In this document: piece by piece, positions 1 through 64,000 of the stretch | Numbering within the stretch: position 1 is the stretch's first letter | Layout of the letters: the number at the start of each line of letters is the position of its first letter | DNA from: an uncultured Candidatus Actinomarina sp. | GTDB taxonomy: Bacteria; Actinomycetota; Acidimicrobiia; Actinomarinales; Actinomarinaceae | Assembly: GCA_902535055.1 (NCBI GenBank) | Contig: CACASI010000003.1 | Coordinates: 65,336 to 129,335, forward strand | Direction of reading: 5' to 3' | DNA: 64,000 bases | The notes under the pieces: model-generated | Seen by the model: the letters and a program-made list of their open reading frames with translations, nothing else | Database searches by the model: none | Told to the model about the DNA's origin: nothing | Program-made: the position numbers and the translations under genes

Positions 1-2
1 GC

Positions 3-2246
3 CCAACCGGTCCCTTTAGAAAGTGTTCAAAGGTAGTGGGGGATGTTATGGGTAATTATCATCCACATGGAAATGATGCAATTTATGGAACACTTGTAAG
101 ACTTGGTCAAAACTTTAGTACTAGATATCCATTGATTGAGCCTCAAGGAAACTTTGGCACCCCTGATGATCCCCCCGCAGCTATGAGATATACAGAATCA
201 AGAATGTCATCGCTTTCGTCCCAGCTTTTAGATGGCATTGATGAAGACACTGTTATTTTTGAACCCAACTATTCAGGAGAAACAAGTGAGCCAAGAGTTT
301 TACCAGGAAGATTTCCAAATCTTTTAATCAATGGAGCCGAGGGCATTGCTGTTGCTATGGCAACAAATATGCCACCATATAACCTTAGAGAAATAACTGA
401 GGCTGTTAAATTTACGTTAAATACAAAAGATCCAAAACCTAGAGATTACTTGAAAATAATTAAAGGTCCAGACTTTCCTACAGGTGGATTAATTGTTGAA
501 ACCCCAACAATAAAAGACGCAATTTTAAAAGGAAGAGGATCTATAAAGTTAAGGGCTGTTGCTGACATCGAAGAATTAGGAAAAGGCAGATCAGCAATAG
601 TGGTGAAGGAGCTTCCTTACCAAGCCTCAACTGATAGGATTATGGAAAAAATAGCTTCATTAGTTCAAGACAAAAAACTAACGGGCGTGTCTGATTTAAG
701 AAATGAAAGTAGCGATAGAAACGGAACACGACTTGTTGTTGAACTAAAGAGAGACGCCGTGCCACAGGTTGTTTTAAACGATTTATTTAAATACACACAG
801 CTTCAAGATACGTTTTCTGTAAACTCCGTTGCACTAGTTGAGGGTGTGCCAAGGGTTTTATCGGTACCAGAATTAATAAGATATTACATTGATCACCAAA
901 TTGATGTAATCCAGAGAAGGTCTCAATTTAGGCTTGATAAAGCAAAATCACGATTACATATTGTAGATGGTCTATTGCTTGCTTTAAATAAAATTGATCA
1001 AATTATAAAAGTCATTAAATCCTCAAAAGATGTTGAAGCTGCACGAAAATCGTTAATGAGCAAATTTAAACTTTCGGAAATACAAGCAACTCATATTTTA
1101 GACATGCCCCTAAGAAGACTAACGGCACTAGAAAAAGAGAAACTTGAAGAAGAAAAGAAAGAACTAAAACAAACAATCAAAGACCTAACTGCAATATTAA
1201 AAAGCAGAACGAAACAAAACGAAATACTTATAGAAGAGCTGGACGCAATAACCGAAAAATTTGGAGATGAACGAAGATCAAGACTTGTTCCAGACGTAGG
1301 AGAGGTAAAGATTGAAGACCTAATTGAAGATGAAGAAATTATTGTCTCAATATCATCTGAAGGATATATAAAATCTGTTCCCTCTACATCATATAAAAAA
1401 CAAGGGAGAGGCGGAAAAGGAGTAAAAGCCTCATCATCAGAAGAAGATGTGATAGAACACCTTTTATCAACTTCTGTACATTCCTATTTATTATTTTTTA
1501 CAGACAACGGGAAAGTTTATAGAGCTAAAGCACATGAAATTCCAAAAACTAATAGAACAGCAAAAGGATCTTTAATTCATAACGTTTTATCAATGGGTCA
1601 GGATGAAAAAGTTCAAGCCATAATTGACACAAGAGATTATGAAACTGAAAAGTTTCTTCTGATTATGACCGAAAAAGGCACAGTTAAAAAGTCAAAATTT
1701 AAAGACTTTGATTCAAACTATAAGTCTTTACAAGCAATAAAACTTAAAGATGATGATAAAGTCGTATCTGTTAAAACAACTTCAGGAAAAGAAGACATTA
1801 TTCTAGTTTCTCAAAAAGGACAGGCAATTAGATTTGATGAGAACAACCTAAAACCTCAAGGAAGAACGGCAATGGGAGTAAGGGGAATTAAGCTTAGAGA
1901 AGGTGATAAAGTTGTCGGCGCGGCGACCTCACGAGAAGAAACACTCTTATTTATTACTGCAAAGGGGTATGGAAAAAGGACCAAGCTTGATGAGTTTAGA
2001 AGAGCCGGAAGAGGTGGCATCGGCGTAAAAGCTCTCAAAGTTACAGAAGCTAAAGGAGACTTGGTCGGAGCAAGATCGGTGGATGAAGACACAGAAGTTA
2101 TGCTTATGAGTACTGGTGGAACAGCTATAAGATGTGCTGTAAAGCAAATAAAACAAATGAGTAGAGTTGCTCAGGGAGTAAAGGTTATGAAGCTTTCTAA
2201 AGAAGAAGAAATATCAGCCTTTATTCCTATTAAAACAGAGTCGTAA
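3..2246 (+). CDS. gyrA: DNA gyrase subunit A (5' end outside window)
   Basis: The frame is open from the window edge (..RKCSKVVGDVMGNYHPHGN..). It carries the AMRYTESR active-site Tyr motif and a long C-terminal repeated beta-pinwheel region. A DUF3566-type gene follows, as in Actinobacteria. Confidence 0.95.
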   Translation, partial: PTGPFRKCSKVVGDVMGNYHPHGNDAIYGTLVRLGQNFSTRYPLIEPQGNFGTPDDPPAAMRYTESRMSSLSSQLLDGIDEDTVIFEPNYSGETSEPRVLPGRFPNLLINGAEGIAVAMATNMPPYNLREITEAVKFTLNTKDPKPRDYLKIIKGPDFPTGGLIVETPTIKDAILKGRGSIKLRAVADIEELGKGRSAIVVKELPYQASTDRIMEKIASLVQDKKLTGVSDLRNESSDRNGTRLVVELKRDAVPQVVLNDLFKYTQLQDTFSVNSVALVEGVPRVLSVPELIRYYIDHQIDVIQRRSQFRLDKAKSRLHIVDGLLLALNKIDQIIKVIKSSKDVEAARKSLMSKFKLSEIQATHILDMPLRRLTALEKEKLEEEKKELKQTIKDLTAILKSRTKQNEILIEELDAITEKFGDERRSRLVPDVGEVKIEDLIEDEEIIVSISSEGYIKSVPSTSYKKQGRGGKGVKASSSEEDVIEHLLSTSVHSYLLFFTDNGKVYRAKAHEIPKTNRTAKGSLIHNVLSMGQDEKVQAIIDTRDYETEKFLLIMTEKGTVKKSKFKDFDSNYKSLQAIKLKDDDKVVSVKTTSGKEDIILVSQKGQAIRFDENNLKPQGRTAMGVRGIKLREGDKVVGAATSREETLLFITAKGYGKRTKLDEFRRAGRGGIGVKALKVTEAKGDLVGARSVDEDTEVMLMSTGGTAIRCAVKQIKQMSRVAQGVKVMKLSKEEEISAFIPIKTES

Positions 2247-2824
2247 TGGTAAAAGTTAACAGAGTAAGAAGAATTATCAGAAAAGTAGATCCATGGACTG
2301 TATTAAAGGTGTCATTTGTTTTTAATTTTATAATTTCCCTAACGATTGTTTTAGGATTTTCAATTTTATGGGTATTACTTGTAAACGCTGGAGTTCCCCA
2401 AGGTCTTGAAGAAATTGCTAGAAGGTTAGCCTTGTTAGACGACAACGCTTCGTTGGTTGGGAATGTAGAAGTCCTCTTTTCAAGTGTTTTATTTTTTGCA
2501 ACGGTCTATCTTTTAACACAGACGGCAATAACCACTCTTGGAGCATTTTTTTACAATCTTATATCTGACTTAGTTGGTGGAATTGAGGTTATTGTTTTAG
2601 AAGAATCTTATACTGATCCAAATCAAAAACCCAGAGAAAAAAGTAAAGAAAACACAGAAACCGCAATGATGTCTTTTTCAAAAACAATAGGAAAATTTAG
2701 AAAAGAAAAAGATACAAAAGACACTTTTATTCCTCCGGAAATGCCAAGGCCCGACGTGCCGAGAGATATAGAAGAAGAAACTCTTACTGATACATTTAAA
2801 AACTTCCCGAAGGATGATACATAG
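2246..2824 (+). CDS. DUF3566-like membrane protein
   Basis: Its ATG overlaps the gyrA stop (TAATG). It has hydrophobic helices followed by a charged tail. A gene immediately 3' of gyrA at this position is typical of actinobacterial DUF3566. Confidence 0.65.
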   Translation: MVKVNRVRRIIRKVDPWTVLKVSFVFNFIISLTIVLGFSILWVLLVNAGVPQGLEEIARRLALLDDNASLVGNVEVLFSSVLFFATVYLLTQTAITTLGAFFYNLISDLVGGIEVIVLEESYTDPNQKPREKSKENTETAMMSFSKTIGKFRKEKDTKDTFIPPEMPRPDVPRDIEEETLTDTFKNFPKDDT

Positions 2825-2834
2825 TCTTCTTTTT

Positions 2835-3005
2835 GGTGCTAATCTTTTTAAAACAAATAAAGTAAAAAAGCGAAGCTAGTGAAAATCTAGCACTGTCCCG
2901 CAACTGTGATTCTTCGGATAAGTCAGGTCGACTTTCTTGCTTTTTAGACAACAATCCTCGAGAGAAGGAATGGAGTATCTTACTTTTTCTCGTGGTGAGA
3001 AAGGA
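2835..3005 (+). promoter_or_regulatory. Cobalamin (B12) riboswitch
   Basis: The sequence GGUGC..AAGCGAAGCUAGUGAAAAUCUAGCACUGUCCCGCAACUGUGA..GAUAAGUCAGGUCGAC reproduces the conserved cobalamin core (GUGAAAAUC, CCCGCAACUGU, B12-box AGUCAGG). It lies directly 5' of a BtuF-like binding-protein gene. Confidence 0.75.
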
Positions 3006-3009
3006 AAAT

Positions 3010-3981
3010 ATGAAAACAAAAATATTACTTCTTGCCATGTTAATTTCAATGTGTTCAGGGGGGTCTGATATAGCTGAAGACAAAAATATTGTCTCCCTAT
3101 CAACAACCCATACTGAAATTATTCAAATGCTTGAAGGAGAAAATCTACTAGTTGGTGTAGATTCGTTCTCAGAAACCGAATTACCAATTGAGAAAATCGA
3201 TGCTTATACAGTTACAGCAGAGGAACTACTAATACTAGATCCAGATGTTGTACTTGTTGCATTTGATTTCAATGGAATAGTAGAAGGACTTGAAAACCTA
3301 GATATAGAGTATGCTCTTCTGCCTCCAGCACAAACCCTTGATGATGTTTATTCTCAAATTGAAACTGTGGGATCAATAATAAATAAATCAGACCAGGCAA
3401 ATTCACTAGTTAGTGAGATGAAATCTGACATTGATGATATTATTGCAAACTCGATTGGTACACCTTTGTCCGTTTACCACGAAATTGGATACACTTATGG
3501 TATTTATTCCGTTAACGAAAATTCCTTTATAGGTGAAATTTACAATCTTCTAGGTGTTGATAATATAGCAAATACAATTGAAGATCCTTATGGTTCTGGC
3601 TACCCAGTTCTTGAAGAAGAACAGGTTTTAGCCAGTGATCCAGACCTAATAGTCATTGGTCATTCAGATTATTTAAATAAAGATCTTTCAACACGACAAG
3701 GCTGGGAAAACATTAAAGCTATTGCAAATGACAATGTTTATTTTTTAGATGAAAACCTAGCTAACAACTGGGGAGTCAACACTGTTGATTTAATAAATGT
3801 TTTATCAGAAACAACAAAGTCAAACGATGATCCTGGACTGATATATAAAGAAAAATATACTGACAACGACCTAAGCAGTGGAAGCAATACCCAAAACATT
3901 ATCATCGCAACAATAATTGTGATAATCTTGACAGCGTACATACTTATTTCTAGAAGGAGTAAAAGTAAAGTACAAAGTTAA
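3010..3981 (+). CDS. BtuF-like ABC substrate-binding lipoprotein (cobalamin/siderophore PBP type) with C-terminal TM helix
   Basis: I moved the start to ATG 3010 (AAGGA a few nt upstream). The signal/lipobox is MKTKILLLAMLISMCSGG. It has a periplasmic-binding-protein pattern (IVSLSTTHTEIIQML, DPDVVLV, DPDLIVIGH). The C-terminus is hydrophobic, ending in RRSKSK. Confidence 0.7.
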   Translation: MKTKILLLAMLISMCSGGSDIAEDKNIVSLSTTHTEIIQMLEGENLLVGVDSFSETELPIEKIDAYTVTAEELLILDPDVVLVAFDFNGIVEGLENLDIEYALLPPAQTLDDVYSQIETVGSIINKSDQANSLVSEMKSDIDDIIANSIGTPLSVYHEIGYTYGIYSVNENSFIGEIYNLLGVDNIANTIEDPYGSGYPVLEEEQVLASDPDLIVIGHSDYLNKDLSTRQGWENIKAIANDNVYFLDENLANNWGVNTVDLINVLSETTKSNDDPGLIYKEKYTDNDLSSGSNTQNIIIATIIVIILTAYILISRRSKSKVQS

Positions 3982-3995
3982 GGAGATTTTATAAA

Positions 3996-4904
3996 ATGAA
4001 GGGCTATTCAAACGAACTCTACATACTTGCTTTTGATCATAGAGGAACTCTGACAAAAGGGTTGCTTGGGGTGGAAGGAAGACAGCCTACAGTTGATGAA
4101 GCAAGTAGAGTTTCTTCAATGAAAGATATTATTTTTGATGGATTTATTGAAGCAAAAAATTCTGGTATCTCAGGTGGAGATCCTGCAATTCTTGTTGATG
4201 AAACATTTGGTCTACAAGTTCAACAAAAAGCTAAAGAAATGGGTATAAAATATGCTGCACCTGTTGAAAAGTCAGGGCAAAAAGTATTTGATTTTGAGTA
4301 TGGAGATGCATTTGGAGAAAAAATAATTGAAGTTGATGCTGATTTTATTAAGATTTTAGTTCGATGGAATCCAAATGATGATATTGAAACGAGAGAAGTA
4401 CAAGGAAAAAGAATAAAAATTCTTTCTGACTGGATAGAAGAAAATGAGAGAAAATTTTTACTTGAATTTTTAGTTCCTGCAACAGATGAGCAATTAGAAA
4501 GTGTTGATGGTGACCAATCAAGATACGATTCTGAAATAAGACCAAAATTAGCTGTTCAGGTCGTAGAGGAAATGAGAGAAAAAGGTGCCGACCCGGACAT
4601 TTGGAAGATTGAAGGGCTAGATACTAAAGAAGATTGTGAAAAAGTTGCTACATCAATAAAAGATGGTGGAAGAGAAGATGTTATTGCAGTAGTACTAGGA
4701 AGAGGCGCTAATGATGAAAAAGTCAATCAATGGCTCAGAGCAGGCTCTTCAGTGGATGGATACAAAGGCTTTGCAATTGGTAGATCTATTTTTTGGAACT
4801 CTCTTAAAGGCTGGCATGAAGACCAAAAATCTAGAGAAGAAGCTGTATCTGAAATAGCAGAATCGTACTTAAGTTTTATTTCTGTTTATCAAAACGGGAG
4901 TTAG
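3996..4904 (+). CDS. Class I aldolase-like TIM-barrel protein (DeoC/LacD/DUF2090-type)
   Basis: The 302-aa product begins with ..LYILAFDHRGTL.., and its overall pattern recalls the DUF2090/tagatose-bisphosphate aldolase-like family. It sits next to a phosphofructokinase gene. The assignment is tentative. Confidence 0.4.
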   Translation: MKGYSNELYILAFDHRGTLTKGLLGVEGRQPTVDEASRVSSMKDIIFDGFIEAKNSGISGGDPAILVDETFGLQVQQKAKEMGIKYAAPVEKSGQKVFDFEYGDAFGEKIIEVDADFIKILVRWNPNDDIETREVQGKRIKILSDWIEENERKFLLEFLVPATDEQLESVDGDQSRYDSEIRPKLAVQVVEEMREKGADPDIWKIEGLDTKEDCEKVATSIKDGGREDVIAVVLGRGANDEKVNQWLRAGSSVDGYKGFAIGRSIFWNSLKGWHEDQKSREEAVSEIAESYLSFISVYQNGS

Positions 4905-4907
4905 GTA

Positions 4908-6110
4908 ATGCCAATTGGCAAAGCGGTTATTGGTCAATCAGGAGGTCCAACAGCTGTTATTAACAGATCATTGGTTGGTTTTATCAAGGAAGCTACAAGC
5001 CAAGAATATGAAGAAGTTCTTGGAGCAAGACATGGTCTATCGGGCATGTTATCTGAAGACTTTGTTGACTTATCTAAACTATCAGACTCACAACTTTACG
5101 GAATAGCTAAAACCCCTGCAGCAGCTTTAGGTTCTGTCAGAAAAAAACCTACAGAAGAAGATATTGAAAAACTAATTTCAATATTTGAAAAACAAAATAT
5201 AAGATATTTTTTCTATATCGGTGGAAACGACTCTGCAGAAACAGCAAATTTAGTTTCAAAAGGTGCGAAACAAATCGGATATGAGATGAAAGCATTTCAT
5301 ATCCCAAAAACAATTGACAACGACCTCTTAGAAACAGACCATTGTCCAGGATATGGATCTGCAGCGAGGTTTGTTGCTCATGCATTTCAAGGGGACGATG
5401 CAGATAATAGAAGTCTTAAAGGAATAAAAATTAATGTGCTGATGGGTAGACATGCAGGGTGGTTAACTGCGGCAAGTACTCTTGGAAAGTCGAGTGAAGA
5501 AGATGGACCTCACCTTGTTTATGTTCCAGAAAAAGTTTTCAATATTGATGAATTTTTAAAAGATGTCAAAGAAGTTTATGAGTCACTTGGAAGGTGTGTT
5601 GTTGCAGTTTCGGAAGGAATCCATAACAAAGAGGGAGATTATTTTCTTCAGACATATGCTAGCGATACTGGATCTGGGCTAGCCGGAAAGACTGACAGTC
5701 ACGGAAACATTCAACTATCTGGGTCTGGAGCATTAGGAGATACTTTAACGAATATTGTGTCAGAACATATAGATGGTGCAAGGGTAAGGGCAGATACTTT
5801 TGGATATCTTCAAAGATCTTTTTTGGCAGATATTTCCGAAGTAGATGCTGAAGAAGCTGAGAGAGTTGGAAGACATTCGGTTATCGCCTCATTAGATCTA
5901 CAAAGTGGTTCCGTTATATTAAAAAGACAATTATTAGAAACCTATTACTGTGATGTAGACGTTGTTGACCTAGATAAAGTTGCTAAAAATACAAAAGACA
6001 TGCCAGAAGAATTTTTAGACAATAAAAAACCATATGTAACAAATGAATTTTTTAAATACGCAATGCCATTAACTGGTGGCATAGAACCAAAAACTCAGAT
6101 ATTTGTTTAA
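4908..6110 (+). CDS. 6-phosphofructokinase family (GGNDS variant, possibly PPi-dependent type)
   Basis: It carries the motifs GQSGGPTAVIN, YIGGNDS, PKTIDNDL and MGRHAGWL. Confidence 0.85.
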   Translation: MPIGKAVIGQSGGPTAVINRSLVGFIKEATSQEYEEVLGARHGLSGMLSEDFVDLSKLSDSQLYGIAKTPAAALGSVRKKPTEEDIEKLISIFEKQNIRYFFYIGGNDSAETANLVSKGAKQIGYEMKAFHIPKTIDNDLLETDHCPGYGSAARFVAHAFQGDDADNRSLKGIKINVLMGRHAGWLTAASTLGKSSEEDGPHLVYVPEKVFNIDEFLKDVKEVYESLGRCVVAVSEGIHNKEGDYFLQTYASDTGSGLAGKTDSHGNIQLSGSGALGDTLTNIVSEHIDGARVRADTFGYLQRSFLADISEVDAEEAERVGRHSVIASLDLQSGSVILKRQLLETYYCDVDVVDLDKVAKNTKDMPEEFLDNKKPYVTNEFFKYAMPLTGGIEPKTQIFV

Positions 6111-6148
6111 ATTTTAAATAACTAAATTAGAACTAATATTGATAAAAA

Positions 6149-6655
6149 ATGAAAAAAATAAATATATTAATTTTTATTACATTTTTAGGCTTTTGTTCAT
6201 CTCCTAGCGAGGAAGGGATCGTTTCTATTTCCGATAATACAATCCCAGCTCCAACCATTAGTGAAGAAGATTATCCAAAAGTTTTAACAGATTGTTTAAA
6301 TAACGAAAAAGGTTATGACATAATTACGCCTTTTGACATAAATGACTTGAAAACAACAATAAGCCAACTAAGTAAAAGCAAAGAAGAACAGCTACGACTT
6401 GATGAAGACATTGATTATTGTATATCAAAATACAACTTGTGGGTTGAACTTGACAGTGAAAATCCAGAAGAACTTGCAAAGATATTTGATGAAAATCTTG
6501 AATTAGCTAAATGTCTAAGAGAAAAGGGTTTGAAGATATCTGACCCAACCCAGGACATGCCCAAGCTTGATCTAAGTGGCTTGGTAGAATCAAAAAAAGA
6601 AATCGAGCCATTATTAGAAGAATGTGGAATTTATAATGGGAAAAGTGAAAAGTAG
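6149..6655 (+). CDS. Secreted lipoprotein, two-repeat Cys-motif family (paralogue 1)
   Basis: Lipobox: MKKINILIFITFLGFCSS. Two repeats each contain C-x2-(N/R)-x2-G-x3-5-(D/E)P followed by a second Cys (LTDCLNNEKGYD..DYCISKYNL; LAKCLREKGLKISDP..EECGIYNG). Confidence 0.7.
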   Translation: MKKINILIFITFLGFCSSPSEEGIVSISDNTIPAPTISEEDYPKVLTDCLNNEKGYDIITPFDINDLKTTISQLSKSKEEQLRLDEDIDYCISKYNLWVELDSENPEELAKIFDENLELAKCLREKGLKISDPTQDMPKLDLSGLVESKKEIEPLLEECGIYNGKSEK

Positions 6656-7235
6656 AAACCTAATTTTAATAGGATTTTTATTACTTATACAGTCTTGTTC
6701 AGCAACAGAAGATTCAATAAGGGTTCTTTCTACTCAAGATTTGACTTCTCAAACAACCTTAGTGACCGTCACAACTATTCAAGATGAGGTAGTTGATGAT
6801 CAGATATCAATAGAAGATGCTCAACTTGTTCTAGCAAGATGTTTAAGAGATAAAGGTTATGATGTTGATGATCCGAAAAATGACGAGGGATTAAGAACAA
6901 TATTAACCCCAATCTTTATAAGTTTTAATGAAAGACAGAGACAAGAATTATTTGAAAACATACAATTGTGTGCCGAAGAAAATGGAATACCCCTGGAAGG
7001 AAATAGTAATTTTGAAAACCCTGAAGACGTTGCAGACAGGCTAGATACTGAACTTGAATTTGCTCAATGTTTAAAAGGGAAGGGGATTGAGGTATCAGAC
7101 CCTACCGCAGAAAAACCACTTCGACCAATACTTATTGAGCTTGTTCAATCTGAAAAATATACCGGAGATCAAATAAGAGAAGCTGCTGGAGAATGTTTCG
7201 ACGATCTAGGAATAGAACCACCTTCTGGCAGGTAA
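6636..7235 (+). CDS. Secreted lipoprotein, two-repeat Cys-motif family (paralogue 2)
   Basis: The likely start is ATG 6636 (MGKVKSRNLILIGFLLLIQSCS lipobox). Repeats: LARCLRDKGYDVDDP..LCAEENG and FAQCLKGKGIEVSDP..GECFDDLG. Confidence 0.7.
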   Translation: MGKVKSRNLILIGFLLLIQSCSATEDSIRVLSTQDLTSQTTLVTVTTIQDEVVDDQISIEDAQLVLARCLRDKGYDVDDPKNDEGLRTILTPIFISFNERQRQELFENIQLCAEENGIPLEGNSNFENPEDVADRLDTELEFAQCLKGKGIEVSDPTAEKPLRPILIELVQSEKYTGDQIREAAGECFDDLGIEPPSGR

Positions 7236-7259
7236 TTTAAAATACTTTATAATTCTTTT

Positions 7260-7856
7260 GTGTACAAAAAAGTAATTTTATTTTTAATATTTTTCTCATT
7301 TTGCTCCTTTTTTCAAAAAAATGACACAGCCGTAGTTTCAGTGGTTGATACCGATAAAGGGAAAGAGGCTATCGCTGCAGGATTAGAAATAGATGAAGAA
7401 AAAGAAACAATTGCCGACGAAGATGCACCGCTTGTATTAGTTCAATGTGCAAATGAAGCTGGTTATAAATTTAATGAACCAAAGAATTTTATAGATCTTT
7501 ACACAACCATATCTACTTACTTTGAAACACTTACAGAACAAGAAGCCGAAGAACTGTGGAAAACCATTGAAGATTGTGCTTTGAAATATAATTTATGGGG
7601 AATTGCAGATGAAGCACAATTCGAAGATCCAATTCAGACTTCAAAAGAACTGGATAGAGCATTGTTTATTGCTAGTTGTTTTCGTGAACAAGGGTATGAA
7701 AAAGTACCAGATCCAAATTACTTTAATAGGGAAGTGAACTTGGACGCTTACATTGATGAGGACTGGGAATTAAGAGAGGAAGACCCTATAGTACAGACAT
7801 GGCAAGGGTGTGAAGACAAGCTACCAGAAGAATTGAAAGAAGAATGGGATGATTAA
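7260..7856 (+). CDS. Secreted lipoprotein, two-repeat Cys-motif family (paralogue 3)
   Basis: It starts at GTG with signal MYKKVILFLIFFSFCS. Repeats: LVQCANEAGYKFNEP..EDCALKYNL and IASCFREQGYEKVPDP..QGCEDKLP. Confidence 0.7.
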   Translation: MYKKVILFLIFFSFCSFFQKNDTAVVSVVDTDKGKEAIAAGLEIDEEKETIADEDAPLVLVQCANEAGYKFNEPKNFIDLYTTISTYFETLTEQEAEELWKTIEDCALKYNLWGIADEAQFEDPIQTSKELDRALFIASCFREQGYEKVPDPNYFNREVNLDAYIDEDWELREEDPIVQTWQGCEDKLPEELKEEWDD

Positions 7857-7924
7857 AACTTACAATAAAAACTTATCAGAAACACCCTAAATACAATAAA
7901 ATACCTTAAGTAGAAAAATAAAAA

Positions 7925-9511
7925 ATGAAATTTAATATATTTAAAAATCGAAACTTTTACATTTTGATTGTCTTACTAGTTATTGGATCATCAGCTTATT
8001 ATTTTGGTACTCAAAATACCGAGTCATCGTCTGTTAATAAAACGCTACAACTTACAACTGTTCAGATTCAACAAGGTGATCTTGAAAAAAAGGAAGAGTA
8101 CAACGGAACTCTAAGACAAACCAATAGTAAAATTTTAAACAGCCCAATATCAGGAGTAATTACCTTCATTCCTGAAGAAGGTACAATAATTCAATTTGGT
8201 GAAATACTTTTTGCCATAGACAACAAACCTGTAATTTTAGTTGAGGGAATAGTGCCTTTTTATCGAACGTTAGATTTGAATTCTGATCCTGGGCCAGATA
8301 TTTTACAGGTTGAACAGGCACTTATTTATTTGGGTTATGCCACAGAAAGTTTTGTTGCCGATGATATTTTTGACCAAACAACTTCAGATATGTTGAATAA
8401 ACTTTATATAGATTACAAAATAGAGACAAAATCTGAAGTAACCCCGTCTGAACAAGTCGCAATAAATTTAAAACAAACAGAGGTCGAAAATATTGAGGAC
8501 ACTATTGACTCCGGTGGAACAACAATTACTGAAGTCAACGATAAGAAAAAGAAATTAGACGATGCTAAAGAAGATGCACTAGAAGAAAGTGCTGCATGGA
8601 AAGCAGCTGATACTGCAATTAAAAATGCTGAAGAAACTTTAACGCTTTACAGAGACGAAACTAATCCAAAGACAAAAGAAAAAAAGGCAGACGGAACATT
8701 AGATGCTGCCATAGAAGACCTAGAACAAACAATTGAAGAACAGAAAAGAATTAAAGCTTTGGAAAAAGGAAAAGAATCAGGGATAGATGCAACAGAAGCA
8801 CTCGCAATTGAAACTGCTCAGAAAGCTTATGACGATACCTTAAAAGAATATAACGAAGGTGTCGATCAAGTTGCTGAATTGGCAAAAGCTAAGGAAGAGC
8901 TTGAGGAGTTGAAATTAGCTTCTAGATCTGAAACATTTAGTCCTACAAACGCTTATGCATCAGAGACGCCCATTATTGTTGGTTCCTACATAAATAAAGT
9001 TGGATCAGCAGTTGTATTGAATTCCCAACTTTATAATATTTCATCAATAGGGATTGAAGTTGTTTTCCAAGTTGATGCATCAGATCAAGAGACTGTCGCA
9101 CTTGGAGATAATGTTGAAATTGAGCTCCCAACAGACGAGAGAGTTCCTACAGTTATAACATTCATCGATCAAGTTGTTACACAAACTCAAACAGGTGATT
9201 TTATCGAAGTTATTCTTGAAGTGTTAAACCCAGAAGAGATTGAAGCATATGATCAAGCTCCTGTAAAAGTTTTTGTAACTACCGAAATATCTCAAAATGT
9301 TTTGTATGTACCTGTAAATGCTTTGATTGCTTTAGCTGAAGGTGGTTATGCATTGGAAATTTATGATGGCGAAATAGAAGGAAGCACATTTGAAGGAGAG
9401 TCGGGAGTAGATACAATTTATGTAGCAGTAGAGATAGGTGTGTTTACCGATGGTTTTGTTGAGGTCATAGGAAATATAGCAAAAGGACAACTTGTAGTCG
9501 TACCAAGATGA
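7925..9511 (+). CDS. HlyD/MacA-like membrane-fusion (periplasmic adaptor) protein with peptidoglycan-binding-like domain
   Basis: It has an N-terminal TM anchor and a PG_binding_1-like segment (ILQVEQALIYLGYATESFVADDIFDQTTSDMLNKLY). A long Lys/Glu/Ala coiled-coil follows, then a C-terminal beta-barrel-like region. Its stop overlaps the next gene (ATGA). Confidence 0.7.
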   Translation: MKFNIFKNRNFYILIVLLVIGSSAYYFGTQNTESSSVNKTLQLTTVQIQQGDLEKKEEYNGTLRQTNSKILNSPISGVITFIPEEGTIIQFGEILFAIDNKPVILVEGIVPFYRTLDLNSDPGPDILQVEQALIYLGYATESFVADDIFDQTTSDMLNKLYIDYKIETKSEVTPSEQVAINLKQTEVENIEDTIDSGGTTITEVNDKKKKLDDAKEDALEESAAWKAADTAIKNAEETLTLYRDETNPKTKEKKADGTLDAAIEDLEQTIEEQKRIKALEKGKESGIDATEALAIETAQKAYDDTLKEYNEGVDQVAELAKAKEELEELKLASRSETFSPTNAYASETPIIVGSYINKVGSAVVLNSQLYNISSIGIEVVFQVDASDQETVALGDNVEIELPTDERVPTVITFIDQVVTQTQTGDFIEVILEVLNPEEIEAYDQAPVKVFVTTEISQNVLYVPVNALIALAEGGYALEIYDGEIEGSTFEGESGVDTIYVAVEIGVFTDGFVEVIGNIAKGQLVVVPR

Positions 9512-10191
9512 TAACTGATACGAAAACCGTAATTTCAATAAATAATATCTCAAAAACTTACGAAGGACCACCTCCTGTAAAAGCACTGGATGAAGTTTCA
9601 CTAGAAGTAAACCAGGGAGATCTGGTTGCTATCGTTGGTCAATCAGGAAGCGGAAAATCAACTTTGTTAAACATGATTGGCTTACTTGATAGCGTAACCG
9701 CTGGTTCAATTCAAATAGAAGGAAAAGATATATCTGAATTATCTGACAATGAACTCTCAAAATTTAGAGGTGAGAAGATTGGATTTATATTCCAAAGCTT
9801 TTTTCTTTTACCAGGTTTAAATGCACAAGAAAACGTCGCAGAAGGTCTTTTATATCAGGGCATTTCTAGAAGTGACAGGCTTCTTAAAGCAGGAGAGGTC
9901 CTTGAAAAAGTTGGTTTGGGGGATCGCCTTACTCATCTACCTAAAGAACTTTCAGGTGGACAACAACAAAGAGTTGCAATTGCAAGAGCTCTGGTACAGG
10001 ACCCAGCATTCGTTTTGGCAGACGAGCCAACGGGAAACTTAGACAAAGAATCTGGTATTAATATTTTGAATATTTTGAAAGATTTAAATAACCAAGGTAA
10101 AACAGTCATAATGATTACGCACAATCAAGAGCACGCAAACATGTTTAAAAAAGTCGTTGAGTTGGTTGATGGAAAAATTGTAAAACAATGA
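9508..10191 (+). CDS. ABC transporter ATP-binding protein, MacB/LolD type
   Basis: Walker A is GQSGSGKST, the signature is LSGGQQQR and Walker B is [15 protein letters not shown] overlaps occur at both ends. Confidence 0.9.
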
Positions 10192-11372
10192 AAAGAAAAA
10201 GATTAAGAACTCGAGATTTGTTTTTTGTTGCGCTTTACGGTGTTCGTGCCAGAAAAGGTAGAGCTACCCTGACATCAATTGGCATAGGCATTGGAATTGC
10301 AGCAATAGTTGCAGTTTCAGGTATTTCAGCATCAGGTAGAGCAGATCTATTATCAACTTTGGAGTCTCTAGGTACAAATTTAGTAAAAGCATCCCCACAG
10401 GCTGGTTTTTTTGGAACCCAGGAAGAACTGCCAAAGGGTGTTTTGGGTATGGTTGAAAGAATAGGTCCAGTTGAAGAAGTAACATCTACAACACAAACTG
10501 ATTTACTAGTACGAAGAAGTAATTTTATTTCTGAATTTGAAGGTGGAGGAATATCAACAATAATTACTAGTTCAGAGCTTTTAGACGTAATAGGTGGAAA
10601 TTTAATTGAAGGTAGATTTATAACTAATGACTTATCTGATATACCAGTAACTGTTTTAGGAAGCGTAACGGCACAAAGATTAGGTATAACTAATCTCTCA
10701 ACACCAACCAAAATACTTATTGATAATGAATGGTTTGGAGTAGTTGGTTTACTAGAAGAGCTGAAGATACATCCTGACTTAGATAGATCAGTTTTTATTG
10801 GATATGGAGTAGCAAAAACTCTTTTTGATATTGACGAAGAGCCAACAACAATTTATTTAAGAGCAAATCCAACTTTTATAGAAGACGTAGTAGAAGTTTT
10901 AGCACCTTCCATGAATCCGGAAAACCCAGACCAAGTGGAAGTTACAAGGCCATCAGACGCACTTGAAGCTCAACAAGCTGCTGAGGAAGCATTTACAAAC
11001 TTATTATTAGGCTTAGGCTCTGTAGCGCTTTTAGTCGGTGGTGTAGCAATAGCAAATGTTATGGTTATGTCAGTTCTTGAGCGAAGAATGGAAATAGGTG
11101 TTAGAAGATCAATAGGAGCAACAAGAAGAGAAATAAGGTATCAGTTTTTACTTGAGAGTATTGTTTTGTCTGGAATAGGTGGCTTAGTAGGTGTTGGCTT
11201 AGGTGCTGTTATTACATTGGCTTATACTAACTACACAAATATTGTATTCTCAATACCTGTATGGCAAATTTTAGGAGCAGTATTTTTAGCATTATTAATT
11301 GGAGCAATATCTGGAGTTTATCCAGCAATAAAAGCGTCAAAAATTCAACCAGCAGAGGCAGTAAGAAAGTAG
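10188..11372 (+). CDS. ABC transporter permease, FtsX/MacB type
   Basis: It has an N-terminal TM helix, a large extracytoplasmic domain and a C-terminal three-helix FtsX domain (..ERRMEIGVRRSIGATRREI..). Confidence 0.85.
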   Translation: MKRKRLRTRDLFFVALYGVRARKGRATLTSIGIGIGIAAIVAVSGISASGRADLLSTLESLGTNLVKASPQAGFFGTQEELPKGVLGMVERIGPVEEVTSTTQTDLLVRRSNFISEFEGGGISTIITSSELLDVIGGNLIEGRFITNDLSDIPVTVLGSVTAQRLGITNLSTPTKILIDNEWFGVVGLLEELKIHPDLDRSVFIGYGVAKTLFDIDEEPTTIYLRANPTFIEDVVEVLAPSMNPENPDQVEVTRPSDALEAQQAAEEAFTNLLLGLGSVALLVGGVAIANVMVMSVLERRMEIGVRRSIGATRREIRYQFLLESIVLSGIGGLVGVGLGAVITLAYTNYTNIVFSIPVWQILGAVFLALLIGAISGVYPAIKASKIQPAEAVRK

Positions 11373-11893
11373 CACTTTTTACAATTGTTCTTGCTCTGAG
11401 TGCATGCACTATCGGTGAAGAAGAAACAAAAGGTGTTGTTTCTATTGATGAAAACACCGTTTCAACAACAATATTTGATGAGGTTACTTTTGAAGAAGGA
11501 GTCTTGGACTTTGCACAATGCATGAGAGAAGAGGGCATTAATTTTCCGGACCCAACATTTGATATAGACGGTAACCCTCAGTTTGATAATGTTGATGTGG
11601 AGAATGAAGACGAATTTGAAGCAGCTTTCACTAACTGTGAAGATATTCTAAGAAATGCACTTCCAGAACAATTTGATTTAGATCCTGAGGTTGAAGCAGC
11701 ATTAGTAGACGCATCTTTAGAGTTTTCTCAGTGCATGAGAGAGGAAGGAATTAGTAATTTTCCTGATCCAACACCTGGTGAATTTGGATTTTTTGCATTT
11801 AGAGATGCAGAAATAGAGTGGACTTCAGATGACGTTCAAGAAGCATTCGAGATTTGCCAACCGGAAAACCCTCTAGAAAATTTAGATGAATAA
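11261..11893 (+). CDS. Secreted lipoprotein, two-repeat Cys-motif family (paralogue 4; start uncertain)
   Basis: The lipobox KKVALFTIVLALSAC lies just after the permease stop. Repeats: FAQCMREEGINFPDP..TNCEDIL and FSQCMREEGISNFPDP..EICQPEN. The only canonical start in frame is ATG 11261, which lies 112 nt inside the permease gene. Confidence 0.6.
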   Translation: MANFRSSIFSIINWSNIWSLSSNKSVKNSTSRGSKKVALFTIVLALSACTIGEEETKGVVSIDENTVSTTIFDEVTFEEGVLDFAQCMREEGINFPDPTFDIDGNPQFDNVDVENEDEFEAAFTNCEDILRNALPEQFDLDPEVEAALVDASLEFSQCMREEGISNFPDPTPGEFGFFAFRDAEIEWTSDDVQEAFEICQPENPLENLDE

Positions 11894-11911
11894 ACAGAGT
11901 AGTATTAAATA

Positions 11912-12853
11912 ATGTCAGAACCTATGAAAAGCAGCATGTTTACCGGTTCTAATCTATTAATTAAGTTTGTAACTGCTGCAGCTTTGGTCTCAGGAGCGGT
12001 TGCATATACTGCTTATTTCTTAATTGGTGATGGAAACATTTCTTCAGATGATATTAATAAAATTTTTGATAAGGCATTAGAAGAAGATCGTGAGATTGTA
12101 ACTACATTGTGTGAAGAAAATTTAAATGAATCTGCAGCAGTTCAAGCATTTCTCGAAAACAATAGTGATTCAAACATTACTGTTAACAATGATGTACTAG
12201 ATACTTTTAAGAATAGATGTAATGATCTATTGGCTACAACCCCCTCTAGTTCTCTAGGCGCTACGTCAACTTCATCTTCAACAACAGTATCTTCAAATGA
12301 AACAACTTCAGATGAAGTTATTGACTTTGATGAATTGTTTTATGAAGAATATTTTAATGTGAAATGGTATTGGGATGTCATTTATTGGGATATAGCAACC
12401 GATGAAATTGTTACTCCTTATTATCAAGAAATTTTTCCAGTTATTTATATAGATGAGGATTCAAAAGAATATCAAATTATCACCAAAGCATTTCAATTAT
12501 GGGACGATGCACTTGACACTGTCTCTTTTGAAAAAGATGATTCAGGCTCTCCAAATGCACAACAAATAACAATAGGTCTTGTAAATGACTTACGAGATGA
12601 AAATGGTTTATTTGAAATTGAATGGGATGAGAACAATGAGATAATTAAAGCCTCAATAATGATTGAAAAAGATCTCGATGAATACTTTTTAACAGCAGTC
12701 CTTCATGAAATAGGCAATGTTCTAGGCCTTGGAGATATACGTACGAGAGGGGATTTACAAAGCATTATGGAGGATCCATATGATGAGATTTTTAAAGATG
12801 ATAAATTATGGGAATTTGATATCAAAATGATAAAACAGCTTTATGGAGAATAA
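11912..12853 (+). CDS. Membrane-anchored metzincin-like protein (M7/M10-like) with degenerate zinc motif
   Basis: It has an N-terminal TM helix, a Ser/Thr-rich linker and a C-terminal domain ending in VLHEIGNVLGLGD..SIMEDP. This is an HExxHxxGxx(H/D)-like motif followed by a Met-turn-like SIM. Confidence 0.55.
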   Translation: MSEPMKSSMFTGSNLLIKFVTAAALVSGAVAYTAYFLIGDGNISSDDINKIFDKALEEDREIVTTLCEENLNESAAVQAFLENNSDSNITVNNDVLDTFKNRCNDLLATTPSSSLGATSTSSSTTVSSNETTSDEVIDFDELFYEEYFNVKWYWDVIYWDIATDEIVTPYYQEIFPVIYIDEDSKEYQIITKAFQLWDDALDTVSFEKDDSGSPNAQQITIGLVNDLRDENGLFEIEWDENNEIIKASIMIEKDLDEYFLTAVLHEIGNVLGLGDIRTRGDLQSIMEDPYDEIFKDDKLWEFDIKMIKQLYGE

Positions 12854-12875
12854 TTTATACTCTTTTTTTGAAAAG

Positions 12876-12890
12876 GCTTTTGCTAAAAGC
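12876..12890. terminator. Short hairpin between convergent genes
   Basis: GCTTTT-gct-AAAAGC is flanked by T-runs and A-runs, between the stops at 12853 (+) and 12900 (-). Confidence 0.3.
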
Positions 12891-12899
12891 TTATAAAGA

Positions 12900-13364
12900 T
12901 TAAATACCTGAATCAAAATACATAGGAGGACTTACTCCTATTGTTTGCCAACACATCCCACTACTAAACTCACATTCATCAAGTACAAATACCCAAGTAA
13001 CAATAAAATACTCATTTTTGTTATTTAAGATTTTTATTTCATAGTGGACTGTTTCACTATCTTTTTGGATAGTCTCATATGAATAATCAGTTAAATCGAT
13101 TATTGAATTATATGGATCAGAGGTAAGCATTAATTTGAATCTGTCAATTGGACCCGTTACTTCTTTATTATCTTTATGAGCGTTGTTCCAAATAATTTCT
13201 ACAGACTTATCTGGATCTTTAGAAAAGTTTTGGTAACTTTCCATAATTTCAACCAATATCTCATCTGGCTCTCTTATTTCTATAGTTTGAGCCGCAGGCT
13301 CTGATTGATTACAAGTAATAAAAAGTAAGCAAATTATAAAAAATTTTAAACTTTTTTTAACCAC
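12900..13364 (-). CDS. Hypothetical secreted lipoprotein
   Basis: It starts at GTG with signal/lipobox MVKKSLKFFIICLLFITCNQ. I recognised no family. Confidence 0.6.
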   Translation of the reverse strand: MVKKSLKFFIICLLFITCNQSEPAAQTIEIREPDEILVEIMESYQNFSKDPDKSVEIIWNNAHKDNKEVTGPIDRFKLMLTSDPYNSIIDLTDYSYETIQKDSETVHYEIKILNNKNEYFIVTWVFVLDECEFSSGMCWQTIGVSPPMYFDSGI

Positions 13365-13452
13365 GAAATACTAAAGTTACCACCAAATAAAGATGCAATA
13401 AAAATGTTAGAAATATGAAAGACCAGAAAAGTCTTTTTTCTAATTTGCTCAC
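13357..13452 (-). CDS. Micro-ORF, 31-aa hydrophobic peptide (paralogue B)
   Basis: It starts at GTG and encodes MSKLEKRLFWSFIFLTFLLHLYLVVTLVFRG. The start overlaps the stop of the upstream paralogue (GTGA), and the stop overlaps the GTG of the lipoprotein gene. It differs from its paralogue at synonymous sites (see findings). Confidence 0.5.
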   Translation of the reverse strand: MSKLEKRLFWSFIFLTFLLHLYLVVTLVFRG

Positions 13453-13556
13453 AACGAGATTGTGAGAAGCCCCATTGAATCAATTACTAGGTACATATGC
13501 AATACAAAAGCTACACCCATAAAACTCCAGAAGGTACGTTTTTCTAATCTACTCAC
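13449..13556 (-). CDS. Micro-ORF, 35-aa hydrophobic peptide (paralogue A)
   Basis: It starts at GTG, preceded by AGGA with a 7-nt spacer, and encodes MSRLEKRTFWSFMGVAFVLHMYLVIDSMGLLTISL. Confidence 0.5.
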   Translation of the reverse strand: MSRLEKRTFWSFMGVAFVLHMYLVIDSMGLLTISL

Positions 13557-13596
13557 ACTTGAATCCTAGTAATAATAAAAAGTTTTACCTAATTAG

Positions 13597-13755
13597 TTAT
13601 TCCTGGTTTGCTCTTTCATATGCTTGGCTGTACAAAATTAATGTAGGAGCCCATAATCCAATATATATTGCAAGCTGAGAGTCATCCAAAACAACGTAAA
13701 TAATTACAGATGCAACAACAGAAACAATACTTGCGTATAAACCTAACTTTATCAT
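13597..13755 (-). CDS. Small membrane protein, 52 aa
   Basis: An ATG ORF encodes MIKLGLYASIVSVVASVIIYVVLDDSQLAIYIGLWAPTLILYSQAYERANQE, with two hydrophobic segments. It is below the ORF-track cutoff. Confidence 0.4.
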   Translation of the reverse strand: MIKLGLYASIVSVVASVIIYVVLDDSQLAIYIGLWAPTLILYSQAYERANQE

Positions 13756-13809
13756 TTATATCCTTTCAGTTTATATTATAATTTAACACGATTATTAATA
13801 TTAATTTAT

Positions 13810-13953
13810 ATGATTGAAACATTAACATCAAATCCATTAACGTTAGTGCTTATATTCCCTGTAGTGACGTTGACAATATTCGTTGTTGGGATAATTAGGA
13901 TGGATATTGCTAAATTTAATCAAAAACATGTTTTTGTCACTGAAGAAGAGTAA
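13810..13953 (+). CDS. Small membrane protein, 47 aa
   Basis: An ATG ORF encodes MIETLTSNPLTLVLIFPVVTLTIFVVGIIRMDIAKFNQKHVFVTEEE, with one TM helix. It lies just upstream of the 166-aa ORF. Confidence 0.35.
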   Translation: MIETLTSNPLTLVLIFPVVTLTIFVVGIIRMDIAKFNQKHVFVTEEE

Positions 13954-13990
13954 CTTTATTATTGTCACAATAAAATACTTATATTAACTT

Positions 13991-14491
13991 ATGGACCTTA
14001 ATAATATTGAAAATCTGGAAGATGTAGAGCTTTTTGATCTTCAGAATCAAATCACCGAAATTATAAAAAAAAGAAATCTTGAAAAGGGAGATATTGAAGA
14101 AATAATAGATAATTCATTCAATATAGGTTTTCCAAAAATTGATGGTGTCGGACTAAACCCATGGATTGATAATTCCTTAATTATTTGTCCTGGAGCAAGA
14201 ATTGATAAAACTAAAACTCGCCATATTTGTAAGTTTATAGTTATTGACGAAGAATGGTCTTGGGAATCGCCTCATATGATAAGTGATGTAATCAGAAGAG
14301 ACCAATCGTCTAAAAATTTTAGACAACACTCTATTACTTTAATCTCACCTTTTGAAGGGATGAAGGTTCAGGTAATATCCCAGAAATCGCAACAAGGCAA
14401 ACATCTTGTTGAGGGAGTCGATTCTTTTGAATTTAGAAATGGAAAGTTAGAAAAAACAATGACCAAAACCTCTAGGTCTAGAGATCACTGA
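13991..14491 (+). CDS. Hypothetical protein
   Basis: It is a clean 166-aa ORF with no motif I recognise. Confidence 0.5.
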   Translation: MDLNNIENLEDVELFDLQNQITEIIKKRNLEKGDIEEIIDNSFNIGFPKIDGVGLNPWIDNSLIICPGARIDKTKTRHICKFIVIDEEWSWESPHMISDVIRRDQSSKNFRQHSITLISPFEGMKVQVISQKSQQGKHLVEGVDSFEFRNGKLEKTMTKTSRSRDH

Positions 14492-14520
14492 TTAATCAGT
14501 AAAGTTTTATAATTTAATAT

Positions 14521-15762
14521 ATGTTGAATGTAGTTGTAATTGGTGGTGGGTTTGGAGGACTTAAATTTCTTCAACGGGCTAGAAGTAGCAAAATTCAATT
14601 TACTCTTATAGACAAGCAAAATCATCATTTATTTCAACCATTACTTTATCAGGTAGCAACTGCAGTTTTATCTCCAGCTAATATTGCTTTTCCAATCAGA
14701 AGAATGTTTAAAAATTACAAAAATGTAAAAGTAATATTAGATGAAGCTGTAGATATAAATCGTGACGAAAAGACTGTGACCATATCAAATGGCGACAATA
14801 TAAAGTACGATCAACTAATTGTAAGTACTGGGTCAAAACATTCTTATTTTGGTAATGAAGACTGGTCTAAATATTCAAATGGACTTAAAGGAATTAATGA
14901 CGCTTTACAAATTCGTGAAAGATTATTGAGGGCGTTTGAAAAAGCTGAGAATGAAAAAAATATTGATAAGAGAGCAAAATATTTAAACTTTGTAGTCGTT
15001 GGTGGTGGACCTACAGGAGTTGAAATGGCTGGCTCAATAGCTGAGATTGCATTTAACAATATGAAGGAAGAGTTTAGAAATTTTAAGAGTTCAGATGCTA
15101 ATGTTTATTTAATTGAAGCTACTGAAAAAATCTTACCAATGTATAGCGACAGGCTGTCTGGAAAAGCAAAAAAGTATCTTGAAGACTTTGGAGTTGAAGT
15201 AAGAACAAATGAGAAAGTTGTGAAAATAGAAAATGATCTAGTCAAGACGGACAAAGAAGACATACATACAGATAACGTTGTGTGGGCAGCAGGTAACGAA
15301 GCAAGCCCAATAATTGAGAAGCTAAATACGAAAACAGATAATGAAGGAAGAGCAATTGTTGACCCAGATTGTTCACTTAAAGACGATGGAAACGTATTTG
15401 TCATCGGAGACGCTGCTAATTATAAAGATAAGAAAAACAACACTCTTCCAGGCATTGCCCCAGTAGCAATCCAACAAGGGAAATATCTCGCAAAAGTTAT
15501 AAAGAGTAAAACAATCAAGAAAGATAGAAAACCTTTTAAATACAATGATAAGGGAATGATGGCAACGGTGGGCAGGTATAAGGCGATAGGTAAAATTGGA
15601 AATATAGAAGTATCTGGTTTTTTAGCTTGGCTCTTTTGGAGTGCAATTCACATTCTGTATTTAATAGGATATAGATCAAAAATATTAGTTGTGATTGAGT
15701 GGATATTTTCCTACCTTTTCAATAAAAAAGGTACAAGATTAATTTACAGAGAACCAACTTAG
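14521..15762 (+). CDS. ndh: Type II NADH dehydrogenase (NDH-2)
   Basis: It has two dinucleotide folds (VVVIGGGFGGL; VVVGGGPTGVEMAG), the GDAA motif and a C-terminal membrane-association helix. Confidence 0.85.
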   Translation: MLNVVVIGGGFGGLKFLQRARSSKIQFTLIDKQNHHLFQPLLYQVATAVLSPANIAFPIRRMFKNYKNVKVILDEAVDINRDEKTVTISNGDNIKYDQLIVSTGSKHSYFGNEDWSKYSNGLKGINDALQIRERLLRAFEKAENEKNIDKRAKYLNFVVVGGGPTGVEMAGSIAEIAFNNMKEEFRNFKSSDANVYLIEATEKILPMYSDRLSGKAKKYLEDFGVEVRTNEKVVKIENDLVKTDKEDIHTDNVVWAAGNEASPIIEKLNTKTDNEGRAIVDPDCSLKDDGNVFVIGDAANYKDKKNNTLPGIAPVAIQQGKYLAKVIKSKTIKKDRKPFKYNDKGMMATVGRYKAIGKIGNIEVSGFLAWLFWSAIHILYLIGYRSKILVVIEWIFSYLFNKKGTRLIYREPT

Positions 15763-15765
15763 AAC

Positions 15766-17142
15766 TTACAACAATAAAAGCGCAATAGCCAGAAAGCCAC
15801 CAAAACCGGCAATATCAGTAACTAATGTAAGAAATATATTTGATGCTAGTGCTGGATCAAATCCTAATTTTTTTAAAATCAAAGGTATTGATGAACCAAA
15901 AAAATTTCCAATAAATATATTAGTAAAAACAGCAGAACCTAAAGCTAAAGAAAAATCACCTAAACCAACAAAGCTCAATATAAAAAATGAAAAAGTGCCA
16001 ACCAAGATGCCATTTATGATTCCGATTAGTGTTTGTTTTCCAATTACATCAAGAACTCTTGCCTCAGAAACATCATTTCGTGCCAAAGCTCTTATTACAA
16101 TTGCTAAAGACTGAGCACCAGAACTTCCCCCAATCAATGCAACTACCGGCATTAAAGCAGCCAGTAATACATTACTAGTAATTGTTTCCTCAAATTGGAA
16201 TATCAAAAACGAAACAATAAAAGCCAAGACCATATTTATTGCTATCCATGGAAGTCGAGACCGTATTGATTTTTGAATAGGTGTAAAAATTGTTTCTTCA
16301 GCCCCTGCACCAAATGATTGAGAAAAATCTTCAGCAATTTCTGTTTGTATAACATCTAATGCGGAATTTATAGTTATTTGACCAATCAATTTATTATCTT
16401 TATCAATTACTGGGAGAGCTAGTAGTTCATATTGTCTTATTAATCCTGCTGCCTCCTCCTGATCAGACGAAGGATTTACAAATACTGGATCTTGAATCAT
16501 TACATTTTTGATTAAGTCGTCTTCATTTGCAAAGACAATTTCTCTAAAAGAAATCACTCCCGTGAGTCTATTTTCTTTATCTACTGAATATACATAAATT
16601 AAATCCTCTACATTATTGTGAAGCGACTTAAGTTCTTTCAGAGCATCTTTAACAGTTAATCCAGTTGATATTTTTGCTACTTCTTCAGACATCTGTCTTC
16701 CTACAGAGTCTTCTGGGTAAGACAGCCTTCTATCTATATTTAGTTTTGTAGATTTGTCTAAAATTTCTAAAATTTCATCAGTTTCATCATCAGTAGATCT
16801 TTCTAAAACATCAACAACGTCTTCTGTATCCATTTGCTTAAAAATCTCCTCAACATTTTTGTCATCCAAAGATTCAACAATTTCAATAATTGCACGTGGA
16901 CGCAGGGATTCAAAAATTTTTACCGCTGTTAAGGTTGAAAGCTCGGTAATTAATTTTCCCGCCTCAATAGGCTCAAATTCTTCAAGTGCATCAGCAGAAT
17001 CGAAAGGATCTTTAGTGGCTATTTGAATCCACAATTGTTTGTTTTCTTCAAGATACCTATAAGCTTTTTCTGGATTAGAACGGGCTAAATCTCTAAGTTC
17101 TTTACCTTTTGATGGATTAACAATTTCATTATTCATGAACAC
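15766..17142 (-). CDS. mgtE: Magnesium transporter MgtE
   Basis: It has an MgtE N-domain, tandem CBS region and a C-terminal five-helix TM domain. Confidence 0.9.
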   Translation of the reverse strand: MFMNNEIVNPSKGKELRDLARSNPEKAYRYLEENKQLWIQIATKDPFDSADALEEFEPIEAGKLITELSTLTAVKIFESLRPRAIIEIVESLDDKNVEEIFKQMDTEDVVDVLERSTDDETDEILEILDKSTKLNIDRRLSYPEDSVGRQMSEEVAKISTGLTVKDALKELKSLHNNVEDLIYVYSVDKENRLTGVISFREIVFANEDDLIKNVMIQDPVFVNPSSDQEEAAGLIRQYELLALPVIDKDNKLIGQITINSALDVIQTEIAEDFSQSFGAGAEETIFTPIQKSIRSRLPWIAINMVLAFIVSFLIFQFEETITSNVLLAALMPVVALIGGSSGAQSLAIVIRALARNDVSEARVLDVIGKQTLIGIINGILVGTFSFFILSFVGLGDFSLALGSAVFTNIFIGNFFGSSIPLILKKLGFDPALASNIFLTLVTDIAGFGGFLAIALLLL

Positions 17143-17182
17143 CTGATATTTACTTTAATTAGATTTTATAAGTTTATTTTGA

Positions 17183-19072
17183 CTAGCTAAGTTGTTTTTT
17201 ATGCCAATTGATAATTGAATCAAATCTTTGAACTCTATGTTCTGGTTTGCCAGATCTAGAAAGTTCATGACTTTCATCTGGGAATCTTATCATTGATGAT
17301 GAAACACCTCTTCTTTTAAGGTTAGAAAATAATTGCTCAGCCTGCTCAATTGGGCACCTGTAATCTTTTTCTGAATGAATTATTAGTGTTGGGGTAATAA
17401 TGTTGTTTGCATAAGTGATTGGACTTTTCTTTCTGTATAAATTCAAATTACTTTTTAGGTCATCCAAAAGATACATTTCAGGAAATCCAATTCCAATATC
17501 TGAAGTTCCGACCATTGTTTCCCAGTTCAACAGAGCTCTCTCGACAACAGCAGATTTAAACATTTTTGGATAATGACTAATTACCCAAGAAGTCATAAAA
17601 CCACCATATGAACCTCCCATAATTCCATAGTTTTTATTTTTTATTCCAAGCTTTTTTATCATCATTTCAAAGCTTTTAATTACATCATAAGTGTCATTCT
17701 CACCCCATTTGTTCCCACAAACGTCTCTAACAAACTTATGTCCTCTACCTGATGAACCACGTGGATTACAAGCTACAACATTAAAACCAGAAGATGCAAA
17801 AACCTGAAACTCATCAAAAAACCCAAATCCATATTGACTGGCAGGACCACCATGTATGTTTAGCAAAGTAGGTTTATTGATATCTACAAGTATTCCCCAA
17901 GTATCAATTTGAGATTTTCCAGTTTCAAATCTTTCATATACACAATTATGAGTACTTACTTTATTGTGAAAATTATTATTAAAGTCTGAAAATTTTTTAT
18001 CCTCATCATTTCTAATTAAATATACTTCATCTTTTTTATCGAAAGAGCTTACTAGAGCATAAATATCTTCATCATTAACACAGAAATCAGAGGTTAGGAG
18101 TTCTTTATCATATAAAATCTCAAAACTTTCAAAATCAGTTTTAAGTAGACTTTGCTTTCCAGAATCTTCATACAAAACATAAACTTTGTTATCACTAACT
18201 TTTGTTTTAACTACACCTCTATCAATAAAATTACTAACTTTGTTGGCAATACCTCTTTTGTTAATTTTGAAAATACTAATATTCGTCGGCCAATCAAATC
18301 TCTTATCAAGACCGACACCGTATAAATTATCTTGATAAGAAAATAACTGGCTCCACATACCACCTTTATTTATAACTGTTAATTGTGAATCTGAAAATTT
18401 TATAATTTGATCTTCAAGCATCGTTCCATCTTGATTATGCCTGCTTGCTATAAAGTACATATCAGAGTCAATTTCAAGAAGAGAGGATATTGAGAGAAAC
18501 AGTTCTTTATCTCCATCTATAATTTTCTGACTTTTACCAGTAGAAGTCTTTACTTTATAAATATGAAATCTTTTATTGTATATAACCCCTGTTGTATCAA
18601 ATCGAAAAGGTAATTTATTAATTTCAAGAGGATGATCAGTTTTATTTTCAATTTTTTTATATTCACTCGACCACTCTTTTGTTATTACGTAAATAAATTC
18701 ATCATTAGAACTCCATAAATAATTAACAATAGAATCATCAGTTTCAAATAATATTTTTTCTTTACCCCTATTTCTAAAAATAAGCTTATTTTTTTCTAGT
18801 TTTTTTTCCTTTTCTAATTTATCCAAAATTTCAGTAGATTTAGGTGTTTTGATAAATGCAAATGATTTTTTATTGTTTGAGTACTTCGGTGCTGAAAAAT
18901 TCCAATACGAGGATTGTTTTAGTTCTCTCCATTGATTTTGTGAAAATTTCCATATTGAAGATTCGTATGAATTTTTATCCAGGCTCATTTTCGTAGACTT
19001 AAGTAGCAAGTCTGAGTTATTATTACTTATTTCAGATAGGCTTACAAAATCAGATATATTTTTTGGCTTCAT
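17183..19072 (-). CDS. S9 family serine peptidase (prolyl oligopeptidase/acylaminoacyl peptidase-like)
   Basis: It has an N-terminal beta-propeller-like region and a C-terminal alpha/beta hydrolase with the GGSYGG nucleophile elbow, plus downstream Asp and His (..EKDYRCP.., ..DESHEL..). Confidence 0.85.
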   Translation of the reverse strand: MKPKNISDFVSLSEISNNNSDLLLKSTKMSLDKNSYESSIWKFSQNQWRELKQSSYWNFSAPKYSNNKKSFAFIKTPKSTEILDKLEKEKKLEKNKLIFRNRGKEKILFETDDSIVNYLWSSNDEFIYVITKEWSSEYKKIENKTDHPLEINKLPFRFDTTGVIYNKRFHIYKVKTSTGKSQKIIDGDKELFLSISSLLEIDSDMYFIASRHNQDGTMLEDQIIKFSDSQLTVINKGGMWSQLFSYQDNLYGVGLDKRFDWPTNISIFKINKRGIANKVSNFIDRGVVKTKVSDNKVYVLYEDSGKQSLLKTDFESFEILYDKELLTSDFCVNDEDIYALVSSFDKKDEVYLIRNDEDKKFSDFNNNFHNKVSTHNCVYERFETGKSQIDTWGILVDINKPTLLNIHGGPASQYGFGFFDEFQVFASSGFNVVACNPRGSSGRGHKFVRDVCGNKWGENDTYDVIKSFEMMIKKLGIKNKNYGIMGGSYGGFMTSWVISHYPKMFKSAVVERALLNWETMVGTSDIGIGFPEMYLLDDLKSNLNLYRKKSPITYANNIITPTLIIHSEKDYRCPIEQAEQLFSNLKRRGVSSSMIRFPDESHELSRSGKPEHRVQRFDSIINWHKKQLS

Positions 19073-19088
19073 TTAAATTTTCTATTTA

Positions 19089-20468
19089 CTATTTTATTCT
19101 GTTGTAAGCAAGAGTACCAATAATAGAAAAAATAAACCCTACTCCAAATGTGTTAAGGTCTGCAAGCCCATAGAGATCAGTTGGTATAAATATCCCACCT
19201 GGATTTAAATCTAAATCAATAAAATAAAATCTGTACAACACCGATGAAACAAAACCCAAAGATGTGGGGATCACTATACCCTGGCTAGTTTTTCTTGATT
19301 TAATTTTGTAAAACGCAGGGAAGACTAAACATACAGCCAACAGGTCAGCAAATAAAAATACTGAAAATATATTCGTTACATAAAATGATAACCCTAAAGA
19401 GCCAAAAGTAATTATAAGTGTTATTATTTTTGCTTCAGACACACCTCTTTTTACAAGATCTAAAGCCATTGTTGAAGATATTGCACTTTGAAGAGTATCA
19501 ATACTTGACGCAACAAGCATTGTGCAAAGTACAATTACAAGAATTCTTGAAAAGGTATTAAATTCTATTTGTTGGATGAAACTTAAGGAAGGATTTTCAA
19601 TTCCAAAACCTGCTCCAGATGAACCTGCAATTCCAAGAACGAGTACTGTTACAAAACAACCCAATCCAGCATAAATGGATGATTTTTTAATTACATTTTC
19701 ATCAATTGCAGAATATGTTCTTTGCCAGTAACCCTGAGAGAATATTTCTGCTGCAGTTACTGCAAGAATTACAGCAAGCGCAGATTTAAAACTTGCAAAT
19801 GTAAATGTGTTTAATCCTCCATCGTAAGAAGCTTCGATAATATTACTAATTCCATTTTGACTTATCCACAAAACCAAAACAATAATAAGAAGTGCAATTA
19901 TTGATATTCCTTGGAATCTATCAGTGACAAGAGACGCCTTAAAGCCTGAAAGATTTAAGTAAAGAAAAGTTACGACTGCTATTGCTGTACAAACAATCAA
20001 ACCAGAAGTATCTGCTATTTCAGGAAACAGAAAATTTATTGATGCGAATTCAGCAATTAGAAAAGCTGACATATATATGGTTGCAATTATTGAAACAAAA
20101 ACTTGAGCAAAATTTCCATATTGTTGACTTATGTACTGAGGAAGAGTTGCTTTGTCTGGAACTGTTTGAACAATACGTGGACCCACAAAATACAATAACA
20201 CAAAAGGAGTAGCGGCAGAAATTGCATAACCTATAACATCAAACCCTAAGCCATACCAGCCAACTTCTGCTGGAGAAGCAATAATCCATAATCCCATACC
20301 ACTTGCATAAAAACTCAAGGATAGATTGAGGGTCTTTTGAGATTTCAGCATAACAAAATAACTTTTATCTTCTGTTTTGTTTGCCAGCCTTCTTGTTAAG
20401 ACAAGAAAGAGAAAAAGTATAAAGAATATAAGTATGTAATTAATTAAAACGTTTGTACCTAACTGCAC
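19089..20468 (-). CDS. Sodium:solute symporter-family transporter, TPP-riboswitch controlled (thiV-like, candidate thiamine-precursor importer)
   Basis: It starts at GTG, preceded by GAGG. The polytopic protein has about 12-13 helices. A TPP riboswitch lies directly 5' of it on the same strand. Confidence 0.6.
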   Translation of the reverse strand: MQLGTNVLINYILIFFILFLFLVLTRRLANKTEDKSYFVMLKSQKTLNLSLSFYASGMGLWIIASPAEVGWYGLGFDVIGYAISAATPFVLLYFVGPRIVQTVPDKATLPQYISQQYGNFAQVFVSIIATIYMSAFLIAEFASINFLFPEIADTSGLIVCTAIAVVTFLYLNLSGFKASLVTDRFQGISIIALLIIVLVLWISQNGISNIIEASYDGGLNTFTFASFKSALAVILAVTAAEIFSQGYWQRTYSAIDENVIKKSSIYAGLGCFVTVLVLGIAGSSGAGFGIENPSLSFIQQIEFNTFSRILVIVLCTMLVASSIDTLQSAISSTMALDLVKRGVSEAKIITLIITFGSLGLSFYVTNIFSVFLFADLLAVCLVFPAFYKIKSRKTSQGIVIPTSLGFVSSVLYRFYFIDLDLNPGGIFIPTDLYGLADLNTFGVGFIFSIIGTLAYNRIK

Positions 20469-20494
20469 AATTACCTCATTTCATAAATGGGATA

Positions 20495-20600
20495 AGAGTT
20501 CCGAATATCCCTTCGTTAGAATTACCTAACAGGTTCAGACGGTCGGTTTTTACACCCTCTCAGCATTTTGCTCCCGTTAATACAATCCTACTCTATTTCC
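20495..20600 (-). promoter_or_regulatory. TPP (THI-box) riboswitch
   Basis: The minus strand reads ACGGGAGCAAAAUGCUGAGAGGGUGUAAAAACCGACCGUCUGAACCUGUUAGGUAAUUCUAACGAAGGGA. It contains the conserved CUGAGA, ACC..GAACCUG, GGUAAU and CG-AGGGA elements in the canonical order. Confidence 0.85.
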
Positions 20601-20623
20601 AATTTATCATTAGTATTTCAAGA

Positions 20624-21535
20624 ATGATTAATAATAATCAAATAAACAATAGACCCTCCCTCATTCAAACTATAGGAGCAGTTTTAACGGCAGGAGTTAT
20701 GTGGGGTTCTGCAAATGTAATTATTCGCAGCTTGCTTATTGAAGGGATAAATGAAATTTTTTTAGTAACAGTCAGAGTATCAATTATTGGTACTCTACTT
20801 TTCTTTTATTATGTAATTTTTAATAAAGAAAAATTTAATAAACAGCTTTTAAAAGAAGCTTCTTTTACTGGTTTAGCCTCAATATTTTTTGTAAGTTGGG
20901 CCTTTATATTTTCTCTTCAATACATTTCGTCTGGATTAGTTACTTTATTGATAAGTTCTGCTCCAATTTTTACAGTCATGTGGGTAAAGCTAATCTTAAA
21001 AGAAGAAAAAATTTCAAAACTAAAATATCTCTCTGTATTGATTGGTTTTTCTGGAATAGCTTATTTATTTATTTCCCAGGAAACAGGGTTGTTGAATCAA
21101 GGAAATATTTTTTTGGGAGGTACATTGGCATTCTTAGGAGTTCAATGCATTGCTCTCGCTACTGTTCTTAATAGAAAATTTGCTCCTAAATATAAAGTAA
21201 GTAGCTGGTTAACCTATCAATATCCACTTGTAATAATTCTTACATTTTTGACGTATTTAATTTCTGGAGTAGGTATTGATATATTAAATGTTTCACAACT
21301 GATAAGACTTGGAGCACTAGTTGTATGCAATCTTGGAGCATTTTTATCTTTCACTTGGTTAATTCAAAGAGTAAGCGCATTACAGGTTGCATCTATTGAT
21401 TATTTAGTACCAGTTGTAGGAGTAACAGCCGGAGTTATATTTTTAGGAGAAACATTTAATAGAAACATTTTGATTTGTAGTATTTTTATCTTTGTATCTT
21501 TATTGCTTACAACAAAAGATGAATTTTCAAACTAA
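20624..21535 (+). CDS. EamA/DMT-family transporter
   Basis: It has ten hydrophobic helices in two EamA-like halves. I moved the start to ATG 20624, because the track's 5' extension runs through the riboswitch on the opposite strand. Confidence 0.7.
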   Translation: MINNNQINNRPSLIQTIGAVLTAGVMWGSANVIIRSLLIEGINEIFLVTVRVSIIGTLLFFYYVIFNKEKFNKQLLKEASFTGLASIFFVSWAFIFSLQYISSGLVTLLISSAPIFTVMWVKLILKEEKISKLKYLSVLIGFSGIAYLFISQETGLLNQGNIFLGGTLAFLGVQCIALATVLNRKFAPKYKVSSWLTYQYPLVIILTFLTYLISGVGIDILNVSQLIRLGALVVCNLGAFLSFTWLIQRVSALQVASIDYLVPVVGVTAGVIFLGETFNRNILICSIFIFVSLLLTTKDEFSN

Positions 21536-22110
21536 AGATTATCAAAAGCAGTTTTAACTTTTTTTAAATCTTGCCAGGTTAACCATTTTGGTTTTCCAGG
21601 CTCTTTCGAAGGGCTTCTTAAGAGATATGATGGATGAAAAATAGGCATAATTTTGATATTGTCCTTTATTATCCACTCACCTCTTATCTTCGAAATTGGT
21701 TTTTTTATCTCAAGAAAAGCTTCCACAGATGTTGATCCCGCCAAAATTATAATTTTTGGATTTAACAAATTAATCTGTTTTGTTAGCCAAGGCATACATG
21801 AATTTATTTCATTTGAATGAGGCTTCCTATTTTGAGGGGGTCTACACTTAACAATATTTGTAATATAACAATCCTCCAAGGGGTCTATCTCAACAGACAT
21901 TAATGCTGAATCAAGCATTTTTCCAGCTCTTCCAACAAACGGAAATCCTGTAATATCTTCTTGCTCCCCAGGCCCTTCCCCGATGATTAAAATCTTAGCT
22001 TTAGAATTTCCCTTTGCTACAACAACATTATTTCTAGTTTGAGAAAGTTCGCAAGACTTACACTTTCTACACTCTTTATGTAACAATAAAAGATCTTGAT
22101 TTGTAGTCAT
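21532..22110 (-). CDS. Family 4 uracil-DNA glycosylase (Fe-S type)
   Basis: It carries CRKCKSCEL.., GEGPGEQED, ..CRPP.. and the C-terminal HPS motif. Confidence 0.85.
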   Translation of the reverse strand: MTTNQDLLLLHKECRKCKSCELSQTRNNVVVAKGNSKAKILIIGEGPGEQEDITGFPFVGRAGKMLDSALMSVEIDPLEDCYITNIVKCRPPQNRKPHSNEINSCMPWLTKQINLLNPKIIILAGSTSVEAFLEIKKPISKIRGEWIIKDNIKIMPIFHPSYLLRSPSKEPGKPKWLTWQDLKKVKTAFDNL

Positions 22111-22261
22111 ATGAAAATTCTAATAGAAAGTTGTTTTGGGAACACCCCAGTGAGAACTGGGGAGATTTGTATACGTATTAGTTGAACAGAAGTTATTAAA
22201 TTATTAGATAATTATGAATACCTTTTTTAAATAGAAGGTAAAGACAAAGAAAACATGTTTT

Positions 22262-22323
22262 AAAATGAGAAAACCCTTGAATACTCCGCTTGTTTTGTTG
22301 CCAAAACTCACTTGCTTCAAGGG
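22262..22323 (-). terminator. Nested hairpin with U-rich tail downstream of cbiM
   Basis: The minus strand reads CCCUUGAA..GUUUUG-GCAA-CAAAAC..UUCAAGGG followed by UUUUCUCAUUUU. The 8-bp outer stem encloses a 6-bp stem capped by a GCAA tetraloop. Confidence 0.35.
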
Positions 22324-22440
22324 CTATCTCTTTTTCTTCTTGTAATGATTATCTATAAAGACTTTCTTCACAAAAAGTTAATATAAAATTACACTGAAAA
22401 TAAATTTTTTTCAAAAAAAAATTATCTTTTTTTTCCCACT

Positions 22441-23367
22441 TTAATTCCGGTTTTTTACTTTTATAAAGATGTTAAATAGTCCAACGATTACAACTATTCC
22501 TAAAACTGCGCTCAGAACTGTAGACAAGAAGTTATTGTTGATATTTTCTATGCCGTAATCATCTAAAAATAAAACAATTCCTGCATCTTCATTGAAACCA
22601 AATGATTCAGCTACAGACTCAAGACCATCTGGCGATGAAGAGGCGTACGGAGTAATTAATGTGAGAATTAAAATTAACAGTATAAATAATCCATAAAATG
22701 AAGTTACTTTGTTGCTCTGCTCGGTATTTTTATTTACATAAACTAAATCAGACCTAACTCTTAGAAGTAAAGAAACAATTAAAGCAGTAATGATTCCCTC
22801 ACCAATACCAATTAATAAATGGCTTGAGACCATTGCTATTAATACACTTCCAAGAGGGACTGCTACTGTACCTCCCAAAGAATATTCAAGAACAAATGCA
22901 ATTGAGGAAAACACAACAGATAATAAACCAGCTATGAATGATCCTGAAATTGTCGAGGAATAACTTTCACCAAATAATTTTTTCCATGTAGATATTGCTA
23001 TCCAGCCAATAAGAGAAGTAACTACTGCCATATTTAATAAGTTAACTCCTAGTGCACTTAGACCACCATCGGCAAATAGCAATGACTGAATTACAACAAC
23101 TATTGATATGCATATAATTCCAAGACTAGGTCCCAAAACTACAACTGCTAAGGCACCACCTAAAAGATGACCACTGGTTCCCGCTGCTATTGGAAAATTA
23201 ATCATTTGTAATACAAAAATTAGTGCTGACATCATTCCAGTAAGCGCAATCAAACGATCAGCTACTAAGTTCTTAGCATTTCTAATATAAGCCCAAATAG
23301 TCCCCAAGCTTATCAAACCAGATGCGGCAGAAACTGGGGCATTTATAAAACCGTCAGGTACGTGCAT
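22441..23367 (-). CDS. cbiM: CbiM/NikM-type ECF metal-transport S component fused to a PDGLE domain
   Basis: The likely start gives the N-terminus MHVPDGF (the metal-binding N-terminus of CbiM/NikM). A polytopic core is followed by ..SSSPDGLESVAE.. and a final TM helix. Confidence 0.8.
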   Translation of the reverse strand: MHVPDGFINAPVSAASGLISLGTIWAYIRNAKNLVADRLIALTGMMSALIFVLQMINFPIAAGTSGHLLGGALAVVVLGPSLGIICISIVVVIQSLLFADGGLSALGVNLLNMAVVTSLIGWIAISTWKKLFGESYSSTISGSFIAGLLSVVFSSIAFVLEYSLGGTVAVPLGSVLIAMVSSHLLIGIGEGIITALIVSLLLRVRSDLVYVNKNTEQSNKVTSFYGLFILLILILTLITPYASSSPDGLESVAESFGFNEDAGIVLFLDDYGIENINNNFLSTVLSAVLGIVVIVGLFNIFIKVKNRN

Positions 23368-23421
23368 ATAAAAAGTATAAAATTTAATTAAGTTAATGCA
23401 AAGAATTTGCAATAAGAAATA

Positions 23422-24162
23422 TTAAATAATTTTTTCTTCTACAAGCCACTGATGAATTTCACTTAACACAAAAGGTCTAGTGTCTTGATTTAAAATTTCA
23501 TGTTTGGAGTTAGAAACAGTTATAAATTTAACATTTGCTAATCTCGACAACCTATCTCCGGAAGAAATTGGAACAATACTATCTTTATCTCCATGAAGAT
23601 ACAAAGTAGGTGTTTTTAAATTCGAAATATTTTCATTAACAAACTTTTGTGATTCTATAGTTTCATTTCCAAATTTTGCGCTAATTGATCTAAAAACAAG
23701 TGGATCATTAAAATAATCTTTTACAACCTCAACATCTGTGGATAAATTTCTTTTGTTAGCTGAGGAAGGAATTCTTAACTTAGGAAAGAGTTTTGATATT
23801 GACTTGGATATGGTTTTTATAAATTGCGGATAATTATCACCTAGGCTAGGAGCGGACAATATTAAAAAATCAGGATCGATAATATTTTTTAATATACAAT
23901 GCAAAGCTACTTGGCCCCCAAAGGATATGCCAAATACAATCTTTACATCATAAGACCCCATCACTTTAAATGCATCTAATATAGAATTTTCTACTTCCTC
24001 CCATCGTTCAATGTGACCAAATACATCTGCATTTTTCCCATGTCCCGGTAGATCCACCAGAAAGGGTTCTATATTTAAGTTCTTAAACCATGAAGCATTA
24101 ATATCGTGCCTTCCTTTATGTTCCCAAAGACCGTGGATGAGAAGAATGCCTACTTTTTTCAA
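23422..24162 (-). CDS. Alpha/beta hydrolase (lysophospholipase/monoglyceride lipase-like)
   Basis: It has the HGLWEH oxyanion region, the GISFGG nucleophile elbow, and late D and H residues (GDKDSIV.., ..KHEIL). Confidence 0.75.
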   Translation of the reverse strand: MKKVGILLIHGLWEHKGRHDINASWFKNLNIEPFLVDLPGHGKNADVFGHIERWEEVENSILDAFKVMGSYDVKIVFGISFGGQVALHCILKNIIDPDFLILSAPSLGDNYPQFIKTISKSISKLFPKLRIPSSANKRNLSTDVEVVKDYFNDPLVFRSISAKFGNETIESQKFVNENISNLKTPTLYLHGDKDSIVPISSGDRLSRLANVKFITVSNSKHEILNQDTRPFVLSEIHQWLVEEKII

Positions 24163-24193
24163 ATTTTTCCTTTTAACTCTAAAATCAATATTA

Positions 24194-24913
24194 ATGAATA
24201 TAAATTTTGTTAAAACACCATTTACAAATAAACCAACAATGACTCGATATCATGGCCCAACTTTTAGTAAAACTCCTAACCAGACTTACATATCGGAAAA
24301 GCAAAAGCAATTAAACCTATTTGGCGAAAAATTATATGGACAAACAAAACTCTCAGAAGAAAAAAATTTACTTGATAAATTCTTAAGTTATTGCAAACTT
24401 AACAAAAATTTCTCACTTTATGAAACAACTTTATGTTTTGAAGAAGATTTTTCAATAATGCATCTTGGAAACATGGAAGTAGTTTCAGTTTGTTTTCCCA
24501 GTGGATGGAAACCAATGGATAAACTTGGTAAACCCCTATCTAAAATTCATGAACCCATAGCTGATAATGAACAACTAATTGAGTCAAGTGATAAGTTGTC
24601 AGCATATATGACCAAACAGAAAATAAAGAGGTGGGTTTGGACAATAACAACTAATAATAGCTTAAGTGAATTTACTGAGGTTAAAAAACCAAAAATATCT
24701 AATTTTGAAAATCTATATTTTAGAGTAGAAACACAAACATCCGCTCCAATTGATGACGAAACAAGTATTTTTTTTATAAAAGTAGACGTTGTTCCCCTAA
24801 ATGAAGTTTGGAATGAAAGTATTTTAAACAGTATTAACTCCATGTCAGAAAGTATCTTAAATTATAAAGGCCTAGTAGAAATCAAAGATTTTTTAAATAG
24901 AATAGATTTATGA
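24194..24913 (+). CDS. DUF3445-like protein (heme-dependent oxidative N-demethylase-like family)
   Basis: The start is taken at ATG 24194. The segment VCFPSGWKPMDKLGKPLSKIHEPI resembles the conserved C.P..W.P..K.G.....IH.P block of DUF3445. The assignment is tentative. Confidence 0.4.
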   Translation: MNINFVKTPFTNKPTMTRYHGPTFSKTPNQTYISEKQKQLNLFGEKLYGQTKLSEEKNLLDKFLSYCKLNKNFSLYETTLCFEEDFSIMHLGNMEVVSVCFPSGWKPMDKLGKPLSKIHEPIADNEQLIESSDKLSAYMTKQKIKRWVWTITTNNSLSEFTEVKKPKISNFENLYFRVETQTSAPIDDETSIFFIKVDVVPLNEVWNESILNSINSMSESILNYKGLVEIKDFLNRIDL

Positions 24914-25323
24914 AAAAAGCATATATAGCTGGACCATTATTCGATGACCATGAAAGAGAATATCTTGAAAAAATTACGAAGTTAGTAGAGAGTTATGGTT
25001 TTGATACTTTTCTTCCTCACCGAGACGCGGGTTTAGTAACTGGTGAATTTACTCGTGAAAAAAAAGAAAAAATTTTTGATATAGACATGAAATACCTCGA
25101 GCCAGCTGACTTAGTAGTTGCTCTTTTAACTGGGAGAGATGTAGATTCTGGGACAGCTGCGGAGATTGGATACGCATTTAAATCTGGAAAAACATTAATT
25201 GGGATAGGTGCAAATACAATAAAACCAATAAACAATTTTGTTTGGGGGATATTTAGTTATGGAGATAATATTGTAGAAAATTTAGAGGAATTAGAAACTT
25301 ATCTCTCCAAGAACTTTAGTTAA
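24910..25323 (+). CDS. Nucleoside 2-deoxyribosyltransferase-family protein
   Basis: The motifs are MKKAYIAGPLF.. and ..DSGTAAEIGYA. The start overlaps the upstream stop (ATGA). Confidence 0.7.
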   Translation: MKKAYIAGPLFDDHEREYLEKITKLVESYGFDTFLPHRDAGLVTGEFTREKKEKIFDIDMKYLEPADLVVALLTGRDVDSGTAAEIGYAFKSGKTLIGIGANTIKPINNFVWGIFSYGDNIVENLEELETYLSKNFS

Positions 25324-25380
25324 ACTTCCTAAGTATTTTTATAGTGCAAAGAAGGAATATAGTCTTTATTATTAATTTAT

Positions 25381-26367
25381 ATGGTAAGCAAACAAGCTCA
25401 AAAAAGCATAAAACAATTTAGGCGTTTTGCAAAAATTTTAAGTTCCATATACAGAAGTCCAAATGAAATGACAAATTGGAGAATAAAGCTTTTCAGATGG
25501 CTTGTTGATTTACAAGGAGTATTTGGTCCAAAAGTTAAAGGAACAAAAAAAGAAGAATTTTACATTAACGGAATAAAAACATGGAAAATATCTACACCTT
25601 CATCCGATCCTAATAGGATATTATTATATTTTCATGGAGGAGCTTACTCTTTAGGCAGTCCAAAAAGTCATTACTCTCTTGCCAGCCATTTGGCTGAGAT
25701 AACAAAAACAACAATCTACATTCCAGACTATCGTCTAGGACCTGAAAGCAAGTACCCTTCACAACTTAATGATGCTCTTACAGTTTATGAACATTTATTG
25801 AATGAAAAAAATTATAAATCAAACCAAATTGCATTTGGTGGGGATTCTGCAGGAGGTAATCTTGCACTTGTAACTTTATTGAAACTAATTGATTCAGATA
25901 AGGATTTACCAACATCCCTAGCTTTATTGTCACCCTGGACAGATTTAACGGGAACAGGAACTACCTATACGGAAGACATGGCAGACAGAGATTTGCTTTT
26001 AGGTCCAATATTCAAAAGAATTTGGGCAAATGGAGACTCGCTTCATGGCTTTTATATTAATGAAGGAGAATTTGATTCAAATAATCCTTACATGATCCCA
26101 CTTAAGGGAGATTTCACTTCAAGTCCTCCAATAATGATCCAGGTTGGCACAGAAGAACTATTGTTATCTGATTCCCAGTCATTGAAGAAAATACTTGATA
26201 GAGATAAATGTGAAAATGAATATTTTGAATGGGAAGGGATGTATCACGTTTTTCATATAGATGTAAGAATGCCCGAAACAATATCTGCTTTTGAACAAAT
26301 AGGAAATTTTTTAAACAAACATATACCTACACAGACAGAACACGAATCTCAAATTAATCTTCAGTGA
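25381..26367 (+). CDS. Alpha/beta-hydrolase fold-3 esterase/lipase (HSL family)
   Basis: It has the HGGAY oxyanion motif, the GDSAGGN nucleophile and a late His in ..GMYHVF. Confidence 0.8.
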   Translation: MVSKQAQKSIKQFRRFAKILSSIYRSPNEMTNWRIKLFRWLVDLQGVFGPKVKGTKKEEFYINGIKTWKISTPSSDPNRILLYFHGGAYSLGSPKSHYSLASHLAEITKTTIYIPDYRLGPESKYPSQLNDALTVYEHLLNEKNYKSNQIAFGGDSAGGNLALVTLLKLIDSDKDLPTSLALLSPWTDLTGTGTTYTEDMADRDLLLGPIFKRIWANGDSLHGFYINEGEFDSNNPYMIPLKGDFTSSPPIMIQVGTEELLLSDSQSLKKILDRDKCENEYFEWEGMYHVFHIDVRMPETISAFEQIGNFLNKHIPTQTEHESQINLQ

Positions 26368-26531
26368 GTTTACTCGATGCATTTATAATTGGGTTTTCAA
26401 TAATTTTTGGATTACTTTTAGCATTGTTTTTTTCTGGTGTAATTAAAAATGTGAAACCTTTTTTTATTTTTTTTACATTTTCTGTAGCTTGGGTAAGCAG
26501 CTCATTTTTGATCCATGTAATTTTTAGATAA
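26364..26531 (+). CDS. Small membrane protein, 55 aa
   Basis: Its GTG overlaps the esterase TGA (GTGA). It encodes VSLLDAFIIGFSIIFGLLLALFFSGVIKNVKPFFIFFTFSVAWVSSSFLIHVIFR, with two hydrophobic helices. Confidence 0.35.
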   Translation: MSLLDAFIIGFSIIFGLLLALFFSGVIKNVKPFFIFFTFSVAWVSSSFLIHVIFR

Positions 26532-26580
26532 TCAACATATTTTCTTTCTTATTATTTAAATATCTAACTAGATTGTTTTT

Positions 26581-27018
26581 GTGAGAAATATTAAAAGTTT
26601 TGATGATTTAGATATTTTTGTGACTGAGTTTATGTCAAAATGGGGAGTTACGTTACTTAGATATTCTTTAGGGATTATCTATATCTGGTTCGGTGCTTTA
26701 AAACCTCTAGGATTAAGCCCTGCTCAAGAGCTTGTGGAGAATACAGTTTACTGGTTTGAAAACCCCAAAACATTTGTCCCAATTTTAGGCATTTGGGAAG
26801 TAGTTATAGGAATTACGATGATAATAAAACCACTAATTCGAATATCCATAATTTTATTATTTATTCAGATGCCTGGAACATTTTTGCCTTTAGTATTGTT
26901 TCCCGAAGTATGTTTCACTACTTTTCCTTTTGGACTTACGCTTGAAGGTCAATACATAGTCAAAAACTTAATAATCATTTCAGCAGCTCTTGTAGTGGGC
27001 TCTACTGTTAGAAAATAA
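26581..27018 (+). CDS. DUF417/YkgB-like membrane protein
   Basis: It starts at GTG and has four helices, with ..LLRYSLGIIYIWFGALKPLG.. resembling the DUF417 N-terminal motif. Confidence 0.45.
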   Translation: MRNIKSFDDLDIFVTEFMSKWGVTLLRYSLGIIYIWFGALKPLGLSPAQELVENTVYWFENPKTFVPILGIWEVVIGITMIIKPLIRISIILLFIQMPGTFLPLVLFPEVCFTTFPFGLTLEGQYIVKNLIIISAALVVGSTVRK

Positions 27019-27019
27019 C

Positions 27020-28129
27020 TTAGATAAATTTTCCTAATTCTTTTTCAAACAGATCAGGCTCTAAAAGAAAACAATCATGACCTTTTGTTGAACTGATTGT
27101 TTTATGAGTTACATTGATTTGATTTGCTTCCAAAAGCTTAATAAATTCTAATTGTTCTTCTGGATAAAAACATACATCTGAATCAACAGAAACTACTAAA
27201 ACTTTAATATCTTTAAGTCTTTCAATTTTCTCTACATCTATAGAAAAGTTTTGCCAACCTTTAATTATTGAATTGTAAGATTCATGAGTGAATCTCTCAA
27301 TGAACTTTTCTCCTTGATGCATCATATAAGACTCTTGTGATGTTGATAAGAAACCATTAATTATGTCTTCACCATACTTACTTTCACCTTTAGCCCTTGA
27401 TGCAAGAAGCTCCAAAGAGATGTAAGTTTTATGTGCAATCATTCTTGCTAGAGACAAATACTCGTCTCTTCTGTCAGGTGAACCTTTTGCCAGATTCAAC
27501 ACGTAAGCTTGTTCAAGGTTGTGAAGTAACTGAATTGTGGACAATTTATATCCACTTGAAATTGAGATAAGATTTTCTACAAAATCTGGATATAAAAGAG
27601 AAAACTCTAATGCCATTAAGCCTCCAATAGAGGGACCAATCACGGCCTTTAAGGATTTAACTCCTAGGTTATCTAATAATTGTTTTTGTGAAGTTTCTAT
27701 ATCCTTGAAAGAAATATTTGGAAAATTCTCGCCATATTCTAATCCAGTTTTATTATCAATAGAATTTGGACCTGTGGTCCCGTAACATCCACCAAGATAG
27801 TTTGCACAAACTACAAAATATTTTTCGGTATCAATAAGTTTATCTACACCAACAAATTCATCCCACCAGCCAATTTCTAATTCATCATTCCAGGGAATTT
27901 CTGAGTTTTCTTCTTGAGAATAACTTCCTGCCAACATATGACTTCCGGTTAGAGCGTGAAATATTAATACAGCATTGTCGCCTTTTTCTGACAAAGTTCC
28001 GTAAGTAGTGTAAGCAATCTCTACATTCTCTAGCAGTTCACCCGAATCAAGTTTAAATTGTGGAATGTAAAACTTGCTTGTTTTATTTTGTACTTTCAAG
28101 AGCCTGAGATAGATCTTCAATGATATCAT
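27020..28129 (-). CDS. metX: Homoserine O-acetyltransferase
   Basis: It has HALTGSH, the GPSIGG nucleophile elbow and a C-terminal ..GHDCFL. The start is uncertain: ATG 28129 overlaps metY by 47 nt, and internal TTG codons exist. Confidence 0.85.
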   Translation of the reverse strand: MISLKIYLRLLKVQNKTSKFYIPQFKLDSGELLENVEIAYTTYGTLSEKGDNAVLIFHALTGSHMLAGSYSQEENSEIPWNDELEIGWWDEFVGVDKLIDTEKYFVVCANYLGGCYGTTGPNSIDNKTGLEYGENFPNISFKDIETSQKQLLDNLGVKSLKAVIGPSIGGLMALEFSLLYPDFVENLISISSGYKLSTIQLLHNLEQAYVLNLAKGSPDRRDEYLSLARMIAHKTYISLELLASRAKGESKYGEDIINGFLSTSQESYMMHQGEKFIERFTHESYNSIIKGWQNFSIDVEKIERLKDIKVLVVSVDSDVCFYPEEQLEFIKLLEANQINVTHKTISSTKGHDCFLLEPDLFEKELGKFI

Positions 28130-29363
28130 CTATGTCTTCAATACCAATTGAAAGCCTTACTAACTCTGCAGGAGAACCTGCAGCTATTAACTGCTCGTCA
28201 TCTAATTGTGAATGTGTTGTGGATGCAGGGTGAATTGCTAAAGATCTAGTATCTCCAACATTCGCAACATGTCTAAACATCTTTAAATTATCAATAAATT
28301 TTTGTCCAGAATCTTTTCCACCTTTTATACCAAAAACAACCATTGTTCCGCCAGTACCTTTCAAGTACTTTTCTGATAGGTCATATGCAGGATCATCTTT
28401 GAGTCCTGGAAACCTTACCCATTCAACAAGTTCATGGTTTGATAGATATTCAGCTGCTTTTATAGCATTTTCACAATGCCTGTCCATTCTCAGACTTAAA
28501 GTCTCAAGACCACTCATAACTTCAAATGCTGTCTCTGGAGACATACTTGCACCAAGATTTCTTAGCGGCACTGTTCTTAGCCTTAATGAGTAAGCTACAT
28601 TACTTAAATCACCTAAATCATGTCCCCATCTCATTCCTCCATAACTGGTATCAGGCTTGTCATATAATGGGAAATTTCCATTACCCCAGTCAAAACCACC
28701 TTTTTCAATAACTGCTCCGGCAATTACTCTTCCATGTCCAGACATCCATTTTGTAAGAGAATAAACTACAATATCTGCTCCAAAATCAAAAGGTTTACAA
28801 ATTGCTGATGTAGTAAAAGTAGCATCAACTATTAAAGGGATACCTTTAGATTTAGCAATTTCTCCTAATCCAGAGATATCAGCGACAACTAATCCTGGAT
28901 TAGTTATTGTCTCACAATATATTGCTCGAGTTTTCTCATCAATTGCATTTTCAACAGCAGTTAGATCTGTAATATCAACTTTTTTAGAGTCGATACCGTA
29001 TTCAGGCAATATATTATCGAACATTGTATAAGTACCGCCATAAAGTTGGTTTGCTGTAACAAAATTATCTCCTTGACTCATAATATTTATAAGAGAGTAC
29101 ATAACTGCAGATGTTCCCGACGATAGAGCAACAGACATAGCGCCATCTTCTAGAGCCGTAAGCCTTGCTTCTAAGGCACCAACAGTTGGATTGCCGAGTC
29201 GAGAGTAAATGTTTCCAAACTCTTTTAAGGCAAACAAGCTAGCTGCATGTTCAGTGTCATTAAATTGATATGCAGTTGTTTTATAAATGGGAACAGTTAT
29301 TGACCCCTCAGAGTCAGCATCTGAATCCCAACCTGCATGTATAAGTTTTGAATCAAACTTCAT
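28083..29363 (-). CDS. metY: O-acetylhomoserine sulfhydrylase (PLP-dependent)
   Basis: It belongs to the Cys/Met-metabolism PLP family, with ..YSLTKWMSGHG.. as the PLP-Lys motif. It is preceded by a SAM riboswitch. Confidence 0.9.
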   Translation of the reverse strand: MKFDSKLIHAGWDSDADSEGSITVPIYKTTAYQFNDTEHAASLFALKEFGNIYSRLGNPTVGALEARLTALEDGAMSVALSSGTSAVMYSLINIMSQGDNFVTANQLYGGTYTMFDNILPEYGIDSKKVDITDLTAVENAIDEKTRAIYCETITNPGLVVADISGLGEIAKSKGIPLIVDATFTTSAICKPFDFGADIVVYSLTKWMSGHGRVIAGAVIEKGGFDWGNGNFPLYDKPDTSYGGMRWGHDLGDLSNVAYSLRLRTVPLRNLGASMSPETAFEVMSGLETLSLRMDRHCENAIKAAEYLSNHELVEWVRFPGLKDDPAYDLSEKYLKGTGGTMVVFGIKGGKDSGQKFIDNLKMFRHVANVGDTRSLAIHPASTTHSQLDDEQLIAAGSPAELVRLSIGIEDIDDIIEDLSQALESTK

Positions 29364-29480
29364 AATATTCTCCTTTGTTTGGAGAAGGGCTTTGACTAAT
29401 TAGTTGCATTTCTGCCACATCTTCAGGCACCTTGGATAGTCTTCCAGGTTGCCGAGGTCTTAACCTTCTCTTTATGCTTA
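29364..29480 (-). promoter_or_regulatory. SAM riboswitch (SAM-I clan, compact) with SD-sequestering expression platform
   Basis: The minus strand reads GCAUAAAGAGAAGGUUAAGACCUCGGCAACCUGGAAGACUAUCCAAGGUGCCUGAAGAUGUGGCAGAAAUGC. It contains AGAG, GGCAACC and GGUGCC with a GCAU/AUGC closing helix. It is followed by CCCUUCUCC-aaacaaa-GGAGAAuauuAUG. Confidence 0.65.
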
Positions 29481-29583
29481 AATAATTATATCAAATTTTA
29501 TAAAATGAACTAAAACTTTTTATTTATTTCTTTGTTTTTTACAATTATTACTTAATTTTTATTTAATAGAATAATAATTGAAG

Positions 29584-30408
29584 ATGATTGACGATATAAA
29601 TTTTACAAAATATTCAAAAAATAAAATTTTTAAAAATCTGTATAAAAGCAACGAAATTTTTGATGAAGAAATTGAAGATACTAATCAAATTATTTTTAGA
29701 GTACCAAAAGATCTTACCAAAATAGATAATATGATCCTTTGTTACGATGGACAGAATCTTTTCGATTCTTCAACCAGTCACTATGGAACAATTTTCAATT
29801 TAGAAAGTTTAATTAATAACTTTGAAGACCAGTTTAAAAAAAATTTTTTGATAATCAGTGTTACGTCAAACTCTAAAAGACAATTTCAATATAATCCATA
29901 TCCCATTAAGAAAGAAAAGAATTTTGCTAAGGAGCATATTAAAAACATTGTCCTGAGCTTTATTCCATCAGTAAAAAATTTCTTAGGCATAAATTTTGAT
30001 CAGACTAAATTTACTGTTGCAGGAGCTTCAATGGGTGGTTTAATGTCAATCAAGACCTCAATAATTTATCCTGAGTTTGAAAACATAATATCCTTATCTC
30101 CTGCATTTTGGTTTGGATACCCTGGGATATTAAATGATATTAAAAATCTTGGAAACAACTCGACAACTTACCTTTATACCGGTAAAAAAGAAGGACATAT
30201 TTTTGGGGATCATGTTAAAAATATATTTCCAAAAAATCGAGATTTGGATTTTTCAAATAATGATAATTATTATTTTTCAGGAGTTAAGAATATAAATGAT
30301 TCTCTTGAACTAAATAAAAAAAACGTAAAATTTTTTATAGATGAAAATGGACTTCACAATGAGACATCTTGGGCTTCTGCAATGCCAGAAATTTTTTTAA
30401 ATTTGTAG
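29584..30408 (+). CDS. Putative esterase (esterase D/enterochelin-esterase-like alpha/beta hydrolase)
   Basis: It has the GASMGG nucleophile elbow and a late ..GLHNE.. His. The start could be ATG 29584 or TTG 29578. Confidence 0.55.
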   Translation: MIDDINFTKYSKNKIFKNLYKSNEIFDEEIEDTNQIIFRVPKDLTKIDNMILCYDGQNLFDSSTSHYGTIFNLESLINNFEDQFKKNFLIISVTSNSKRQFQYNPYPIKKEKNFAKEHIKNIVLSFIPSVKNFLGINFDQTKFTVAGASMGGLMSIKTSIIYPEFENIISLSPAFWFGYPGILNDIKNLGNNSTTYLYTGKKEGHIFGDHVKNIFPKNRDLDFSNNDNYYFSGVKNINDSLELNKKNVKFFIDENGLHNETSWASAMPEIFLNL

Positions 30409-30449
30409 ATGTTTTTTGAGATTTAAACTTGAGTCATATAACAAAACTA

Positions 30450-32198
30450 CTATTCAAGAAGCATTCCATCAAAGTTATCAATTTCTACAGTCTTATTGAT
30501 TAAATTTTTAAGTTTTTTCTCTAGTTGGGGGATTTCTTTTTTCGATAGTTTTATTTCCTTGTTGTCATCAAGTTCGACTCTAATATTTACATTTCCATTT
30601 TCACTCAAATTTTTAAAATCATCACGTTGATGAGCGCCTCTACTCTCTTCTCTATTTAGCGCACTTTTTAGAGTTGCTTCTGACGAAGCGATCGATGCCT
30701 CAAGATCGAATGCAAGCATTAAGTCTTGATATCCTTCAGAATCTGGCCTCACATCAAGATTTTTTGAAGATTCTTTTAGTCCCTCAATTTCTGATAAACC
30801 CTTTTCTAATTTCCCTTTATTTTTAACAACTCCTCCATACTCCCACATTATGTTTCTTAAAGATCGTTGAAGGGGTCTTGCTACCTCTGAACCATTTTTG
30901 ATCGATGAATTAAGGTTTTCATGTGCTTCATTGATAACTTTTTTTGATCGTATATGAACGTCTATTTCTTTTGATCTTTGAGATGCTGCAGCACCAGCTC
31001 TCTTTCCAAAAATAAGGATTTCTGCAAGTGAATTTCCACCAAGTCTATTTGCTCCATGAAGTCCCGAAGTTACCTCCCCAGCAGCATATAGACCTTCAAC
31101 GCCCGTCCAATGATCTTTAGGAGTCACAACTATACCTCCCATTGAATAATGTGCAGTTGGCGAAACTTCCATCGGGCTTTTTGAAATATCAATCATTAAA
31201 GTATCTAAAAATTGCCTATACATTCTTGGAAGCTTTTCAATTATAAAATCTTTATCTTTGTGACTTATGTCAAGATAAACTCCACCATTAGGAGACCCTC
31301 TTCCCTCCACAATTTCTGTATAATTTGCCATGGCAACACGATCTCTTGTTGATAACTCCATTCTTTCGCTATCATAGTTTTTCATAAACCTTTCACCATC
31401 ACTGTTAACAAGCTTTCCACCTTCACCACGTACAGCTTCAGTGACTAATGTTCCTGCCATTTCCTCCGGTATAACCATTCCAGTTGGGTGAAATTGAACC
31501 ATTTCCATATCACTTAATTTACAACCAGCTTTAAGACCAAGAAAAAATCCATCACCAGTATTTTCATTTCTTCTAGAAGAGCTTTTTCTCCACAATCTTG
31601 TATGTCCACCAGCGGCAACAATAATTGAATCTGCCAAGTAAACTGTTCTTTCTCCACTCTGAATGTCAAATGCCATAGCTCCGAAACAAACATTATCATC
31701 TACTAATAAATCAGATACATATTGTGAATCTAAAATTGGTATATCTAGTGATTTTGCTTTATTAATCAAAGCAAAAAGTATTGATCTTCCTGTGTAATCA
31801 CCTGAGTAACAGGTTCTTCTATATGTATGAGCACCAAAAAATCTTTGATCAATCTTGCCATTTTCTAGCTTCGCAAAGTTAGCGCCCCAACTATCAATTT
31901 CTTCTACTATAGCGGGAGACTCTTTTGCCATTATTTCCACTACTTCTGGTTCGGATAATCCATAACCTTCGATATAAGTATCAGCAAAATGTTGCTCCCA
32001 TGAATCATCGGTATCAACATTTCCAAAAGCTGCATTAATCCCTCCAGCAGCAAGGACAGTGTGAACATCTGTTCTTTGTCTCTTACCAAGTACAACAACA
32101 TCCATTCCTTGTTGCTTTGCTTCTATTGCAGCTCTCAGTCCCGCACCTCCACTACCGATAATGAGGACATTTGAAATTTGTGTTGAGTGTGTATTCAT
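30450..32198 (-). CDS. SdhA/FrdA-family FAD flavoprotein (stand-alone)
   Basis: It has IIGSGGAGLRAA, DVHTVLAAGGI (His at the covalent-FAD position), FHPTG, RGEGG, HYSMGG and ESRGAHQR. Confidence 0.8.
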   Translation of the reverse strand: MNTHSTQISNVLIIGSGGAGLRAAIEAKQQGMDVVVLGKRQRTDVHTVLAAGGINAAFGNVDTDDSWEQHFADTYIEGYGLSEPEVVEIMAKESPAIVEEIDSWGANFAKLENGKIDQRFFGAHTYRRTCYSGDYTGRSILFALINKAKSLDIPILDSQYVSDLLVDDNVCFGAMAFDIQSGERTVYLADSIIVAAGGHTRLWRKSSSRRNENTGDGFFLGLKAGCKLSDMEMVQFHPTGMVIPEEMAGTLVTEAVRGEGGKLVNSDGERFMKNYDSERMELSTRDRVAMANYTEIVEGRGSPNGGVYLDISHKDKDFIIEKLPRMYRQFLDTLMIDISKSPMEVSPTAHYSMGGIVVTPKDHWTGVEGLYAAGEVTSGLHGANRLGGNSLAEILIFGKRAGAAASQRSKEIDVHIRSKKVINEAHENLNSSIKNGSEVARPLQRSLRNIMWEYGGVVKNKGKLEKGLSEIEGLKESSKNLDVRPDSEGYQDLMLAFDLEASIASSEATLKSALNREESRGAHQRDDFKNLSENGNVNIRVELDDNKEIKLSKKEIPQLEKKLKNLINKTVEIDNFDGMLLE

Positions 32199-32257
32199 AA
32201 TACAAATTTTATATTTAACTGGTAAATATCAATAATTGAGGTTGTTAAAGTAATTTT

Positions 32258-32539
32258 ATGAAATTAAATGGCACTGAATTTCAAAATTTAGTTTGGAAAG
32301 AAATCTCTAGAATTCCTTATGGTCAAACTGTGTCTTATAAAGAGATTGCAGCAAGAATTGGTCATCCTAATTCATCAAGAGCAGTTGCAAATGCTTGTGG
32401 AAAAAATCCTTACCCAATAATAATTCCTTGTCATAGAGTCATTTGCTCAAATGGTAAATTAGGGGGTTACAGTGGTCCCGGTGGGATATCTGAAAAAAGA
32501 AGACTCCTTAAAAATGAAAACAACGAAACAAAGTTTTAA
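32258..32539 (+). CDS. ogt: Methylated-DNA-protein-cysteine methyltransferase, C-terminal domain only
   Basis: It has the PCHRV active site and the YGQTVSYKEIA helix-turn-helix region. At only 93 aa, it lacks the N-terminal domain. Confidence 0.85.
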   Translation: MKLNGTEFQNLVWKEISRIPYGQTVSYKEIAARIGHPNSSRAVANACGKNPYPIIIPCHRVICSNGKLGGYSGPGGISEKRRLLKNENNETKF

Positions 32540-32652
32540 CATCATTTACTTTTCTAAACTGCGTATAAGTTAAAATTAAATTTATGAATTTTATAAACAG
32601 ACATCATAAAGGATGGTCAGCTATTTAGCCGGGTCTTTTTTGTATTGTTTAG

Positions 32653-32678
32653 ATCCGGGTTTATCCCGGATTTTTTTA
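32653..32678 (+). terminator. Rho-independent terminator
   Basis: ATCCGGG-tttat-CCCGGAT is followed by TTTTTTT. Confidence 0.7.
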
Positions 32679-32726
32679 TAACTTAAAGTTATCCCCTTGA
32701 CTTTAAATTATGAAAACTTAGATAAT

Positions 32727-32815
32727 TGGTCTCCCTTTTATCTGAGTACGTACTGGAATTAAGGGCTTGTGGTAGTGGATATACCAGGCTCTTAATTTCA
32801 GGTTAATTTAAAAGT
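32727..32815 (+). ncRNA. Candidate small structured RNA (unknown family)
   Basis: A promoter-like TTGACT-N18-GATAAT lies at 32697-32726. Downstream is a ~49-nt near-continuous hairpin, CUGGAAUUAAGGGC-uug-UGGUA-guggaua-UACCA-g-GCUCUUAAUUUCAG (32753-32801). No ORF is present. Confidence 0.3.
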
Positions 32816-32823
32816 ATTCGTTT

Positions 32824-33006
32824 CTAATTAAATAAAATTGCAAAAAAGAAAACAAATATATAGATAAAAACACTTATTAATCCTCCAAGTTTTAATAAAT
32901 TATTAAGTGGGATGCCAACTTCATTACAGTCTTTACATTTACTTAAAAGATTAGGCGGGAAAGCCTTGTCCCAGATTTCATTTTTGATGCATTGCTTGCA
33001 ATTCAC
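32824..33006 (-). CDS. Small zinc-ribbon-like, tail-anchored membrane protein
   Basis: The 60-aa product has CKQC..x18..CKDC followed by a C-terminal hydrophobic helix. The start codon directly abuts the 3' CCA of tRNA-Ile. Confidence 0.4.
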   Translation of the reverse strand: MNCKQCIKNEIWDKAFPPNLLSKCKDCNEVGIPLNNLLKLGGLISVFIYIFVFFFAILFN

Positions 33007-33084
33007 TGGTGGGCCTAGTTAGATTTGAACTAACGACCTCATCCTTATCAGGGATGCGCTCTAACCAGGCTGAGCTATAGGCCC
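33007..33084 (-). tRNA. tRNA-Ile (GAU)
   Basis: A cloverleaf can be read on the minus strand: GGGCCUA..anticodon loop CU-GAU-AA..UUCAAAU..UAGGCCC-A-CCA. The CCA is encoded. Confidence 0.9.
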
Positions 33085-33173
33085 TTTCGCTCTATCTACA
33101 ATAGTAATGAATACAAAATATTTCTAAAATTTTTTCATTTACGAGTCAATACAAGGCATAATAAATGATGCGA

Positions 33174-33246
33174 GGGGATGTAGCTCAGTTGGAAGAGCAC
33201 CTGCTTTGCAAGCAGGGGGTCGTGGGTTCAAGTCCCATCATCTCCA
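33174..33246 (+). tRNA. tRNA-Ala (UGC)
   Basis: It reads GGGGAUG..anticodon loop UU-UGC-AA..GGUUCAAGUCC..CAUCUCC-A. The G3:U70 identity pair is present. The CCA is not encoded. Confidence 0.9.
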
Positions 33247-33267
33247 CAAAAAGCTATTCTTATTTAT

Positions 33268-33453
33268 ATGGATAAAAAAGATTTTCAGGATTTATCTGAA
33301 AGAGAATTAAGGGAACTTAAAGAGTCTATTGAAGATTTACTCGAAGAAAAAAAATTTAAAGGTCGTTATCTTAAAACAAATCAAAGAGCTATTGGAATAG
33401 CGTGGTTTATTATTGCAATCATTATTTCTGCTTTTAGGTATTTCACACTGTAA
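33268..33453 (+). CDS. Small membrane protein (charged N-terminal helix plus one TM)
   Basis: It is a 61-aa ORF whose stop overlaps the next start (TAATG). Confidence 0.45.
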   Translation: MDKKDFQDLSERELRELKESIEDLLEEKKFKGRYLKTNQRAIGIAWFIIAIIISAFRYFTL

Positions 33454-33686
33454 TGGAATACTTAATAGCATTACTAATTGGAGTTGTAATTTTTAGATTT
33501 TTAAAAAATTCGATTGGTTCACTAGCAAGCGTACCTCCAGAGATTGATCCGAGTGATGTATTAGAGACGGCACAATCATTTTTATGTAAAGCTTGTGGAA
33601 CAGAACTAACAGTAAAATTACAATCTGTGGTAGCTAATGAACCCCCTAAGCACTGTAAAGAAGAAATGACACCTTTAGAATATTAA
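33453..33686 (+). CDS. Small membrane-anchored Cys-containing protein
   Basis: The 77-aa product has an N-terminal TM helix, then CKACGTE..x20..HCKEE. Confidence 0.45.
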   Translation: MEYLIALLIGVVIFRFLKNSIGSLASVPPEIDPSDVLETAQSFLCKACGTELTVKLQSVVANEPPKHCKEEMTPLEY

Positions 33687-33943
33687 TTATATTTTGTAGT
33701 CATTAGAAAGCCTATACCGATGCAGCCTAAGCCACTCCATAAATACCATCTTGAGACTGACCCGGGAAGTAATGTCAAATAATTTAATACTATTAGCAAA
33801 ACACCGATAACCATAAGTGCAGACATTGTGAGAACAAACCACCTAGGTGAAGGGCCACTAACATCAGACATTTGAGAAGATATTTTCTTAGACTTAGTAG
33901 GTCCAAGGTTTTTTGCTTTATTTCTTTTTTTAGAGACAGGCAT
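33683..33943 (-). CDS. crgA: Cell division protein CrgA
   Basis: It has a basic N-terminus (MPVSKKRNKAKN), SPRWFV and two TM helices (..LNYLTLLPG..WYLWSGLG..), the characteristic actinobacterial CrgA layout. Confidence 0.85.
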   Translation of the reverse strand: MPVSKKRNKAKNLGPTKSKKISSQMSDVSGPSPRWFVLTMSALMVIGVLLIVLNYLTLLPGSVSRWYLWSGLGCIGIGFLMTTKYN

Positions 33944-33961
33944 AATTAAAAAATAGTGTTT

Positions 33962-34792
33962 TTAAGAACTAATTTCAATTAATTTCTTATTCTTTATTGT
34001 GATCATTCCTTCACTTTCAAGTTTTTTTAAAATATGTTTAAGTCTATTCTCCTCTGTTTTAATTGTGATATTCAAGGAAGATATATCAACATTGTTGTTC
34101 ACTACAAGGTGTTTAATAATTTTTCCTCTAATTTCTCGATCTGAACCCTTAAATGTTTGTTTAGGACTTTGTTTAAATTGTATGAACTTTTTACATTCAT
34201 TATCAAATATACATATACTGCACGAAGGATTTTTGGATGTACAAATTTCTGAACCAAAGTCCATTAACACTTGATTAAATTTTCTTGACTTTATGTTTTT
34301 TAATATATTTTTTTGATTTTCAAGTATAAATTTTTGTGGGTATTTAGTTCCAAAAAATCTGCTAAATATCCTCAAAACATTTGTGTCTTGAGTTATCACC
34401 TTATCGTTGTAAGCAAATGATAAAATAGCATTTTTAGTATATTCTCCAACACCAGGAAGAATGTCGAAATCAGGATAAATTGAATCAAAGGATTTCTTCG
34501 ATAAGATTTTTGATGCTTCATGCAACCTAAAAGCTCTGCTGTTGTAACCCAACCCAGACCACATTCCAAGGATTTCTTTTTTAGTAGCTTTAGACATTTC
34601 ATTCGGATTTGGAAACTTTTTTATAAATTTTTGATAATACTTATTTGCTCTATTTAATTGTGTTTGTTGAGCAATCACTTCTATGAGAAGAATTTTCCAG
34701 GGATCTTGAGTGTTTCTCCATGAGTATTCTCTTGTATTTTTTATTGACCAATTTAATAATTTTTTTTTGAATATTTCTTGTTTACTCATCAA
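33962..34792 (-). CDS. HhH-GPD adenine glycosylase (MutY-like, short form)
   Basis: It has EVIAQQTQ, the HhH-GPD motif PGVGEYT..QDTNV, and the Fe-S loop C-x6-C-x2-C-x5-C (CTSKNPSCSICIFDNEC). At 276 aa, there is no obvious NUDIX-like C-terminal domain. Confidence 0.7.
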   Translation of the reverse strand: MMSKQEIFKKKLLNWSIKNTREYSWRNTQDPWKILLIEVIAQQTQLNRANKYYQKFIKKFPNPNEMSKATKKEILGMWSGLGYNSRAFRLHEASKILSKKSFDSIYPDFDILPGVGEYTKNAILSFAYNDKVITQDTNVLRIFSRFFGTKYPQKFILENQKNILKNIKSRKFNQVLMDFGSEICTSKNPSCSICIFDNECKKFIQFKQSPKQTFKGSDREIRGKIIKHLVVNNNVDISSLNITIKTEENRLKHILKKLESEGMITIKNKKLIEISS

Positions 34793-36551
34793 AGGTTAGC
34801 TCTACTACCCCTTCTGGTTCAAGAAATTCTCCTTTACGCGGCAACTGCTTTCTAACCAATCCATTAGTATCACCACTTACAGTTGCTACAAGTCCTGCTT
34901 CCTCTATTGCATCAACCGCAGCTTGATAATTCAAACCTTCAACTTCTGGAACCTCAATTTTTATACCTAGTGACACAATAAGAGTAATTAACTCATCAGG
35001 AGTGACAATCTCTCCAGCTTCCGGTACCGTCCCAGAAACGAGCCCTTCTTCAGTGTCTTCAGAAAATTCCTCAATTGTTTCAAATTCTAAACCCAGCGTT
35101 TCTAGAATTTGAGTGGCATCTTCCAGTGATTTTTTAGAGAGATCTCCAAGCTCAATCAGGCTAGGGCCCGATGAAATTACGAGATCAACACTAGATCCGG
35201 GACCCATTTTTTTTCCAGCCATTGGATTTTGTGAAATTATAAAACCAATAGGAACGTTGTCATCGTTTACTTCTATTCTCTGGCCAATTGTAAAACCACT
35301 TTCTTCTATGACGTACACAGCTCTATCGGTTTCTAAATCTACCACATAAGGTATTGGATATGCTTCTGGTCCAACGGAAACAATTATTGTTACTAATGTA
35401 TCAGGATTAGTTGATGTATTCGCTGGAGGCTGTGTTCTTATAACAGCTCCAGAAGGGACCTCTGGATGAGCTGAATTCTCAATTCCAACTTTAAATCCTA
35501 AACTTTGAAGATCATTTAGAGCCTCAGTTTGGCTACTCCCAGTCAAATCTGGAACGTTAATAATTACCTGGGTACCTCCATCTACAGGCAATCCATCAAA
35601 AATTCGAGTTAGCGTCCACACGGTTCCTGTAACTATTGTTAAAGAGATTATCAGTGCTGGTAAGGTAAACCTATATTTTATTTTTGGACTCGTTAGATCA
35701 ACTAGATTTTCTTGTGTTTGCATTGCCTGAAGCTGTGTTTTTTGCTGAAGGAGAACCGCTCTTAAATCCTCTGCATTTTTAAATCTATCTTTTGGATATT
35801 TATGAAGCAATTTCAATACTGCATTTTCAATACCTTTAGGAATGTCAGGTCTGAAGACACTTAACTTTTCAGGTTTGTCAGTAATATGCTTTGTTGCTGT
35901 TGCAATTGGTGTATCACCTTCAAAAGGGGGTCTGCCTGTAATAAGTTCATATAAAACAGTCCCTAAAGAATATAAGTCGGATTCTTTAGATACAGGTTTA
36001 CCCTGCGCCTGTTCTGGGGATATATAGCTCGCGGTTCCAAGAATAGATCCAGTTTTTGTAATATCGTTTTCTTCATTTTGAAGAGAAACAATACCAAAAT
36101 CAGTAACTTTTACTTTTCCTTCTGGAGTGATCATTATATTTCCTGGTTTTATATCTCTATGAACCAGCCCTTTTGAATGGGCTGCTTGTAAACCACTTGA
36201 AACTTGAGCTCCAATAAAAAGGACATCATTTAAACTTATGGTTCTTCTTTTAGCAATTATGGACGTAAGTGTATTCCCTTCAATATATTCCATTACAAAA
36301 AAAGGCTCATCACCTATTCCCCAATCAAAAATTTGAACGATGTTTGGGTGGTTTAAGTTTGCAGCTGTTTGAGCTTCTCTTTTAAATCTTTCAACAAACT
36401 TCTCCTGCTGAACATAATTCGGTTTAAGTGTCTTTATTGCAACAGTTCTTTTTAATTGTCTATCATTTGCTTTGTAAACATAGGACATACCACCTTCCCC
36501 TAGAAGTTGAATAATCTCGTATCTTTCTTTTATTATTTGTCCTATTTCCAT
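34782..36551 (-). CDS. pknB: Ser/Thr protein kinase with extracellular PASTA repeats
   Basis: It has VAIK, HRDIKPGN, DFG and SPEQ, then a single TM helix and repeated PASTA-like modules. Confidence 0.9.
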   Translation of the reverse strand: MEIGQIIKERYEIIQLLGEGGMSYVYKANDRQLKRTVAIKTLKPNYVQQEKFVERFKREAQTAANLNHPNIVQIFDWGIGDEPFFVMEYIEGNTLTSIIAKRRTISLNDVLFIGAQVSSGLQAAHSKGLVHRDIKPGNIMITPEGKVKVTDFGIVSLQNEENDITKTGSILGTASYISPEQAQGKPVSKESDLYSLGTVLYELITGRPPFEGDTPIATATKHITDKPEKLSVFRPDIPKGIENAVLKLLHKYPKDRFKNAEDLRAVLLQQKTQLQAMQTQENLVDLTSPKIKYRFTLPALIISLTIVTGTVWTLTRIFDGLPVDGGTQVIINVPDLTGSSQTEALNDLQSLGFKVGIENSAHPEVPSGAVIRTQPPANTSTNPDTLVTIIVSVGPEAYPIPYVVDLETDRAVYVIEESGFTIGQRIEVNDDNVPIGFIISQNPMAGKKMGPGSSVDLVISSGPSLIELGDLSKKSLEDATQILETLGLEFETIEEFSEDTEEGLVSGTVPEAGEIVTPDELITLIVSLGIKIEVPEVEGLNYQAAVDAIEEAGLVATVSGDTNGLVRKQLPRKGEFLEPEGVVELTFDE

Positions 36552-36554
36552 AAT

Positions 36555-37208
36555 CTAAACTACATTAATTACAATTGCTGACACATTGTCTTTAGGATTC
36601 AACAACAACACTTCACTAACAAAGGTATCAGCACTTATCCCATCTTGCATTTTTTTCTTTATGTATTCTTCACCAACTTCATTGTAAAGGCCATCACTAC
36701 ATAGAAACACAACATCGCCAATCTGCAATCGAAAATCTACTTCTTGTATATTAAGTTTTTCATTTGATCCAAGTGCCTGTTTTAATACATTTTGATAACC
36801 CGGCACATTTTGATCTTCTGTAACCTTGATCAAATTTCTATCTGACAATACATAGCATCTACTATCACCAACGTGACCAATTTTCATTAGTGCATCGCTA
36901 TCTATAGATATTGCAGTCATTGTCGTTCCCATTCCAAGAGATGATGGATTTTTATCTTGATATTCTAAAATATTTTTATTTGCTTCAGTAATTATTTGAT
37001 TTAAATCTGAAATTTCTTTTAGAAGAGTGTCGGCAGCGATCTTACTCGCAACATCGCCATTGACATGACCACCAAGACCATCACAAACTGCTGCTTTAAA
37101 AGGTGGCTTTGAACTCCCAGAAATAGCTGGAAATATTGTATCTTCATTTTTTTTTCTATTAGGTCCACATTCACTTCTTGCAGACCAAACAATTTTAAAA
37201 TCTTTCAT
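36555..37208 (-). CDS. pstP: PP2C-family Ser/Thr phosphatase (soluble form)
   Basis: It has ..NEDT.., VCDGLGGH, GTTMTA, DGLYN and D..S. It sits immediately upstream of pknB. There is no TM or extracellular segment. Confidence 0.85.
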   Translation of the reverse strand: MKDFKIVWSARSECGPNRKKNEDTIFPAISGSSKPPFKAAVCDGLGGHVNGDVASKIAADTLLKEISDLNQIITEANKNILEYQDKNPSSLGMGTTMTAISIDSDALMKIGHVGDSRCYVLSDRNLIKVTEDQNVPGYQNVLKQALGSNEKLNIQEVDFRLQIGDVVFLCSDGLYNEVGEEYIKKKMQDGISADTFVSEVLLLNPKDNVSAIVINVV

Positions 37209-37290
37209 TCACCAATAATCTTAGTTGTGAAATGTAATTGTATTTCTAGACTATATAAAGAACAAGAATTAAAAAAACATTGAGAACTGT

Positions 37291-38268
37291 ATGAATATAA
37301 CACGGTATTTTATTGTAATAATAGTAAGCATTGGAATTGGATTTTTTGGATTACGTTTTTATGATAATTTTTCTGAATCTTCGGACCTAAATACTTTTCT
37401 CGAAGAAGCTTACGTAATTTCAACCCTTCACAATGAAGCATCAAAAGATTATCAAAGGTTAATCGATTTTGATGAGCTAAATAGAGATGAATTTGAATCA
37501 ACGTTCATTGAGATCATTAGAAATGCTCAGGAAGCAAACAATATTTTAATTAATACTGAGAGTCAATATAAAGGTAGCGAAAAAGAACTTTTAGAGATAG
37601 CAATTACATCTTGGCTTAAAGGATTGGAAACATTTCAAGTTTCAATATTAAATTTAGTCGACCAAGAATATACTCAAGTATTAGAAGAATCCATTGCTGA
37701 AAGTATCTCAAGCTTATCAGTTGGAGATAAAGCTTATATTAATTTTTTGATTGAAATAAATAGTAAATCAGAAACCGAGAATATTTTTTTGCCTGATTTT
37801 TTTAATATTGAGTACACAGGGATTGAATCAAATGCCTATCAATTTGCTGAAGTAATTGTAGACAAAGCCTTGGAAAATAAAAGTGGCTTGTTTCTAAAAA
37901 GAGATATTTCAATAACGGGTGTTGAGTTTGTTCCCGAATCAATTGCAACCACAGAAGAGGGATACAAGGTCTTACTAGACAAAGAGGTTTCACTACAGTT
38001 AGTGATCGCTAATGAAGGAAATGTTGAAGAAACGGAAGTCCTAATTCTGATTTTAGTAACAGATGAATTTGGTGAAACGATACTTGAGAAAAGAACAAAA
38101 TTAAATACCATCGGATCATTTGAGAGTAAAAGCTACTACACAGAACCGCTAAAAATTGAAAAAGGAATTGTCTATGAGTGGTTTATACTTGTCGAAGAAA
38201 CAGAAAATGAAGAAGATTTTGAAGATAACATATATTCAGTCAAAGCATTCATACCTCCAGAGGATTAG
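37291..38268 (+). CDS. Hypothetical membrane-anchored protein
   Basis: It has an N-terminal TM helix and an acidic extracytoplasmic region. I recognised no family. Confidence 0.5.
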   Translation: MNITRYFIVIIVSIGIGFFGLRFYDNFSESSDLNTFLEEAYVISTLHNEASKDYQRLIDFDELNRDEFESTFIEIIRNAQEANNILINTESQYKGSEKELLEIAITSWLKGLETFQVSILNLVDQEYTQVLEESIAESISSLSVGDKAYINFLIEINSKSETENIFLPDFFNIEYTGIESNAYQFAEVIVDKALENKSGLFLKRDISITGVEFVPESIATTEEGYKVLLDKEVSLQLVIANEGNVEETEVLILILVTDEFGETILEKRTKLNTIGSFESKSYYTEPLKIEKGIVYEWFILVEETENEEDFEDNIYSVKAFIPPED

Positions 38269-38271
38269 TAA

Positions 38272-39522
38272 ATGATTGATCCCCAACTTTTAAAAACAAA
38301 TATCGAAGCAATCGAAGAAAATATAAGAAAAAGAGACCTTAATATTGATTTAGATAAATTAAAACTTCTTGATGAAAGTAGAAGAGCTTTAAAGTTTGAA
38401 TCTGAAAAGCTACGAGCCGAACAAAAAAAATTGGGCAAGGAAATTGCATCAGCATCCGAAAAAGAAAAAGCTACCCTCTTAGAAAAAGCGGAGAAGATTA
38501 GTAATAATGTAAAAAGTCTTTTAGAAGAAACACAGCAAAAAGACGAAGAATTTTTTGATGGATGGATAAAAATTCCCAACATAGTCAACTCTTCTTCACC
38601 AGTGGGTAAAACTGATGAAGACAATAAAGAAATAAAGAAGGTTGGAGAACCAAATAACATCAAAAATCCGATGACACACCTAGAAATAGGTGAAAAACTT
38701 GGATTAATAGATGTTGAAAGGGCTTCTAAAATATCAGGTTCAAGATTTTCTTATTTATTTGGAGATTTAGTAAAAATCCAATTTAATTTAGTTTCGTATA
38801 CATTAAACAAATTATCAGAAAAAGGCTTTAACCCGACAATTCCTCCAGTTTTAGTTCGTGAAAATGCCTTATTTGGAACAGGGTTTTTTCCTGATGACTC
38901 TGATCAAGTTTATGAAGTTCAAAATGATGACCTATTTTTGGTTGGCACATCAGAAGTTTCATTAGCTGCACTACATACTGATGAAATCATAGACATGAAG
39001 AACTTACCATTAAGATATGCTGGTTATTCAACTTGTTTCAGAAGAGAGGCAGGAACTTATGGCAAAGACACGAGTGGTATTTTTCGAGTTCATCAATTTG
39101 ATAAAGTTGAGATGTTCTCCTTTTGTGATCCAGAAAAATCAAATGAAGAACATGAATACATTCTCACAATTGAAGAAGAAATACTCCAAGATCTTGAAAT
39201 TCCTTACAGAGTTGTTGATGTTTGTACAGGAGACTTAGGAGCTTCTGCAGCAAAAAAATATGACATCGAGGCATGGATACCAAGTCAACAAAAGTACAGA
39301 GAGGTAACCTCTTGTTCCAATACAACCGATTTTCAAGCAAGAAGACTGAATATGAGAACAAAAATTGATGATGGAAATATTATATTGCATACTCTTAACG
39401 GTACAGCTTTAGCAGTAGGAAGAATCTTAATTGCCTTACTTGAGAACAATCAGCAATCCGACGGAAGCGTAACGTTCTCTGATGATTTAGGAAAGATACT
39501 TGGAGTAAATAAATTAAGCTAG
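38272..39522 (+). CDS. serS: Seryl-tRNA synthetase
   Basis: It has an N-terminal coiled-coil arm and class II motifs (..FRREAG.., ..GRILIALLEN..). Confidence 0.95.
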   Translation: MIDPQLLKTNIEAIEENIRKRDLNIDLDKLKLLDESRRALKFESEKLRAEQKKLGKEIASASEKEKATLLEKAEKISNNVKSLLEETQQKDEEFFDGWIKIPNIVNSSSPVGKTDEDNKEIKKVGEPNNIKNPMTHLEIGEKLGLIDVERASKISGSRFSYLFGDLVKIQFNLVSYTLNKLSEKGFNPTIPPVLVRENALFGTGFFPDDSDQVYEVQNDDLFLVGTSEVSLAALHTDEIIDMKNLPLRYAGYSTCFRREAGTYGKDTSGIFRVHQFDKVEMFSFCDPEKSNEEHEYILTIEEEILQDLEIPYRVVDVCTGDLGASAAKKYDIEAWIPSQQKYREVTSCSNTTDFQARRLNMRTKIDDGNIILHTLNGTALAVGRILIALLENNQQSDGSVTFSDDLGKILGVNKLS

Positions 39523-40065
39523 GAATAAACTTGCAACCATACTTAATGCAAGAATCACATAAACAATTCTTTCTAATTTTTGATTACCTATAAGAAAATT
39601 TTGAAGACTTTCTCCAAGAAAAAGCCAAGTTATTACGCAAGGTCCACCTACCAGTAAATAAATGAGATTAGCTTGTAAATGAGGTATCTGAAAAGCAGTC
39701 AAGCCTGATACTGCCATAACGACTCCTTTCGGATTAACCCACTGAAACAATGCAGCTTGTAGAAAAGTGAATGGTTTATCTTCATCGCTACCTTCTTTTA
39801 TCGTGGTTTTAGTTATTGCAACTCTATAAGCAATATATAAAATCACTATGTAGCCTGCATATTGTAGGTATTGAAAAATTATCTCTGGAACGTATGAAAG
39901 TAAATTACCTCCTAAGAAGAATAAAAAATTGAAACCTAACCAAATACCAAAAAAATGAGGTAGTGATTTTTTCCTTCCAAATCTTATTCCAGAAGCCATT
40001 AGCATTGAATTATTAGGCCCAGGAGTAATAGAAGTTACAAATGCAAAAATACCAAATTCAACCAT
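39514..40065 (-). CDS. LysE/RhtB-family amino-acid exporter
   Basis: The N-terminal motif is ..TPGPNN.., with about six helices across 183 aa. Confidence 0.8.
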   Translation of the reverse strand: MVEFGIFAFVTSITPGPNNSMLMASGIRFGRKKSLPHFFGIWLGFNFLFFLGGNLLSYVPEIIFQYLQYAGYIVILYIAYRVAITKTTIKEGSDEDKPFTFLQAALFQWVNPKGVVMAVSGLTAFQIPHLQANLIYLLVGGPCVITWLFLGESLQNFLIGNQKLERIVYVILALSMVASLFLA

Positions 40066-40111
40066 CAGAATATTTTAGGTTTATTTATGCTTTATAGAAG
40101 AGAATTTAAAG

Positions 40112-40200
40112 CGGAGGGAGTGGGATTCGAACCCACGGAGCCTTTAAAGACTCACGACATTTCGAGTGTCGCGCACTAGGCCGGACTATGCGATCCCTCC
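40112..40200 (-). tRNA. tRNA-Ser (CGA)
   Basis: The minus strand reads GGAGGGA..anticodon stem CGACA/UGUCG, loop CU-CGA-AA, long variable arm, ..GGUUCGAAUCC..UCCCUCC-G. Confidence 0.9.
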
Positions 40201-40218
40201 TAGAATAAGTTTAGGGAA

Positions 40219-40677
40219 ATGAATTATAAATCTGACATAGAAAAAATGGAAGTAGCCCTACAAGAAGCAAAAAGGGCTCTTGAAATAGATGAAGTTCCTA
40301 TTGGTGCGGCCATTTTCGACGCAGAGGATAAGTTAATCACAAAAGCTCACAACAGAAGAGAAGTAGACCAAGATCCAACCGCGCATGCTGAAATTCTTGT
40401 AATAAAAGAGGCATCTAAAATTTTAAAAACCTGGAGACTTGAAGGAACCACCCTTGCAATAACATTGGAACCAGATCCAATGTGTGCGGGCGCTATTGTA
40501 AATGCAAGAATAAAGACCCTTTTATATAGTTCCCCTAATTTAAAGTCAGGAGCTGCATACACCTTATATAATATTCCTCAAGATAAAAGGCTAAATCACT
40601 TTGTTGAGATAAGAGATAATATTTTGTCCCATGAATCTGAAGTTATATTATCCTCTTTCTTTGAAAGTAAGAGATAA
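40219..40677 (+). CDS. tadA: tRNA adenosine(34) deaminase
   Basis: It has the CDA fold with the HAE motif (DPTAHAEIL) and TLEPDPMCAGA. The first Cys of the usual PCxxC is Asp here. Confidence 0.85.
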   Translation: MNYKSDIEKMEVALQEAKRALEIDEVPIGAAIFDAEDKLITKAHNRREVDQDPTAHAEILVIKEASKILKTWRLEGTTLAITLEPDPMCAGAIVNARIKTLLYSSPNLKSGAAYTLYNIPQDKRLNHFVEIRDNILSHESEVILSSFFESKR

Positions 40678-40705
40678 GTAAACTTATACTTTAGATCTTT
40701 TACAT

Positions 40706-40794
40706 GGAGGGATCGCATAGTCTGGCCTAGTGCGCACGCTTGGAAAGCGTGTAAGGGTTTATCCCCTTCGAGGGTTCGAATCCCTCTCCCTCCG
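40706..40794 (+). tRNA. tRNA-Ser (GGA)
   Basis: It reads GGAGGGA..stem CACGC/GCGUG, loop UU-GGA-AA, long variable arm, GGUUCGAAUCC, UCCCUCC-G. Confidence 0.9.
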
Positions 40795-40813
40795 CACAAA
40801 AGATTTTAAATTT

Positions 40814-40899
40814 GGAGGGATGGCCGAGCGGACGAAGGCGTTAGTCTTGAAAACTAATGTATGTATTCCATACCGTGGGTTCGAATCCCACTCCCTCCG
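40814..40899 (+). tRNA. tRNA-Ser (UGA)
   Basis: It reads GGAGGGA..stem UUAGU/ACUAA, loop CU-UGA-AA, long variable arm, GGUUCGAAUCC, UCCCUCC-G. Confidence 0.9.
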
Positions 40900-40906
40900 C
40901 ATGCTT

Positions 40907-40998
<92 letters not shown>

Positions 40999-40999
40999 A

Positions 41000-41073
<74 letters not shown>

Positions 41074-41100
41074 CAAATATGTCTTTTTTATTTGGTATTT

Positions 41101-41760
41101 TTAATAATTCCAAAGAGGTTCAGTTAGATTCCAATCTGGTGACTCACCCCATTTATTTAAATAAGTGACTTCTTCAACCGGCTTTCTTTCAGCAACACCC
41201 CATTTTCCAAGTGGATAACCTGCAGTTATTGTTGCATTTAATGTCCATCCTTTATCGGTTGGAATCCCAAGAACTTCATATACGTCATCTGTTTTAAAAC
41301 TCATAACTGTGGTAAGGCAAGTCCCAATACCATGTCCTCTAGCAGCAAGCATTAAATTCCAAATAGCCGGATAAATTGACGATCCAGTTGGATCATTCCT
41401 AGAAAAGGCAAGTACTAATAAAGGTACTTTATGATAGTTTTCTGCCAACCAACTTGCCGAATTACTTATCCTTTTTACTGATTCAATTTGATCTTTATCT
41501 TTCAAGTTTGATGCACCTAAATCCTCTGAATTGTTGTAAAAAGATTTCACATAATAATCCCAAGTCTCTTTATAAATGTCAGAAAGTTTTTCACGTACTT
41601 CTTTATCAGTTACAACAACAAATTTCCAATCCTGACGATTTGAACCACTTGGTGCACGAATTGCTGAATCAATTATGGACTTAATAACATCCTCAGGTAT
41701 TGGATCTTCTTTTACTCTTCTCATAGCCCTTGTTGTATACAAAGCTTCAAATACATCCAT
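41101..41760 (-). CDS. Nitroreductase-family protein
   Basis: The N-terminal motif is ..TTRAMRRVKEDPIP..AIRAPSGSNRQDWKF. Confidence 0.8.
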   Translation of the reverse strand: MDVFEALYTTRAMRRVKEDPIPEDVIKSIIDSAIRAPSGSNRQDWKFVVVTDKEVREKLSDIYKETWDYYVKSFYNNSEDLGASNLKDKDQIESVKRISNSASWLAENYHKVPLLVLAFSRNDPTGSSIYPAIWNLMLAARGHGIGTCLTTVMSFKTDDVYEVLGIPTDKGWTLNATITAGYPLGKWGVAERKPVEEVTYLNKWGESPDWNLTEPLWNY

Positions 41761-41786
41761 GGAAATATCTTACTAAGATTATTTAT

Positions 41787-42596
41787 ATGGAAGATAAATT
41801 AATAAAAGAAATTAAAGATGATGTTGCTTATATTTGGATTAACAGACCGGATAAAAAAAATGCATTAGATTTTGATGTATGGTTTGGCATTCCTGACTTA
41901 ATAGAAGAGATAGTAGATAAAGAAGAAGCAAGGTGTATTTTGCTGGCAGGTAAGGGAGATGCATTTTCTGCAGGCATTGACATAACAGTATTAATGCAAG
42001 ACATGCATTTAAACGAGAATCTATCTTCTACCGCAAGTGACAGAAGAGAAACAATGAAACAAATAGAGGACCTACAAAATGCATTTACCAGAATTGCAAA
42101 TTCTCCAATACCAACAATTGCATTAGCCCATGGTTTTTGTATCGGTGGAGCTACGAGTATGGTCTCCGCTTGCGACATTCGACTTTCAACTCGAGACGCA
42201 GTTTTTTCTATAGGTGAAACAAAACTTGGACTTGTTGCAGATGTTGGAATCTTACAAAGGATGCCAAAAATTGTTTCAAAAGGAGATTTAAGAGAGCTAG
42301 CTTTCACAGGTAGAAAGTTTGATGGAGTACACGCGGAAAAAATAAGATTTGTAAGCAATACATATGAAAATGTTGAAGAACTCCACAAAGCCGGGTTGGA
42401 GATGGCTAAAGAGATTGCTTCAAATTCAAAAAATATAGTTCAGGGTACAAAAGAAATTTTACATAAAGGAGAAGACCTAACAACCGATCAAGCACTTGAT
42501 TTTGTTAGATTGTGGAACACATCCTATCTTATTTCTGACGACCTTAAAGAAGGTGTATTGGCATTTCTTGAAAAAAGAGACCCTGATTTTAATTAA
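41787..42596 (+). CDS. Enoyl-CoA hydratase/isomerase (crotonase) family
   Basis: The start is taken at ATG 41787 (MEDKLIKEIKDDVAYIWINRPDKKNAL). The oxyanion motifs are GKGDAFSAGIDI and ..GFCIGGA. Confidence 0.85.
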   Translation: MEDKLIKEIKDDVAYIWINRPDKKNALDFDVWFGIPDLIEEIVDKEEARCILLAGKGDAFSAGIDITVLMQDMHLNENLSSTASDRRETMKQIEDLQNAFTRIANSPIPTIALAHGFCIGGATSMVSACDIRLSTRDAVFSIGETKLGLVADVGILQRMPKIVSKGDLRELAFTGRKFDGVHAEKIRFVSNTYENVEELHKAGLEMAKEIASNSKNIVQGTKEILHKGEDLTTDQALDFVRLWNTSYLISDDLKEGVLAFLEKRDPDFN

Positions 42597-43569
42597 TTTT
42601 TCCAAAAGTTGAGATTGCGAACCTATCAGTCATCCCAGCAACATAATCAATAGAATTTTCAATATCATCTTCACTTTGTATATAATTTTTTGGTAGTTCA
42701 TTTTTATTTTCCATAAAATATTCGACAAGCGTTTGTACAATATTTTTACATTCTTTTCTTTGATCGTTAGTTTCTTTTCTCAGATAAACATTTTCGAACA
42801 TAAACTCTCTTAATTCATTCATAATTTCTCCAATTTCAGAATCCATTATTAGTTCGTTACTATTTGAAGCTTTAAATATTCCAGAAATCAAACTATTGAT
42901 CCATTGCTTTCCAGGGGTACCAAGTTCCTTAGTAATTTTGTTTGGAATATCACTAATTTTGATTACATTTGCCCTTAATGCGTCCTCAACATCATGAGAT
43001 AAGTAGGCAATCCTGTCTGCAAACCTACAAATCATTCCTTCTTGCGTGGAAGGCTTTTCAGTATATCTCCAAGGATGTTTTTCAATGCCATCAATAGTTT
43101 CAACACTAAGATTAAGGTTTTCAATTTTGCTAAAAATTTTAACTGAGTTTTCAGAATGACTCCAGCCATTAGGATGCATTTCATTAAGTATTTCTTCTCC
43201 AGTATGACCAAAAGGTGAATGACCCACATCATGACCTAGACATATAGCTTCAGTCAAATCTGGATTTAGCCCAAGGGTTTTTGAAATAGATCTTCCAACT
43301 TGAGTTACATTTAATGTATGAGTCATCCTTGTAATAAAATGGTCACCATCAGGGTTTATAAACACTTGAGTCTTATGCTTCAACCTTCTAAATGCTTTTG
43401 AATGAATTATTCGATCTCTATCTCTTTCAAAAATAGTTCTAAACTCGTCATGCTCCTCATGACTTAATCTACCTTTGGAATTTTCAGAAAGCATTGCATT
43501 GGAAGATAAAGTTATTCTTTCGTTAGTTTCTCGCCATTTTCTGTCTCTAAGAATGAAGGAATCGTTCAT
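42589..43569 (-). CDS. dGTPase-like HD-domain triphosphohydrolase
   Basis: It has ..FRRLKHKTQVF.., ..RMTHTLNVTQVGR.. and ..GHDVGHSPFGHTGE.. Confidence 0.8.
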   Translation of the reverse strand: MNDSFILRDRKWRETNERITLSSNAMLSENSKGRLSHEEHDEFRTIFERDRDRIIHSKAFRRLKHKTQVFINPDGDHFITRMTHTLNVTQVGRSISKTLGLNPDLTEAICLGHDVGHSPFGHTGEEILNEMHPNGWSHSENSVKIFSKIENLNLSVETIDGIEKHPWRYTEKPSTQEGMICRFADRIAYLSHDVEDALRANVIKISDIPNKITKELGTPGKQWINSLISGIFKASNSNELIMDSEIGEIMNELREFMFENVYLRKETNDQRKECKNIVQTLVEYFMENKNELPKNYIQSEDDIENSIDYVAGMTDRFAISTFGKIN

Positions 43570-43585
43570 GATTGTAGATTAATTG

Positions 43586-44131
43586 TTAAAGAGAATTTAA
43601 TAAAGGAATTAAATCTTTCCATTCATTCAAATCAAGAGCACCTGTTACCGGATCGTTGTATTCTCTTACAAATCTAATAATAACTTTATTATTTAAATTT
43701 TTAACATAATTATCGAGCTGATACGGCGCATCATCAATGTAAACATCGCAATCAATTTTCCACTTATCCTCAATGAAATGTATTTCTTTTGTCGGAATTT
43801 TTTTTTCACCTAGCCACATCAATGTATCATGAATTGACCACCATGGCTTTGAGGATATGATAACTATTTCATGCCCCATCTTCGATAAGTCATATAGAAC
43901 CTCTAGTGAATCTTCGTAAATATCTAAATTTCTAAAAATTGACGAACCGTTTATATCTTTTGCCCATTTCCAAAAATCTATCTCTTCTTCAAAATGAGTG
44001 AGTGGTTTTGATAAGCCCCATTCGGTAATGTCTTTTTCAAGAATTTTTTTCCCAAACTCAGCTTCATACTGTGTCGTCCAACCTTTGGTGAAGTTTGCAA
44101 CAACACCGTCTAAATCTACTCCAATTCTCAT
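43586..44131 (-). CDS. HAD-family 5'(3')-deoxyribonucleotidase-like protein
   Basis: It has the DxDxV motif in MRIGVDLDGVVANF and resembles the NT5C-type small HAD proteins. Confidence 0.55.
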   Translation of the reverse strand: MRIGVDLDGVVANFTKGWTTQYEAEFGKKILEKDITEWGLSKPLTHFEEEIDFWKWAKDINGSSIFRNLDIYEDSLEVLYDLSKMGHEIVIISSKPWWSIHDTLMWLGEKKIPTKEIHFIEDKWKIDCDVYIDDAPYQLDNYVKNLNNKVIIRFVREYNDPVTGALDLNEWKDLIPLLNSL

Positions 44132-44190
44132 TTGACTAAGTTTAATTCTTCAGTGCACTATAGATGTGTAAGCTATTAGCATTTAGTAAT

Positions 44191-45714
44191 ATGGAACAAG
44201 CATTTTATAGAAAATATAGGCCTCAAAACTTAGATGAGATGGTTGGTCAAGATGAAGCAGTAGCCCTTATTTCATCACAAATTTCGGATGATAAAATTGG
44301 TCATGCTTACCTTTTTTCTGGACCAAAGGGTGTTGGAAAAACTTCACTTGCAAGAATAATTGCTAAAGAACTTGGATGTGACCCTATTTTTGATGTTTCT
44401 GAAATTGATGCTGCATCCCATAATAAAGTCGACGATATTAGAGATATGAACGAAAGCGTAAATTTTATAGCGACATCTCCTGGAAAAAAAAGAATATTTA
44501 TTTTGGATGAGGTGCATATGTTATCAAATGCTGCATCAAATGCATTTCTAAAAACTCTTGAAGAACCACCAGAGCACGTAATTTTTATACTTGCAACAAC
44601 TGAGCCTGACAGGGTAATTGAGACCATTAGAAGCAGGACAACTCAAGTTGTGTTTAAGAAAATTTTAGATGAAAAAATAATCAATGTTCTTGAGCAAATC
44701 TCTAAAGAAGAAAAGATTAATTTTAAAAAAGATATCTTACAGATTATTGCATCCTACTCTGATGGATCACTTCGAGATGCAATTAACTTACTTGAACAGG
44801 CAAACAACACTTTTGGTTCTAACCTAACAGTTGAGAATATTTTTAGTTTAGTTGGCAAACTAGGATCTTCAGAGTTAGATCAAATAATTGAATCGATTGA
44901 GTTTCAAGATACGAGCAAAGTTTTGTCTGTAATTAGAGATGCATATTCGAAGGGGTTACAGCCATCCGATATTACTAATTCAGTATCTGAGTTTTTTAGG
45001 AATCTGTTTTATTTGAAATATTTACCCGACGATGAAAAATTAAAATCTCTTTCAGAAAATTTTTCAAAAAATTTAGAAAAAGCAAATGAAAAAATTTCTG
45101 CGAAGCAACTTGTAAGAATTCTTGATCTAATTGACGAAATAAATTCAACCTTACCTGTCTCAAATTCTCAGCATTTGAAACTTGAATTATTCATGATGAA
45201 ATTAGTGAAGCCCGAATTTGGTTCAGACGTAAAGTCCATAGGATACAGGTTGGATCTTCTAGAAGGTCAATCTAATTTATCACACCCAACAACAGATGAT
45301 GAAAGCGATCTAAACAATTCAATAAAACATAATGAGTCAAAGCCTGAATCAAAGAAAAAAGAAAAAAAATCAACAAAAAAACAATCTATCGAGGATTTTG
45401 ATATATTCTGGCCTAAAATTCTAAATTCTCTTAAAGAGATATTGTCTTCAAGAAAATTTTCTTATTTGACATCAATTAAGCCTGAGGTAGGAGAGAATGG
45501 TGATCTCACTTTGTTAGTTGATAAAAATAACGAGTTTCTTTTTGATGAGTTAAAAAAATCATCTGAGATAACTGACTTGGTTAAATCCGAGATAGCAAAA
45601 TTAATGGGCATCGAAATAAATGTAATCATAGAAATTAGTGAAACTGCTAACAAAAGTGAAGATGGCGGAATAACAGCAGCACAGGAAATTTTTGATGTTG
45701 AAGATTTGAGCTAA
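44191..45714 (+). CDS. dnaX: DNA polymerase III subunit gamma/tau
   Basis: The start is at ATG 44191 (MEQAFYRKYRPQNLDEMVGQ). Motifs are GPKGVGKTS, DEVHML and the sensor SRT. A Lys-rich linker precedes the C-terminal tau-like region. Confidence 0.9.
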   Translation: MEQAFYRKYRPQNLDEMVGQDEAVALISSQISDDKIGHAYLFSGPKGVGKTSLARIIAKELGCDPIFDVSEIDAASHNKVDDIRDMNESVNFIATSPGKKRIFILDEVHMLSNAASNAFLKTLEEPPEHVIFILATTEPDRVIETIRSRTTQVVFKKILDEKIINVLEQISKEEKINFKKDILQIIASYSDGSLRDAINLLEQANNTFGSNLTVENIFSLVGKLGSSELDQIIESIEFQDTSKVLSVIRDAYSKGLQPSDITNSVSEFFRNLFYLKYLPDDEKLKSLSENFSKNLEKANEKISAKQLVRILDLIDEINSTLPVSNSQHLKLELFMMKLVKPEFGSDVKSIGYRLDLLEGQSNLSHPTTDDESDLNNSIKHNESKPESKKKEKKSTKKQSIEDFDIFWPKILNSLKEILSSRKFSYLTSIKPEVGENGDLTLLVDKNNEFLFDELKKSSEITDLVKSEIAKLMGIEINVIIEISETANKSEDGGITAAQEIFDVEDLS

Positions 45715-46052
45715 TTATCTTTTAGGTTTAGCTCACTCAAAGCCATAGTAATTCTTCTTGAACCTTGATTTTGTGCACTCTTACATAATTCTATAAAACT
45801 TCTAAGTTCACCTGTTCTAAATTTTTTTAATTCATCACCTGATGATATATTTCCACTTCTTTCTCTTTCTAATAATTTAATTTCGATTTCTTTAGCTCTT
45901 GCTAAATAGGTACTACTAACTTCAAAAAGAGTATCAATACCATCGGATATTGGAGGATTAATATGTCCCATTAAAACATTTATGTATTCATTGATTTCAT
46001 CATGGAGCTCGTTAACATCTGATAGACCTTTTTTTAATGGAAATTTTTGCAT
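45711..46052 (-). CDS. Hypothetical protein
   Basis: It is a 113-aa ORF that abuts murJ with 4-nt-scale junctions. I recognised no family. Confidence 0.45.
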   Translation of the reverse strand: MQKFPLKKGLSDVNELHDEINEYINVLMGHINPPISDGIDTLFEVSSTYLARAKEIEIKLLERERSGNISSGDELKKFRTGELRSFIELCKSAQNQGSRRITMALSELNLKDN

Positions 46053-47549
46053 TTATCTTACCTTATTTATTTTTACATATTTCATTTTAATTACCCTAAC
46101 AGACACAATAAAAGATAATGCAATTATTGTTACAGAAATAAGTATGTATAAAATTTTACCCAAGTCACCTATTGGCAAGAATTGAAGCAAACCTAAAGTG
46201 ACAAAATAAATAATTGATGAGAATATTAAATCATTAATCAAATCTTTATTCAAAATTTTCTCACCATCTATCTTTAAAGTAGTTAATAAAATTAACGAAT
46301 ATAAAAATAAAGAAGCAATGATTATTATTGCATAACTAATTTCAGATTTACTTTCAATATTCAAAATAATTAACGTAGCTAAAATTGTCGACGAAGTTCC
46401 TACTAGAACTGGATACCAATAATTAGTCTGCACATAAAATGCTCTAGTAACGATTTGATTTAATGACCAGGGTAAGATTCCGAAGGCAACAATTGACATT
46501 ATTGAGCTAACCCGGAGAACATCATTATTGTTAAATTCTCCTCTTTCATAAACAAGACTAATAATTTCAGCATTGTTAGTGATAAGAATTAATACAATCG
46601 CTAGGTTTAAAAAATACAGTATTGCTATCTGTTGACGAATTAATTCTTTTAGTTCATCAAATTTTTCTTTTACAAATAAGTGTGACATAGTAGGAAAACT
46701 AGCAACTCCAACTGCCTGAGCCATCACACCAACTGGCAATATGGCAACTCTCCTAGCGTATCTAAAAGATGCTATTGCTCCAACACTTAACATGGAACCA
46801 AAAACTCTAAACAATTGTTCATCCATTACTGCAATTGACTGACCAACAATTAAAGGAATCGAAACTTTAAAGTAATGTTTCAAATCTTCAAGTTTTGGTT
46901 TTATAAATTTCACATTTAGACCAAGTTTTTTCAGTCCATAAATTTGAATAATTATATGTCCAATAAACGATCCTATAAAGCCCCCGATGGCAAATCCATA
47001 AATTGTTGACTCTGGGGTAGAAGAATTTATCCAACCAAAAAAAATAATTGAAAGATTATATATTACTGGAGCCAATGCAGCATATTTAAATTCACCCATG
47101 AAATATTGATAGGCCATCATTATTGCTCCTGAAAAAAAGAAAACCTGACTAAAAATTATTGGGGTAAATACTTGAACAAAGAGCTCAATATCAATGACTC
47201 CAAATATTTCTCCAATTTCATATCTAAACACGAAGAAAATAATTGAAAAAATCCCAAATATCATAGTTAGACCATTTAAAAGCGAGAGGAAATAATTATT
47301 TAAATCAGCAAGTTTATCTTTTTGAAATTTTGACAAAATAGGAATTAATGTGATCGCTAGATATCCACCTGCCGAAAGATAGAACAAAAAATCAGGAATT
47401 ACAAAAGCAAGATCCAAAGTGTCTGTTGCTGATGAGACACCTGTCCACCTAGCAAGAAGAATCTCTCTTATAAATCCAAATACTCTGCTCATCAAATAGG
47501 CTATAGAAATAATTGAAATTGGTCCAAGAAGTTTTTTAAAGCTCCGCAT
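46053..47549 (-). CDS. murJ: Lipid II flippase MurJ/MviN
   Basis: The N-terminus ..LMSRVFGFIREILLARWTGVSSATD.. is typical of MurJ. The protein has about 14 helices. Confidence 0.85.
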   Translation of the reverse strand: MRSFKKLLGPISIISIAYLMSRVFGFIREILLARWTGVSSATDTLDLAFVIPDFLFYLSAGGYLAITLIPILSKFQKDKLADLNNYFLSLLNGLTMIFGIFSIIFFVFRYEIGEIFGVIDIELFVQVFTPIIFSQVFFFSGAIMMAYQYFMGEFKYAALAPVIYNLSIIFFGWINSSTPESTIYGFAIGGFIGSFIGHIIIQIYGLKKLGLNVKFIKPKLEDLKHYFKVSIPLIVGQSIAVMDEQLFRVFGSMLSVGAIASFRYARRVAILPVGVMAQAVGVASFPTMSHLFVKEKFDELKELIRQQIAILYFLNLAIVLILITNNAEIISLVYERGEFNNNDVLRVSSIMSIVAFGILPWSLNQIVTRAFYVQTNYWYPVLVGTSSTILATLIILNIESKSEISYAIIIIASLFLYSLILLTTLKIDGEKILNKDLINDLIFSSIIYFVTLGLLQFLPIGDLGKILYILISVTIIALSFIVSVRVIKMKYVKINKVR

Positions 47550-48411
47550 GCTTTTCTTTCATTTTTTCAATTAAATCGTATGGGATATTCAAGTGATTAT
47601 TCTCATATCCGAATCCTATATTTATATTAGGTTTATTCATACCGTGATAGTCAGACCCACCACTTCTCAGTAAATTTAGACTATTTGTAATTTCTTCTAA
47701 TGAGTTTGAAGTTGATTTAGAATAACTAGAGTAATATGTCTCAACACCATCTATTCCTAAAGACTTTAATTTCTCTAAAATTTCAAAAAATGATTGATCG
47801 TGCCAATTTTTGGAAAAAGAATAATTCTTATTACTTACCAAGGTATGAGGATGAGCCAGAAATATTAGAGATTTAGATTCTTTAGCAACTTGAATAACAT
47901 CTGCAATTTGGTTTTGATGAATTCGGGAGTCACCAACTTTTCCATTACCTAAATATTTTTGGAAGGCTTCATTTAACGTACTTACATATCCTTTTGATTT
48001 CATTAGGTTTGCAATATGAGGACGTCCTGGTACTTTTGTCTCAAAATTTTTTAATTCATCTTTCTCAATCTCGATACCAATGTTTTTTAAATTATCTAGA
48101 ATCACATAATTTCTATTTTTTTTGTCCTCTCTTATTTTGAAAAGCATTTTATCAAGAGGAGTATTCTTTTTTAAAAAGTAAATTAAAAGATGTATCCCGC
48201 CGTATGGATTCTGTGAATCAAGATCGTTCCAGCTTACACTCATTTCTACGCCAGAGATAATTTCAATTCCTTCGGCATTTACTTCAGATAAGTACTCATG
48301 ATCAGTTATAGATATTGCTTGTAACTGCTGATCTTTCGATTTGCTAACAATCTCATCAATACTGTCTGTTCCATCAGAATTTTTCGAATGAATATGAAGA
48401 TCAATGCTCAT
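47536..48411 (-). CDS. PHP-domain metal-dependent phosphoesterase (TrpH/YciV-like)
   Basis: It has the MSIDLHIHSKNSDG motif and later H/D metal ligands (..LAHPH.., ..GGSDYHG..). Confidence 0.75.
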   Translation of the reverse strand: MSIDLHIHSKNSDGTDSIDEIVSKSKDQQLQAISITDHEYLSEVNAEGIEIISGVEMSVSWNDLDSQNPYGGIHLLIYFLKKNTPLDKMLFKIREDKKNRNYVILDNLKNIGIEIEKDELKNFETKVPGRPHIANLMKSKGYVSTLNEAFQKYLGNGKVGDSRIHQNQIADVIQVAKESKSLIFLAHPHTLVSNKNYSFSKNWHDQSFFEILEKLKSLGIDGVETYYSSYSKSTSNSLEEITNSLNLLRSGGSDYHGMNKPNINIGFGYENNHLNIPYDLIEKMKEKHAEL

Positions 48412-48468
48412 TAAATCTAAGAATACTAGGTCTTTTAAACCTTTAATAAACTCATTAGAATGTTTCAG

Positions 48469-49677
48469 ATGAATTTAATAGTACAAAAATTTGGTGGAAC
48501 TAGTGTTGAGAATCCTGAAACACTAAAGATAGTTGCACAGAAAATAATTGAATGTAAAGAAGCAGGCAACGAAGTTGTTGTAGTAGTTTCAGCTATGGGA
48601 TCAAGCACAGATGAATTGATCAATTTAGCAAATGAACTTTCAGAAACACCATCACCAAGAGAAATGGATATGCTTTTATCTGCTGGAGAAAGAATAACAA
48701 TGTCATTGTTAGCTATGCATTTAAATAATCTTGGCTATGAATCTTTCTCGCTAACTGGCTCACAAGCAGGCATAACGACTACTTCCAGACATGGAATGGC
48801 AGAAATTGAGGACATTTCAGGAGAAAGGGTTAAAGAAGGAATAGAAGATGGAAAAATTGTTATAGTTGCTGGTTTTCAAGGAGTAAATAAAGAAACAAAA
48901 GAAATTACAACATTAGGCAGAGGAGGCTCTGACGCAACAGCTGTAGCATTAGCAGCTGCTCTTGATGCAGAAAAATGTGAAATATATACAGATGTTGAAG
49001 GAGTGTTCACAGCTGATCCAAGAATAGTTGAGAAAGCAAAGCTTATAAAAGAGATTACTTATGATGAAATGCTAGAAATGGCCTCTTCTGGAGCCAAGGT
49101 TTTAATGGCTAGATCTGTAGAGTTTGGTAGAAGGTATAATGTACCAATAATTGTTAAACCTACGTTTAGTATTGGTGAAGGAACAATTGTAAAGGATAAT
49201 GTCATGGAACAAGCCATAGTAAGCGGAGTCACACACACCGATAAAGAAATTAAATTTACTTTATTTGGGGTTCCAGATCAACCGGGTATAGCTGGTAAAG
49301 TATTTGGTCCACTTTCAGAAGCCGGTGTAATTGTCGATATGATCGTTCAGAATGTATCCAAAGACTCTAAAACTGATATAAGCTTTACTTCACCAAGCGA
49401 ACAAAAAAACGATGTAGAAACTATATTAGATAATTTATCAAGTGAATTGAATGCTGAAGGATCTGATTCTGATCCAGACATTGCAAGAGTTTCACTTATT
49501 GGAGCAGGGATGAAAGCTGAATCTGGGATAGCTTCGAAAATGTTCTCAATACTTGGCAAAAATAAAATCAATATCGCAATGATTTCAACTTCTCCCATAC
49601 GGATTTCTTGTGTTGTTAGCAAGAGCGATATGCAAAAAGCAATTGACTCTCTCCATGAAGAGTTTATCGAAATATAA
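48469..49677 (+). CDS. lysC: Aspartate kinase
   Basis: It begins MNLIVQKFGGTSV and has two C-terminal ACT domains, followed by asd. The start could be 48469 or 48460. Confidence 0.9.
   Translation: MNLIVQKFGGTSVENPETLKIVAQKIIECKEAGNEVVVVVSAMGSSTDELINLANELSETPSPREMDMLLSAGERITMSLLAMHLNNLGYESFSLTGSQAGITTTSRHGMAEIEDISGERVKEGIEDGKIVIVAGFQGVNKETKEITTLGRGGSDATAVALAAALDAEKCEIYTDVEGVFTADPRIVEKAKLIKEITYDEMLEMASSGAKVLMARSVEFGRRYNVPIIVKPTFSIGEGTIVKDNVMEQAIVSGVTHTDKEIKFTLFGVPDQPGIAGKVFGPLSEAGVIVDMIVQNVSKDSKTDISFTSPSEQKNDVETILDNLSSELNAEGSDSDPDIARVSLIGAGMKAESGIASKMFSILGKNKINIAMISTSPIRISCVVSKSDMQKAIDSLHEEFIEI
49204..49677 (+). CDS. Possible nested aspartate kinase beta subunit (in-frame internal start)
   Basis: An in-frame ATG at 49204 is preceded by AAGGA with a 7-nt spacer. 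Its product begins MEQAIVSGV.., the position where the beta subunit begins in Corynebacterium and Mycobacterium lysC. Confidence 0.45.
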   Translation: MEQAIVSGVTHTDKEIKFTLFGVPDQPGIAGKVFGPLSEAGVIVDMIVQNVSKDSKTDISFTSPSEQKNDVETILDNLSSELNAEGSDSDPDIARVSLIGAGMKAESGIASKMFSILGKNKINIAMISTSPIRISCVVSKSDMQKAIDSLHEEFIEI

Positions 49678-50679
49678 ATGAATATTGCAATCGTAGGAGC
49701 TACAGGTCTTGTCGGGCGTAAAATAATCAAACTTTGTGAAGAATTTTTTGATACTAGTGTTGAGTTTCAATTATTTGCTTCAAAAACGTCTGAAGGAAAA
49801 ATACTTTCAGTAAATGATAAAGATCTTGCAATTAAAGAATTAAATATTAAAAATATTGAACCATGTGACATTGCTTTATTTTCTGCCGGAGGGGTTAGAT
49901 CAAAAGAATATGCAAATGAATTTGTTGATAGAGGTGCTTTTGTGATTGACAACTCTTCAACATTTAGAATGAATGATGATATACCACTAGTTGTTTATGG
50001 AATAAACGAAAATACGATTAATGAAAAAACAAAAATTATTGCAAACCCAAACTGTACAACAATGGCTTTAGTAATGGCTTTGAAACCTTTACATGATATT
50101 TTTAAACTTGTTGGAATTGTTCCTGTTTCTTATCAAGCAGTTTCAGGTTCAGGAAAAGATGCTGTTGAATCTCTTAATAATGAGTTATTAAACCTTCAAA
50201 ATTCTGGATCTGCACCAGATGAAAAATATTATAAAACTCAAATAGCTAAAAATGTAATACCAGTCGCAGGAAATATGACTGAAAATGGATACACAGATGA
50301 AGAAATGAAGTTTTCCAATGAATCAAAAAAAATACTAAATATCCCAAATTTAATTGTGGAGCCTTCAAATGCCCGTGTCGGGGTTGAAACAGGACATGGT
50401 ATTTTTTGTAGTGCTACATTTGAGGAAGATGTAGATGTAGATAAAGCTATTGAGTCAATTAATTTATTCGAGGGTGTTGAGTATTGGGCAAACGACTTTC
50501 CAACCCCTGTTGATGCAGAAGGAAACAGAAATATCTTTGTTTCTAGAATGAGATCAGGATTATCAAGTAACAAAATTCTGAATTTTTGGGCTGTTGGAGA
50601 CAATCTTTTAAAAGGAGCTGCTCTAAACGCAGTCCAAATAGCTAGCTATATTCAAAAAAATGATATCTATTCCAGATAA
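49678..50679 (+). CDS. asd: Aspartate-semialdehyde dehydrogenase
   Basis: It has IVGATGLVG, the active-site IANPNCTT, and the ask-asd gene order. Confidence 0.9.
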   Translation: MNIAIVGATGLVGRKIIKLCEEFFDTSVEFQLFASKTSEGKILSVNDKDLAIKELNIKNIEPCDIALFSAGGVRSKEYANEFVDRGAFVIDNSSTFRMNDDIPLVVYGINENTINEKTKIIANPNCTTMALVMALKPLHDIFKLVGIVPVSYQAVSGSGKDAVESLNNELLNLQNSGSAPDEKYYKTQIAKNVIPVAGNMTENGYTDEEMKFSNESKKILNIPNLIVEPSNARVGVETGHGIFCSATFEEDVDVDKAIESINLFEGVEYWANDFPTPVDAEGNRNIFVSRMRSGLSSNKILNFWAVGDNLLKGAALNAVQIASYIQKNDIYSR

Positions 50680-51331
50680 GGTACCAAGGAAAAAAAGAAT
50701 TGTCTTGGGACCCCTAAGCAGGAAGTTGCTTCAACTTTCAAAATGGGATATTACTGGAGAATTCCCCAATTATAAAAAAATAATTTTAATTGGAGCTCCA
50801 CACACTGCAAACAGAGATGCATGGTATGCATTACTTGCTATTTTGGCCCTAGATTTGAAAATTAATTTTTTCGGAGCAAAATGGATCTTCACCAGGCTTC
50901 CAAGCTTATACACTTTTTCTAAAGACGTTGATAGATTAGGAATACCATGGCCACTTGGTTGGTTACAAAAAATAATTCTCCTAAAGCTTGGGGGAATCCC
51001 TGTTTATAGAAACAAATCAAAAGGATTAATCAAAGGTGCCATAGAGGAATTTTCAAAAATAGATGAATACGTACTTTGTATAGCCCCTGAAGCGGGAACA
51101 GAACAGGTCAAAAAATTTAGGAGTGGCTTTTATTACCTTGCTAAAGAATTAAATATTCCATACTTACCAGTAGAACTAGATTTTAAAAATAGACGTTTTC
51201 ATGTACAAAAAGAGCAATTTGTAACAATGTCTTTCGAAGAAGAATCTGAAAAAATTATTTCACTCTTTGAGGGAGTTAATGGAGCGTTAAGAGAATTTAC
51301 AATGCTAGAAGAAACGGAACAAACAGACTGA
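50660..51331 (+). CDS. Lysophospholipid acyltransferase (PlsC-like) family protein
   Basis: It has the HxxxxD motif in GAPHTANRD and a later ..APEAG.. block. Confidence 0.55.
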   Translation: MISIPDKVPRKKRIVLGPLSRKLLQLSKWDITGEFPNYKKIILIGAPHTANRDAWYALLAILALDLKINFFGAKWIFTRLPSLYTFSKDVDRLGIPWPLGWLQKIILLKLGGIPVYRNKSKGLIKGAIEEFSKIDEYVLCIAPEAGTEQVKKFRSGFYYLAKELNIPYLPVELDFKNRRFHVQKEQFVTMSFEEESEKIISLFEGVNGALREFTMLEETEQTD

Positions 51332-51980
51332 GCATATAATTTCCTACAGGAATTTTTTTTAACCCTAAAAGATTTATGCCAACACCTATTAGTAAAACTC
51401 CTCCTATTCCTGCGATTGAATCTGAAATCTGTTGTTCAATATTTGTGTTAATCAATAAAGCTAATAAAGTAAACGCTCCTTGATAAATCAAAATGGAGAT
51501 TCCCGAATATACTGCCCCTTTGCCACCACTAGATGTGATAAATATTACAAGAAAACAATCAAGTGCTGTTTTTATTAACAAAAGCTCTAGGTTGGATTCT
51601 ACAACATCAAAAAAAGGTCCAATAATTGCTAGAGGGCCAGTTATTACAATCAAAGTTGTTGTAAGGTAGCTCTCAATAAATTTTGTTTTGTCGCCCTCAC
51701 CTTTTTCAAATCTTAAATAAATTTTATCTCCAAATGTTTTAATTCTGTTTTCAATTTTCAAGTAGCTACCAACAATTGCTCCAACTAGTACCGCAAACAA
51801 TGTGAAAATAAAATCTGGGCTTTTCAGTGTTTCTCTAAATCCTAAGGCTAAAACTAGGAGGCCAAGTGGAAGAAGGTTTTCTTCAAAGTTTTTTAACTCT
51901 TTTTTAAAAATTATTCGTGCCAGAATACCGGATATTATTACACCAAAGCCATTAATTAATGTACCTATTCCAGGAATCAT
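51297..51980 (-). CDS. DUF554 (YqgA/YdfK-like) membrane protein
   Basis: The [22 protein letters not shown]-terminus and polytopic layout are typical of DUF554. Confidence 0.6.
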
Positions 51981-52543
51981 TCTTTATCGAAATCATTATG
52001 GCTCTTACTTGGTGTGGGACCTTCTTGACCTTGATACTTGCTACCATAACTTTCATCTCCATACATTGATACTGAAGGGGAATTTAAATAGTAAAAAGAA
52101 ATCTGTCCAATTTTCATTTCTGGATAAATTTTGATTGGTAAATTTGCAACATTTGAAAGTTCTAAAGTCAAATAACCTGAAAATCCTGGATCAACAAAAC
52201 CTGCTGTAGAGTGAATTAATAAACCTATACGCCCTAGAGATGATTTTCCTTCAAGCCTTGCAACAATTTTGTTTGATAGCGTAACTTTTTCATATGTAGT
52301 TCCCAAAACAAATTCACCTGGATGAAGAACGAAAGGCTCATCTATTGTCGCCTCAACAAGAGTAGTCAAATCTTCTTGTGGTGACTTTGGATCAATATGA
52401 CTGTATTTGTGATTCTCAAAAACTCTAAACTCTTCACCAACCCTTAAGTCAACACTTGAAGGCTGTATATAGCTTATATCTAATGGACTAATCTCAATTA
52501 ATTTATCTTCCAAAGCTTTATTTATATCATTATCTGAAAGCAT
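51977..52543 (-). CDS. dcd: dCTP deaminase (actinobacterial dCTP deaminase/dUTPase type)
   Basis: It has ..QPSSVDLR.., ..[10 protein letters not shown].. and ..[13 protein letters not shown].. Confidence 0.9.
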
Positions 52544-52588
52544 GATTCCTCTTGTTTAAGGAATATACTAATCTAAAAATTTTTGTTT

Positions 52589-52825
52589 TCAGTTATTTAT
52601 CAATGAGACAATTGTCCAAACTGTAATAATAAAACCTACGATTCCCAAAAAAATTGTTCTTGATTTGTAAAAGTTTCCTTTGTTTTTATTTCTGTTGATG
52701 TAAGCAAGAAGACTCCCAACAAACATAGCTGAACCTAGCCCTAACAATAAAAGTCTTATAGTTAAATCGAGAGCAAATGGGTCATTCATGACATTATTGT
52801 TATCATAATAAAATAATGGATACAA
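52589..52825 (-). CDS. Small two-helix membrane protein
   Basis: It is a 78-aa ORF with two hydrophobic helices. I recognised no family. Confidence 0.4.
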   Translation of the reverse strand: MYPLFYYDNNNVMNDPFALDLTIRLLLLGLGSAMFVGSLLAYINRNKNKGNFYKSRTIFLGIVGFIITVWTIVSLINN

Positions 52826-53661
52826 GAAAAATAATTAATATTTTTAATGAGTTTGATATTTCATCAACTAAAGATCAAAGCAAATATAAGATTTCAAAAT
52901 TAGAAAGTATTACTAATTTAAATCATAAAGTGGAGGTCGATGATAAAAAGTATATAATCAGAATACCTGGAGAAAATCCTGATTTAATTAACAGATCGTC
53001 AGAGGGGATTAACCAAGAGTTAGTTAAAAATATTGGAATAACTTTACCAATAATTTTTTTCGAAAAAGATACCGGAATAAAAATCTCTGAATTTTATGAG
53101 GATTTGTACACTTTTACATCATCAGATTTAAAAAATAAAGAATTTAGAGATGATGCTTTAGATCTTCTAAACCGTTTACACAATTCAGATTTAAAATTTC
53201 AAGAAAACTTTTCACCGTTAAAAGTTTTTAAAACATTAGCTAAAAACAATGAAAAAATTGAAAATGAATCAAAAGCAATAGGTGAAGAAATAATAAAAAG
53301 ACTTATTGAAATTGGGCTTGAAAGCAAGCCTTGTCATCAAGATTTATATCATGCAAATTTCGTTTACTTGAAAGAAAAAGCTTATTTAATCGATTGGGAA
53401 TATTCCTCACAAGGTGATCCAATTTTTGATTATGCAGATTTAATTTGGCAGAATGAATTAGAAGAAGACCAAGATTCAATCAATGATATTTATAAAATAA
53501 TCGACATAAAAGACGAAAAAATAAAAGTTAAATTTGAATTATTTCGAGTTCTTTCAATGATAACTTGGGGATTTTGGGCAAAAAGAAAGTCTCCACAAGA
53601 CAATAAAGGTGAAGAAGTTCTTCTATTAGCTATAAAAAGATATGAAAATAATTTTTCATAA
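52816..53661 (+). CDS. APH/choline-kinase-family phosphotransferase
   Basis: It has the Brenner-type motif HQDLYHANF and the downstream IDWEYS. Confidence 0.7.
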   Translation: MDTRKIINIFNEFDISSTKDQSKYKISKLESITNLNHKVEVDDKKYIIRIPGENPDLINRSSEGINQELVKNIGITLPIIFFEKDTGIKISEFYEDLYTFTSSDLKNKEFRDDALDLLNRLHNSDLKFQENFSPLKVFKTLAKNNEKIENESKAIGEEIIKRLIEIGLESKPCHQDLYHANFVYLKEKAYLIDWEYSSQGDPIFDYADLIWQNELEEDQDSINDIYKIIDIKDEKIKVKFELFRVLSMITWGFWAKRKSPQDNKGEEVLLLAIKRYENNFS

Positions 53662-53731
53662 AAGGTATTCATTTATTAACCTACATAGGTTAGAATTTCG
53701 CAGTTAGGAAAAAAGGAAATAATTTTTATTT

Positions 53732-53827
53732 ATGGGATCTTTGATTAAAAAAAGACGTAAAAAAATGTCTAAACATAAGTACAGAAAACGTCGTAAATCA
53801 AATAGACATAAGAAAAAGTCTGCTTAA
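53732..53827 (+). CDS. Ribosomal protein bS22-like (31 aa, highly basic)
   Basis: It encodes MGSLIKKRRKKMSKHKYRKRRKSNRHKKKSA. The N-terminal MGS.IKKRRK.M.K.K.RK pattern matches the actinobacterial bS22 family. It is below the ORF-track cutoff. Confidence 0.65.
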   Translation: MGSLIKKRRKKMSKHKYRKRRKSNRHKKKSA

Positions 53828-54675
53828 AATTCTCCACCTTCATTATTAAGAAAATCTTCTATTTGCTCAACAAGATTATCTTCTGAGAAGCTGTCTTCAA
53901 TATTTACTTCAGCCTCTTCTAACTTTGAAACATATTCTGCAAGATCTTGAGAGTTTTCCATTGCTTTACTTATTTTTGTTTCAAACTGTTGACCTTCGGA
54001 TTGTATTCCTGAGTCATCAATATCAATTTTTAAGATTTCTGATGTTTTATTTAATAACGCACCTATTCCTTTTGGATAAGCACCTGAGCTAAGATAATGA
54101 GGGACTGCAGCCCAAAGTCCAGAAGTTTCTATACCATTTTTTCTCAAGTCATGGCCAACTACACTTGTAATGCCTGTTGGCCCAGAATAATTTGTTGGAA
54201 GCACATTAAATCTAGAATGAAACGTTGGATCATCACTTACACCAAAAATTGGGACTGGCAGTGTATGAGCTACTTGGCCAAAGAACGCACCTAAAGTAAC
54301 AGCTCTTTTCACTCCAAGATCCATTAAAGTATTTGAAATATTTTCTGAATATTTTTTCCACTTCATTGATGGTTCTTCCCCAAAAACCATTATTATTTCT
54401 CTTTTTAATTTGTAATCTTCAATAGAATAAAACGAAGTTTGTGGCCAATGGAAGTTACGTTCACCTATAGCTTTAACCTCAACTACAGGTCTTCTCATTT
54501 GATAATTGTAAAAACCTTCAGAGTTTAATTCTGCAAATGGTTCGACATCATAATTTCCACATATATTCTCAATACAACCACTGGCAGTATTTCCTGCATC
54601 GCTCCATCCCTCGAAAGCCAAGATAGCTACAGGATCAGATAAGAGTGGTTTTCTATACCAAACAACATCTTCCAT
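53824..54675 (-). CDS. PAC2-family protein
   Basis: The N-terminal ..PVAILAFEGWSDAGN.. and the overall length are typical of the actinobacterial PAC2 (proteasome-assembly-chaperone-like) family. Confidence 0.6.
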   Translation of the reverse strand: MEDVVWYRKPLLSDPVAILAFEGWSDAGNTASGCIENICGNYDVEPFAELNSEGFYNYQMRRPVVEVKAIGERNFHWPQTSFYSIEDYKLKREIIMVFGEEPSMKWKKYSENISNTLMDLGVKRAVTLGAFFGQVAHTLPVPIFGVSDDPTFHSRFNVLPTNYSGPTGITSVVGHDLRKNGIETSGLWAAVPHYLSSGAYPKGIGALLNKTSEILKIDIDDSGIQSEGQQFETKISKAMENSQDLAEYVSKLEEAEVNIEDSFSEDNLVEQIEDFLNNEGGEF

Positions 54676-54715
54676 ATTGAAAGATTAATATTTAAAATAA
54701 TTTATCTGAAAATTT

Positions 54716-56794
54716 TTAAAGTTTTCTCGATGAATTTATTACAACGGACAAACTTGACAGGGCCATAGCTAATGCGGCCATACTTGGGACAATATTACCT
54801 GTAACTGCAATAGGGATCATAATTATGTTGTAAATAAAGGCTAAAAACAAATTCTCACTAATTCTTCTATTTGCGTTTTTTGAAATTTTGAATATTGAGT
54901 TTAACTTTTCAAAGCCTCCTCTAAAAATAATTATATCGCTAACACTTTGTGCAATTTGTGTACTCTGAGCGAATGTCAAACTTACATTAGCTTGTTCCAG
55001 AGCAGGAGAGTCATTAATCCCATCACCTATAAAGCCAACAGTTTTATCTTTCTGTTTGTTCTTTATATATTCTAATTTCTCTTCTGGTGACTGATTTCCA
55101 AGGGCAACATCTATTTGTAAATCCTCTCCAATTTTTTTAACTTTCTCGGGCTTATCTCCAGATAAAATTTCAATTTCATACTCACTTGAAAGATTTTCAA
55201 TAACATCTTTATTTAAAGTTTTATCTTCAACCAAAGTAATTAGATACTCCTTAGCGTCAATCTTTAAAATCAAATCACTATCTAGATCTTTATTTGATTT
55301 TTTAACTTCCACAATCTTATTATCTACAATTCCCGTGACACCTTTACCGGGAATTTCATTAAATTCATCAACAGTTGAGAGTTTTAAGTTTTTTATTTCT
55401 GACTCCAAAAGGATACTTTTAGCAATAGGGTGGTTTGATTTCTGTTCAACAGACGCCAGTATCCTTATAATTTCATCATCGACAACGAGGCTATTCTCAT
55501 TTGTAATTTTTTCGATTTTAAAAATACCAGACGTTAAAGTTCCAGTCTTATCAAATATTAGTGTATCCAGCTTGGTAAATTTTTGAAGATAGTCAAAATT
55601 TTTAAAAATGAATCCATTTTTATTGGAAATAGATGCAGTACGAAATAACACAATTGGAGTTGCAAGACCAAGAGCACAAGGACATGCAATTACCAAGATT
55701 GCAATTGTCGAACTAATTGTTTCTGAAAAATCATTTCCAAAAATATAAAATTTAGTCAAAAAATTTATAAAGCTTAAAATCAAAATTGAAGGTACAAAAA
55801 TATTTGTTATCTTATTTACGAGTTCTTGAACGTCAGGTTTTGTAGTTTGTGCTTTTAAAATTAATTTTTCTATATAATTTATTGTTGTTTCGCCATCTTT
55901 TTTTGTTACCTTAACTTCAATATCATTTCCAAGATTGACAGAACCTGATACAACCGTATCTCCTTGTTTTTTTAAAATTGGTTCTGCTTCTCCGGAAATA
56001 ATACTTTCATCAACTTCAGAATGACCATAATCAATCTCACCATCAAGAGGAATAATTTCTCCCTTCTTAACAATGATTACTTGATTTACAGATATTTCGC
56101 TAAGAGGTTTACGTATGATTTTTTTATCGTCATAAACATTCACATCTTTTGGGATACTTTCAATAATTGAATCAGATATAGAGATCGATGACTTTATAGA
56201 AATATCTTCTATCGTTTTTCCTATAAGTAAAAAGCTTATAATGAAACCACCAGTCTCAAGATACATCAGTTCTCCATTATTAGGCAAGACGCCAATAACA
56301 AAAGAAGACAAGCTCCCAATAGAGATCAATGTATCCATATTAAAATTTAGATTCCTAATACTCTTTAATGCTGATGAGTGAAATGTTCTTCCAAAAATAA
56401 ATATTATTATTGAGCTAATTCCTAATGCTATAAAATCTTGATTAGCTTCTATAAGTGGGTTGAGAGCAAGAGTTGACAGAAGTGAAATTATTGGAATAAA
56501 GAATCTTCTAAAATTTTTAATATCTTCAACTTGTATTTCTTCTTGAGCTGAATATCCAACTGATCTAATTTTTTCAATATAATTCTCAGAATTTACATCT
56601 TCAGTATTTAATTCGATTACAGCTTTTTTTAAAGGAAAGTTTACGACTACATCTTCAACAGTTTCTTCTTTATCTAAAACTCTTTCTATCCTTGCAGCAC
56701 AAGCTGCACAGGTCATTCCTTCGACAGATAGAATGAGTGTTTTTGTATCAGCTGACAACTGTATAGCCTTGTTCATCAAGGAGTGACTTAACAA
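54716..56794 (-). CDS. copA: Copper-translocating P-type ATPase
   Basis: It has an N-terminal HMA domain (GMTCAACAARIE), CPCALGLATP, DKTGTLT, SNHPIA and GDGINDSPAL. The start is uncertain (TTG 56794 or ATG 56776; both overlap copZ). Confidence 0.9.
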   Translation of the reverse strand: MLSHSLMNKAIQLSADTKTLILSVEGMTCAACAARIERVLDKEETVEDVVVNFPLKKAVIELNTEDVNSENYIEKIRSVGYSAQEEIQVEDIKNFRRFFIPIISLLSTLALNPLIEANQDFIALGISSIIIFIFGRTFHSSALKSIRNLNFNMDTLISIGSLSSFVIGVLPNNGELMYLETGGFIISFLLIGKTIEDISIKSSISISDSIIESIPKDVNVYDDKKIIRKPLSEISVNQVIIVKKGEIIPLDGEIDYGHSEVDESIISGEAEPILKKQGDTVVSGSVNLGNDIEVKVTKKDGETTINYIEKLILKAQTTKPDVQELVNKITNIFVPSILILSFINFLTKFYIFGNDFSETISSTIAILVIACPCALGLATPIVLFRTASISNKNGFIFKNFDYLQKFTKLDTLIFDKTGTLTSGIFKIEKITNENSLVVDDEIIRILASVEQKSNHPIAKSILLESEIKNLKLSTVDEFNEIPGKGVTGIVDNKIVEVKKSNKDLDSDLILKIDAKEYLITLVEDKTLNKDVIENLSSEYEIEILSGDKPEKVKKIGEDLQIDVALGNQSPEEKLEYIKNKQKDKTVGFIGDGINDSPALEQANVSLTFAQSTQIAQSVSDIIIFRGGFEKLNSIFKISKNANRRISENLFLAFIYNIIMIPIAVTGNIVPSMAALAMALSSLSVVINSSRKL

Positions 56795-56951
56795 GATCTA
56801 AATCAATTTCTTCTGAAGATTTTAATGTAACGTCTTTGGTTTCTATACTTACTTCAACTAATTCAATAACATCAACAGTTGATAGGGTATCGATAATTGT
56901 ACTTTTGCAATGATCACAACTTATTTCAGGAACAGTAAATTTTATAGTCAT
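56748..56951 (-). CDS. copZ: Copper chaperone (HMA domain)
   Basis: The 67-aa product has a ferredoxin-like HMA fold pattern with the SCDHC metal motif. It sits directly upstream of copA. Confidence 0.8.
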   Translation of the reverse strand: MTIKFTVPEISCDHCKSTIIDTLSTVDVIELVEVSIETKDVTLKSSEEIDLDLVKSLLDEQGYTVVS

Positions 56952-57000
56952 AAATCGATGATAATTGTAAAAGGTTTATATTGTTAAATTGATTTTTAAA

Positions 57001-57195
57001 TTAAGCAGTTTCTTGAAGAATTCTTCCTCTAACTCTTGGATATTTAACCGGAGCATGATTAAAGCAATGCTCTCTTTTGTTATATATACTCAATTGAGTT
57101 TTACAAGACTCTTCTTTACAAGTCCTACCTTGGTCAAAACTTTTTGAAGGTCTTATACCACCTTTAATTTGACTTGCTTTTAATCCGTCAGTCAT
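57001..57195 (-). CDS. Small zinc-ribbon-like protein (C-x4-C-x13-C-x2-H)
   Basis: The start is taken at ATG 57195 (GGGG 4 nt upstream), giving MTDGLKASQIKGG..RTCKEESCKTQLSIYNKREHCFNH... The track's TTG-initiated extension to 57309 would run across the divergent gene start. Confidence 0.5.
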   Translation of the reverse strand: MTDGLKASQIKGGIRPSKSFDQGRTCKEESCKTQLSIYNKREHCFNHAPVKYPRVRGRILQETA

Positions 57196-57206
57196 TTTTC
57201 CCCACT

Positions 57207-57224
57207 TTGTGAATATATTCACAA
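57207..57224. promoter_or_regulatory. Perfect 18-bp palindrome (candidate operator)
   Basis: TTGTGAATA|TATTCACAA lies 12 nt upstream of the zinc-ribbon gene start, in the divergent intergenic region shared with the SelW-like gene. Confidence 0.35.
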
Positions 57225-57298
57225 GGTTAACAAAATATTGCATAGCATGCAAGTTTTTACAAACCTTTTTATACAGATACGTATAGTAACATTTGATT

Positions 57299-57535
57299 AT
57301 GAAAATCAAACTAGAATTTTGTATAGTTTGAAACTATACACCCCGTGCAGTTAGTACGGTTGAAGACATACTTGAAAAATATGGAAAAGAAATAACGTCA
57401 ATAGATTTGATACCTGGAACTGGTGGAGTGTTTGAGCTTTACTTAGATGAAGTGTTGATCTATTCAAAGCTTGAAACTGGTCGTCATACGAACGAAGGTG
57501 AAATTTTACAGTTAATGGAAAACGCACTTAGTTGA
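57299..57535 (+). CDS. SelW/Rdx-family redox protein with in-frame UGA (candidate selenoprotein, CxxU)
   Basis: The product reads MKIKLEFCIV-U-NYTPRAVSTVEDILEKYGKEITSIDLIPGTGGVFELYLDEVLIYSKLETGRHTNEGEILQLMENALS. Both sides of TGA 57329-57331 match Rdx-family features (CxxC/U, L.PG.GG.FE..D..LI.SK). It is not in the ORF track. Confidence 0.7.
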
Positions 57536-58263
57536 CATATCCATTCGATCTATCTTTACTAGAATTAATCTTTATTTCATTCCTGCTGTTTACAAGTGCA
57601 GCCATTCAAGGTATTTTAGGTTTTGGTTTTGCAGTTATTTCCTCTCCAATATTAGTTCAAATCGAACCATTGCTTGTTCCACAAATACTTAGCCTTTTGG
57701 CATTACCTATGACTTTTAGAATCTACCAAAGAGAAAAAAATAAAGTAGATTGGAAACCATTCAAATTTTTATTTCTAGGAAGGATTATTGGAGGACCATT
57801 AGGCTTACTGCTTTTAATAAATTTAAGTGAACAACTACTCTCCATAAGTGTCGGAGCAATCGTTCTATTTGGTGGGCTTGCAACATACTATGGTTGGATT
57901 GTAAAAAGAGATAATAAAACATCTTGGATTGCAGGGACATTGTCGGGAGTATTCGCAATGATTGCTGGCGTAGGAGGTCCCCCAATCGCAATTCTATACA
58001 GAGGCACCGCTGGTAATGAATTTAGACCCTCACTTAATGCTGTATTCACATTTGGAATAACAATAACTCTTGGTCTTCTGCTAATTAGTGGAGAAATATT
58101 TAGGGATCATCTTATTCTTGTATTATATCTAGCTGTTCCGGTGGCAATTGGATTAAGACTTTCTTCATTTTTTTCAAATATATCTGAGATGGCTATATCA
58201 AGAGGGGTTACCTACTTTTCAATTATCTCAGGCTTATTTGTAATACTTAGGAATATAATTTAG
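57532..58263 (+). CDS. TauE/SafE (DUF81) family anion-transport membrane protein
   Basis: Its TTG start overlaps the upstream stop (TTGA). It has about eight helices with GxGG-like repeats (..GILGFGFAV.., ..MIAGVGGPPIA..). Confidence 0.7.
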   Translation: MTYPFDLSLLELIFISFLLFTSAAIQGILGFGFAVISSPILVQIEPLLVPQILSLLALPMTFRIYQREKNKVDWKPFKFLFLGRIIGGPLGLLLLINLSEQLLSISVGAIVLFGGLATYYGWIVKRDNKTSWIAGTLSGVFAMIAGVGGPPIAILYRGTAGNEFRPSLNAVFTFGITITLGLLLISGEIFRDHLILVLYLAVPVAIGLRLSSFFSNISEMAISRGVTYFSIISGLFVILRNII

Positions 58264-58298
58264 TTTTGGAATTTGAAATCATAGTTAACATTGAATAG

Positions 58299-59789
58299 AT
58301 GTATATAAGAGCTTTCATTTCAGCAGTTTTATTTTTTTTAAGCTTTCCACCATTTAATTTATGGTTCTTTATTTTTCCAGCACTATTCTTTTTTTACTAT
58401 GCACTTTTAATTAGTGATGCTCCATTTATAACTGGATTTTTATTTGGTTCAATTTCATTTGGTGTTATTTTATTTGGGATTCAATCAATTGGTTATGAAG
58501 CTTGGACCCCTCTAGTTATTTTGATGGGTCTTCTTTATGCTTTTCTTGGAAAGATATTTAAATTCATAGCCATCAAGACTAGTAATAACTTTTTTGTTCT
58601 AATCGCAGTGATAAGTATTTTTGATTTATTAAGAGCCTATTTTCCATTTGGTGGATTTCCTTGGGGTTCAACCTCAACCGTTCTTTTAACAGGGTATAGG
58701 GACAGTTTATTTAATTTACTACCAAGCCTGTTTAAAACATTTGGACCCACTGGATACTCATTAATTATTCAATCAGTGACTTTAATTTTTGTTTTATTAA
58801 TTTTTGATAATCCAAAAAAATATTTTTACTTGAAAGATTCGCTAATATTTTTTACTTTTTTATTCATCCCACTATCTATATATTTAGCAAATAGCAACTT
58901 AAATCTATTTTTAAATAATTCAATAAATGAAAAAGTTAGTGTGTCAATTGTTCAAGGCAACAGCCCTTGTCCTGGAGCCAAAAATAATTGCAACGATGAA
59001 AGAAATCGAATATATGAAAGCCATCTAAATTTAACAAGAAGCATACAGAACGATAAAGATTTAATCATTTGGCCAGAAAGCTCAACTGGATTTAGAAATG
59101 ATCCATTAATCCACGAACGTGTATTAAATGACATTTCTTATGAATCTCAAAGGCTTAATTCTTACTTTTTAATTGGAGGAGATAGGCCAATTGAGGATAA
59201 ATATTTTGAAAATTATGGTGTTTTTATAAATAACAACGGACTGATCGTTGATCAGTATCTGAAACAACATCCTGTTCCATTCGGAGAATATATTCCATTT
59301 AGAGACTATTTAGACTGGATTCCTTCCCTCTCACTTGTCCCAAGAGATATGATCAGGGGCGATAAAGAAAAAATATTTCAACTTGGCTCTTACAAACTTT
59401 CTACAGTAATTTCATTTGAGGGTTCATTCCAGAGATATATAAGAAATAGCATTCAAGAAGGTGCTGAAATTATCGTAATATTAACAAATCAAGCTAGTTA
59501 TGGCCAAAGTGGAATGTCTGAACAGTTTTTACTTATGTCACGTGCTAATGCAATTTCAAACGACAGACCAATTATTCATTCTGCAATTACAGGAAAGTCA
59601 GCATTCATAGATAATGATGGAAATATTTTATCTGATACAAATCTTTTTACAGCAGAAATTCTTAATCAATCAATACAACCAATTGACTCTCAAACACCAT
59701 ACAGTTTATTTGGCAACTACTTCAACTTTTTCGTTATTGGCTTTGGCTTTTTAGTTTTCTTAAGAAGAAAATATAAATTCAGTCTTTAA
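58299..59789 (+). CDS. lnt: Apolipoprotein N-acyltransferase homologue (nucleophile position is Ser)
   Basis: It has an N-terminal polytopic domain plus a CN-hydrolase domain with WPES (Glu) and YLKQHPVPFGEYIP (Lys). It has VISFE where Lnt has I-C-Y-E. Confidence 0.8.
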   Translation: MYIRAFISAVLFFLSFPPFNLWFFIFPALFFFYYALLISDAPFITGFLFGSISFGVILFGIQSIGYEAWTPLVILMGLLYAFLGKIFKFIAIKTSNNFFVLIAVISIFDLLRAYFPFGGFPWGSTSTVLLTGYRDSLFNLLPSLFKTFGPTGYSLIIQSVTLIFVLLIFDNPKKYFYLKDSLIFFTFLFIPLSIYLANSNLNLFLNNSINEKVSVSIVQGNSPCPGAKNNCNDERNRIYESHLNLTRSIQNDKDLIIWPESSTGFRNDPLIHERVLNDISYESQRLNSYFLIGGDRPIEDKYFENYGVFINNNGLIVDQYLKQHPVPFGEYIPFRDYLDWIPSLSLVPRDMIRGDKEKIFQLGSYKLSTVISFEGSFQRYIRNSIQEGAEIIVILTNQASYGQSGMSEQFLLMSRANAISNDRPIIHSAITGKSAFIDNDGNILSDTNLFTAEILNQSIQPIDSQTPYSLFGNYFNFFVIGFGFLVFLRRKYKFSL

Positions 59790-60987
59790 GACCTTCATTA
59801 AAGTGTAAATTTTTCATCGCTGCTGCTTCAACAATCCCATCTTGATAAGCTCTTAAGTCAAATTTATGAAGTACTGCAAGTAGATGATCAAAAATATCTG
59901 ATTGGATTTTTTCGTATTCAACCCAGTCTGTAGTTTTTGTAAAAGTATATATTTGTATAGATACTCCTTGGTTTGTCGGCGCTAATTGTCTTACCAAGAA
60001 AGTCATATTTTGTGTATCTAAGCTTTCATTTTGTCTTAAATAATTTTCTACATATGCTCTAAAAGTCCCAATATTTGTTAAATTTCTTTGTTCTATTTGA
60101 GAAGTGTCATTTGATGAGTCATTATTAAACATCTCCACTTCCTTAATTTTTTCATCTAAATATCTTTTGATAGGTGGGATCTTTTTTAAATTCTCAATAT
60201 CTTGGATGGATAAAAATTTAATACTTGAAATATCAACTGTTATCGATCTCATTATTCTTCTACCACCAAATTCAGACATGCCTCTCCAGTTTTTAACAGA
60301 GGTTGAAATAATTTTTGATGTTGGAATAGATGTTATAGTTTTGTCCCAATTTTGTACTTTTACAGTATGTAGAGCAATATCTATAACATCTCCATCTGCA
60401 CCATATTCAGGGACCTCAATCCAATCACCATTATTTATTATGTTATTTTGTCCAATTTGTACTGAAGCAACGAAAGATAATATTGTATCTTGAAAAACTA
60501 GTAAAAGTACAGCAGTTAGTGCACCAAGCCCACTTATATAGTATGTAACTGATTGTCCAGACAATATTGCAAAAACAATTATGAAGATAAATGCATTCAA
60601 TATGATCTTAACAATCTGTATGTAACCTTTGATAGGCCTATCTTTTAAAGCGTCATATTTGCTAGATGCATTATTAAGAATTGAAAGCAATTCATTCAAT
60701 GTAAGCCCTAAAAAGATTGCCAAAAATGAACTGATTATTCTTTGACCAACTTCACTGTTCATTAAGTCAATTGAAAATTCTGTAAAAACTATTCCATTAA
60801 GAAAAGTAAATACAGCAACAAAAGATAGTCTGTTTAAAAACTTTTTTTCTAAAAAAAGATCATCAATAATTGTATTTGTTTTTTTTGCAATTCGCTTTAG
60901 AGCTGGGAAAACTAAGATTCTTAGTATTAAAAAAATACCAAAGCTACTTCCAATAATTACTAACAATCTTAAATTTTCATCTGTCAT
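59779..60987 (-). CDS. MscS-family mechanosensitive channel
   Basis: It has N-terminal TM helices followed by the conserved beta-domain (..GDWIEVPEYGADGDVIDIALHTVKVQNWDKTITSIPTSKI..). Confidence 0.8.
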   Translation of the reverse strand: MTDENLRLLVIIGSSFGIFLILRILVFPALKRIAKKTNTIIDDLFLEKKFLNRLSFVAVFTFLNGIVFTEFSIDLMNSEVGQRIISSFLAIFLGLTLNELLSILNNASSKYDALKDRPIKGYIQIVKIILNAFIFIIVFAILSGQSVTYYISGLGALTAVLLLVFQDTILSFVASVQIGQNNIINNGDWIEVPEYGADGDVIDIALHTVKVQNWDKTITSIPTSKIISTSVKNWRGMSEFGGRRIMRSITVDISSIKFLSIQDIENLKKIPPIKRYLDEKIKEVEMFNNDSSNDTSQIEQRNLTNIGTFRAYVENYLRQNESLDTQNMTFLVRQLAPTNQGVSIQIYTFTKTTDWVEYEKIQSDIFDHLLAVLHKFDLRAYQDGIVEAAAMKNLHFNEGLKD

Positions 60988-61005
60988 ATAGCTATATTAC
61001 CTTAG

Positions 61006-61689
61006 TCAGAATCCTCTTTCCTGACCTTTCCAAGGAGGAGAGACATTATTTTTAAATTCTTCAACGCTTGGTCCCTTTAGGTTTTTTAATTTTCTTAAAC
61101 CCAAAAAATATGAAACAATCAAAAGTATTAAAGTTGTTTGATTAGATGTTGATAACTTTATAATTGCAAGAATTTCAGGATTATTAAAAAACAATATCTG
61201 AAGACCTCCCTTTAGAGAAAGAAATGCTACCCACAAAATAGCAACTTGATTGTAAGCTGGCTTAACAGAAGGCAATAAATACCATTCCATAGGCCATTTT
61301 CTAAAATATTGTGATGAGTAAATAGTAAAAGGTCTTCTAATCAATATTGATACAAATCCAATTAAAGCAATGCCCAGGTCTCTAATAATTCCTGGTAGAA
61401 AAAAACCTGATGCACTTCCTTGAAATCTAGCAATTAGTAATGCAACTATCGTTCCAACTACACCAATAACTGCAAATTTAAGATCATCTTTTCTCAGCAC
61501 TCTGTAAATGATTGTAAGAACGACTAAGAACCCCGTCCCTATAATTGCAACATTTAGATCAAAAAATCTATTTAGTAAAACAAAAAAAACTGGTGCAAGG
61601 ACTGAATCAAATACATTATTTTGGGATTCGTTCAGTCCAAGAACTTCACTTTTTATTTCTGAGAATTGTTTTTTGAATCTCTTATACAA
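61006..61689 (-). CDS. DUF3159-like membrane protein
   Basis: Its polytopic 227-aa layout and position are typical of actinobacterial DUF3159. The assignment is tentative. Confidence 0.45.
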   Translation of the reverse strand: MYKRFKKQFSEIKSEVLGLNESQNNVFDSVLAPVFFVLLNRFFDLNVAIIGTGFLVVLTIIYRVLRKDDLKFAVIGVVGTIVALLIARFQGSASGFFLPGIIRDLGIALIGFVSILIRRPFTIYSSQYFRKWPMEWYLLPSVKPAYNQVAILWVAFLSLKGGLQILFFNNPEILAIIKLSTSNQTTLILLIVSYFLGLRKLKNLKGPSVEEFKNNVSPPWKGQERGF

Positions 61690-62965
61690 TTGAATTTAAT
61701 TTTTCCTCAAAGTTCTCATTTGTTTTTTCAGAGAGAATTTCATTTGTTATGCTTTTTAATTCTTCAATTGAAACATTCTCAAAATTTTTTGAAAGAGTAG
61801 TTAAGTAATCATCTAGATCATCAAATTCAAATGATTGTGATTGTATAAATCTATATGCTTCATCTCTATCAACTCCTTTAGTAATGAGATGTGAAAGGCA
61901 AGCCTGAGTTAATATACTTACTTTTGCTAAGTCAATATTGGAATTAATCTTTTCGTGGTTTATTTGAATGTTGCTAAACAACTTTTCCATTTCAATAGTT
62001 GCAAAGGAAATGAGATTGAAACCATCAGGAAATATAATTCTTTCTACTGAAGAATTTGAGATATCTCTTTCGTGCCATAGAGAGATATTTTCTAAAGAAG
62101 TGATAACATAACCTCTTAAGATTCTTGATATTCCTGAAACTCTCTCAGAAGTTATTGGATTTTTTTTATGAGGCATTGCTGAAGAGCCCTTTTGTTCTTT
62201 TGAAAAAGATTCAAAGATCTCCCCAACTTCTGATCGTTGATACCCGCGAAGATTTTGTGATATACGATCAAAACAACTTCCAAGCATTCCTATAGCAATT
62301 ATTACTTCTGCATAACGATCACGACTTACAATCTGTGAAGCAAAAAGTTCAGGTTTAAGATTCAAGCTACTTAATGCTCTTTCCTCTATTTCTTGATTTA
62401 ATATAGAATAATTTCCAACGGCACCGCTGAATTTACCAACAGAAATATTTTCTTTAGCTTTTACAATTCTTTGTTTGTTTCTATTAATTTCAAGAAGCCA
62501 ATTTGAAAATATATTTCCCAGAAAAGTAATTTCCGCAAACACTCCATGTGTTCTTCCAATTATTTTTGTATCCTTTTCTTTTATCGCAAGATTTTTTAAG
62601 GTTTCTATTAATTCATCAATTTGAATTAATAAAAAATCTAAAGACTCAATTATTAAAAGACTGTTTGAAGTGTCAACAATATCCGAACTTGTTAGTCCAT
62701 AATGTACCCACTCTGAGTTTTTTTGAATTTTATTTTGCAAAATATCAACAAAAGATGCAACGTCATGATTTGTGATTTTTTCTCTCTCTTCTAATTCTTC
62801 TAATGAGATATTTACCTTAAGTATTTCCGCGGACAAACCTTTTGGAACAATTCCCGCATCTTCAAGTTGTTTGGTAACCGAAGATTCAACTTTTTTCCAG
62901 GTAGATATTTTGTTATTTTGATTCCAAATATCTTCAATTTCGTTTATCAAGTATCTTTTTATCAT
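61682..62965 (-). CDS. purB: Adenylosuccinate lyase
   Basis: It has ..HYGLTSSDIVDT.. and the signature GSSAMPHKKNP. Confidence 0.95.
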   Translation of the reverse strand: MIKRYLINEIEDIWNQNNKISTWKKVESSVTKQLEDAGIVPKGLSAEILKVNISLEELEEREKITNHDVASFVDILQNKIQKNSEWVHYGLTSSDIVDTSNSLLIIESLDFLLIQIDELIETLKNLAIKEKDTKIIGRTHGVFAEITFLGNIFSNWLLEINRNKQRIVKAKENISVGKFSGAVGNYSILNQEIEERALSSLNLKPELFASQIVSRDRYAEVIIAIGMLGSCFDRISQNLRGYQRSEVGEIFESFSKEQKGSSAMPHKKNPITSERVSGISRILRGYVITSLENISLWHERDISNSSVERIIFPDGFNLISFATIEMEKLFSNIQINHEKINSNIDLAKVSILTQACLSHLITKGVDRDEAYRFIQSQSFEFDDLDDYLTTLSKNFENVSIEELKSITNEILSEKTNENFEEKLNSIV

Positions 62966-64000
62966 TTATCTAATTATATTTTGCTTTCTTTCTGGTCCAA
63001 CAGATATATATTTAATTGGTATTTCTGTAAATTCTTCAATGAAATTTATATAAGTTTGTGCACTTTCTGGAAGTTTATTAAATTCTGTAATTGAAGATAT
63101 ATCATCATTCCACCCCTCAAACGATTTATATATAGGTGTTGATTTTTCTAGAATATCCTCAACTAAAGGGTAATCAGTTAATTCCTGATCTTTAAATTTG
63201 TAACCTACACAAATATTGACCTCATCTAAACCAGTTAAAACATCTAACTTTGTAATAAACAATTCACTCAAAGAATTTATTCTTGCTGAATATTTAAGTG
63301 AAACAAGATCTAACCAGCCACATCGTCTTCGTCTACCAGTCACAGTTCCAAATTCAGCACCTTTCTCAATTAAATAATCTCCTATTTTATTACTCTGTTC
63401 AGTCATGAAAGGACCAGTGCCTACCCTAGATATGTAAGCTTTTGTAACACCAACAACCTTTTCAAAATTTAATGGTCCTATTCCAGAACCAATTGACGCA
63501 TTGCCCGCGCTGGTATTTGAACTTGTTACAAATGGATAAGTTCCATGATCAATGTCTAGTAATGTACCCTGAGCTCCTTCAAAAAGAATATTTTTATTTT
63601 CTTTTATAGAATTTGAAATAAATAATGAAGTATCTGTCGATAAGGATTCAATTAATTCGCGAAAAGTTTCATACTCAGATAATATTTCATCAAAATTTAA
63701 AGCTTTTCCTTTATAAATTTCTTCAATAATTTTATTTTTTTCGTTTAAGTTTTCTTGTAATTTGGATTTAAATTTTTCCGGTGATAAAAAGTCTTGTATT
63801 CTTATACCTTTTCTTTGAATTTTATCTCCATAACATGGGCCGATGCCTTTTTTAGTGGTGCCTATTTTTCGATCGCCTAAGCTTTCTTCTATCAATTCAT
63901 CGAGGACTTTGTGATAAGGCATAATAATATGTGCGTTGTAAGAAAGTTTTAAATTTGAAGTATCAATATTTTTCTGATTTAAACTATCAATTTCTTTTTT
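62966..64000 (-). CDS. purA: Adenylosuccinate synthetase (5' end outside window)
   Basis: The frame stays open to the window edge (..LSYNAHIIMPYHKVLD..GTTKKGIGPCYGDK..GTVTGRRRRCGWLD..). Confidence 0.95.
   Translation of the reverse strand, partial: KKEIDSLNQKNIDTSNLKLSYNAHIIMPYHKVLDELIEESLGDRKIGTTKKGIGPCYGDKIQRKGIRIQDFLSPEKFKSKLQENLNEKNKIIEEIYKGKALNFDEILSEYETFRELIESLSTDTSLFISNSIKENKNILFEGAQGTLLDIDHGTYPFVTSSNTSAGNASIGSGIGPLNFEKVVGVTKAYISRVGTGPFMTEQSNKIGDYLIEKGAEFGTVTGRRRRCGWLDLVSLKYSARINSLSELFITKLDVLTGLDEVNICVGYKFKDQELTDYPLVEDILEKSTPIYKSFEGWNDDISSITEFNKLPESAQTYINFIEEFTEIPIKYISVGPERKQNIIR

Follow-up and report, generated by a model that had tools for sequence, protein, structure and literature searches.

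Conserved genes for predicted single-helix membrane micro-proteins, duplicated in tandem in one lineage of Candidatus Actinomarina

The DNA examined in this study was a 64,000-nt stretch, referred to as the window, from an uncultured Candidatus Actinomarina sp. (assembly GCA_902535055.1), corresponding to positions 65,336 to 129,335 of the forward strand of contig CACASI010000003.1. The assembly comprises 0.99 Mb with 32% GC, and few free-living bacteria are as small and as streamlined as Ca. Actinomarina. Against a median intergenic spacer of 2 to 3 bp and a very small number of paralogues (PMC7771536), a 630-bp region lacking annotated genes is unusual in the genus, and so is the retention of a tandem duplicate. 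The seemingly empty stretch contains three or more small genes that are under selection. Four genes follow one another on the minus strand. The first (13597..13755) encodes a 52-aa membrane protein with two helices and has an ATG start preceded by an AAGGA Shine-Dalgarno sequence; a promoter-like site (TTAATA-18 nt-TATAAT, 13775..13804, minus strand) was found 5' of it by a consensus scan. After a 40-nt spacer comes pepA (13449..13556), which encodes 35 aa from a GTG at 13556 to a TGA at 13451..13449, with a basic N-terminus and one transmembrane helix. The third gene, pepB (13357..13452), encodes 31 aa from a GTG at 13452..13450 to a TAA at 13359..13357, and the TGA of pepA and the GTG of pepB share the tetranucleotide GTGA. 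The last gene (12900..13364) encodes a 154-aa lipoprotein with its lipobox cysteine at position 18, and a terminator-like hairpin with a T-run lies at its 3' end (12922..12941, minus strand, pattern scan). The four-gene unit is flanked by a convergent gene (11912..12853, plus strand) and a divergent gene (13991..14491, plus strand).

A sequence-only reading of this DNA had described two GTG-initiated minus-strand micro-ORFs of 31 to 35 aa joined by a GTGA overlap, and all of its coordinates were confirmed. Its further statement that the stop codon of the second micro-ORF overlaps the lipoprotein GTG also proved correct, since pepB shares 8 nt with the lipoprotein gene, whose GTG is at 13364. 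When pepA was searched in six frames against the complete 0.99-Mb assembly, it matched pepB at an E value of 1e-6 and nothing else. The same reading had proposed that the two ORFs form a translationally coupled paralogous pair, which is supported by the related loci analyzed below; the GTGA overlap is retained in every two-copy locus.

The codon differences between the copies, which had been interpreted as a signature of selection on the peptide, were all present (CGT/AGA, AGT/TCT, AGT/AGC, TTT/TTC, TAC/TAT, CTA/TTG, and GTA/GTG). Selection was then analyzed across 48 distinct loci with 28 alignable codons, using pooled Nei-Gojobori pN/pS. The variable sites at codon positions 1, 2, and 3 numbered 10, 5, and 19 in copy A, 9, 2, and 20 in copy B, and 16, 12, and 26 in the single copies; the expected codon periodicity, with variation concentrated at position 3, was thus seen in all three groups. 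The pooled pN/pS values were 0.21 for copy A, 0.09 for copy B, and 0.28 for the single copies, with synonymous sites near saturation (pS of 0.5 to 0.7). In a comparison of A with B within a genome, pN/pS was 0.43, with synonymous sites saturated. The codon-periodic variation and the pN/pS values of 0.09 to 0.28 therefore indicate that selection acts on the peptide, and the proposal of peptide-level selection was upheld by these related loci.

Seven peptide residues were invariant (K6, F9, F12, F17, H20, Y22, and L23), and V24 was replaced by Ile in one genome. Conservation was concentrated on one helix face (moment of 0.145 against a null of 0.062, P = 0.006). The peptides have a basic N-terminus and nearly lack a C-terminal tail, and the N-terminus is probably cytoplasmic; the positive-inside rule implies a single-pass orientation with the N-terminus in and the C-terminus out. 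Judged by comparative sequence data, pepA and pepB are real selected genes for membrane peptides predicted to form a single helix. It is extremely improbable, in our estimate, that they are exported hydrophobic peptides, such as a signal or a bacteriocin. Small hydrophobic products encoded beside a gene for an extracytoplasmic protein would agree with such a role, but the peptides have neither a leader nor a cleavage motif, residues are conserved in the manner of a helix face embedded in the membrane, and the unit, bounded by its convergent and divergent neighbors, includes no genes for maturation, export, or immunity.

In scans of Pfam, NCBIfam, PHROGs, and PADLOC, both peptides, the 52-aa protein, the lipoprotein, and their distant homologues gave only sub-threshold noise. 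Profiles of the peptide, of the 52-aa family, and of the second-gene family of other Acidimicrobiia described below matched no chain of solved structure at E values up to 10. The ESM Atlas returned scores of 0.80 to 0.90 to unnamed clusters, which were uninformative. The peptides form a new family, whereas the kind of gene, one for a small single-pass membrane protein, is already known.

Next, we examined the distribution of the family. The peptide profile matched 49 of the 64 genomes of the genus and 11 of the 12 high-quality ones, and none of the 49 matches contained a stop codon. Two tandem copies were present in 15 of the matching genomes and one copy in the remainder. The tandem pair is thus real, as first described, yet it arose by duplication within one lineage, and most of the genus carries the gene as a single copy. 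The profile had no match in the only other genus of the order, which is represented by one genome of 71% completeness. Against 1.84 billion representative proteins, it detected four clusters only, all of the Actinomarina type and 31 to 35 aa long; a further match, to a repetitive protein of 804 aa, was rejected as a false hit. Because only these four clusters were found and the sister genus had no match, the peptide family appears restricted to the genus Ca. Actinomarina, as far as the searches can see.

The 52-aa gene and the peptide gene were both present in the same 49 genomes and both missing from the same 15. In terms of synteny, which the earlier reading had suggested checking, the 52-aa gene adjoins the peptide gene in every peptide-bearing genome, and the lipoprotein gene does so as well except in one deep clade. 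In this deepest clade (L021, L022, and L079), the peptide gene begins directly after the stop codon of the 52-aa gene, and no lipoprotein gene was found at the locus or elsewhere in those genomes. Because the lipoprotein gene is missing there and the 52-aa gene never is, the 52-aa gene is the constant partner of the peptide gene.

Across the genus, the peptide reading frame was open except in two genomes in which the neighboring genes were also broken. In the one-contig genome G009, the 52-aa, peptide, and lipoprotein genes all carry multiple indels at the syntenic locus, and the peptide gene has lost a 19-nt piece together with its His-Tyr-Leu-Val motif. In G010, the peptide gene is frameshifted and the lipoprotein gene contains stop codons, and in G002 and G012, the entire block is missing. 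The joint decay or absence in these four genomes indicates that the three genes form one dispensable unit, and their intact state elsewhere reflects selection and not recent origin. Since 15 of the 64 genomes lack the module or retain it in decayed form, it does not serve a core function.

The signals for expression were examined by aligning 31 distinct upstream sequences at the peptide start codon. T-12, A-11, and T-7 were invariant (31/31), and A-8 and C-13 were present in 90% and 94% of the sequences, respectively. The resulting TAnnAT box has its 3' end 6 nt ahead of the start codon; two lineages use ATG at this place and the others GTG. In the window it reads TAGGAT (13563..13568, minus strand), ends 6 nt 5' of the pepA GTG, and is proposed as the promoter of a leaderless mRNA. 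In the window's own genome, TANNNT was counted relative to the first start codon of ORFs of at least 150 aa, and it peaked at -12 with a frequency of 13.6%, four-fold above the background of approximately 3.5%; Shine-Dalgarno-like words reached only approximately 6% at their peak. Such a peak is an established hallmark of leaderless genes. These genes appear to be common in Ca. Actinomarina, and the counts constitute sequence evidence for their wide occurrence in an uncultured lineage. From the invariant -10 box and the genome-wide TANNNT peak, we infer a leaderless pepA-pepB-lipoprotein mRNA. The AGGA previously noted before the first GTG is present, at 7 nt; however, it is specific to the subclade, and the conserved signal is the -10 box instead. 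Because the box in this subclade doubles as an AGGA Shine-Dalgarno sequence, a leadered transcript is also possible, in which TAGGAT could serve ribosome binding on read-through mRNA from the promoter of the 52-aa gene.

In five related loci (L009, L011, and L024 to L026), a perfect palindrome, TGTGA-N6-TCACA, lies at -35 to -20 before the peptide GTG and overlaps the -35 region of the promoter. It corresponds to the consensus of CRP/FNR-type binding sites and may confer lineage-specific regulation in one Actinomarina clade. A different repeat, the 7-bp inverted repeat CTCACAA-N5-TTGTGAG at 13448..13466 (minus strand), had been noted to span the pepA stop and the pepB start, and it is present there (13466..13448). 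Its fold was no more stable than that of shuffled sequence (z = 0.00) and the repeat was not kept in the sister lineages L005, L008, and L034, and it was therefore judged incidental.

Wherever a lipoprotein gene is present (43 of 43 distinct loci), its first 8 to 17 nt lie within the last peptide gene. In mycobacteria, an ATG or GTG at the 5' end of an mRNA suffices for initiation, RTGA coupling of small ORFs is over-represented, and coupled leaderless small ORFs are common (Shell et al. 2015, PMC4633059). The Actinomarina peptide genes share with these ORFs the phylum Actinomycetota, an RTG start with an adjacent -10 box, the lack of a Shine-Dalgarno sequence in most lineages, the RTGA overlap, the first position in the operon, and omission from standard annotation (PMC4633059). 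They differ in that there is no sequence relationship, the Actinomarina product is a conserved transmembrane helix, the peptide-lipoprotein overlap is 8 to 17 nt and not 4 nt, and the Actinomarina transcript start is deduced from sequence.

This arrangement raises the alternative that the leaderless upstream ORFs act in cis, delivering ribosomes to the lipoprotein gene, and that the peptide product itself matters little. The overlap kept in every lipoprotein-bearing locus would be expected from such a role, as would the lack of a Shine-Dalgarno sequence of the lipoprotein gene's own, no AGGAG-like motif having been found before its GTG, and the mycobacterial ORFs provide a common precedent (PMC4633059). 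However, the amino-acid sequence is under strong purifying selection with seven invariant residues on a helix face, a pN/pS of 0.09 is not expected of a duplicated leader, and the peptide gene is intact and conserved in the clade in which the lipoprotein gene was not found. We therefore regard a purely cis-acting function as unlikely, although a cis role and a peptide role are not mutually exclusive.

The origin of the tandem copies was examined by using a tree of the linked lipoprotein. All two-copy genomes formed one clade with 100/100 support, thereby indicating a single duplication event. The tree also has a very long stem branch, with 1.32 changes per site, which is the same branch as that of the peptide duplication. 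The distance from the pepA GTG to the pepB GTG is 104 nt (107 nt in one lineage), which is accounted for by 84 nt of coding sequence that can be aligned and a further 20 nt, and these 20 nt immediately 5' of pepB encode the 7-residue C-terminal tail of pepA. In two lineages, the likeness of the 20 nt to the ancestral upstream region is still recognizable (P = 1e-4 and 6e-4 against 20-mers drawn at random from the genome), and an intact TATTAT or TACTAT is kept there at -12..-7 before pepB. The likeness has faded in the lineage to which the window belongs (P = 0.14). The spacing of the GTG codons and the promoter resemblance together indicate that the duplicated unit extended from approximately -20 to +84 and that the pepA tail is former promoter DNA that is now read through, a clear case of a promoter copy turned into coding sequence. 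Copy A retains an ancestral-looking helix, and copy B has diverged in mid-helix and is now the more constrained of the two (pN/pS of 0.09).

The lipoprotein belonged to no sequence family, and its fold was examined with an AlphaFold model built from 20 orthologues (mean pLDDT of 85.7). Compared with chains of solved structure, the model matched 58 at a Z score of at least 8, with a best Z score of 10.5 (root mean square deviation of 3.0 over 101 aligned residues). The best 50 of the 58 chains were dominated by NTF2-like, ketosteroid-isomerase, CaMKII-hub, and VirB8 types, and the top Foldseek rows were the lipid carriers MlaC/Ttg2D and the N-terminal domain of PBP2a. The modeled fold is NTF2-like, an alpha+beta cone with three or four helices packed on a curved antiparallel sheet. 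Members of the NTF2-like superfamily are binders of small hydrophobic ligands, enzymes, or scaffolds, and because these roles are so diverse, the fold alone assigns no function to the lipoprotein. Beyond the lipobox cysteine, the lipoprotein has two invariant cysteines (C131 and C138). Its set of invariant aromatic, His, and Asn residues may line a pocket.

In addition to the peptides, we examined the 52-aa protein, which has 30 invariant columns within the genus. Clear homologues were present in 31 of 237 sampled genomes of other Acidimicrobiia, and the family comprises at least 7499 database clusters, including one from Rhabdothermincola salaria, all annotated as hypothetical and without a Pfam domain. 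No Pfam or NCBIfam family matched the 52-aa protein above threshold; DUF2061 (PF09834) aligned over profile positions 1-39 of 52 at 16.3 bits (E = 0.014), below its gathering threshold of 23.1 bits. The protein also gave a weak match to the choline ABC-transporter substrate-binding model TIGR03414 (E = 0.0024), and a 72-aa relative is named a glycine-betaine-binding protein by one database source; this naming of a hydrophobic segment is probably spurious. One relative of 113 aa (P0102) consists of two such two-helix units fused in tandem, a hint of dimerization. Longer forms of the family were considered as a clue to function and set aside, being rare and heterogeneous and for the most part mis-called N-terminal extensions.

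A single sub-threshold match of a distant 52-aa homologue to a phage holin family (E = 0.022) bears on the possibility, raised by the sequence-only reading, that the peptides are toxin-like. They would then damage membranes in the manner of type I toxins or holins and be restrained by an antisense RNA or by the neighboring small protein, and their size, basic N-terminus, and single hydrophobic helix do resemble those of type I toxins. Several results argue against this proposal. No Rfam match was present in the region at E values up to 1, the junction has no stable RNA structure, and no match of meaningful score was obtained from PADLOC, PHROG, Pfam, or NCBIfam. The peptide gene occupies a single fixed syntenic locus per genome with vertical inheritance and is tightly coupled to the lipoprotein gene, and the decay in G009 affected all three genes with no selective loss of a toxin. 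A toxin function was accordingly considered quite unlikely.

The genomic surroundings of the 52-aa homologues in other Acidimicrobiia showed a recurrent arrangement. In 19 of 20 located loci, a small one-helix gene of 38 to 105 aa lies directly 3' of the homologue, overlapping it by ATGA or GTGA or beginning no more than a few nucleotides from its stop codon. These two-helix and overlapping one-helix genes (loci L089 to L113) constitute an undescribed class-wide two-gene membrane module. The wider context in six distant Acidimicrobiia varied, with neighbors including CbiX, DUF427, a short-chain dehydrogenase, MarR, DUF2071, gamma-glutamyltranspeptidase, and P450. A lead from synteny with NDH-2 was dropped because the NDH-2-like neighbor was only 23% identical to the NDH-2 of the window.

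The class-wide module, a two-helix gene of approximately 55 to 85 aa followed by the one-helix gene, resembles the Actinomarina locus in its homologous first gene and in its gene order. In contrast, the second genes are not detectably homologous (hhalign probability of 0.07% between the Actinomarina peptide and the second-gene family), and the charges of the second gene imply an orientation apparently opposite to that of the Actinomarina peptide. Also unlike the module, most Actinomarina have a peptide gene with its own predicted promoter in the spacer of approximately 40 nt. Because similarity was not detected and the charge-implied orientation is opposite, the relationship is one of positional analogy only, with homology unproven, and the likeness in position may be coincidental. 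This work defines a new micro-protein family whose genomic position links it to the unnamed, very large two-gene membrane module of the Acidimicrobiia.

Altogether, we favor, at slightly better than even probability, the explanation that the peptides are membrane micro-subunits that partner the 52-aa hairpin protein and are co-produced with the NTF2-like lipoprotein. Transcription would start at the G of the pepA GTG, directed by the -10 box, to give a leaderless mRNA, and ribosomes would be handed to pepB through the GTGA overlap and then to the lipoprotein gene through the 8-nt overlap. The peptide would pack through one helix face (F9, F12, A16/F17, H20, and L23/V24) onto the 52-aa hairpin protein, forming a small membrane-embedded complex. 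The lipoprotein would be produced in fixed proportion and probably works with this complex at the outer face of the membrane. The two peptide genes are a tandem duplicate, made in one lineage, of a gene of approximately 31 aa, and the former promoter copy became the pepA tail. Among the functions offered previously, a small membrane subunit fits best, and a toxin or a secreted peptide fits poorly. The joint occurrence of genes that lie side by side provides no independent support for a partnership, and fold, family, and domain-fusion searches indicated no biochemical function for the module. The value of these results lies in annotation and hypotheses rather than in a solved mechanism.

CydX, KdpF, AcrZ, and MgtS are single-pass bacterial micro-proteins of the membrane, each serving a larger membrane protein as an accessory subunit or a regulator. 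Like them, the Actinomarina peptides have approximately 30 aa, one helix, conservation on one face, and a gene located beside that of a presumed partner. Unlike them, the peptides have no Pfam or NCBIfam match, cognate large partners such as cytochrome bd, Kdp, and AcrB are not encoded in the neighborhood, and the only constant neighbor is itself a protein of 52 aa.

A second comparison concerns cytochrome b559, in which two adjacent genes (PsbE/PsbF) encode one-helix peptides that each give one histidine to a shared haem. The pepA and pepB products are likewise one-helix peptides encoded side by side, paralogous to each other, and each carries one invariant intramembrane histidine with aromatic neighbors. 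By this analogy, H20, flanked by F17 and Y22, might keep a cofactor, for example haem, in place between two helices, in a homodimer in the single-copy species and in an A/B heterodimer here, so that the peptides would form a minimal redox or pigment module with the 52-aa hairpin and the NTF2-like, ligand-binding lipoprotein. However, the peptides show no sequence similarity to cytochrome b559, with no Pfam match, their histidine is located in the outer helix half, and most Actinomarina have a single copy; this version seems very unlikely to us.

A separate reading, which likewise seems very unlikely to us, would extend to the whole class. The two-helix/one-helix pair of the Acidimicrobiia, with its at least 7499 clusters, would then be an unrecognized membrane complex, in which Actinomarina would have swapped the small subunit for an unrelated, inverted peptide, one copy of which was extended by promoter-born residues.

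A further small ORF was observed beside the four-gene unit. It encodes 47 aa with one helix at 13810-13953 on the plus strand, 5' of the divergent 166-aa gene (13991..14491). A 42-aa homologue precedes the counterpart of the 166-aa gene in G009 (L115, 3153..3281), beside the decayed peptide operon, and the 47-aa ORF is probably a further real small gene.

Follow-up and report, generated by a model that had tools for sequence, protein, structure and literature searches.

SelW-like proteins are a long-known prokaryotic family and the most abundant selenoproteins of marine metagenomes, with 427 selenocysteine (Sec) forms found in GOS (PMC2398784). The bSECIS model describes the bacterial Sec insertion element (SECIS) as an upper stem of 4 to 16 bp and an apical loop of 3 to 9 nt, with a G within loop positions 1-2 that is usually followed by G or U, a UGA-to-loop distance of 16 to 37 nt, and a free energy of -7.5 kcal/mol or lower (PMC13188914). 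Among 84 complete genomes of Actinomarina, selC, selA, and selD were reported in all, together with a divergent selB and approximately 5 predicted selenoproteins per genome; the most abundant selenoprotein family was described as "78 aa, uncharacterized" and was not assigned to SelW/Rdx, and Rfam models found no SECIS in this group (bioRxiv 10.64898/2026.04.03.716425). Here, we analyzed a 64-kb stretch of Candidatus Actinomarina DNA, referred to as the window, which carries a gene of this kind:

57299 to 57535, plus strand: SelW-like (Rdx family) selenoprotein gene of 78 codons, from translation, Pfam match, and 59 orthologous loci
57329 to 57331, plus strand: Sec codon UGA, codon 11, TGA in 59/59 Actinomarinales loci
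57533 to 57535, plus strand: true stop TGA of the selenoprotein gene, overlapping the TTG start (57532-57534) of the next gene

A previous examination of the letters and ORFs of the window, here called the sequence-only reading, had proposed an unannotated SelW/Rdx-family selenoprotein gene in a gap of the plus-strand ORF track. We observed the same gap, since the ordinary ORF list over 57299-57535 contains on the plus strand only a 42-aa ORF with a TTG start at 57407-57535. Translation confirmed the proposed frame, which runs from ATG 57299 through MKIKLEFCIV, the internal TGA at 57329-57331, and 67 further codons to the TGA stop at 57533-57535, giving a redox motif of C8-I-V-U11. With U replaced by C, the product matched the Pfam family PF10262 (Rdx) over profile positions 1-73 of 74 with an E value of 7.5e-19 and a score of 68.2 bits, compared with a gathering score of 22.6 bits. 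A sequence search of the PDB identified as the nearest solved structures 3dex (2e-9), 2fa8, 2p0g, and 2obk, all bacterial SelW-related proteins, and the proteins encoded at the 59 orthologous loci are 62 to 95% identical to the product of the window. These data support the family membership that had been proposed and indicate that the product is a putative thiol/selenol oxidoreductase of the Rdx fold with a C8-x-x-U11 redox center. The previously reported 78-aa family is very probably this gene, the match being one of length and frequency rather than of sequence, and its assignment to SelW/Rdx appears to be new; fragments of the Actinomarina protein are named "selenoprotein W-related protein" by JGI. 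A scan for ORFs extended by TGA readthrough, combined with a scan for SECIS patterns, revealed no other selenoprotein gene in the 64-kb window, nor any further SECIS-like site backed by an ORF.

The orthologous loci were obtained by scanning one genome per GTDB species; 57 of the 59 are labeled Candidatus Actinomarina, Actinomarinales, or a broader actinobacterial group, two are labeled otherwise, and many are closely related single-cell genomes. Codon 11 is TGA in all 59 species loci, and an assembly error, for which the sequence-only reading had allowed, is therefore excluded. Amino acid conservation accompanied by synonymous variation was observed both 5' and 3' of the codon, and a loss of conservation downstream of the TGA, which had been named as a second way in which the proposal might fail, was not seen. 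The TGA had been placed at the second position of the redox motif, where Sec and Cys would be expected to alternate. Across the wider family this alternation exists: in a search of 1.84 billion representative proteins, the position was TGA (shown as W) in 50 and Cys in 52 of the 148 inspected among the best 150 matches, and in the Sec forms among these 148 the U is nearly always followed by N-Y-x-P-[KR]-A. Within Actinomarinales, a Cys form was found at 0 of the 59 loci. A protein search returned approximately 45 "full-length" homologues of 84 to 92 aa, in which both position 11 and the terminal TGA appear as W. These are gene calls made from short contigs with genetic code 4, and the W at codon 11 therefore shows that TGA is present in all of them. 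The code of the window is not reassigned, as had been argued, since TGA ends 7 of its 43 long ORFs, including that at 26365-26367, and recoding at codon 11 is thus site specific.

The Sec machinery was sought in the same DNA. ARAGORN detected no tRNA-Sec in the window or in the 59 loci, and NCBIfam scans of the 20 window ORFs of suitable size did not detect selA, selB, or selD, which were also not found in the fetched loci. We attribute the machinery to the source genome on the basis of the survey of complete Actinomarina genomes (bioRxiv 10.64898/2026.04.03.716425).

The genomic surroundings of the gene add two features, one at either end:

57532 to 58263, plus strand: TauE/SafE-family (TSUP) membrane permease gene (Pfam PF01925, E 2.3e-19)
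57282 to 57287, plus strand: putative -10 box TATAGT, a conserved motif in the upstream alignment

The permease matched PF01925 over profile positions 4-236 of 237 with 70.4 bits (gathering score, 32.6). Its TTG start at 57532 overlaps the TGA stop of the selenoprotein gene, and the preceding codon in the permease frame is a stop. We considered whether the TauE gene might itself be an upstream-extended selenoprotein gene and rejected this, as numerous stops interrupt its frame upstream of TTG 57532. The TauE gene adjoins the selenoprotein gene in 59/59 loci, with an offset of -1 in 58, and the TTGA junction noted in the sequence-only reading is present in all 59. This overlap suggests that the selenoprotein and the TauE permease are translated in a coupled fashion. 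No TauE gene was found beside the SelW-like genes of 120 other-lineage loci, many of which are short, and the invariant coupling of the selenoprotein gene to TauE appears to be new. The pairing offers a functional lead, perhaps redox handling tied to the transport of sulfur or selenium anions. Upstream of the gene, other clades carry TGATA[GC]TAT ending 6 to 8 nt before the ATG, and across clades the -10-like box ends 6 to 11 nt upstream of it. No Shine-Dalgarno sequence is visible upstream of ATG 57299, and a promoter and terminator scan gave nothing above shuffle expectation. The closeness of the -10-like box to the ATG and the lack of a Shine-Dalgarno sequence therefore suggest that the selenoprotein mRNA may be leaderless or have a very short leader.

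Downstream of the UGA, a hairpin and the spacer leading to it can be defined:

57343 to 57359, plus strand: bacterial SECIS apical hairpin (helix 2), stem 57343-57348 with 57354-57359, loop AGUUA at 57349-57353
57332 to 57342, plus strand: spacer of 11 nt between the UGA and the SECIS stem, read from the sequence and mostly the 3' arm of helix 1 (described below)

The sequence-only reading had considered this hairpin a weak candidate with 4-bp arms (CCGU/ACGG). We found instead a 6-bp stem (CCGUGC/GUACGG). Helix 2 has the form CCGUGC-AGUUA-GUACGG and folds with its flanks at -8.2 kcal/mol. It satisfies the bSECIS model in all respects, with a stem of 6 bp, a loop of 5 nt in which G2 is followed by U, and a distance of 17 nt (57332-57348) between the UGA and the apical loop. 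In some relatives with a U-A closing pair the hairpin reaches just -6.5 to -6.7 kcal/mol, short of the -7.5 kcal/mol of the model. The loop is AGUUA or AGUUG, and its GU is invariant in 59/59 loci.

Helix 2 is unbroken in 59/59 loci. Across 33 distinct sequences, 100% of its cells are paired; the closing pair is UA in 19, CG in 13, and GC in 1, and the remaining changes are only from G-U to G-C or from G-C to G-U. When changes were placed on a neighbor-joining tree built from approximately 900 nt of sequence from elsewhere, the two bases of the closing pair were found to have switched on the same four branches and no disrupting event was found; the simplicity of the tree makes all event counts given here approximate. 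Codons 16, 17, 18, and 20 show 0 third-position changes, compared with a mean of 6.9 per third position in codons 22-78. R16 is CGT in 52/52 sequences and T20 is ACG in 51/52, codons that account for 6% of Arg and 7% of Thr usage in the genome, respectively, and A17 and V18 are also fixed at synonymous sites. Judged on folding and comparative evidence, helix 2 is the predicted canonical SECIS of the gene, under strict selection, and the best-supported of its RNA elements. A scan of the 64-kb window at Rfam gathering thresholds did not find a SECIS family. Rfam represents bacterial SECIS poorly, and this null result is therefore expected.

Taken together, we consider it highly likely that this is an ordinary SelW-like selenoprotein gene whose UGA is read by means of a standard downstream SECIS, and that the palindrome described below is a lineage-specific extra. 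The UGA at 57329-57331 would be decoded as selenocysteine by the standard bacterial route, with SelB-GTP-Sec-tRNA(Sec) predicted to bind the hairpin at 57343-57359. As the SECIS starts 11 nt after the UGA, it would therefore lie at the mRNA entrance while the UGA occupies the A site. The second TGA, at 57533-57535, lacks a SECIS and would terminate translation of the selenoprotein gene.

The feature that had first drawn attention to the locus surrounds the Sec codon itself:

57320 to 57340, plus strand: palindrome (helix 1), codons 8-10 paired with codons 12-14 and UGA as a 3-nt loop, from folding and alignment

As had been reported, the TGA is the center of a perfect 21-nt palindrome with 9-bp arms, TGTATAGTT-TGA-AACTATACA. 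Helix 1 folds at -6.8 kcal/mol, and its seven inner pairs have a probability of at least 0.97. The palindrome alone is unremarkable, because the window contains 2 perfect palindromes with 9-bp arms and a 3-nt loop compared with 0.76 expected from shuffles; the other, at 22403, consists of an A/T run. For the peptide C-I-V-U-N-Y-T under the codon usage of the window, nine Watson-Crick pairs arise in 1.3% of cases, or 5.8% if G-U pairs are included, and the commonest outcome of this chance model is 7 of 9 pairs with G-U allowed. The inferred ancestor, of the C-V-V form, has 9/9 Watson-Crick pairs, for which the probability given the ancestral peptide is 0.4%. The N-Y after the U is found throughout the family, while C-[IV]-V and T14, which complete the palindrome, are specific to Actinomarinales. 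Synonymous codon choice also contributes. At all six synonymous sites of the arms the commonest base is the pairing base, including in the otherwise disfavored AAC and TAC: N12 is AAC in 48/52 sequences, compared with 25% genome usage, T14 is ACA in 43/52, and codon 9 is GTA in 35 and GTT in 1. The palindrome is thus set mainly by the peptide C-[IV]-V / N-Y-T, whose coding sequence is close to self-complementary, with some help from the choice of synonymous codons.

Retention of helix 1 among relatives is incomplete. Nine Watson-Crick pairs are present in 32/59 species, and at least 8 pairs, with G-U allowed, in 48/59. Across the 33 distinct sequences, 93.9% of cells are paired; one pair covaries (GC 25, AU 7, and 1 broken), and four pairs vary by mismatches only. 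The sequence-only reading had pointed to compensatory changes in the arms as evidence to look for. On the neighbor-joining tree there is one compensatory double change, from G-C to A-U at 57323:57337 on a single branch, compared with approximately 10 to 12 independent disruptions. Free energies across species range from -8.7 to 0.0 kcal/mol, and helix 1 does not accompany the Sec codon everywhere: 13/59 species keep the UGA although their helix is very weak or lost, with free energies of -2.2 kcal/mol or weaker. A clade of 10 species (that of L007) has an internal mismatch that leaves -2.2 kcal/mol, the values for L029 and L030 are -1.6 and -2.0 kcal/mol, respectively, and L018 has lost four pairs and folds at 0.0 kcal/mol; in all of these the UGA and the SECIS are intact. 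The L018 variant, C-I-T-U, was present on 18 contigs from four sources and is therefore not a sequencing error. To look beyond Actinomarinales, we used 107 distinct metagenomic Sec-form SelW-like genes of other lineages, fetched by DNA pattern. Their 9+9-nt flanks average 4.9 of 9 pairs, with at least 7 pairs in only 5 genes, and the loop-closing pair is absent from 69/107. No UGA-centered helix was found in this set. These observations suggest that helix 1 either arose as a by-product of the encoded peptide or is subject to weak selection, and that it is lineage specific, dispensable, and at most auxiliary.

The alternative that survives best is that the palindrome is a selected auxiliary RNA helix of Actinomarinales, which tunes Sec insertion without being essential to it. 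On free, probably leaderless mRNA, helix 1 would sequester the UGA and the 11-nt spacer, and it could thereby preorganize the SECIS for SelB, slow the incoming ribosome, or protect the 5' end. The full pairing of the ancestor and of most species, the pairing bases preferred at every synonymous arm site, the high probabilities of the inner pairs, and the double change at 57323:57337 are consistent with such a role. The synonymous rate is also lowered, with 2.8 third-position changes per site in the arms compared with 6.9 in codons 22-78; however, an equally slow rate (2.2 per site) is seen in codons 2-7, beyond the reach of the helix. The covariation is a single event, at least 10 independent disruptions have become fixed in lineages that kept UGA and SECIS, including the 10-species clade and L018, and the helix is without counterpart in the 107 other SelW-like genes. 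On balance, we regard selection for such an auxiliary helix as possible but rather unlikely. A more specific form of the idea, which we hold to be unlikely as well and put forward tentatively, is that the UGA-centered helix is a selected second recoding element, an "upstream-closing" substitute for the lower SECIS helix. If true, such a helix on a leaderless mRNA would hold the UGA and the 11-nt spacer beside the SelB-binding hairpin and would tune Sec insertion versus termination, or would stabilize the mRNA.

The sequence-only reading had gone further and had proposed that helix 1, by displaying the UGA at its apex, would serve as an atypical signal for Sec insertion, with the downstream hairpin as no more than a weak candidate. 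The palindrome is centered exactly on the UGA and is kept in most Actinomarinales. However, the downstream hairpin has all the hallmarks of a SECIS, covaries, and is under far stricter constraint, while helix 1 is weak or lost in 13/59 species, including L018 and the L007 clade, in which the gene itself persists, and is missing from the SelW-like Sec genes of the other lineages. The geometry of decoding also argues against it. The ribosome covers approximately 30 nt of mRNA and has a helicase at its entrance, so both arms of helix 1 would be enclosed by the ribosome once the UGA occupies the A site, and the helix therefore could not present the UGA at that moment. In the mechanism that we favor, with the downstream hairpin as the SECIS, helix 1 would form only on ribosome-free mRNA and would be melted before the UGA is read; at most it would keep the UGA and the spacer paired until the ribosome arrives, as may the lower helix of the SECIS in E. 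coli fdhF, which is likewise dispensable. A helix that would be melted before decoding, and that several species lack, is therefore not expected to be the recoding signal, and we judge the UGA-in-loop proposal to be highly improbable.

We give very little credence to a role of the palindrome in DNA, as an operator to which a dimeric regulator would bind near the start of the coding region. The perfect inverted repeat spans 21 bp and lies approximately 20 to 40 bp downstream of the likely transcription start, which would suit an operator, and the sole covarying pair preserves DNA symmetry too. However, no second copy was found in the 64-kb window with up to 3 mismatches allowed, a result that speaks against an operator. 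Several lineages have variants with mismatches or of the G-U type, the latter being asymmetric, and most of the sequence follows from amino acids that are conserved. Finally, one could suppose that the TGA really ends translation, or is an error, and that what surrounds it is a pseudogene or a pair of short ORFs without relation to each other. Such a reading would fit the halting of standard gene callers at the TGA but is refuted by the conservation data and can practically be dismissed, since the TGA and the frame are kept in 59 independent assemblies and many metagenome contigs, amino acid conservation and synonymous variation flank the codon on both sides, and the Rdx HMM spans it.

These results place in SelW/Rdx a 78-aa selenoprotein from a bacterium that ranks among the most abundant in the ocean. 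They also yield a SECIS definition for Actinomarina, with an 11-nt spacer, a 6-bp stem, and an AGUUR loop, that can be used to find its other selenoproteins. The locus further serves as a cautionary case, since a recoding site may show a perfect, striking palindrome that stems largely from the encoded peptide.

The E. coli fdhF SECIS is a useful reference for the two helices. Its sequence was verified by 100% identity inside fdhF in >5,400 E. coli genomes and folded; the 11-nt spacing given for it here is that of this fold. The upper stem of fdhF begins 11 nt after the UGA, at the same nucleotide as helix 2 of Actinomarina, and both loops contain a G-U dinucleotide. In both genes the spacer is base-paired on free mRNA and would have to be unwound by the ribosome. 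The partner of the spacer differs: in the fdhF fold it pairs 3' of the apical hairpin to form one long stem with a lower helix, whereas in Actinomarina its partner is the 9 nt that precede the UGA, which gives two side-by-side hairpins with the UGA in the loop of the first. No U bulge is predicted in Actinomarina.

Compared with other bacterial SelW-like selenoproteins (PF10262, formerly pfam05169), the Actinomarina protein is assigned by sequence to the same fold family and likewise has its CxxU after the first beta-strand, and it shares the U-N-Y-x-P-[KR]-A context with approximately 50 Sec-form representatives. It differs in the Actinomarinales-specific C-[IV]-V-U-N-Y-T around the U, in having no Cys form in this order, and in the constant TTGA coupling of its gene to a TauE-family permease gene. 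At the RNA level, the 107 other SelW-like genes lack the UGA-centered helix but have a SECIS like that described here, with a stem of approximately 6 bp and a loop of AGUUU, GGUCU, or similar. Their element is made up of codons that specify P-[RK]-A-x-[SG]-L, and its apical loop starts 21 to 22 nt after the UGA, compared with 17 nt in Actinomarinales. Both the SECIS definition for this lineage and the difference in placement appear to be new: relative to the protein alignment with other SelW-like genes, the SECIS of Actinomarinales is shifted in register by 4 nt.

We analyzed public database entries for the SelW-like (Rdx family) selenoprotein gene (57299-57535, plus strand). About 45 SelW "proteins" of 84 to 92 amino acids, including the homologues P0001 to P0042, come from short contigs whose genes were called with genetic code 4: the Sec codon is shown as W and the true TGA stop is read through, adding 6 to 14 spurious residues. 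The annotation of this gene is thereby affected by a systematic artefact. Near-identical Actinomarina SelW-TauE loci, with 85 to 87% protein identity to the window, were also observed under the labels "Methanobacteriota archaeon" (L016, NYXO01000052.1) and "Marinoscillum sp." (L017, NZKG01000031.1), and these are probably misbinned contigs within the two MAGs.

The third "selenoprotein" group in a preprint on complete Actinomarina genomes is K07090, reported in 49 genomes (bioRxiv 10.64898/2026.04.03.716425). We looked upstream of the TauE/SafE-family permease frame (57532-58263, plus strand) for an in-frame TGA extension and found none. If K07090 is a TauE-type family, we speculate that the group may represent the SelW ORF, credited to the TauE gene because the coordinates of the two overlap.

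A further selenium-related match in the window was given by a pyridine nucleotide-disulfide oxidoreductase:
14521-15762, plus strand, 413 amino acids
This protein scored 119.9 bits, below the cutoff of 310, against NCBIfam TIGR03169 ("Nterm_to_SelD"), a family tied to SelD going by the model's name, and also weakly matched a selenoprotein subtype of sulfide:quinone reductase.

Upstream of SelW, the following features were observed:
57207-57224, perfect 18-bp palindrome TTGTGAATA|TATTCACAA
57001-57195, minus strand, 64-aa ORF containing Cys/His
56748-56951, copZ-like HMA gene
54716-56794, 692-aa ORF, by its look a putative P-type ATPase
The 64-aa ORF, which is without a Pfam match, heads both the copZ-like gene and the 692-aa ORF, and the palindrome lies 12 nt 5' of its ATG. 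The palindrome is kept in the window clade and in the Actinomarinales SelW loci L028 to L032, and looks like an operator for a metal-responsive regulator.

RNA features were found elsewhere in the window:
33007-33084, minus strand, tRNA-Ile(GAT)
33174-33247, plus strand, tRNA-Ala(TGC)
29390-29482, minus strand, SAM-I/IV riboswitch, 5' of the O-acetylhomoserine sulfhydrylase gene 28083-29363
2845-2981, plus strand, AdoCbl riboswitch, 5' of a substrate-binding protein gene weakly resembling BtuF
38272-39522 and 40111-41074, serS with four tRNA-Ser genes and tRNA-Arg, serS adjoining the tRNA cluster
The tRNA-Ile and tRNA-Ala genes, divergently oriented, lie within 1.7 kb (32199-33961) lacking any ORF of at least 100 aa. 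Such a pair is usually located in rRNA spacers; no rRNA was found around it here.

Immediately before the SelW ATG (57282-57298, and the same position in the 59 Actinomarinales loci), no Shine-Dalgarno sequence was visible, and a conserved -10-like box ends 6 to 11 nt 5' of the ATG. The mRNA of the selenoprotein gene probably either lacks a leader or begins just a few nucleotides before the ATG, which would place the Sec codon approximately 30 nt from the 5' end.

In Actinomarinales, the SECIS loop starts 17 nt after the UGA (window hairpin 57343-57359), whereas in SelW-like Sec genes of other lineages (n = 107, from L060 to L179) this distance is 21 to 22 nt and the loop is GGUCU or AGUUU. 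Relative to those genes, the Actinomarinales hairpin is shifted by 4 nt against the protein alignment, with the AGUU-type loop kept.
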